Origin: Macrostomum lignano
Taxonomy: Eukaryota
Direction of reading: 5' to 3'
NCBI GenBank assembly: GCA_002269645.1
Contig: NIVC01000561.1
Location: 1-64,000 of the forward strand
Length of the DNA: 64,000 bases
A model generated the notes under the pieces. That model was not told the DNA's origin. It worked only from the letters and a program-made list of their open reading frames with translations, and made no database searches. Both the position numbers and the translations under genes were made by a program. How positions within the stretch are numbered: position 1 is the stretch's first letter; the number at the start of each line of letters is the position of its first letter. Below are positions 1 through 64,000 of this stretch, piece after piece.

Positions 1-3000
1 CCTCAGTCAGGTCGCCAGCCTTGACGCCGCGTCGCTTCAGCACGTCTTCGGCAAGCTTCAGTGCGCCAAGGGCGTCCTTGTCGAGGCCAGCCTTCTCAGC
101 GGCACTCTTGTCGAGCGGTCCCTCCGAGGCTTGACGCAAAGCGTCGCTCAGCGCGTTCTGCTCCTCGGGAGTGAGATCGGCCTTTTGCCGCTCTCCTTGG
201 CGTCATGCGTCTTTTGCATTGCCTTGGCTAGAGCGCCGTCGTCAGCAGAGGCTCGCCGTCGCTTGGCTGGCCAATAGCCTCCAAAATGTCCTTGGCCGTG
301 TCGGCGTCCACCTGTCCGCCTGACCTTTCCAGCTCGGTTAGAGCCTGTCGGCTTCTTCGGCTTTTTGCACTTTGTCGCGTCCCTCCTCGACCATCTTGGC
401 CACCTTGCCGAGCGCTTCAAGCTGCTCCGGACTGACCGTGTCGCCAGCCTTCTTGTTCTCGAGAGCGTTCAGCACAGTGAGCGCGTTGCGCGCCTCAGCG
501 TCGGATAGGCCAAGACTCTCCGGGTCCTCTTCGAGAACCTTCCTCATCGCGCTGGCGCTCTCGGTTAGACTATCAGCCTGGTCGTCGTTCAGCTTCTTGT
601 CCTTGCCGTCGCTGGCTAGCCATGAGAGTGCCTTCAGCGTATCGGCCGCATTCTCGGCGTCCTCAACTGCGGCGGCCTTCTCTGCGTCGCGCAGAGACTC
701 GGCCGACTCGCCCTCCTTTCGCTCTTGTCGGCCTTCTTCTTCTTTTTGTTCAGCAGAGCAGCGCTTTGGCCAGCTGAGCGCGGTCCTCGTCGGTCAGCTC
801 GTCCAACGGACGATCCTTGATGCGCTGCAGCGTCGCTGCTAGCATTTCTCGCTCCTCGTCACTTAGGCCGCTTGCGTCGGACCCAAGCACCTCATCGAGT
901 GCGTTCACTGCGTCGCCGACCGCTTTGCGCTCTTCCTCAGTCAGGTCGCCAGCCTTGACGCCGCGTCGCTTCAGCACGTCTTCGGCAAGCTTCAGTGCGC
1001 CAAGGGCGTCCTTGTCGAGGCCAGCCTTCTCAGCGGCACTCTTGTCGAGCGGTCCCTCCGAGGCTTGACGCAAAGCGTCGCTCAGCGCGTTCTGCTCCTC
1101 GGGAGTGAGATCGGCCTTTTGCCGCTCTCCTTGGCGTCATGCGTCTTTTGCATTGCCTTGGCTAGAGCGCCGTCGTCAGCAGACGGCTCGCCGTCGCTTG
1201 GCTGGCCAATAGCCTCCAAAATGTCTTGGCCGTGTCGGCGTCCACCTGTCCGCCTGACCTTTCCAGCTCGGTTAGAGCCTGTCGGCTTATCTTCGGCTTT
1301 TTGCACTTTGTCGCGTCCCTCCTCGACCATCTTGGCCACCTTGCCGAGCGCTTCAAGCTGCTCCGGACTGACCGTGTCGCCAGCCTTCTTGTTCTCGAGA
1401 GCGTTCAGCACAGTGAGCGCGTTGCGCGCCTCAGCGTCGGATAGGCCAAGACTCTCCGGGTCCTCTTCGAGAACCTTCCTCATCGCGCTGGCGCTCTCGG
1501 TTAGACTATCAGCCTGGTCGTCGTTCAGCTTCTTGTCCTTGCCGTCGCTGGCTAGCCATGAGAGTGCCTTCAGCGTATCGGCCGCATTCTCGGCGTCCTC
1601 AACTGCGGCGGCCTTCTCTGCGTCGCGCAGAGACTCGGCCGACTCGCCCTCCTTTCGCTGCTTGTCGGCCTTCTTCTTCTTTTTGTTCAGCAGAGCAGCG
1701 CTTTGGCCAGCTGAGCGCGGTCCTCGTCGGTCAGCTCGTCCAACGGACGATCCTTGATCCGCTGCAGCGTCGCTGCTAGCATTTCTCGCTCCTCTTCACT
1801 TAGGCCGCTTGCGTCGGACCCAAGCACCTCATCGAGTGCGTTCACTGCGTCGCCGACCGCTTTGCGCTCTTCCTCAGTCAGGTCGCCAGCCTTGACGCCG
1901 CGTCGCTTCAGCACGTCTTCGGCAAGCTTCAGTGCGCCAAGGGCGTCCTTGTCGAGGCCAGCCTTCTCAGCGGCACTCTTGTCGAGCGGTCCCTCCGAGG
2001 CTTGACGCAAAGCGTCGCTCAGCGCGTTCTGCTCCTCGGGAGTGAGATCGGCCTTGCCGCTCTCCTTGGCGTCATGCGTCTTTTGCATTGCCTTGGCTAG
2101 AGCGCCGTCGTCAGCAGATGGCTCGCCGTCGCTTGGCTGGCCAATAGCCTCCAAAATGTCCTTGGCCGTGTCGGCGTCCACCTGTCCGCCTGACCTTTCC
2201 AGCTCGGTTAGAGCCTGTCGGCTTCTTCGGCTTTTTGCACTTTGTCGCGTCCCTCCTCGACCATCTTGGCCACCTTGCCGAGCGCTTCAAGCTGCTCCGG
2301 ACTGACCGTGTCGCCAGCCTTCTTGTTCTCGAGAGCGTTCAGCACAGTGAGCGCGTTGCGCGCCTCAGCGTCGGATAGGCCAAGACTCTCCGGGTCCTCT
2401 TCGAGAACCTTCCTCATCGCGCTGGCGCTCTCGGTTAGACTATCAGCCTGGTCGTCGTTCAGCTTCTTGTCCTTGCCGTCGCTGGCTAGCCATGAGAGTG
2501 CCTTCAGCGTATCGGCCGCATTCTCGGCGTCCTCAACTGCGGCGGCCTTCTCTGCGTCGCGCAGAGACTCGGCCGACTCGCCCTCCTTTCGCTCTTGTCG
2601 GCCTTCTTCTTCTTTTTGTTCAGCATAGCCAGCGCTTTGGCCAGCTGAGCGCGGTCCTCGTCGGTCAGCTCGTCCAACGGACGATCCTTGATCCGCTGCA
2701 GCGTCGCTGCTAGCATTTCTCGCTCCTCTTCACTTAGGCCGCTTGCGTCGGACCCAAGCACCTCATCGAGTGCGTTCACTGCGTCGCCGACCGCTTTGCG
2801 CTCTTCCTCAGTCAGGTCGCCAGCCTTGACGCCGCGTCGCTTCAGCACGTCTTCGGCAAGCTTCAGTGCGCCAAGGGCGTCCTTGTCGAGGCCAGCCTTC
2901 TCAGCGGCACTCTTGTCGAGCGGTCCCTCCGAGGCTTGACGCAAAGCGTCGCTCAGCGCGTTCTGCTCCTCGGGAGTGAGATCGGCCTTTTGCCGCTCTC

Positions 3001-6000
3001 CTTGGCGTCATGCGTCTTTTGCATTGCCTTGGCTAGAGCGCCGTCGTCAGCAGACGGCTCGCCGTCGCTTGGCTGGCCAATAGCCTCCAAAATGTCCTTG
3101 GCCGTGTCGGCGTCCACCTGTCCGCCTGACCTTTCCAGCTCGGTTAGAGCCTGTCGGCTTCTTCGGCTTTTTGCACTTTGTCGCGTCCCTCCTCGACCAT
3201 CTTGGCCACCTTGCCGAGCGCTTCAAGCTGCTCCGGACTGACCGTGTCGCCAGCCTTCTTGTTCTCGAGAGCGTTCAGCACAGTGAGCGCGTTGCGCGCC
3301 TCAGCGTCGGATAGGCCAAGACTCTCCGGGTCCTCTTCGAGAACCTTCCTCATCGCGCTGGCGCTCTCGGTTAGACTATCAGCCTGGTCGTCGTTCAGCT
3401 TCTTGTCCTTGCCGTCGCTGGCTAGCCATGAGAGTGCCTTCAGCGTATCGGCCGCATTCTCGGCGTCCTCAACTGCGGCGGCCTTCTCTGCGTCGCGCAG
3501 AGACTCGGCCGACTCGCCCTCCTTTCGCTCTTGTCGGCCTTCTTCTTCTTTTTGTTCAGCATAGCAGCGCTTTGGCCAGCTGAGCGCGGTCCTCGTCGGT
3601 CAGCTCGTCCAACGGACGATCCTTGATGCGCTGCAGCGTCGCTGCTAGCATTTCTCGCTCCTCGTCACTTAGGCCGCTTGCGTCGGACCCAAGCACCTCA
3701 TCGAGTGCGTTCACTGCGTCGCCGACCGCTTTGCGCTCTTCCTCAGTCAGGTCGCCAGCCTTGACGCCGCGTCGCTTCAGCACGTCTTCGGCAAGCTTCA
3801 GTGCGCCAAGGGCGTCCTTGTCGAGGCCAGCCTTCTCAGCGGCACTCTTGTCGAGCGGTCCCTCCGAGGCTTGACGCAAAGCGTCGCTCAGCGCGTTCTG
3901 CTCCTCGGGAGTGAGATCGGCCTTTTGCCGCTCTCCTTGGCGTCATGCGTCTTTTGCATTGCCTTGGCTAGAGCGCCGTCGTCAGCAGATGGCTCGCCGT
4001 CGCTTGGCTGGCCAATAGCCTCCAAAATGTCTTTGGCCGTGTCGGCGTCCACCTGTCCGCCTGACCTTTCCAGCTCGGTTAGAGCCTGTCGGCTTCATCG
4101 GCTTTTTGCACTTTGTCGCGTCCCTCCTCGACCATCTTGGCCACCTTGCCGAGCGCTTCAAGCTGCTCCGGACTGACCGTGTCGCCAGCCTTCTTGTTCT
4201 CGAGAGCGTTCAGCACAGTGAGCGCGTTGCGCGCCTCAGCGTCGGATAGGCCAAGACTCTCCGGGTCCTCTTCGAGAACCTTCCTCATCGCGCTGGCGCT
4301 CTCGGTTAGACTATCAGCCTGGTCGTCGTTCAGCTTCTTGTCCTTGCCGTCGCTGGCTAGCCATGAGAGTGCCTTCAGCGTATCGGCCGCATTCTCGGCG
4401 TCCTCAACTGCGGCGGCCTTCTCTGCGTCGCGCAGAGACTCGGCCGACTCGCCCTCCTTTCGCTGCTTGTCGGCCTTCTTCTTCTTTTTGTTCAGCAGAG
4501 CCAGCGCTTTGGCCAGCTGAGCGCGGTCCTCGTCGGTCAGCTCGTCCAACGGACGATCCTTGATCCGCTGCAGCGTCGCTGCTAGCATTTCTCGCTCCTC
4601 TTCACTTAGGCCGCTTGCGTCGGACCCAAGCACCTCATCGAGTGCGTTCACTGCGTCGCCGACCGCTTTGCGCTCTTCCTCAGTCAGGTCGCCAGCCTTG
4701 ACGCCGCGTCGCTTCAGCACGTCTTCGGCAAGCTTCAGTGCGCCAAGGGCGTCCTTGTCGAGGCCAGCCTTCTCAGCGGCACTCTTGTCGAGCGGTCCCT
4801 CCGAGGCTTGACGCAAAGCGTCGCTCAGCGCGTTCTGCTCCTCGGGAGTGAGATCGGCCTTTTGCCGCTCTCCTTGGCGTCATGCGTCTTTTGCATTGCC
4901 TTGGCTAGAGCGCCGTCGTCAGCAGACGGCTCGCCGTCGCTTGGCTGGCCAATAGCCTCCAAAATGTCTTGGCCGTGTCGGCGTCCACCTGTCCGCCTGA
5001 CCTTTCCAGCTCGGTTAGAGCCTGTCGGCTTCTTCGGCTTTTTGCACTTTGTCGCGTCCCTCCTCGACCATCTTGGCCACCTTGCCGAGCGCTTCAAGCT
5101 GCTCCGGACTGACCGTGTCGCCAGCCTTCTTGTTCTCGAGAGCGTTCAGCACAGTGAGCGCGTTGCGCGCCTCAGCGTCGGATAGGCCAAGACTCTCCGG
5201 GTCCTCTTCGAGAACCTTCCTCATCGCGCTGGCGCTCTCGGTTAGACTATCAGCCTGGTCGTCGTTCAGCTTCTTGTCCTTGCCGTCGCTGGCTAGCCAT
5301 GAGAGTGCCTTCAGCGTATCGGCCGCATTCTCGGCGTCCTCAACTGCGGCGGCCTTCTCTGCGTCGCGCAGAGACTCGGCCGACTCGCCCTCCTTTCGCT
5401 TGTCGGCCTTCTTCTTCTTTTTGTTCAGCAGAGCCAGCGCTTTGGCCAGCTGAGCGCGGTCCTCGTCGGTCAGCTCGTCCAACGGACGATCCTTGATCCG
5501 CTGCAGCGTCGCTGCTAGCATTTCTCGCTCCTCTTCACTTAGGCCGCTTGCGTCGGACCCAAGCACCTCATCGAGTGCGTTCACTGCGTCGCCGACCGCT
5601 TTGCGCTCTTCCTCAGTCAGGTCGCCAGCCTTGACGCCGCGTCGCTTCAGCACGTCTTCGGCAAGCTTCAGTGCGCCAAGGGCGTCCTTGTCGAGGCCAG
5701 CCTTCTCAGCGGCACTCTTGTCGAGCGGTCCCTCCGAGGCTTGACGCAAAGCGTCGCTCAGCGCGTTCTGCTCCTCGGGAGTGAGATCGGCCTTTTGCCG
5801 CTCTCCTTGGCGTCATGCGTCTTTTGCATTGCCTTGGCTAGAGCGCCGTCGTCAGCAGACGGCTCGCCGTCGCTTGGCTGGCCAATAGCCTCCAAAATGT
5901 CTTGGCCGTGTCGGCGTCCACCTGTCCGCCTGACCTTTCCAGCTCGGTTAGAGCCTGTCGGCTTCATCGGCTTTTTGCACTTTGTCGCGTCCCTCCTCGA

Positions 6001-7175
6001 CCATCTTGGCCACCTTGCCGAGCGCTTCAAGCTGCTCCGGACTGACCGTGTCGCCAGCCTTCTTGTTCTCGAGAGCGTTCAGCACAGTGAGCGCGTTGCG
6101 CGCCTCAGCGTCGGATAGGCCAAGACTCTCCGGGTCCTCTTCGAGAACCTTCCTCATCGCGCTGGCGCTCTCGGTTAGACTATCAGCCTGGTCGTCGTTC
6201 AGCTTCTTGTCCTTGCCGTCGCTGGCTAGCCATGAGAGTGCCTTCAGCGTATCGGCCGCATTCTCGGCGTCCTCAACTGCGGCGGCCTTCTCTGCGTCGC
6301 GCAGAGACTCGGCCGACTCGCCCTCCTTTCGCTTCTTGTCGGCCTTCTTCTTCTTTTTGTTCAGCAGAGCTAGCGCTTTGGCCAGCTGAGCGCGGTCCTC
6401 GTCGGTCAGCTCGTCCAACGGACGATCCTTGATCCGCTGCAGCGTCGCTGCTAGCATTTCTCGCTCCTCTCACTTAGGCCGCTTGCGTCGGACCCAAGCA
6501 CCTCATCGAGTGCGTTCACTGCGTCGCCGACCGCTTTGCGCTCTTCCTCAGTCAGGTCGCCAGCCTTGACGCCGCGTCGCTTCAGCACGTCTTCGGCAAG
6601 CTTCAGTGCGCCAAGGGCGTCCTTGTCGAGGCCAGCCTTCTCAGCGGCACTCTTGTCGAGCGGTCCCTCCGAGGCTTGACGCAAAGCGTCGCTCAGCGCG
6701 TTCTGCTCCTCGGGAGTGAGATCGGCCTTTTGCCGCTCTCCTTGGCGTCATGCGTCTTTTGCATTGCCTTGGCTAGAGCGCCGTCGTCAGCAGACGGCTC
6801 GCCGTCGCTTGGCTGGCCAATAGCCTCCAAAATGTCTTGGCCGTGTCGGCGTCCACCTGTCCGCCTGACCTTTCCAGCTCGGTTAGAGCCTGTCGGCTTC
6901 TCGGCTTTTTGCACTTTGTCGCGTCCCTCCTCGACCATCTTGGCCACCTTGCCGAGCGCTTCAAGCTGCTCCGGACTGACCGTGTCGCCAGCCTTCTTGT
7001 TCTCGAGAGCGTTCAGCACAGTGAGCGCGTTGCGCGCCTCAGCGTCGGATAGGCCAATACTCTCCGGGTCCTCTTCGAGAACCTTCCTCATCGCGCTGGC
7101 GCTCTCGGTTAGACTATCAGCCTGGTCGTCGTTCAGCTTCTTGTCCTTGCCGTCGCTGGCCAGCCATGAGAGTGC
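1..7175 (-). repeat. Coding tandem array, unit ~935 bp (~312 codons), ~7.7 near-identical copies
   Basis: cctcagtcaggtcgcc recurs at 1, 935, 1872, 2806, 3741, 4678, 5611 and 6546; each copy encodes the same A/E/K/D/L-rich peptide (GPLDKSAAEKAGLDKDALGALKLAEDVL...LNKKKKKADK...LSWLASDGKDKKL...). Confidence 0.97.
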
Positions 7176-10100
7176 TATAATTGCTTCAGCTGCATTCGTT
7201 GCTTCAGTTAATATGGATTCTTTTTCTTGGATGGTTGCTTCTTCAATTTCGGTAATTTTTCCTTTGCGTCGCTTTTCTGTTTTCTTTTTTTTCTTTGTGA
7301 TGAGAGCCAAGGCGTCTCCAAGTTGTTTTCTTTCGTTTGAGTTCAGGTCGCTAATTTTTTTGTTTTGAACAGCATTTAGCGTGTCTTTTATTGTGCTTTG
7401 TTCTTGTTTATTAAGACCACTAGTTTCTATGGTAAGCACTTTTTTTGCTGCATCAATGGCGTCACTGAGTTCCTTTTCGTCTTCTGCAGATAGTTTCGCG
7501 TTTTTACTAGGCTGTTTTTGAAGAAGTTCAGCACCATCCTTGATTGTATCACGTGTATTTTCATCTAACCCAGCCTTCTCTGCAGCGCTCTTTTCAAGAG
7601 GAGCAGCTCGTGCTTTTCTTTCCAGAAATTGGCGCAACAATTTTAGTTCAGTCAACGTAAAGTTGCTGAACCTGCCTTCGGCCATACAGCCTTTTAGATT
7701 AGCCAAAATGCCTTGTAGATCACTGTTGTCGCGCTTCTTGTCGCTTTCGACAAGCGTCACAATGCACTGAGACAATTTTGCTAATCGACTGTAATCCCTC
7801 ATTGCAATGAACCTGTTAATGAACTGCAGTTCTCCGAGTAGCCAAATGCTTAGCTCAGCATTTTGAGTGTCGTGAACGTTGTCGTGAATTATATCTGCTA
7901 TTTTAGCAAGTGAGCTGATTTCCTCTTTAGAAAACCTGGCCCCCTTCTCTTTCTGTTGAAGGCCTTTCATCACTGTTAGTGCCCGTACGGTTTCTAGGCC
8001 AGTAAGGCCAAGATCTGTAGGTGACTCACGAAGTGATTTAAATAAGGAATTAAAATTTTAGAAAGGCGATTTGAGTCTTTTCCGCTGAGACTCTTACTTG
8101 GCTTTAGGTCATTTGCCAGCATTTCTTGGATATTAGTAATGGCTTTCATGGCCTTGTCATACATCGTTGTTCTTCGGTCGACTGGGTCACGGAAAGAGCG
8201 TTTCCTGTTAATGACCTGTTCGAGCATATGCGAAAGAGTCTGGTTGTCAGTTCTGTTACTAAATTCGTTGCGCCGTGCACGCCGCAATTGCTGCTTGAGT
8301 TTGCTCTGAACTGAAATGGCTAAGTTCATGCTTGCAGTGGCCCTTCTAAGATAGTCGCAGCACTCGTGCAGTACCATTTTTTCGCTATCGCCAATATTTC
8401 TAGCGGCGAGTAGGCTTTGCGTTGAGGCTATAGCTAGCTTTACTGACCTCTCATTGATTGTAATGTCATCGATCTGAACCCGATTCAACATAGCAACGCC
8501 TCTTAAAATGGCATCACTCTCTGCCATATCAATGTAGCGATCATCTTCCGCTCGGCTCATCACCATTTGAAGAGCCTCTAGAGTAGAGCTCAAATTGTGT
8601 GATCGTATGGCCCGGGAACTTTGTTCTTCACGGCCTCTACAATCGTTTTTAGTTTCGAAAAATTTCGCATATCGTCCTCCGTGGGTGTCATTGGCGTCGT
8701 ATATATTTCGCATCCTCTCTCTCTGAGAAGAACTTCAAGCTGCTGCAGAAAGTACCGGTCTTTAAACGACAATTCCGCGACGTCTGCCACACTAGGAGGT
8801 CGCGCTGAAGCGACATATTCCTTCAGTTCGCTAACCATTTCAGTAGACACTTTAGCACACTTGTCCTTCTCAGCCAGCTGCTCAACACGAGCACGGAATG
8901 CCTCAAGCTTCCGCGTTGGCATGTCGATGCGAAAATGTAGCGCGTAGTGCAACTTGCGGACCTCGTTGCGAGGCAGGAAGAGATAGTCTCGATTAGGGCT
9001 GTGAAGCTTGAACAATTCTAACAGGATGTCAGAAATACGCTGATTAGACCTCTGCATTAGCCGAGAAATTCGCACACGTTTAGCCTCCTCCAAAATCTCG
9101 ATAACACTGGTTAGGAAGCTTACTGGATCTAAGCAGTTATGCCCGACGGCGCTGCAGAGGCGGTCCAGGCAGTGGTTGTTTAATGGCGACAGGCTAATCT
9201 GATTGGAGTGATCTTTCTTTGAGAGGATGGCTAAACGACGGCTCAAATCAAGAACTGCATTGTTAACTGCAACTTCACCGTCTGGTGTCTCGCAGGCTTC
9301 TAAGCAGACGCGCAGTTCCCGTAGAATTTGCGCCACATCGATACCAAGTCGTTCGTCCAGTTCAATTACTTGATTTGCAACGGAGTCGTGAAGGCTCACC
9401 GCCAACTCTGTCAGAGTACCGACAAGCGGGTCAGTACCACCGCCAACAGCGCCCTCTGGTGCAGCCTTTTCGGCCTCTAAAAATGCCTCTGCTGCGGTGA
9501 GGTGCTCTGGTAGTTCGCTGTTTGGCTGCAGTCCAGCTTCCAAAGCGAGTCGTGTCATCTGAACTAAATTGTTCAACATATTTTGGAGATCAGTGTCCGG
9601 TGGGGGCTCCTCAGCCATCAGGGCAAAGTCGCGCAACTCATACAGCTGCTGGCGTAGGGCACCCAAATGACGCGAAGTGTAAGTTGGCTGGGGCGGAGTG
9701 CCGATGTTTAGATCATAGGTGTCTAGAACACCTTCTGGAGGAGGTCCTCCCACAATAGCTGTCTGAAGGGGTCTCTGCTGGCGAGCAGAGCTGATTGCCG
9801 AATCATTTAGCGAGTTACTCGGTTCTCGGGCAGGTTTGGCTAGATCGTGGTTGATCTTCCTCAGTAAGACGTCCGCCATGTATTCCTTACCGAATGTGTC
9901 GCTTCCAGGAAAACGCACTATGTCCCATATGTTAGAACGTTCTTCATCTGTGAGCTCAACAAGCCGCAAAACAGTAGCCAAAAGCTCCGAGATATCAAAC
10001 TCCATAAGGTGGCGACGGACATCGTCCGAGTGAACTGTCAATAGCTGCTCGCGTAGATCTTCTTTTGAGCAAGATGCCGCGGCCACCGGGCTCAGCACTG

Positions 10101-11703
10101 GTGGTTCGACGATTACAATGTTTGGTAGTGCCGCTTCTTCTTTGACCTCTACTATGTCTTCTTTAGGTTCGTTATCCGATCTTGTAGCTTCGACAACTGC
10201 TAGTCTGGGCATTCTTAGGAATCTAAATTGTTCGCCGAGGTCGTACGCTTTGCCAAGCTCGCACTGAGGCAGCTCAGCATCAAGACAGAAGCCTTTCTCT
10301 GTCAAGCGATGTCGGCCGTCTTTTGATGCATCAACTACTATTTCAGATCGCAGGGTTCGCATGTTTTGATCGACTACATCCAGTGTTGTGCAAGTGATTG
10401 ATGGGCCTAATGTCACCTTGTGCATAGCTCGATTCGCAGCCTTACGAGTTACTTTTTTCTGGCCCAGAGGACGTACCGAGTGTATGAGCTGAAACTTCGG
10501 CGCGCCGTCGTCACCGTCACCGGTAGTTAAATTTTCACTTGCCTTTGACTCTAAAGTTGGTAGAATTACCGGAAGGTTTGATTCTGGGGTATGAATTGCG
10601 TTTGCATCGGAAGATATTGGTGGCGACTTCGGTGGAGAAGGCGAAGCTGGTTTAGCAAACGAAGTCTGAAGCAAAGTTGCTGTGAGACTCATCTCGGGTG
10701 ATGCTTTGCCCGAATCGCCAGATTTCTCAGTGTTGATGATCTCTGTTGCTTCCGCTAGATAGCTGTATTGATAGGTGCGTGTTTCCTGAGGACGGCTCTG
10801 GCGCTTGCGTTGCTGCTCAGCGGCCGCTATTTCTAACTCGTCTGGCGGCGGTTCGTCCACAATTATCAGTGCTTCTTCGCTACGTCGAAGACGCTGACGC
10901 TCTTGCATCTGCCTCCGACGTTCGCGCACTTCCTCCATGCGCAAATCTTGATGCGAGCTTGTTGTAGCCGGCCTGTGTAATTGGAGTTGATTCCGGCCGA
11001 AGCTACTCATTTCCGGATGCTCGCTAAGCGCATGGTGCACCTTTGCAACTAAATCAGCGATGGAACTGCCACGTGAGGCTATAGTAGCGGCGGCAGAACC
11101 GCGACGAATAGGTGTTGTGGACGTGGTGGTAGACGTTTCAACGACCGGCGTCACTTTAGGTCGCGGCCGCTGACTGGGCAAGTTTTCAAGAATCACGCTG
11201 ATGCGTTGATGCCTCTCAGCCACTGTGCCATGGCCAAGTCGAGGCGCACTAGCGTAGCGAGCTCGATATGACTGCTCGATGTTGCCGGTGTGTGGCTCCG
11301 CCGCGCCCCTCGGGAAAGTTAGTCGGGGTTCCGGCACTTCATATCCGCTAGACGAACCACCGGAAGATCGCGCGGCTGACCTAGCAGACGGGGGCGCCTG
11401 CTCCGACGCCGGGTGGACGGCGTTTCCCGGCCAGGCCGCCTGCTTGGCCTCGTAGAACTTGGCCTTGGCCTCAGCCAGAGTCGGCATAGATGTGGTTAGC
11501 TCGATTGGCGACACGCAGGCATCCCGTCGCTCCGGTTGCTGCTGCTGTTGGGGCAGCGGCGGTGCAGAATCAAACACCGAACTGGCGGCCGACCAGCGCA
11601 TCTGGCTGTCTCGGCTTTGTCTGCTATCGACATTGCCGGATCTCTCCCTGCTTCTCGCTGAGGATGACGATGAAGACGATTCACTCGAGTGTCGCCGTCG
11701 TGC

Positions 11704-11734
<31 letters not shown>

Positions 11735-11918
11735 TGCTCCTGCGGCGGCTGCTCCGAAGCCGGACGTTTTGGTCGCAACTTTACCGACAGAGGCCGCTGG
11801 TGCTGGCCAGCTTCGGTTGACGAGGTCGACGATGACCCCGGATCGCGGCGTGGGCGCATGCGAGCTGGCGGCTGCTGCGGTTGCATCTCCGCCGCTGCCG
11901 ATGGGCTCTGGCTGTCGC
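1..11918 (-). CDS. Giant unknown protein (~3,900+ aa in window, 3'-truncated): low-complexity N-terminal part, helical middle, then ~312-aa tandem repeats
   Basis: Collinear minus-strand ORFs 8590-11958, 7994-8713, 6693-7973 and the repeat fragments join up: acceptor tttacag|GC at 11918; one apparent 1-nt frameshift near 8600; an 83-nt GTAAGA...CCTACAG intron at 8097-8015 joins ...LKP to NLGLTGLETVRALTVMKG in frame; then repeats to the window edge. No family recognised. Confidence 0.7.
8015..8097 (-). other. 83-nt phase-1 intron in the giant repeat gene
   Basis: AAG CCA A|gtaagag...AT-rich...cacctacag|AT CTT GGC; removal fuses ORF 7994-8713 with ORF 6693-7973 in frame. Confidence 0.75.
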
Positions 11919-14900
11919 CTGTAAACATTTTTTTAAATTGGCTATTTTTTATGTACATTTTTCTGAGGACATAAAAGTTACCTTTTTTGATACAAAACCA
12001 GTTACGGAAACAGCCTAAAATCTAAAATTAATTACGCACTTTAGAGCTACTGATGTAAACATTTGTCTGTGTATTTACCGCATGCACAGGCAAACTAGTT
12101 GTGCTAGTCAGCTCAGTAGAGTAAGAGTTAATGCCTAAACGCACGGAACTCCAGCTGAATGAGCACGGAATACGAGGGAGACAGATGGAAAAGAAAACAA
12201 GATAAAGACCGCCTGCTTTTTGAACTCTTCTGTCCCGATAGCAAACAACCGCCTCCTTTCCAAGCAAAAACTGAACTTGAGGAAAAGGTACCCGACAAAT
12301 TTTTATACCCAAGCGAATGGTTCTTTAGCAAACATATGCCTACTAGACGTACGCTAGTTGGTTAAGCTTAAGCCAAGGACTACAACTAACTAATGGTCAG
12401 GGCATGACTGCTTGCCTTCTCGATAGCTGCAAGTTTTGATTGCATGTCGCCTTGATTCGCGGCAGCGCCCGAAGCCCCCATTCCTCTGGCAATTTAACCG
12501 ACTAAATGGCATCATAGGCAAGAAATACCTGCGAGTTTACCTCGTCGGCCGCCACCTTGAAGGAACAGGTCAGTCAAGGCTACCGCCACGGCCGGTATCA
12601 GGGGCCGCACACTGCGGCTAGCAAGTTTGGCAAAACGACCAGCAGATCCGCTAGACATGCCTGCCACAATCAGCGGCTCCACAAGCTGGTTGCCATCTGT
12701 CAGTCTCACAGTCGTATTTTACTTACAGGCGAGATTCAATCGGAAAGAAAAGATAAAAAGCAACGGCAGATGTAAAGAAACTCGAGGCGAAGGCACGAAC
12801 TGATTAAATATACGGCGACAGTGAAGAATGGGCAGGTAGTCACTCAAGCTCTCCTCTGTCACCCGCTCTCGCACTCTTCTTTCGCGTGTCAATATGTTGC
12901 AATTTTTTCTGGTCTTCTTCTTTTGCCTATACAAGCCTGCCCGTATAAAAAACCCACTGGCCTTTCGCCGAACGTGACCAGTGATAAATAGAATATGGCT
13001 TGGCCTAATTATAGCCACGGAGAAAATGCAGCAGGAGTGTTAGTGCAACACAAATCGCATGCAACGAATGTTGAGTCTCCAAAACTTCTTTGGTTGGGCT
13101 GTAAAACTGTAGAGAAAACTGAGCACTGTTGGATGAGTACACAAGAGCATACAGATAGGTGTCAGATTACTAACTCCGACTTAAGAGTGCATTTCAGAAC
13201 AGAACTTAGCCTGTTGAAGATATTAAGCGACTGATAAAGACTGTAATGCAAGCCACAATGCAAAGTCACTTAAGTCTACTAATGCTCAAGCTAGACTTTT
13301 TGACCAAGAAGATGCTGAGTTAATAGACGGTATGGATAATAAATAAAATGATCAGGCATGACCCAACCATAGCTTGAGAACTGCTTGAGAAGTTTTAGCA
13401 TCAAGGAGAGCAAGTCCTTATCGAATATCATTTTATTTAGGTGAAAGAACCCAATCGATGAAGGAACCATTTGAAGTGTTAATTTGTTAAAATCCTCTTA
13501 ATTCATTAATTCATCTAGAGAATTCATAGTGGTTCTATCTGAGTGAACAAAACAAAACTCAATGATTATTTACTTGCTTGACAGAGCTAACAAGCCCTGT
13601 TTAAGGGAAGTAAAAATGTGTGCTTAATCTACTTACGGATCAAATTTTCATCATTTCCGCGGCAGCAGCAACAGCAACGACAGCAGATCCGTTTCCGTTG
13701 CTTCTGTTTTTGTTTAAATCTTTGTTTAGTAGCTCTTGCTAACATGGACTGAAGGATTTGGATAGCCGATAGCGGAATGGACACCAAACTGCACTGGATT
13801 TCGCTTCTAACTTTGCTTGTCAATCGGCTTTGTTTAGCCAATAAGAATTGAGATTCTCATGCATAATGCATCGACAATCAAGCCCCTCGCACTTGTCTGC
13901 TTGCTATCCAATTGAAAGGAAATGCTTCGCTGTTCAAACTGCGCCAAATACTGGTTGCCAAGGAAACCAAAAAAAACACTACACACACACTAAGATTCGG
14001 AGAAACTAAGCACACGGAAAGTTTGCTTTTTTACTTGCTAGAGCAGCGTAAATGCGAGGTTCGGCTCACTAATAATGCATACCTCTGTATAGTATTTTTG
14101 CGCTTGATTTAAAAAAAAATAAACATCGGGTGGGTATTTAGCCAGCGCCCGCGGAAAATTTCTAAGGACCTTAGGGATAAGACAATAACTAAAGAGCCTT
14201 GGAATGACTGAAATAACTGAGATTCAGAAGCTTTGATCTGAATGGCTCAAACCACGATATCCCAAGGTTTCTGGAGACCTCTTTGCAAGAAACTCAACTC
14301 AATGTTATTTACTTACGAGTACTGCAATCTTCAGTAACGTGACGAAAAACGGCTTGAAATTATAGGCAAAAAGTTGCAGTTACATGTAACAACTGGCCGT
14401 TAAAAGATCCACTTGCATGTAGAAACGGGCCGTAGAATTTATAGCCAAGTGCCTTAAGGGCATGGATGGCGCTGTTCTCATTTTATAGCTGTGTAGCCGA
14501 ATTGAGACCACATGCAGAGCTTGAGACCGTATGTACACACTTACTGAAGGAGGGGAGTGCTGGAGACTATGGATGCAGCCTTTTGAAAAATACACCCCCC
14601 TCCCCTGAATTCAACTGAGGCAGCACACAGCAGAGAAATGCACACAAGACAATGGTGAGAGTGAGAGAAATGCGCTGTCGAGATGAGACTCAAAAGGCAT
14701 AAGCTCGAAATTCACACATTGTTCTCCATTCCTGTGCTTAGATTTTTTGCTTTGAAAATACAACTGGTGCCTCCGATTGGTGTAAACAATCAATGACTCA
14801 CTTTAATAAAACGAAATTATAGTATTTGCACAATTTGCGATAGCTTAAAATCAAATAATTTGAAAACCAATATTTTTTGTTATAAGGGAAATTTCGATTA

Positions 14901-14924
14901 TCATATTTGCTATACTGTGCGATT

Positions 14925-15397
14925 CGCTTCCGGACATTTGCCCTCCGGCACTTCCCCTCCGGCACTTGCCCTCCGGCACTTCCCCTCGGCGGCGTTTGCC
15001 CTCCGGACATTTGCCCTCCGGGACATTTCCCCTCCGGACATTTGCCCTCCGGACATTTCCCCTCGGGGACATTTGCCCTCGGGGACATTTGCCCTCCGGA
15101 CATTTGCCCTCCGGACATTTGCCCTCCGGACATTTCCCCTCCGCACATTTGCCCTCTGCAAATTTATCCCCTCGCACATTACTCACCTCACCTCCTCCTG
15201 TACCCACCCGTCGTTCCTCCAGCACCAACCTCATCCTCCCGCCTCTTGCATCCATCAGGTTCTTCTCCAGCCAACAACTCATCCTTTTCTAGTAAGCAAT
15301 ATATACCCGCGCCCTACCCTATCCCCAGCCTTACCTGTACTTTTCCAGAGGGGAAATGTCCGGAGGGCAAATGCCGGAGGGCAAATGTCCGGTAGCC
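14925..15397. mobile_element. Non-autonomous DNA transposon (foldback/MULE-like), TIRs built of 15-bp subrepeats, 9-bp TSD
   Basis: Left end cgcttccggacatttgccctccgg matches the reverse complement of the right end (ggctaccggacatttgccctccgg); direct repeat TGTGCGATT at 14916-14924 and 15398-15406; no transposase ORF. Confidence 0.8.
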
Positions 15398-15754
15398 TGT
15401 GCGATTGCTAAAGTACACTCTATCGAGAATTTATCCAGCTTTAAACGATCTACAGTATAAAGGTGCTTTAATTAATTTCCATCTACCATCAAGTCCTCAA
15501 GTCCAGTTGTGCTTTCAGAGGTCCCCTGTCCGCCACCACCCCCCCCCCGAGGCCGAGGCTGAGTGAAGGGGCTTAACAAACAATGCAGTCATTTTGCATG
15601 GGTCAGCAAATTTCAATTGGCGAATGAGATGAGAAGATGGCACTAGCGCAGTGTAAGTAAGCGGGCCCTTCATAAAAGGCTCTCATCTTCATTTATTTAT
15701 CCATCTGCCCAAGCTTTTTATACAGCAAAATGCCAGGTCAAACAAAGCACTCAC

Positions 15755-39432
<23,678 letters not shown>

Positions 39433-42124
39433 CACTCAAGTTAGATAAAATATTATTCCAGTGTTTGTCTGTTTAAGTCATAGTAGTCTTGCAATAGTAA
39501 CAAAAGATTTACCACGTGAAGGGGTTCTGAATTAACAATTAAGAGCAATCAAACTTGAAATCTTTATACGACTCAAAGTAGCACAGTAAAACAAACTAAT
39601 ATATATCGAAAAGAAGATAGCGGGGTACGCAAAAAAGTTGTTTTTAATAAAGAAGGCAATTTTATACTTTTGAATAAGGTATTAAACTTATTAATAACTA
39701 TTTTTAACAGAAATTTCCCAGAAAACATTAACGACGTTTAAAGAAGGTTTAGTATCATTCAAGCTGTATAACTACGTGAGTGAGAACCTTTAGCATTATG
39801 CTGTGTCCATAATGTGTCTATGTTTCTACCAACTTTCAGTAATAAATTGAATCAGTAATGAAACTGCTAGAATAAAATACTTCTTTTACGATTAAAGTCG
39901 ATCGTGTTTGGACTCTAAGATTACTTAGCTAAAGTCAAAGATTTTTAACTAGTTAAAAGGATTGACTAATTAACTTGTCTACTCTGAGTTGTCTAGCAGT
40001 AGGGCCTACTAGTTATTAAGTTATATTAATGAAAGTCTAACTAAATATCTATTACAATACATATTTGCAACCATATAGGCTTAGGTGTAGGCATATGCTT
40101 GCCTATTTTTGCAGATTGTAGTCTAGTGCAATTTAAAAATTAGGCCTAGGCCTAGTATAAGCATATTGATACTAGCAAGTTGCATAGATTCATAAAAACT
40201 AAAAAGCAAAGTAAGAAATGTCAAACATTTTTGGCATAATTTGACCCTTCTTAACTAGTACCTATACCTCTATACCCATAATCTATATTAAAGATAGATT
40301 TGAGACTTATTTGATAAAAATCTAGGTAAATACCACATTGATATAATTAGGTAGGCCTATCTAAATTCTAAAATAGTAGCAGATCATGCTCATGCAAAAC
40401 AATGCTATAAAAATGAATTAAAATTTTATACCAATGGGCAATAGCAATGACCATATTAGCATATATACGAATAAAGAGCTTAGTTATATAGATAGGCCTA
40501 GTAGCAATGTATATAATATATATATATAGGAATTGCATGAATGGCCACTGTGTATATAAGAACATTATATACATAGCAACCTAGGTTTTTTGGGCCATAT
40601 AAGGTTTTTTGGCCCCAGAAAATCTTATTGGCAACTGGATTTTTGGCATCAGAGGCCAATCTGGCAACTTCATTTTTCCAATGCCAGTTGCCAATTTCAA
40701 AAATTGACAATTTCAATAACAAGTCACTGACAGTCTCATTCCCCACAATTATATAGTGTATACATGTTTAATGAGCATTAAAAATATTCATCCTTGAGAA
40801 TTTGGCTAGTTGCCAAATGCCAATGGGAAACCAGAAATAGCCATTGGCAACTAGATTTTGAGCCCCAAGGGTTAGCTGGCAACTGGATTTCCAACCTTAG
40901 AAAAAACCCAGATAGCAGCTATTCATGTAATTCTTAGCATTGTCATGCTAAAGCAAGATATTGCAATTTAGCTTGCTAGGCCTATGCCACTAGGTCTAAA
41001 TAATGCACGACTAAGACTGCCACATACCAAGACCACCATAGCTATTGATATTAAGGGGGAGCTAGGGCCTACCAATCTTCTAGCATTGCTATTCCTCTAA
41101 TAGGTTCTTTTCTTTCAGCCTTGTCCTACTGGCTCTCCTACCCATTCATCTCTAGCACTATCTAATACATTGAGATTGAGTCAAATTTCTCCCTTAGCCC
41201 CTCCTCAAGTATGCTGGTCTTGGTATGTGGCGGTCTTGGTCCTACATTGTCTTAATAGCCTTATGCAAGTAGGCCTTTTGTAGCACTTTGATATATCTAT
41301 TTGATAGTAATACTAACACTAGGGGGGGAGGCTATATAAATAGAATAAAAGCCATTTAATAAAATGCCTTCCTATTCCTGAATACTAGCTATTTGCTTGC
41401 TAGCTACATATGTAGTCAGGGCTTTGATAGGGTTACTAGTTAGATTGTCATATTCCATTTTATCATAGGCCTATTGGATGATGGAGTAACCAAAAGCAAA
41501 GTAGCTTTGAAAAATAATATGATAAAGTGACTAAATATTTAATTATACTAGATATTTCATCATCAACTAATCAATATGTGAGATTCAAGTAAGTGTAAAC
41601 TATTTTTTGTTTTTATTAACTATAAGCTATAGTAAGTAGAACCAATGGATCAAAAGGTTTTATTATCAAGACAACAAAATAATTGGGATCATTAGGATTC
41701 CAAGTAAATATGTTTAATTGCCATATTAATTCAATTGGAAATTGGAACTAATATGATTGGTGGATGACAAAATGACTCTTTTCAGGTAGTGCATGCTAAT
41801 AATGATGACAAAATGACCTTAGTCAAGGACAAGGTGAGCGTCCTAGACATTCTAAATGATGAAATGGCAGATAACAAAATGACTTGGCCCTTAAGAACCT
41901 TTGATAGGTGGGCTCGTGGCTAGCTTTCCATACATTGCTTTGAATTTTGGACTTTGGCTTTTTATAATGAAGTAGCCAAGCCATGATTTGGCCCTAGCTA
42001 TATTTTTGCATTTACTTGCTATTTTTGTTCTATTAAAAGTTTTTGGATCTATCAAGCAATCTTTGACATTCCAAAATCAGCCATCAGAATAGTAGGCCTA
42101 TGAATAGCTATTAATGATATCAGT

Positions 42125-43468
42125 GGGAGTACGAGATTTGCTAGCAGGAAATCTGCTAGCCAAAGTTTGCTAGCGAGAAATTTGCTTGCCAAAATCTGCT
42201 AGCCAAAGTTTGCTAGCGAGAAATTTGCTTGCCAAAATCTGCTAGCCAAAGTTTGCTAGCCAAAATCTGCTAGCCAAAATTTGCTAGCCAAAGCTTGCTA
42301 GCAGGAATTTTGCTAGCGAGGATTTTGCTAGCCGTGATTTGCTATCAGGAATTTTGCTGGCCAAAAGTTGCTAGCAAGAATTTTGCTAGCAAGGATTTAG
42401 CTAGCCGAAATCTGCTAGCAGGAATCCAACCAAAACCAGCAAGCAGCAATTTGGCTAGCCAAACTCAGGAAGTTGTAATTAGCTAGAGAGAATTTGCTTG
42501 TCCAGTTTCGCAAGAATTTCACTAAATCCTCTATAGCGTCACTCCACTTTTACCTTTACCAATCCTCTTCAAATTGGACACAATCCAATTTTCAACTATT
42601 TTGACAATCGTGTAAAAAATTTCGAGTTTTGAAGTTAATTCCTAATGACACTGTGTACTTTTCAAGTTAGTCTGCTTTTCGTCAGCAAGACAGCCACCCC
42701 AACCTCCACCTCTCTCTTCTTCCTGACCACTGGACAGATGTGTGAAGGGGGTTTAAAATTAACTAACTTTCAGCTGCCATAAGTTTGCTCCACGTACAGC
42801 AATTGACTTTAAACTTGATAAAATTCTTCATTGACTCATTTCTCTGTCTAAATATAAAGTCTCAACTTTGTACCTCAGTTAAAACAGAAACTGTAGGCAT
42901 GTGAAGTTTGTCAGCTTTTTCTGTTGTTTGTGCTACTGCACTCACTCATTCCCCCAGACCAACGATCAGGTGATAGGGCTCAATGTACATAGCAAATGTA
43001 CAGTGTTCTAGAATAACTTTTTATAGCCTTCTCTGCTAACATTTAGCCATGACAATTCAGTAAGGAATTCAACAACTGTCTTAACTACAAGCTATCTGAT
43101 TGCAACTTGAGAGTATTTTGTCCCCCACAATGACAAACTGACTTTCCAAACACTTGAACTGATGCTGATGCTTTTAGTTATAAAATATTTGGGATTTTTA
43201 CCTACTTCTGTGGATTTTTTAGGTAAAACAATACATTGCCATTGCCAGAAAACAAGCAATCTTTTGACGCCAGTTGCAAGAAGTTCGGTTAGCAAATTTC
43301 CTGCTAGCAGATTTCGACTAGCTAAATCCTCGCTAGCAAAAATCCTGCTAGCAACTTTTGGCCAGCAAAATTCCTACTAGCAAATCTCGGCTAGCAAAAT
43401 CCTCGCTAGCAAAATTCCTGCTAGCAAGCTTTGGCTAGCAAATTTTGGCTAGCAAATTTCATAGACCC
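42125..43468. mobile_element. Foldback/MULE-like non-autonomous element, ~200-bp TIRs of ttgctagc subrepeats, 9-bp TSD
   Basis: TSD GATATCAGT at 42116-42124 and 43469-43477; left gggagtacgagatttgctagc vs right reverse complement gggtctatgaaatttgctagc; near-identical inverted blocks at 42280-42425 and 43295-43455. Confidence 0.82.
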
Positions 43469-46400
43469 GATATCAGTAGTAGTAGCTAGCTTGTGCATAA
43501 TGGCTTAGCAGTCAACATCAAAAGCATAATATACTAGCTCAATGCTAGATCAGTCAACCATAGTAATAAGCTAACTAATTCATAGAAGATTTTCATGGAT
43601 TATCTATTATCTTCTGGAATCCATGGAACTCCTATAATTCTTTTAGAATCCATGGAACATGGAACATTATCCATGGAAGATTTTCATGGAAACTATTATC
43701 TTTTAGCCATATTCAAATCATTGTAGCTGTTCATTGACCATTGTCTTTGATGGTGCACATTTTCCATAAGTTTTCTATACCTCATAAAAACTTCTACTTG
43801 TTGCTTTCTGCTTTTACAAAAAAAACAAATCATACTTTGCTTTGTTTCTTTGTTTTTGGAGCATAATGAAAAAATCAATAGGTTACTAAAAAGTCTATAA
43901 GAAACAAATGCTTTGTTGAAATAAGCTAGCACTTGCTTTAAAGGCTCATAGTATGATAGTTATCTATGGTAGAAAGTATATTTACAATGCAGCCATTAAA
44001 AAAAATAGATAAGAAGTAGAAGTAGAAGTTTATAAGTATATTTAAAAAATATTTACAAGGGGTATTCCATAAGTTACTTATACTTTTGCATGCTGCTCAT
44101 GAACAACGCAATCAATCATTACAAGTTAGGTGTCACTAGAAAGCAGCTTTTCTCTTCTACAATTTTCTATTAGAATCATTTGGTTCCATCAGTTTTATCA
44201 AAAGTTACAACTACATATGTATCAAAAGGTCATCCATAGACTTATAGTTAGTCAACAAGTTAACAAAATTTCAAAGTGGTAGCTCACAACTAGCTGCAGT
44301 GAATGCTACAAAATGACTGCAGTAAATTATTGTGATAGACCCATGAGCCGATGAAAGTTGAGCATGAATCTTGGCTCAACTGTGCCCCATCCCCAAAGGG
44401 TGTATATCACACTCTTCTGAGCAACACTTGAATTAATATCCAGGACTTTTAGCGCAGCAAAAGAAGGGAACAAAAGCAAAAAAGCTGAAGCCCAGTTTGA
44501 AATATTTTTTTGCTTTAAAAGCTATATGCTTCTCTAAGTTTTTCCATAGATATCTCTTTGTCATGGCAGCCTAAAAAAGAAGTCTGAATGCATTCAATCC
44601 AATGTAGTTTTGCCACTTTCCACTAGCTTGTTGAATTACTGTTAGTCTATGGTTGAGTGTCTGCTCATACATGCACAACCCCCCCCCCCTGATTTACACT
44701 GGCCATGCGACTTACCTGTGAAAGAAACCCTAGAGTAACATTAACGCAATTTTGGGTAAACGGCATGAGTAACTATGACTATCTTATAAGGGTAAATGCC
44801 TCGTCATCTAATTAGTACTATGTCTATTCTTTGGGGTGGCTTTTTTGCAACTTACCCCTGGTCCACCACAATTTACAGTGGCCAGATCGGCCAGGTTGGC
44901 CAGCAGTTGCACATGTATGCTCCTGCTACATTTTTGTTCATAACTTTTTTTCCATTGTCTGTTTTTAATGATGTTAAAGTCAATATGAAAAAGAGAGTTG
45001 CTGCTATAAATCTGTGCAAAATGATGTTATTTGGATCAGCAGAACAAGAGATATAATGAAAAGTAGCACTACTTTTAAGACAGCCCTCATTTATGTTATA
45101 CTTTGTAAACATTTTATAATTTTTAACTTTCTATAAATAGGTAAACTTTATACAAATTATTTATTTAATTAAAAATATACATTAATAGTAGTATAGTCAT
45201 TAGTAATTTAAGATCATTAAAAAGTTGGTATTTAATGTCATGTTTTAAAATGTTTTTCAGACAAACTATCTGACAAATGGTGGATCCTTGCTATAATCAG
45301 CTATGGTAAGTTTTTCATCATTGTTATAGTAATATATGCATTATGCATACTTATTTACTTATAGTTATAAATTTGAAATTGTTTGATCCTATGCTTTGTG
45401 TCATTTATATAAGAATTGGACTTCATATTTCAGTTTGGTATTGTCTGAATATTATATATATATATATTCTATTTCCAATAACAACACATTTAGTTAGATG
45501 TTTCAGGAAATGGGTTATTGTTGTTTTTTTAAACCAGATGGTAATGAGTATAAAAACAATAACATTGCAACTTAATTTTAATCCATTTTATTAGCTCTAA
45601 CTCAACGCAGTCACTTAGGAAGTTTATCCGCTTTGTTGGTAATTGAGTTAAAATATTTTCAGTGTTGTCTATCAGTTTTGAGTCTTTGCTTCACTTTCTT
45701 TGTTATAATTAGAACATTGCACATTTTTTCTTTCTTATCATTCAAATATAAATATGATGTTTCTAATTTTTTCACTTTACTGTCTAAGTAAATCTAGAGC
45801 TATTATCAAAGTAGTTCAAAATAAATATTTTATACCATTTTTATAACAGATTATAGTACTTTTTATAAGTTATAATATTGTTTAAATAGTTATTGTACTG
45901 GTCATTTTTGTCATACAATGTCATGCATTTATAATAATATTTGAGACTAATAGACCTGCAACTATTTATATAATCAACAATATGTCACTATTATAAGGCA
46001 ACATTTGCAAAACAAAAATGAAAATAAATGACTATGCAAGTATTGATTAAATTAATCAATTAAATTTTGGTTTTAAGCCACTTTGTTTCAATGCTAAGCT
46101 TTGAAGTACTCATTTTTTTTCTACTGCATTTCTTTTGAAGCTTTGTAAGAATGGTTTATTTGTCTTTTTCATACTTTTCATTAAGTTTTTTGTTGTCTTC
46201 ACTACACCAGCTTTTTATTGGCTAGTATTTGTAGTAAGAGTTTTATGTAATTTTTATGTTGTTTTCAAGTTTTTAAGCTTTTCTCCTTTTGTTTAACCAA
46301 ATCACTATAATACAGTATCTCCAATTGTTTCAAATAGGCAGTTACACTTGTCGTGTTTACCTTAAAATTTGTTTGTGTCAACTGAATCAAATTAGTTGAG

Positions 46401-46609
46401 GATAATAATCAGAAAGTGGAAATGAAATCTTTATAATACACTTTGCTGCATAGATTTTGGTGCTTTTTAAGCTGTTGCTATACATTTAGTTAACCGTTTT
46501 TTAAACTGTTGTAAATGGTATGATAGAAAATAGAAATCTTATAGACTTGGTGGGGGTATTCTTGGTAGATTTGGGATGGTTTACATTTAAACATTTTCAT
46601 TACCACCTA

Positions 46610-47170
46610 TGGGGATTATGAAGATCCCTAATCACCTATTGGTACTCTAAAGATCCCATTATCACATTTGGGTATTCTAAAGATCCCATTCCCAACTATG
46701 GGGATTCTAAAGATCCCATTCCCAACTGTGGGGATTCTAAAGATCCCATTCCCAACTATGGGGATTCTAAACATCCCATTCCCAACTGTGGGGATTCTAA
46801 ATATCCCATTCCCAACTGTGGGGATTCTAAATATCCCATTCCCAACTGTGGAGATTCTAAATATCCCATTCCCAACTGTGGAGATTCTAAATATCCCATT
46901 CCCAACTGTGGAGATTCTAAATATCCCATTCCCAACTGTGGAGATTCTAAATATCCCATTCCCAACTGTGGAGATTCTAAATATCCCATTCCCAACTGTG
47001 GAGATTCTAAATATCCCATTCCCAATTGTGGGTACTCGTATTCTAAAGATCCCGTTCCCAACTGGGGGTACTCGTATTCTAAAGATCCCATTCCCAACTG
47101 TGGGGATTCTAAATATCCCATTCCTAACTGTGGGGATTCTAAATATCCCATTCCCAACTATGGGGATTAA
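46610..47170. repeat. 30-bp minisatellite (cccattcccaactgtggagattctaaatat)
   Basis: Direct reading. Confidence 0.95.
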
Positions 47171-47302
47171 GAATGAGTTTTAGAATTTATACTTTTGAAT
47201 TTATGTTTCTACTCTATTAACAGAATAAAAAACACTTTCAAGCAAATATCCATAGTAATAACGGATTAATTCTTAAGCAAACTTTTCCTCAAACTCGGTC
47301 AG

Positions 47303-50300
47303 TGCCCCAGGAGGCCCTGGTCTACCTGGGCGTAGTCCTCGGCCTGGTGCTTGCTCTGATCGTGTTCGGGCTCTACCTGTACCGTCTGCTGTGCTTCGCT
47401 CACAGCCCGGGTTTGCGCTGCCTTGAGACAAAACCGGCGGCAACCGCTTCTGTGGCGGTCAGAGGCAGAGCCTTTGATGTTGCCGTCAGCTCGTCGGCTG
47501 CTCCTTCAGCAGCTTCTCGCATAGTCGGTGTCGGATGCGGCGGAGAGTCTGTGCGACTGCTCAGATTGAATGGTAGGTTCATAGGGCCTGGAAGGAGGGG
47601 TAGTGGCGGCACATCAAAGGACTTGTAGGAAGGGTAGCGGCGGCACATCAAAGGACTTGTAGGAGGGGTAGTGGCGGCACATCAAAGAACTTGTAGGACA
47701 GGTAGTGGCGGCACATCAAATGACTTGTAGGAGGGGTAGTGGCAGCACATCAAAGGACCTGGAAGAGGGGTAGCGGCGGCACATCAAAGAACTTGTAGGA
47801 CAGGTAGTGGCGGCACATCAAATGACTTGTAGGAGGGGTAGTGGCAGCACATCAAAGGACCTGGAAGAGGGGTAGCGGCGGCACATCAAAGAACTTGTAG
47901 GACAGGTAGTGGCGGCACATCAAAGGACCTGGAAGAGGGATAGCGGCGGCGCATCAAGGACTTGTAGGAGGGGTAGTGGCGGCACATCAAAGGACCTGGA
48001 GGAGGGGTAGTGGCGGCACATCAAAGGACCTGGAGGAGGGGTAGTGGCGGCACATCAAAGGACCTGGAGGAGGGGTAGTGGCGGCACATCAAAGGACCTG
48101 GAAGAGGGGTAGTGGCGGCACATCAAAGGACCTGGAGGAGGGGTAGTGGCGGCACATCAAAGGACCTGGAAGAGGGGTAGTGGCGGCACATCAAAGGACC
48201 TGGAGGAGGGGTAGTGGCGGCACATCAAAGGACCTGGAAGAGGGGTAGTGGCGGCACATCAAAGGACCTGGAGGAGGGGTAGTTGCGGCACATCAAAGGA
48301 CCTGGAAGAGGGGCTAGTAGCGGCACATCAAAGGAGAGCAATTTGATAAGTATAAGCAAGAAGGCGCTTATTGATAAAATGTGGTTAAGTTTTATTTTGT
48401 CATAACACCGGTTTAGTAAATAAATTTTCAGACGATGGCGATCAAGACGATAGTGACTCAATAGGAGATTCTGAGCAAAATCAGATTCATCATCAACACC
48501 AGGAGCATCGGCTTCAGAGGCAACATCAACAGAGGAACAATTCGTCAGTAGAGAATCGACAGGAGTCTGAAAATTTGATCATGGCTGACCGTGTTGCTGT
48601 CTCTGCATCCAATCAATCCCAGCAGCCGGAGCCTCATCACTTGGCTAGTGAAGAACGGAGCTATTCGAATGTAGAAGCTTTCGATGTAAGTGTAGGATTG
48701 AAAGTTAGCTTATATCTAAATTAGTAATTGGGTAGAGCTTGTGGGTCAGGGTGTTAATGGGTCAGGGTGTTAATGGGTCAGGGTGTTAATGGGTCAGGGT
48801 GTTAATGGGTCATGGTGTTATTGGGTCAAGACGTTACTTAGTCAGGATATTAATGGGTCAAGATGTTATTAAATCAGGATGGTAATGGGTCAAGGTGTTG
48901 ATAGGACAAGGCGTTAATGGGTCATGCTTAGGGTGTTAATGGGTCATGTTAATGGGTCACGGTGTAAATAGATCAGGTGATAATTGGTCATTGTGTTAAT
49001 GGGTCTGGGTCAGGGTGATAATTGGTCAAGGTGTTAATGGATCAAAATGTTAATGGGTCAAGATGTTATCAGGTCAAAGCGCTAGTGAGTCGAGTAGCAA
49101 TGTGTCAAATAACTAGTTGGTCAAGGTGTCAGTGTGAGTCAAGAACTAGTGGGTCGAACAGCTAATAGGCCATCTGTAGATTAATTTTAAGCATTGCTCA
49201 TGGCTATGTGAGATTACTAATGAGAGTAGCTGAAGAACAATGAAAGATTATTAAACGCCTATTTTGTGTAGAAATCATGAGACAATAATATTGTGTCTAT
49301 GGTTTTAGGCTTTGATAATGCTCAAAGTCACGAGCATTATCTCATGCTTCGCCACTTCGCCACTCGTGACTTTGAGCATTATCAGAGCCTAAAACCATAG
49401 ACACAACTAACCATTATCAAACGGTTGATAATGCATGACTAAATTTAGATACCGTCTATGGTAATTCGTCAGAAACTTTGGTCTTAAATGTTCTAAGTTA
49501 CAGCGAAGACTTCTCAGTTTTTCATTTTAAGCCGTCTTCGCTTGCCTGCCTTAAACATGACCGCTACGCATCTTATCAATTGGTCTCATCTGCCGGTTGA
49601 TAGTCTCGATGGCGTTTCATCCAGCGAATACATCGTCAAGCACGATGGACGTGAGTAACCAGAACATTACACTTAGTAGGCAGAACGTCTCAACTATCTT
49701 CACGGATTGTCATTTCTCTGGCTGCACTTTCAACTTGAATGGTTAGAGACATCTGCGTCATTGAGAATTGCAACTATAAACAACTAAAAACTGTAAACTG
49801 TTCATTGCTTAACCATTGAAGCTGATTTCTCGTTGATATGAAAAACAAACTCGCAGTTCCACCATAGTCTATGGTAGATGTTGAAAAGTTGGCGTTTGAT
49901 AATCACAAAATTACACAACGAGAAATAATAAGAGAAAGAATGTGACAATAGACTATTCTATGGTGGAACAATGAATAGTAAATATTATTAATAATAACTC
50001 AGAGCCTGCTGCTCTCGACCCTCCCCAGGCGCAACCTCTGCCGGCGCCCACTCAAGCACCTACAGCTTGGCTAGAAGTGTCCATCAACCATCACTGTCAA
50101 ACATTCTCTGGCCAAGGCTGCCTAGAGATTTTAGTTGCCAGGGCAGCTGGCATTCAAACTATACCTGTTGGGGAATCGATTGAGGTTGGCGGCCCCGTGT
50201 CCGCCCAGGTGGTGGCGCTGCTGTCTACGGATGCTGGCGAAGTCAGGCGGCTGCGCACTCGCACGGCTGGCATCGGGGCGAGCGCTGGCGGCGTGTCCGT

Positions 50301-52862
50301 GTTCGGCGATGCCCTCAGCTTCGAGGCTGTGCAGTGCGGTGAGGCTGGCTTGTCCTGCACCTGTCCTTGCTCCAGATCCTTCATCTCACTGCACCTGTCC
50401 TGCTCCAGATCCTTCATCTCACTGCACCTGTCCTGCTCCAGATCCTTCATCTCACTGCACCTGTCCTGCTCATCCAGATCCTTCATCTCACTGCACCTGT
50501 CCTGCTCATCCAGATCCTTCATCTCACTGCACTTGTCCTGCTCATCCAGATCCTTCATCTCACTGCACCTGTCCTGCTCATCCAGATCCTTCATCTCACT
50601 GCACTTGTCCTGCTCATCCAGATCCTTCATCTCACTGCACCTGTCCTGCTCATCCAGATCCTTCATCTCACTGCACTTGTCCTGCTCATCCAGATCCTTC
50701 ATCTCACTGCACCTGTCCTGCTCATCCAGATCCTTCATCTCACTGCACCTGTCCTGCTCATCCAGATCCTTCATCTCACTGCACCTGTCCTGCTCATCCA
50801 GATCCTTCATCTCACTGCACCTGTCCTGCTCATCCAGATCCTTCATCTCACTGCACCTGTCCTGCTCATCCAGATCCTTCATCTCACTGCACCTGTCCTG
50901 CTTCCCGTAGTGGATGCAAAATCAAGTCAAAGGCAATTAGAAATGAATGATTCATATTTTAATTTACCACAGCCGACCTGCCGCTGCTCACTCTCCGACT
51001 CCGGCTGTACGCCTGCCCGTACGTTGAGTCCAGGCGGTGCCTGCTAGCATCGAGTTGCTTAGCCGCAGCCGAGCTCAAGAGTGCAGCCGCTTGTCACACA
51101 AACGCGCCATCGCGATCTTGGGCAGCATCTCGGCGAAATTCAGGAATTATTCGACTGCCTTTGATCCCATCCGCCGATCAGTCCGCTTGGGTATGATGAG
51201 CCAAGCGTAATCTAATAAAATATAACAATGCGCGGTTTATCTACTCTAAGTAGAAATATAAACATTTTGTCATTATTTTTCCACTATTGTGCTTGAAAGT
51301 GATAAGGAGCGCTATTTTATTGCAGGACTCGGATACGGGCTTCTCGGAGACTTCGAGTATCGCAGGCCAGGGTGGTGATAACGATGGCGACTTGGGCGCT
51401 GGGAGCATCGCCGATGCCTCTGAGGCTGGCAAGATTGTGTCGGGTGCCACTAATGCTGCCGCTGCAACGGCTGCTGCTCAATCGCTAAGCAGTCTAATAG
51501 GACAATCAGAACTTTTTATTGGATTGACGTACAATCAATTGACTGGTCAATTGGGAATCGAGGTGCTCAAGGGCAGCGGATTAAGGCGGCAGAGCAGCAC
51601 AGGCAAGCCACCAGGTAAGATGTGTTTGAGGTGATGTGCTTGCCTGAAATGCCTTATCTGTAGTGCTGTGCTCTGATTGGCTGCTGTATCTTATCTCCTG
51701 TTTTCTGATTGGCTGCTGTATCTTATCTCCTGTTTTCTGATTGGCTGCTGTATCTTATCTCCTGTTTTATGATTGGCTGCTGCATCTTATCTCCTGTGCT
51801 GTGATTGGCTGCTGTAGCTTATCTCCTGTGCTGTGATTGGCTGCTGTATCTAATCTCCTGCGTTGTGATTGGCTGCTCTCACTGCTCCAAGCACAAAAAC
51901 CACGTGGGAATCCTTGCAGACACCCTGGTGAAGCTGTGCCTGGAGTTCGCATCAACTGGCCAGGCTCTGTTCCGCTGCAAGACCAGCTGCGCCAGTGGAA
52001 CGCCGCATCCAATGTGGAAGGAGAATTTTGTGTTTCCACTGAACAAATTCCAACTGGTTGACGCGTCAGTCTTTGTATGCGTCTTTGTTAGGAAGCCGAT
52101 TTTGAACCGACAGGAAATGCTCGGCTGGGTTGCTCTGGGTGAGGCTCTTTCTTTTGCCATATGTTTTATTAGCTGCCGATATGTATCGATTTTTTTTTGG
52201 AGCTATCGATTAGTATTAAATTGTGAAATTTTAAACTACCGAGCTGTATCGATTATGCAAATCTGAAGCTACCGATATGTATCGATTATGCAAATCTGAA
52301 GCTACCGATATGTATCGATTATTCAAATCTGAAGCTACCGATATGTATCGATTATGCAAATCTGAAGCTACCGATATGTATCGATTATGCAAATCTGAAG
52401 CTACCGATATGTATCGATTATGTTAATTTATAGGCAGAGATATGTATCATTATATGACTTTGAAGTTACGGATATGTATCGATTTTGTAAATTAAAAGCC
52501 ACCGATATGTATTGCTTCTGTAAATTTAAAGCTACCGATATGTATCGATTCTGTAAATTAAAAGCTACCGATATGTACCGATTCTGCGCATTTGAAGCTA
52601 CCGATATGTATCTAAAAATATTTTTTTGGGAAGTAGTGTTTCAAGTAGCTTAAAAGGCACTTTATTATGTGTAGGTCATTTTATTTATTAAAATTTTTAT
52701 GCTTTTCATATTATTCTCGTAACATATTTGTTACCAGGTCGCAAAAGCAGCGGCGAGGAGGAACGGGCTCACTGGCAGGACATGCTGGACTTTGGCGGCA
52801 CCCAAATCTGCCGTTGGCACCGATTGCTGCCCGCCACCGACTATGCGGGACCCAAGCCGTGA
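47303..52862 (+). CDS. SYT14: Synaptotagmin-14-like protein (N-terminal TM, acidic linker, divergent C2A, C2B); first exon not located
   Basis: Exons 47303-47572 (PQEALVYLGVVLGLVLALIVFGLYLYRLLCF, TM), 48432-48685, 49518-49650, 50003-50338, 50973-51190, 51326-51614 (ELFIGLTYNQLTGQLGIEVLKG), 51920-52138 (CKTS...PHPMWKENFVF...EMLGWVALG), 52738-52862 (SSGEEERAHWQDM...ICRWHRLL, TGA). The C2B and C-terminus match my recollection of SYT14/16; the TM helix favours SYT14. Confidence 0.85.
47590..48335. repeat. 33-34-bp intronic minisatellite (ggaggggtagtggcggcacatcaaaggacctgga)
   Basis: Direct reading; begins just after the donor at 47573. Confidence 0.95.
49291..49406. repeat. Long inverted repeat (44-bp arms, 28-nt loop)
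   Basis: ttgtgtctatggttttaggctttgataatgctcaaagtcacgag ... ctcgtgactttgagcattatcagagcctaaaaccatagacacaa, one mismatch. Confidence 0.9.
50355..50900. repeat. 36-bp intronic minisatellite within the C2A region of the SYT14-like gene
   Basis: ctgtcctgctcatccagatccttcatctcactgcac; starts just after the donor at 50339. Confidence 0.97.
51665..51875. repeat. 32-bp repeat containing ctgattggct
   Basis: Direct reading. Confidence 0.9.
52235..52615. repeat. 33-bp repeat (gctaccgatatgtatcgattatgcaaatctgaa), degenerating rightwards
   Basis: Direct reading. Confidence 0.9.
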
Positions 52863-53870
52863 CCTCAGGCATGACAGCCGGGCCTAATAGTTCTTATTTT
52901 ATTATATTGATTATATCTTTTGATTCAATTTGTAAATTATAACGCACATGCGTCGTATACTCTACTGTTTGCCTACTAAGTGTTTTTTGTGTTGTAATCG
53001 AAATCGTGTAGTATTTTTCTCAGCGATCAGTCTGAATTAGCAAAAGCGGCATAATGTTTTGTACAGCAATATTAGATATTTATTATTAATTAATAATTGC
53101 CACTAATAGTCTAATATCAGTCTATGCCACAAGATACTTGCTGAATCGTTTTTATCGATTGTTGTAATATTGAGATTTTATACACTTGGCTATATTATAG
53201 CTCATATTTTTTGTTCCATTGCACATTTGCGCACTTTTTTAACTCTAATAAAAATACAATCTAAATCTGGTTCTAAGCTTAATCTTGAATAGTTATGTCT
53301 CTTTTATTTTAGCTCGTACTAAGAAAAGGACTTTTCATCGTGTTGAAGATAACGAAGGTCCGGGATACAGCCCAGAGGTCCAGCGCGGCGCTTTGATATG
53401 CCAGCGACCCAGGCTCGATTCCAAGTGCAGTCGCATTAATTTGGGGCTTAATTGGAATCTCGGCTTGGCTCTGCTCGTGCAATTAACGCCCATATTGAGG
53501 GCCAACCCCCAAGGCCCAGTGAAGTGTACATGCCTAACGATAAATAAAGTTAGGGCTGCTGTACACTCCTGTGTGAGTGTGTGCCTGTGCGTATGACTGC
53601 TTAACGTATCCGCGCGCTTGTGTGCCTGCTCAAGTGAGTCGGTGGAATTGGCAGATAATGTCACCTAAAGTGCGCTAGGGTGCACACAGCCCCCTGCCTC
53701 TAAATAACTGAAAAAAACTAAGCTATTGTGTAGGGATTAGTGCGACCCCAATATGTCACTTCCTAAGTATGTATTACCCATCCACCCATCATCAGCTTTG
53801 CTTGCTGTCTTCCTTCAGCGCCATTAACATACAGACATTGGCCGAAACTCAGTGACAGTTTTTCTTTCCA

Positions 53871-55629
53871 ATGCGTTGGCTTCCGCCTGCCGCCGCCGTT
53901 GCCACAGCGGCAGCCTCCGGGGTGTACCTCTCGTCGCCTTCGGATCCGAAGTCACCTCAGATGAAGCTGTTGCCAAGGTCAGAGCGGGCCGACAACTCGG
54001 AGGCGCTCACTGCGCTTCGTCGCCGGTGTCTCACCTCGCTGACAATACGTCGCGAAGAGGCCGCAGCTCCCGGCATGTCGCTGTGCGTGTCGCTTGGAGG
54101 TCGGAGACTCCTGAGCGGTGGCGTCGGTTTTGCTGACGTTGAGAACCTGATACCGTGTAATGAGCGCAGCGTTCTGCGAGTGGCCAGCATTAGTAAGTGC
54201 TTCACCGCTGTGCTGGCCGCTCAGATGATGGAGGCTGGGCAGATGGATTTCGACAAACCCGTTGGCGAGTACCTGACGGAGCCGGAGATGAAGGTTAGCA
54301 GCCAATCAGATCTCTAGTTGGAGTTCAGAATGATAGCGGAGGGTGGGTGCTGTTTATTAGCCAATCAGATCTCTAGCTAGAGTTCAGAATGATAGCGGAG
54401 GGTGGGTGTTGTTTATTAGCCAATCAGATCTCTAGCTAGAGTTCAGAATGATAGCGGAGGGCGGGTGCTGTTTATCAGCCAATCAGAGAGCTCTAGGAAG
54501 GTTCAGGAATGACAACGCAGTAATTCGCTCTCAATCAAGCAATAATTCTGGGTGAACTTGCAGAAATTCAGCCGCATGACAGTGCGCCAGCTCCTCAGTC
54601 ACACGGCCGGAGTTCGTTCTTATCACCGCACGGATTCTGACGAACTGGAGAATCCCGAGTACTACATAACTAAGTACTATGCTAGTGCAACTGAAGCCAC
54701 TAAGGAGTTGCTGTGCAACGATAAGGAAGCAATCGCCTCTGAGCCGCCGGGAAGCCAGTTTCTGTACAGCACGCACGGTTACACGCTTTTAGGAGCAGTT
54801 TTGGAACGGCTTAGCGGAGACCAGCCGATTGATAGTCTGCTCAAGAAGCTGTTTGTTCAAATGGGCCTCTCCTCTGGCACTGTGCCGGAGCAGCACGCGC
54901 CTATTATACGCAATAGAGCTCGGCAATATCAGCGGAGTAAAAACTCTCCCAGTACACTAAATAATGCGGCCTATATTGACAATAGCTATAAGTACTCTGG
55001 TGGTGGCGTGCTGTCCTGCGCTGAGGATCTGGTGGCTTTCGGTGAATTAATGATGCGCTGCGCCAATGGCGAGGACTGTAACGGTGAGGAGGAATTATAG
55101 TTAAGATTAGACTGCAAAGAGCTAATACTGGCGTGATTATTCTGACCAATCATGATTCTTGACTAGCGAAGAGTGGGGTGGGTGGGTGTTATTATTCTGA
55201 CCATTTAGGAGTCTTGACTAGCAAGTAGTGGTGTGCATATGGTTATATTCGCTTATCAGGATGCTATTTTATCTCCTCTATTTCTTAGGCATTCTAAAGC
55301 CGGACACAATTAAAATGTTGTGGAGCGCGGTGCCAGGCACAAAAGTAAACTGGGGCGTCGCATTCACGGGTCCCTACTGCCTGGGATTCGGCACAGCCAA
55401 CTACAGAGGCGAGCAGATTGTACTGCACACCGGGGCAAGCATTGGCGGTACTAGCATCCTGCTGATGGTACCGCGTATCGGCGCCGTGATTGCCGTGATC
55501 TGCAATCTGCAGCGCGTGAGTCTTACGGGCTTGGCAGTCTCAATTCTGGACGCTGTTTTTGACTATGTTCAGGAGACTGCCGCGTGTGCCGAACCGTCTA
55601 CGGAGGTATCGGCTTTCGCGAGATTTTAA
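53871..55629 (+). CDS. LACTB: Serine beta-lactamase-like protein LACTB (3 exons)
   Basis: Exons 53871-54293, 54564-55083 and 55289-55629, phase-consistent; PBP/beta-lactamase motifs SISK (SxxK), YST (LACTB variant of YxN) and HTG; also RQLLSHTAGVRSY, YKYSGGG and an Ala/Arg/Ser-rich presequence-like N-terminus. Confidence 0.93.
54296..54490. repeat. 59-bp unit x3 in LACTB intron 1
   Basis: ccaatcagatctctag recurs at 54302, 54361 and 54420. Confidence 0.9.
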
Positions 55630-56380
55630 CCGAGCTTGGCTTTGTGATACGTCACTCGTGCGCTATTTTAATAATGTCGCGTAGTTTTAAACTGCATTTT
55701 CATTTTGAAAAGTCCTGTCCTATTTAGAAATATAACTAATATAGAAATATAGCCAATCAGAGCTGAGAGAGGGGAAAGAGAGTCTAAGTGGAGTGAGGTT
55801 GGTGGCGAGTTTATCAACCAATCAGAGCTGAGCCATGGGAAAGAGAGTCCAAGTGAGGCCGAGCTTATCAGCCAATCAGCAGAGTGTAGTAAAAATACTC
55901 TAATCTCCTTTTTATTACTCAGCCTTTCTCGTTTGATCGAAGATCTTTTTGCATGTTCTATGCAAATGTTTAAAAAATATGTTTAATCAATGCGTTTTTA
56001 ATAGTGACTTATAAGGATATTGTTTACCCCGTATCTTGATTTGATTCATTTTCTAACAATATACCGTTATAATTACGAGTATTAGCCAGCATTCACCACT
56101 TGATTGGCATTATTATTAATAAACTGTCTGTTGTTTTTCTAGACTCTTAATTTGTCATTTGTATTTGTCTTAGTAGGCAATAAGTATTATAATAATCGTG
56201 CTTAAAACGAAAATTTCAACTTTCAATTTTAACATTTCAAGTTTTTTAAAAAACTTTAAAACAACCGCCATGTGCATCCTGGATACTCCAATCATCTGAG
56301 TGAATCTTTCCTTTAAGCAGGCAAACTCGTTTTTTAAAGATGGAACTGTGAGGAAGAAAAGAGCATAAATGTAGATAGAT

Positions 56381-56384
<4 letters not shown>

Positions 56385-56443
<59 letters not shown>

Positions 56444-57720
56444 GGACACTAAGGCAGAGCGACAGACAGACAGACAAGACACTAAGGCAGAGCGACAGAC
56501 AAACAGACAGACAGACACTAAGGCAGATAGACAATAAGACAGACAGACACTAAGGCTGATAGACACTAAAACAGACAGACAGACACTAAGACAGACAGAC
56601 ACTAAGGCAGATAGACACTAAGACAGACAGAAACTAAGACAGACAGACACTAAGGCAGATAGACACTAAGACAGACAGACAGACACTAAGACAGACAGAC
56701 ACTAAGGCAGATAGACAATAAGACAGACAGACACTAAGACAGACAGACAATAAGACAGATAGACACTAAGGCAGATAGACACTAAGACAGACAGACAGAC
56801 ACTAAGACAGACAGACACTAAGGCAGATAGACACTAAGGCTGATAGACACTAAGACAGACAGACACTAAGGCTGATAGACACTAAGACAGACAGACACTA
56901 AGGCTGATAGACACTAAGACAGACAGACACTAAGGCAGATAGACACTAAGACAGACAGACACTCTAAGGCTGATAGACACTAAGACAGACAGACACTAAG
57001 GCAGATAGACACTAAGGCAGACAGACACTAAGGCTGATAGACACTAAGACAGACAGACACTAAGGCTGATAGACACTAAGACAGACAGACACTAAGGCAG
57101 ATAGACACTAAGACAGACAGACACTCTAAGGCTGATAGACACTAAGACAGACAGACACTAAGGCAGATAGACACTAAGGCAGACAGACACTAAGGCTGAT
57201 AGACACTAAGACAGACAGACACTAAGGTAGATAGACACTAAGGTAGACAGACACTAAGGCTGATAGACACTAAGACAGACAGACAATAAGACAGATAGAC
57301 ACTAAGGCAGATAGACACTAAGACAGACAGACAGACACTAAGACAGACAGACACTAAGGCAGATAGACAATAAGACAGACAGACACTAAGGCAGATAGAC
57401 ACTAAGGCTGATAGACACTAAGACAGACAGACACTAAGGCTGATAGACACTAAGACAGACAGACACTAAGGCTGATAGACACTAAGACAGACAGACACTA
57501 AGGCAGATAGACACTAAGACAGACAGACACTAAGGCTGATAGACACTAAGACAGACAGACACTAAGGCAGATAGACACTAAGGCAGACAGACACTAAGGC
57601 TGATAGACACTAAGACAGACAGACACTAAGGCAGATAGACACTAAGGTAGACAGACACTAAGGCTGATAGACACTAAGACAGACAGACACTAAGGCAGAT
57701 AGACACTAAGACAGACAAAT
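56385..57720. repeat. Compound satellite built from (AGAC)n and agacactaag/ggc[a/t]gat units
   Basis: Direct reading. Confidence 0.95.
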
Positions 57721-58014
57721 AACATTCATTGATATTGAAAACTATTTACACATCAGCCAAAAACAATATCGGGTGTAGCTGCATTCTCTGTTGCGTCTGC
57801 AAAGCTGCCAGAGCATCGAAGAAGGCTTCATGTGCTGGTGTTTGAGTGTAAAAATTCAGTACATTCTCAGAGGAGTTCTACCGTTAAGCACTCAGTCAGC
57901 TGAGACAGTTTTTGCATTTATGTGCCGCATAAGGGATAAAGAGTTGCTCTATTGGAATTTTTTCTACATTTTCGGCATCAATTCCTGTCTCTTGTACTTG
58001 ACGTGAACTCTCAA

Positions 58015-58570
58015 AGATTTAGGTTTAGGTTTTTGTTATGTATTTAGGTTTAGGGTTTAGATTAAGTTTAGGGATTATGGTTACGGCTGGGTTTACAGGT
58101 TAGGTTTAGAGCTAGGCTTGGTTACTTTAGGTTAGGTTTACGGCTAGGGTTTACGTTAGGTTAGGGTTATGCTTTTAGATTAAGTCTAGGGGTTACAGTT
58201 ACTGCTTGGTTTAGGTTAGGTTAGGCCTTAGGATTATGCTTTTAGATTAAGTCTAGGGGTTACGGTTACGGCTTGGTTTAGGTTAGGTTAGGGTTATGCT
58301 TTTAGATTAAGTCTATAGGGGTTACAGTTACGGCTTGGTTTAGGTTAGGTTAGGGTTATGCTTTTAGATTAAGTCTAGGGGTTACGGTTACGGCTTGGTT
58401 AAGGTTACTTTAGGTTAGGTTTAGGGTTACGGCTAGGGTTTAGGTTAGGTTGAGGTTTACGCTAGGTTAGGATTAAGTTTTAGGTTATGGCTCTAGGATT
58501 CGAGGTTTTAGGGTTTATATTACGATTATTAGGTTAATTTTTTTAAAGTTTAGGTTAGGGTTTAGGTTCG
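58015..58570 (+). repeat. Degenerate interstitial telomere-like TTAGG/TTAGGG tract with three ~65-70-bp higher-order copies
   Basis: Many ttagg/ttaggg units; gggttatgcttttagattaagtcta repeated. Confidence 0.75.
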
Positions 58571-59129
58571 TCAGTCATTTATAGTAGTGAGTTTAAATTG
58601 TCGTATAGACCTCTCTATTACTGCTTACGAACCGATACTCAAATGCATACAGTTGTATGCGAGGCTGCAGCCCAGAGCGGTTTTCTCTGCTTCTAATAGT
58701 TGCTCTTTATTGTCCCTGCAAGCCAGCCATACCGCCTCATGGCTTGCTGCACCTGTTTGCTTGCCTCAGCTGTTCTGGCGGGGTGGGGCCCGCACCTTAT
58801 AGCGGTCATAAATATCAAATTTAAGAGTGTAAATTTCCGTTCCCGTGCATCTGCCCACTGCTCAACTATATTGAGTCTATTGAGTACAGGTACATTTAGT
58901 TTACATTGCACGCAGTGTGCTCGTGCTATACAGCAGCTGCAGTATCCATCTGGACTGAGAATTTTCCATCTTAATAGAAAAGTAGAATAAATTTTATACA
59001 TTTTCCGGCAGGGGTTGCGAGGGGGTCAGCTGACCCTCCGCTCCCAGGGGGGGGAAATCCTAGATTCGGTCTTTTAGATAATTGTAGATAATTGCGAGCG
59101 GCATCTTTAAAGCGCCGAATGTTAGATTT

Positions 59130-59785
59130 TAGCGTTATATACTAGATTTTAGCGTCATAGACTAGATTTTAGCGTCATAGACTAGATTTTAGCGTCATAG
59201 ACTAGATTTTAGCGTCATAGACTAGATTTTAGCGCCACAGGCTAGATTTTAGCGCCACAGGCTAGAGTTTAGCGCCACAGGCTAGATTTTAGCGCCACAG
59301 GCTAGAGTTTAGCGCCACAGGCTAGAGTTTAGCGCCACAGGCTAGAGTTTAGCGCCACAGGCTAGAGTTTAGCGCCACAGGGTAGAGTTTAGCGCCACAG
59401 GCTAGATTTTAGCGCCACAGGGTAGAGTTTAGCGCCACAGGCTAGATTTTAGCGCCGCAAGCTAGATTTTAGCGCCACAGGCTAGAGTTTAGCGCCACAG
59501 GCTACATTTTAGTGCCACAGGCTAGAGTTTAGCGCCACAGGCTACATTTTAGTGCCACAGGCTAGAGTTTAGCGCCACAGGCTAGATTTTAGCGCCACAG
59601 GCTAGAGTTTAGCGCCACAGGCTAGATTTTAGCGCCACATGCTAGAGTTTAGCGCCACAGGCTAGATTTTAGCGCGACAGGCTAGAGTTTAGCGCTACAG
59701 GCTAGAGTTTAGCGCCACGGGCTAGATTTTAGCGCCACAAGCTAGATTTTAGCGCCACAGGCTAGATTTTAGCGCCACACGTTAG
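59130..59785. repeat. 20-bp minisatellite (gctagattttagcgccacag)
   Basis: Direct reading. Confidence 0.97.
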
Positions 59786-60389
59786 ATTTTGACAGAGATC
59801 ATGATGCCCCTCCGATTTAAACTGGGGGAGGTAAACGAACCCCTCCCCCACCCCATGGATGGCTAGCCCATTGCAGTGAATGAATAGGCTCCACAACGAA
59901 GTCAAGTACATGTAACTGTGCAATGCAGTATTTTTCAAGTGTCGAGTAGATTTACAGTTTAGCAATAACCGTACTGAACTCGAGATGCGGAATCGAGATA
60001 AGCGGCCCAATTAAATCTTCGATTCCTGCAGCGCCCGAGGGTGGATTCCGATGTAGTGCATGGCATTTTCGCTGCTGGGAAATCAATGTGGGGACAAATC
60101 GAGGCCATGCGAAGTCAACTCCATCTGAGACGTGCTAACCCATATATACACTGCAAAAGTACACGCATATCAGTGGGGCTATACTGTAGCCACACAGTCA
60201 GTATCGCGTTTCGAGCGGATATCGAAAAACAATTTTTTTCAAGTAAAAAAGTACACACAAAAACTGCAGTCCCTATTTTGATACAAATATAGCATCCTAG
60301 ATCCAGTTTAATGACTGCTTTGAGCAACGAAAAATTCGGTCAAACTTTATGCGGGATACAGGATAATAATATTATGTATGTAATTTGCC

Positions 60390-60705
60390 TGAGCAGAGGG
60401 AGCGTGAGCAGTGGAGAGTGAACATGACAGAGTGAGAAGTGGAGAGTCGAATGAGATGGGAAAGTGAGTACGGAGAGTGAGTTGAGAAAGGGAGAGTGAG
60501 TAGAGGAGAGAGTAGGGGAGAGTGAGAAGGGGAGGGTGAGTAGGGAGAATGAGTAGGGTGAGTGAAATGGAAGAGTAAGTGGGGAGAGTGAGATGGAGAG
60601 AGTGAGTAGGGAGAGTGAGATGGAAGAGTGAGTAGGTGAGAGTGAGATGGAGAGAGAGTATGAGAGTGAGAAGGGGAGGGTGAGTAGGGAAGAGTGAGTA
60701 GTGTG
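60390..60705. repeat. Degenerate GA(GT)-rich tract
   Basis: Direct reading. Confidence 0.8.
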
Positions 60706-63317
60706 ATTTCGAAGACGCAATTTTTAGTTAGAAAAGAGATTAAGAGATTGCAAGTATGAAGCCGAGAACAGAAGATCAAAGTCATAAATTATTGACTACC
60801 TCTTTTGCCAAGGTGTTATAAATAGCTGCCGGATATCATTACGAGTCACTGAAAGAACAAGCAATGCTGCGAATACTTTGAAGTGAACGTATTGAAGCAT
60901 TGTAATTTGTATTTCGCTCCTTAATAACAAAGACAAGGGATTATGGAAAGACCTGCGGAATGCTGACCTATTATAGACTATATATACTGTCTCTTACTTA
61001 CTTATGTGTACGAGCGTACACATAGGTCGATGATAAGCTCTCTTCACTTTCTGCCTTCCCATTTCAATCAGTTATATTATATACCGGTACAAGCTAGTGA
61101 TTGACCGAATTTACGAAGGAGACGTACATGTATTAAGGCCGCCGGAAAAGAATTAGTGGGAGACGGAGAAGATCGAGCATCAGTCTTCACTCTTCAGCTC
61201 CGGCAAGGATTCGCCAACAGTCATTCTTCGCTACCGAGTCCCGCCAAGGGGTAGGGGAGCTCGCGAAAAGTTCTGAACTCGTAAAGTTCGTCTCGTCCGT
61301 CTTTACCATTCCTTTCTCTGTCTCGCTCTCTCTCTCTATTCCGTTCTAACCACCCAACCGCTCACTCTCCCCGACTGATGCTGGACAGCATTGGGCGAGG
61401 CCGGGGCTTGACTGAGTATTTGGGAACGCAAGAAGGTCGACTGCACCGACCCCACCAGCCACCATGCACCGACCATTGCACCCTATTCTCATCCCATATT
61501 GCCGCCGTAATTGAGCTCAGCAATGTGAGTGTCCCCTTGAGATTTTATACACAGTCTGGTCTGTGTGATTTAAATGGCTTTATTCCGATACTTTATACAA
61601 CCGGCTTTATTATGCAGACTTATGGTAACCAATTTATCTCTGAATTATTTTTCGCATATTTCGGCATATTATGCCGGCTGAAGCCAATAAAAATGCCGCT
61701 TCAGTTGCACTATTCCGCGTTATTACGCGTCTGACCAAGAGGCAGTCTGCGTGGGTTCGCTTTCCAGTTTCCACCAGCTGTGATTTCGTTTTTTGATTCC
61801 TATTTTATGGTGACCTGCTTTATTTTTAACGACTCCCACTTTTGTTTTGACAGTGATTAAAAATCTGGTTGAGGGGTTCCCAATAAGTACACAAGCACCC
61901 TTAAATTAAGCTAAAATCACTGTTGTCTGAATCAGTTCAGCCCTCCCCCACTTATTTTAATTGCAGTCACCACTTCTACCCCGCCACTGAATTCTCATTG
62001 GCTGACGCTGGGCGTCTGATTTCTTATTACTGTTTACAACCCGGCCCGCCAGACACTCACAACCCCATCCCCAGTAAATGTTAAATCGATAAAAACTTAA
62101 AGAGCCACGCGAATGAATGACCGTTGCAATCCTTAAGTCTGACTTTAAAATTCTGTCTGAATATCAAGCTCGGGCTTTTATAAAAAACAAACAGATCGAA
62201 GTCTTATTTCGCTTGACAATTTTTTTCTTATCAACTTAACAAACAATCAAACCACCATCACCGTTTGTGATAATAGTGAGGTAACTATCAGAAACTTTCT
62301 TTGGACTCGGTTTATTTTCACAACAACAAAAAATAAACAGCACGTCTGAAGACTCTGAACACCAAAACAAATCAACAACTTTCCTTACACAGTAAAACAA
62401 AACCTTTGAACTACTAAAACCAAATAAGATAAACTTTTGTAAATTACTAACACTGAAGTACTACAACCCCAGAGGTTAACTGATTTAATATCGGAAGATA
62501 TTGCTATAGCCCAAAAAAGCTATAGCAATAGAAACAAGCAAATAACAAATAACAATAATAATGATAATAATAAAAACTTGAAGCCAAACAAACGTAAGTT
62601 GAGCACAATAATAAACACACAAAGCGACCATATTATAAACGTTTAGCTATTGTTGAACACTGATTGGAACCATATTTTAAAACAACATAATATTATTAAT
62701 ATTTATAAGTTAGGCAAGATAAACTGGGAGAGCTTGGGTTTGCAGTCTTGATGTATAAAAATGAGATGTCGACCTGAAATAAGCAGATCTCCAAACTAAA
62801 TTATTTACAGTGACAACAAAACGGGCAGTTATAGTTTTCGAGTTTCTGTTTCAGCAGGCAAGAATTTCCAATACATTTTCCTATCTATCGAGCGCATAAT
62901 AAGTAATCTACTATTATTGTATAACAGCTTGAAAATATTAATTTATGATGAATCGACCAGAAATGCACTGTTAAATTCGTCACACAATTATTCTCAATTA
63001 ACAAGTAAATAAATATTGCTTGAGTAGGGGAGGGGAGGGCCAGGAGGATAAAGATTGGATTATTTTGTATTAGTAAACTATCTGGCAAAAATTATAAATA
63101 TCCCTCGAAAATCGCTTTTGTTTAAATTGGAGAAACTTTTAATTGGCGCCAATTTGATTTTACTGATTAATGCAAAGCTATACAAAAACGATTTTCGAGT
63201 AATTTATTCAGTAGATTTTGTTAAAATTCGTTGATTATCTGACTTCAACAAGGCATGGCACGGGTAGTATTTAAGTTATTTAATTAAAATAGCTAATAAT
63301 GCGTTGCTATGCGGAAC

Positions 63318-64000
63318 TTATGCGTGACAACCGCCATAGCCGGAGTCTTTGTTGCACAGCCGGTTCTGGCAGCCGCGGTAGTCGGAGAAAGACGAGGCCG
63401 CCGAGGCGATTCGAGACGTTGACGCGATCGACTCCAGCTCTTCGAGTGAGGCGCAAGAAGACGGCGGTGGAGGCGGTGGCATCGGCTGAGTCTGAGTCGC
63501 CACCTCTTGAGTGACAGCAGCCTCCTCCCGCTGAAGGAAGGGATGATGCAGCATCTGCTGGAGGCTGGGCCGCTTGGCCGGATCGGCCTGCAGGCAGGCA
63601 TTGATCAGGTCCCGGCACTCTGGGCTGAGCTTCCGCTTGAACAAAGGCGTACAGTCGCAGATCTGGTCGTCCCGTTCGAATGGTACATCGCCGCAGACCA
63701 TATCGAATAGCAGGATGCCCAGCGACCAGACCTCGGCCTGCTTGCCGTTGTATCGCCGGTGCTGGATCCACTCTGGCGGGCTGTACACCCTGGTGCCATT
63801 GAAGTCCACGTAGTCAGCTTCTCGAAGCAGAGCGCCGGAGCCGAAGTCGATCAGGCGGAGAGTGCCGTCGGCCAGGTTGACGAGCAAATTCTCGTCCTTG
63901 ATGTCACGGTGCAGCACGCCAGCTTCGTGGCATTCGGTCAGAGTGTGCAGCAACTGCCGCATCAGGTCCTTGGCCTCGGTTTCATCCAGGTATCGCTTAG
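63318..64000 (-). CDS. Pim: Pim-family Ser/Thr kinase, C-terminal part (5' end outside the window)
   Basis: HRDIKDENLL, LIDFGSGA, GTRVYSPPEWI, VWSLGILLFDMVCGDVPF; frame open to the window edge (KRYLDETEAKDLMRQ). Confidence 0.93.
   Translation of the reverse strand, partial: KRYLDETEAKDLMRQLLHTLTECHEAGVLHRDIKDENLLVNLADGTLRLIDFGSGALLREADYVDFNGTRVYSPPEWIQHRRYNGKQAEVWSLGILLFDMVCGDVPFERDDQICDCTPLFKRKLSPECRDLINACLQADPAKRPSLQQMLHHPFLQREEAAVTQEVATQTQPMPPPPPPSSCASLEELESIASTSRIASAASSFSDYRGCQNRLCNKDSGYGGCHA

What the first reader, a model, noticed from the sequence alone, without database searches (positions are those of the whole stretch)
1..11918. Giant orphan protein with at least 7.7 near-identical ~312-aa repeats
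About 11.8 kb of almost intron-free coding sequence, in a locus where other genes are cut into exons of 30-200 nt. A Q/S/P/R-rich disordered N-terminus and a helical middle lead into a long-period tandem repeat that runs off the window. The unit is A/E/K/D/L-rich with a KKKKK patch and a single Trp, and I recognise no domain. It is a candidate giant fibrous or scaffold protein of an undescribed family; the function is inference.
Basis: partly seen in the sequence, partly recalled or inferred. Interest (0 to 1): 0.8.

Follow-up and report, generated by a model that had tools for sequence, protein, structure and literature searches.

The report
Giant tandem-repeat protein gene, Macrostomum flatworm
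The region is the 5' 12 kb of one very large flatworm (Macrostomum lignano-type) gene whose middle is a tandem array of almost identical 313-residue all-helical modules from a protein family with no described relatives; the many frame breaks in the array look like sequencing-consensus errors rather than biology.

Summary
The repeat is real. On the minus strand, about 7.65 near-identical units of 933-937 nt (window 7175 to 1) follow a divergent first unit, an older degenerate partial unit and a 1122-codon unique ORF (ATG at 11958). No unit is an intact ORF. Reading one protein needs about 30 single-base frame corrections.

An independent Macrostomum lignano assembly (NIVC01000762.1) carries the same unit in frame (924 nt), in ORFs up to 1285 codons. 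Its transcriptome-derived GenBank protein has 2.3 units plus a 644-aa tail. Against that unit, 23 of the window's 24 frameshifts are 1-nt deletions, and every longer indel is a multiple of three. So they are most likely consensus errors.

A second, distant relative (47% aa identity) has an in-frame 915-nt tandem unit.

There is no Pfam, PDB-sequence or Foldseek match, no signal peptide and no TM segment. The unit is all-alpha and has net charge -23.

Best reading: a lineage-restricted, intracellular, modular helical scaffold protein of at least 4,600 aa under concerted evolution (GC3 0.73 in the array against 0.33-0.51 in the flanks). The function is inference.

The gene already exists in GenBank as an uncharacterised partial model, so interest is moderate.

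The parts
8593..11958 (-). Unique 5' ORF ('ORF A'), 1122 codons from ATG 11958 to the codon before TGA 8590-8592. Residues 1-560 are S/A/Q/R/P-rich low complexity including a polyQ run. Residues 560-1122 are L/E/A-rich and predicted helical.
   Evidence: ORF list and translation; composition, no signal peptide or TM segment; no Pfam family; PDB sequence search gave only E=0.03 noise; AF2 of residues 600-1122 is helical but mean pLDDT is 43. The frame is open upstream to 12000, so an upstream exon is not excluded (sequence).
8588..8602 (-). Frame junction 1. ORF A ends ...KVPGPYDHTI* and the next frame continues ...HNLSSTLEALQMV. A single missing base in 'cacacaatttgagc' would join them.
   Evidence: Sequence and three-frame translation. 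No GT-AG intron of at least 20 nt and the right length class fits inside the frame overlap. The shift has the same direction (-1) as the array's deletions.
8040..8587 (-). Unique helical linker read in the second frame (about 182 codons, no stop, GC3 0.47).
   Evidence: No Pfam hit above noise.
8028..8057 (-). Frame junction 2, in the A/T-rich stretch 'aaaattttaattccttatttaaatcac'. The second frame stops at 7997 and the third frame is open from 8057.
   Evidence: No fitting intron. The third-frame product is homologous to the repeat unit from 'LNSLFKSLRESPTD' onward, so coding continues across the junction.
7662..8045 (-). Pre-array segment containing an old, degenerate partial unit. Window about 8051-7854 aligns to unit columns 188-264.
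   Evidence: hhalign of the unit profile A1 against this segment: E=6e-6, 35% identity over 77 columns; tblastn HSP 8051-7854.
7176..7661 (-). Divergent 5' part of the first full unit (FTLTELK... to ...AIIA). It is in frame, 37% aa and 49% nt identical to canonical units, with GC3 about 0.27-0.33.
   Evidence: Alignments; coordinates; 110 of 148 third positions differ against 68 first and 50 second positions, pN 0.42 against pS 0.83.
1..7175 (-). Homogenised array of 7.65 units of 933-937 nt (true unit inferred to be 939 nt / 313 aa), running off the window. In the 'ADLTPEE' phase, units start at 6726, 5791, 4858, 3921, 2986, 2052, 1115 and 181 (the last is partial). GC 0.62, GC3 0.73.
   Evidence: Repeat families; unit alignment with 16 variable columns, 10 of them involving indels; tblastn frame map; 24 frameshifting 1-nt indels (23 deletions) against the in-frame L005 unit, with multi-nt indels of 15, 3 and 3 nt; GC3.

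Best explanation
Window 11958 to 1 (minus strand) is the 5' part of one very large, essentially single-exon, protein-coding gene of Macrostomum lignano or a very close relative.

Architecture:
- a disordered S/Q/P/R-rich N-terminus;
- a unique helical region;
- an old degenerate partial unit;
- a half-divergent first unit;
- an array of at least 7.65 almost identical 313-aa acidic, all-alpha modules;
- outside the window, by analogy with the Mlig_3_7 copy, a last truncated unit and a disordered tail of about 640 aa. The total is at least about 4,600 aa.

The array is kept homogeneous by unequal exchange or gene conversion (concerted evolution), which has also driven its GC3 up.

The roughly 30 single-base frame breaks are deletion-biased long-read consensus errors that short-read polishing could not fix inside a repeat. 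They are not real mutations.

Function is inferred, not shown. The protein is likely an intracellular modular rod or scaffold, since it has no signal peptide or TM segment. Its length would be set by module copy number. Each module would be a helical bundle plus a long charged helix carrying the KKKKK..KQRK patch, and the disordered termini would be the interaction or regulatory ends.
For: Shown:
- The exhaustive HMMER search finds P0004, encoded on NIVC01000762.1 of GCA_002269645.1. The accession series NIVC belongs to M. lignano Mlig_3_7.
- That contig starts inside the same array. It has 7.2 units of 923/924 nt, ORFs up to 1285 codons, and a consensus that differs from the window's by 1 substitution, one 15-nt indel and the 1-nt gaps.
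- The GenBank annotation of Mlig_3_7 was derived from an RNA-seq-guided transcriptome (PMC5730564). The model with 2.3 units plus tail therefore implies transcription.
- Of the 24 frameshifts in the window's seven near-identical units, 23 are 1-nt deletions. All longer indels are 15, 3 and 3 nt. There are only 1-4 substitutions per unit.
- Indels sit on the same columns as inter-unit SNVs.
- The two assemblies break frame at different positions, so each repairs the other.
- About 6.8 kb of unique stop-free coding sequence in the window shows no frameshift.
- L006/P0005 has a 915-nt unit, in frame, with a 117-nt exact terminal repeat, 47% aa identity and pN 0.37 against pS 0.75. It confirms the frame of every unit segment.
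- Divergent first unit: third-position excess, pN 0.42 against pS 0.83.
- GC3 is 0.73 in the array against 0.33-0.51 in the flanks.
- AF2 of the unit is all-alpha, pLDDT 72.6 overall and 83-90 for residues 150-260.
- No signal peptide or TM segment; net charge -23 per unit.
Against: - No reads, cDNA or peptides for this locus were available, so the error interpretation is inference.
- Two frame breaks lie in unique sequence (about 8590 and about 8040), where repeat-specific polishing failure is a weaker excuse. ORF A (3.4 kb) has none, so the breaks are not uniformly distributed.
- Two deletions (columns 593 and 765) are present in almost all units. This needs a systematic, context-dependent error.
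- The physical link from ORF A to the array is supported only by adjacency, same-direction frame overlap and homology of the third-frame product to the unit.
- The window copy differs from the Mlig_3_7 copy by a 15-nt indel in every unit, so it may be a duplicate locus with its own fate.
- The functional statement has no direct support. The Foldseek matches to vinculin, alpha-catenin and spectrin bundles are all non-significant (E of 0.39 or worse).
Confidence: 0.6

Rival explanations
1. The window holds a decaying duplicate (pseudogene copy) of the gene. The single-base deletions are real, two of them spread through the array by homogenisation, and this copy makes at most a truncated product ending at TGA 8590.
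For: The M. lignano DV1 genome has 180 Mb of duplicated blocks at 95% identity or more (PMC5730564). Every window unit differs from the Mlig_3_7 units by a 15-nt indel, so the two are distinct copies or alleles. Two frame breaks lie in unique sequence, while the 3.4-kb ORF A is clean. Deletions at columns 593 and 765 are shared by nearly all units.
Against: The consensus-level difference from the in-frame copy is 1 substitution against four 1-nt deletions, and 23 of 24 frameshifts are 1-nt deletions. That is an indel excess and size spectrum unlike natural decay and typical of long-read consensus error. Indels coincide with SNV columns. All multi-nucleotide indels preserve frame. The other assembly has its own, different 1-nt deletion, at column 666 in 4 of 6 units.
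Confidence: 0.17
2. Same gene, different mode of action. It is a polyprotein precursor, like profilaggrin or nematode polyprotein antigens, that is cut at the basic KKKKK..KQRK patch to release many copies of an all-helical monomer of about 313 aa.
For: Near-identical units lie in one giant exon, flanked by partial or divergent units. A conserved basic patch sits once per unit in an otherwise acidic module and is retained in the distant relative as KKEKK.
Against: There is no signal peptide, so furin-type processing is unlikely. There is no RxK/RR consensus site. AF2 places the patch inside a continuous helix of 62 residues rather than a linker. There is no Pfam match to S100/EF-hand or NPA families.
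Confidence: 0.1
3. Two separate genes. ORF A is a complete 1122-aa protein ending at TGA 8590, and the array belongs to a second transcription unit that starts downstream.
For: A genuine in-frame TGA at 8590-8592. M. lignano trans-splices 39% of its transcripts, and polycistron-like units exist (PMC5730564).
Against: The next frame is already open 140 nt upstream of the TGA and continues the same helix-cap motif pattern. There is no intergenic spacer. The only ATG-initiated ORF (8713) starts inside ORF A's coding sequence. The shift is the same -1 type as the array's deletions.
Confidence: 0.08
4. A non-coding 0.94-kb satellite that only mimics coding sequence.
For: The window is full of tandem repeats, and no unit has an intact ORF.
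Against: Unit lengths of 924 and 915 nt are in frame in two independent sequences. There is protein-level conservation with saturated synonymous sites, and an annotated transcript-derived protein exists.
Confidence: 0.02

Closest known systems
Hypothetical protein of Macrostomum lignano on NIVC01000762.1 (P0004, 1320 aa; Mlig_3_7 annotation)
   Same: It has the same repeat unit. The consensus differs by one substitution apart from indels. It has the same phase and the same motifs (AEKAGLD, LSWLASDG, KKKKK), and it supplies the 3' end of the gene: a last truncated unit, a 644-aa tail and two small terminal exons.
   Different: Its unit is 308 aa and lacks 'AEKAA'. The model is 5'-truncated at an internal Met just after an assembly indel, and its contig starts inside the array. 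It carries no name or function.
P0005 / MEE4247509.1, labelled 'Kangiellaceae bacterium' MAG (JGI 3300040801 contig, 1032 nt)
   Same: It is homologous over the whole unit (41-47% identity). It is tandem and in frame (915 nt = 305 aa), and the AEKAGLD, LSWLASDG, PEQL.ALG and KMVE.GR motifs are conserved.
   Different: It comes from a different organism of unknown identity. Only 1.1 units are known, and GC3 is 0.46. The bacterial label rests on binning of a 1-kb contig and is probably wrong. That last point is inference.
Profilaggrin and other S100-fused-type proteins (from my own knowledge, not tested by homology)
   Same: Architecture: 10-12 nearly identical units of about 324 aa in one giant exon, partial or divergent units at the array edges, copy-number variation and concerted evolution.
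   Different: There is no S100/EF-hand head. The composition is unrelated (acidic and helical here, against His/Ser/Gly/Arg-rich and disordered). There is no sequence similarity, and processing into monomers is not shown here.
Spectrin, plakin, vinculin and alpha-catenin-type helical-bundle rods
   Same: All-alpha modules strung in tandem in a large intracellular protein. These folds are the top, though non-significant, Foldseek neighbours.
   Different: There is no Pfam Spectrin or other hit. Foldseek E is 0.39 or worse and TM 0.25 or lower over the full length. The module is about 313 aa rather than 106, and the units are more than 99% identical rather than anciently diverged.
Nematode polyprotein allergens/antigens (ABA-1 type; from my own knowledge)
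   Same: Tandem, near-identical, helix-rich units encoded head to tail, with a basic site once per unit.
   Different: Those are secreted, have units of about 130 aa cut at tetrabasic furin sites, and bind lipid. Here there is no signal peptide, no such site and no Pfam match.

Membership tests
Protein-coding long-period tandem array under concerted evolution (generic kind) | Unit length is a multiple of three and the frame is open across units | tested here: inconclusive
   Met in the Mlig_3_7 copy (924-nt units, ORFs of 656 and 1285 codons) and in L006 (915 nt). In the window itself units are 933-937 nt with 2-5 frameshifts each, so the feature is met only after correction to 939 nt.
Protein-coding long-period tandem array under concerted evolution (generic kind) | Within-species units are near-identical, edge units and orthologous units are diverged, and there is purifying selection on the protein | tested here: met
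   More than 99% identity among 7 units. Edge unit 37% aa identical, with third-position excess. Between-species identity 47% aa, pN 0.37 against pS 0.75.
Spectrin-repeat proteins (Pfam PF00435) | Three-helix repeats of about 106 aa detectable by the Pfam profile or by fold | tested here: not met
   No Spectrin hit for the unit, the unique parts or P0004, even at E up to 1 or 0.1. Foldseek hits to spectrin or alpha-actinin rods have E 0.57-1.6 and TM 0.2 or lower.
S100-fused-type proteins (filaggrin family) | N-terminal S100/EF-hand domain | tested here: not met
   Pfam scan of the 1122-aa N-terminal ORF returned no family.
S100-fused-type proteins (filaggrin family) | Proteolytic release of monomer units | not testable with these tools
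   Needs protein biochemistry.
Nematode polyprotein allergens | Signal peptide, tetrabasic cleavage site between units, NPA profile match | tested here: not met
   No hydrophobic N-terminus (maximum 10-aa hydropathy -0.37). No Pfam NPA hit. The basic patch is KKKKKADKQRK, not RxK/RR (sequence).
LEA group 3 / hydrophilic stress proteins | 11-mer amphipathic repeats, Pfam LEA profiles | tested here: not met
   No LEA family among Pfam hits at E up to 1. The internal periodicity found is about 55-115 aa, not 11.
DUF5053 (PF16476) | A domain-level match above the gathering score | tested here: not met
   The single unit scores 12 bits against a cutoff of 26.6. P0004 reaches 32.6 bits only by summing repeated sub-threshold stretches, and no stretch passes on its own.

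The most novel reading that the evidence does not exclude
The 305-313-aa module is a new all-alpha fold family restricted to macrostomid-type flatworms. It forms a length-tunable intracellular rod, and module copy number, kept homogeneous by GC-biased conversion, varies between individuals, lines or duplicated chromosomes and tunes a cellular structure. A still more exotic reading is that the 'Kangiellaceae' relative is genuinely bacterial, which would imply horizontal transfer of a repeat module. I give that reading 5% or less.
Probability: 0.3. Interest if true: 0.55.

Novelty: new member of a known kind. Interest (0 to 1): 0.4.

Why it matters
- **A tractable model.** If the gene is intact, it is among the larger proteins of a flatworm in which transgenesis and RNAi work. 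It is built from a module with no known relatives, which makes it a convenient case for studying how long coding repeats are homogenised. The sharp conversion boundary and the GC3 jump from about 0.3 to 0.73 bear directly on that question.
- **A caution for annotation.** Both available assemblies break the frame inside the array at different places, and the GenBank model is truncated by one such break. The public proteome therefore shows only a 1320-aa fragment of a protein of more than 4,600 aa.
- **A caution for metagenomics.** A relative sits in GenBank under a bacterial MAG name.
- **What it does not do.** It opens no long-standing question by itself.

Tried and rejected
- **Word-indexed homology searches** with the unit and with ORF A returned nothing. 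These negatives are unreliable. The orphan status of ORF A therefore rests only on Pfam and PDB.
- **Exact look-ups** of window ORFs in the contig index found no record.
- **Organism identification through the beta-lactamase-like neighbour** gave only 35-42% identical hits from unlabelled assemblies.
- **Rfam** on the whole window gave no family.
- **Short GT-AG introns as an explanation for the two unique-region frame changes:** none fits. The tempting GTGAGT at about 8026 gives either a 15-nt non-shifting 'intron' or removes sequence that is homologous to the unit.
- **Reading 'KPTGSNRAGKVRRTGGRRHGQ'.** This is the only reading that keeps an ORF in two units. It was rejected because both P0004 and P0005 support 'SRQALTELERSGGQVDADTAK'.
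- **AF2 of the unique helical region** was too poor to search with (pLDDT 43).
- **Foldseek of the unit model** gave nothing significant.
- **Metagenome scans** by profile and by DNA pattern produced only chance matches.
- **Internal sub-repeats.** A recurring 'L-S/T-x-E-E...L..AL' helix-cap motif and weak self-alignments (E about 4e-4 at offsets of about 81-113 aa). Window-16 scores do not exceed shuffles. These are suggestive only.
- **Plus-strand ORFs inside the array** (up to 230 codons, S/A/L-rich) are treated as antisense by-products of a GC3-rich gene.
Full report
**1. What is in the sequence**

The feature is on the minus strand. A 1122-codon ORF starts at ATG 11958 and stops at TGA 8590-8592. 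Two further stop-free stretches follow, each overlapping the previous one in a different frame: 8734-7997 and 8057-6696.

From about 7479 down to position 1 there is a direct tandem repeat with spacing of 933-937 nt, eight units in all. TRF missed it only because its period limit is 500. Seven units differ from their consensus at 3-5 columns each. The eighth, nearest the unique sequence, is a hybrid: its first third is about 45-50% identical and the rest near-identical.

- The unit is A 17%, L 12%, E 12%, D 11% and K 11%. It has one Trp, no Cys, Phe or Tyr, net charge -23 and a KKKKK patch.
- The first 330 residues of the N-terminal ORF are S/A/Q/R/P-rich.

**2. The frame problem**

No unit is an intact ORF. 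The longest stop-free stretch in the array is 266 codons, and even the 936-nt majority consensus needs three same-direction frame changes. Among the seven near-identical units only 16 alignment columns vary. Ten of those involve indels, and the indels sit on or next to the columns that also carry substitutions.

**3. Evidence from elsewhere**

The two word-indexed searches were empty. An exhaustive HMMER search of 1.84 billion representatives with window 8057-6696 found exactly two proteins.

*P0004 (1320 aa).*
- It is encoded on NIVC01000762.1 of GCA_002269645.1. The NIVC accession series is the Macrostomum lignano Mlig_3_7 assembly (PMC5730564).
- That contig begins inside the same array, with 7.2 units of 923 or 924 nt. 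The 924-nt units are fully in frame (308 aa), and ORFs reach 656 and 1285 codons. The 923-nt units lack one base in a TTTTGG context.
- The protein model holds 2.3 units, a last unit truncated after ...AEKAGLDKDAL, and a 644-aa S/A/R/P-rich tail. It ends in two small exons after introns of about 1.3 kb and about 85 nt.
- According to the paper, the GenBank annotation of this assembly was taken from an RNA-seq-guided transcriptome. The model is therefore indirect evidence of transcription across array units.

The consensus units of the two sources differ by one substitution, one 15-nt indel (the window has an extra 'AEKAA') and the single-base gaps. The window is therefore M. lignano or something extremely close. 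It is probably another copy or allele in a genome known to carry large duplicated blocks.

*P0005 (343 aa).*
- It is labelled a Kangiellaceae MAG protein. It lies on a 1032-nt metagenome contig made of a 915-nt unit plus an exact 117-nt terminal repeat. That is a collapsed, in-frame tandem array of 305-aa units.
- It aligns with the M. lignano unit over its whole length at 47% identity. pN is 0.37 against a saturated pS of 0.75, and motifs such as AEKAGLD, LSWLASDG, PEQL.ALG and KMVE.GR are invariant.
- It settles which frame is real in the one ambiguous segment: ...KAEDSRQALTELERSGGQVDADTAKDIL..., not the 'KPTGSNRAGKVRR' reading that happens to stay open in two window units.

**4. Are the window's frameshifts real?**

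Measured against the in-frame Mlig_3_7 unit, the seven near-identical window units carry:
- 24 frameshifting indels, of which 23 are 1-nt deletions and 1 is a 1-nt insertion, at seven recurrent columns;
- longer indels of 15, 3 and 3 nt only, all multiples of three;
- only 1-4 substitutions per unit.

The homogenised part of the first unit adds four more 1-nt deletions. The two unique-region junctions are also -1 shifts, and neither can be explained by a short GT-AG intron.

Five features are what deletion-biased long-read consensus in an unpolishable repeat produces, and not what neutral decay produces:
- the excess of single-base deletions over substitutions;
- their coincidence with true inter-unit variant columns;
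- frame preservation by every longer indel;
- each assembly being intact exactly where the other is broken;
- the absence of any frameshift in about 6.8 kb of other stop-free coding sequence in the window (ORF A, a 683-codon ORF and the beta-lactamase-like exons).

I therefore take the true unit here to be 939 nt / 313 aa. There are reservations. Two breaks lie in unique sequence, and two deletions are shared by nearly all units. A genuinely decayed duplicate copy therefore keeps about 17% of my belief.

**5. Evolutionary anatomy**

Upstream of the array, the third-frame product 8051-7854 is a degenerate copy of unit columns 188-264 (hhalign E 6e-6). The divergent part of the first unit (7661-7176) is 37% aa and 49% nt identical to the canonical unit, and differences pile up at third positions: 110 against 68 at first and 50 at second positions. 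Here pN is 0.42 and pS 0.83. Identity then jumps to about 100% at ...AL|SWLASDG.

GC3 is 0.73 in the homogenised units of both assemblies. It is 0.33-0.39 in the adjacent divergent units and 0.46-0.59 in the unique N- and C-terminal parts. This is a textbook picture of an old repeat whose centre is being homogenised. The GC3 rise fits GC-biased gene conversion, which is inference. The C-terminal half of ORF A shows no detectable relation to the unit.

**6. What the protein looks like**

- Pfam finds nothing at curated level for the unit, the unique parts or P0005. P0004's DUF5053 score is a sum of repeated 12-bit stretches, none of which passes alone.
- PDB sequence searches are empty or noise.
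- AF2 on a single corrected unit gives an all-alpha model with 11 helices, including one of 62 residues that carries the basic patch. Mean pLDDT is 72.6 (83-90 for residues 150-260) and pTM is 0.42.
- Foldseek against the PDB has no hit better than E 0.39. The weak neighbours are generic helical bundles such as vinculin, alpha-catenin and spectrin.
- There is a recurring helix-cap-like motif (G/D-L-S/T-x-E-E...L..AL) and weak internal self-similarity at offsets of about 55, 81 and 113 residues (E 4e-4 to 4e-3). Simple window scores do not beat shuffles.
- There is no signal peptide or TM segment in the N-terminus or in P0004.
- The unique helical region folds poorly in silico (pLDDT 43).

**7. 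Most likely mechanism**

The anatomy is shown. The function is inferred. The protein is likely a very large intracellular modular protein of at least about 4,600 aa if the tail resembles P0004's. Acidic helical modules would form an extended rod or scaffold whose length depends on copy number. The disordered S/R/P/Q-rich ends and the once-per-module basic patch would be interaction sites.

Rivals are a polyprotein cut at the basic patch, a decayed duplicate, two separate genes, and a non-coding satellite, which is effectively excluded. Each is listed with its evidence and refutation test in the rival explanations.

**8. Comparison and novelty**

By homology, the only relatives are an unnamed, 5'-truncated GenBank model from the same species and one mislabelled metagenome fragment.

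By architecture, it works like filaggrin-type giant-exon arrays and like helical-repeat rods, but it fails the defining tests of each family: S100 head, Spectrin profile, NPA features and LEA profile. It is therefore a new, undescribed family of a well-known kind of gene, and it is already partly present in public data.

A specialist would find it neat rather than startling. The most useful by-products are the demonstration that both assemblies corrupt the array and the clean concerted-evolution and GC3 signal.

Noticed in passing
tool behaviour: The word-indexed homology search returned 'no hit' for the repeat unit, although a GenBank protein with nearly identical units exists. Negative results from that tool for biased sequences should not be read as orphan status.
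   Followed up: yes
L006 1-1032 (JGI 3300040801 Ga0450804_0071181; NCBI MEE4247509.1): A relative of the unit is deposited as a protein of a 'Kangiellaceae bacterium' MAG. The contig is just one 915-nt unit plus a 117-nt exact terminal repeat, with GC 0.50. It is most likely eukaryotic (flatworm-like) DNA mis-binned into a bacterial MAG. Its true source organism is unknown.
   Followed up: partly
window 1-8057 and L005 4669-8391: GC3 is 0.73 in the homogenised units but 0.33-0.39 in the adjacent divergent units and 0.46-0.59 in the unique parts of the same gene. The switch occurs within a few tens of bases at about 7175. This suggests GC-biased gene conversion tied to array homogenisation.
   Followed up: partly
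L005 1-6670 (NIVC01000762.1): The Mlig_3_7 contig starts inside the array, so it is an assembly break. Its first unit is error-rich, and 4 of its 6 complete units lack one base at TTTTGG. The annotated CDS starts at an internal Met right after such a gap. The public protein model is therefore a truncated fragment.
   Followed up: yes
window 12000-64000: At least 25 separate micro- and minisatellite arrays lie here, with periods of 4-60 nt and lengths up to 1.3 kb. Examples are 16280-17174 (TTCTG)n, 22074-23093, 26416-27365, 29039-30204, 31142-32078 and 56387-57717. They generate many spurious long ORFs. This fits the reported 15% simple and tandem repeat content of M. lignano.
   Followed up: partly
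window 17197-19248 (-): A neighbouring 683-codon ORF on the same strand as the giant gene. It is E/R/Q/S/A-rich with a coiled-coil-like N-terminus. It has no Pfam family and no exact record in the contig index. It may be another lineage-specific low-complexity protein.
   Followed up: partly
window 53871-55629 (+): A beta-lactamase-fold (LACTB-like) gene in at least three stop-free exon stretches. Two of them match PF00144. The best homologues found are only 35-42% identical. A 59-nt minisatellite (54300-54487) sits in its first intron.
   Followed up: partly
window 63321-63962 (-): The C-lobe of a Ser/Thr protein kinase (PF00069, E 2e-39, profile positions 104-263). From memory it looks PIM-like. 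The N-lobe would lie beyond the window end.
   Followed up: partly
window 372-7368 (+): Recurrent plus-strand ORFs of 100-230 codons (S/A/L/F-rich) run antisense to every unit. I take them as by-products of a GC3-rich sense frame. I looked for no independent evidence of coding.
   Followed up: no
window 11960-12790 (-): Upstream of ATG 11958 there are acceptor-like sites (...tcctcag|aaaaATG and ...gtttacag|GCG) and a GTAAGT donor-like site near 12728. A non-coding or short 5' exon, or a trans-splice acceptor, may precede the annotated start.
   Followed up: no
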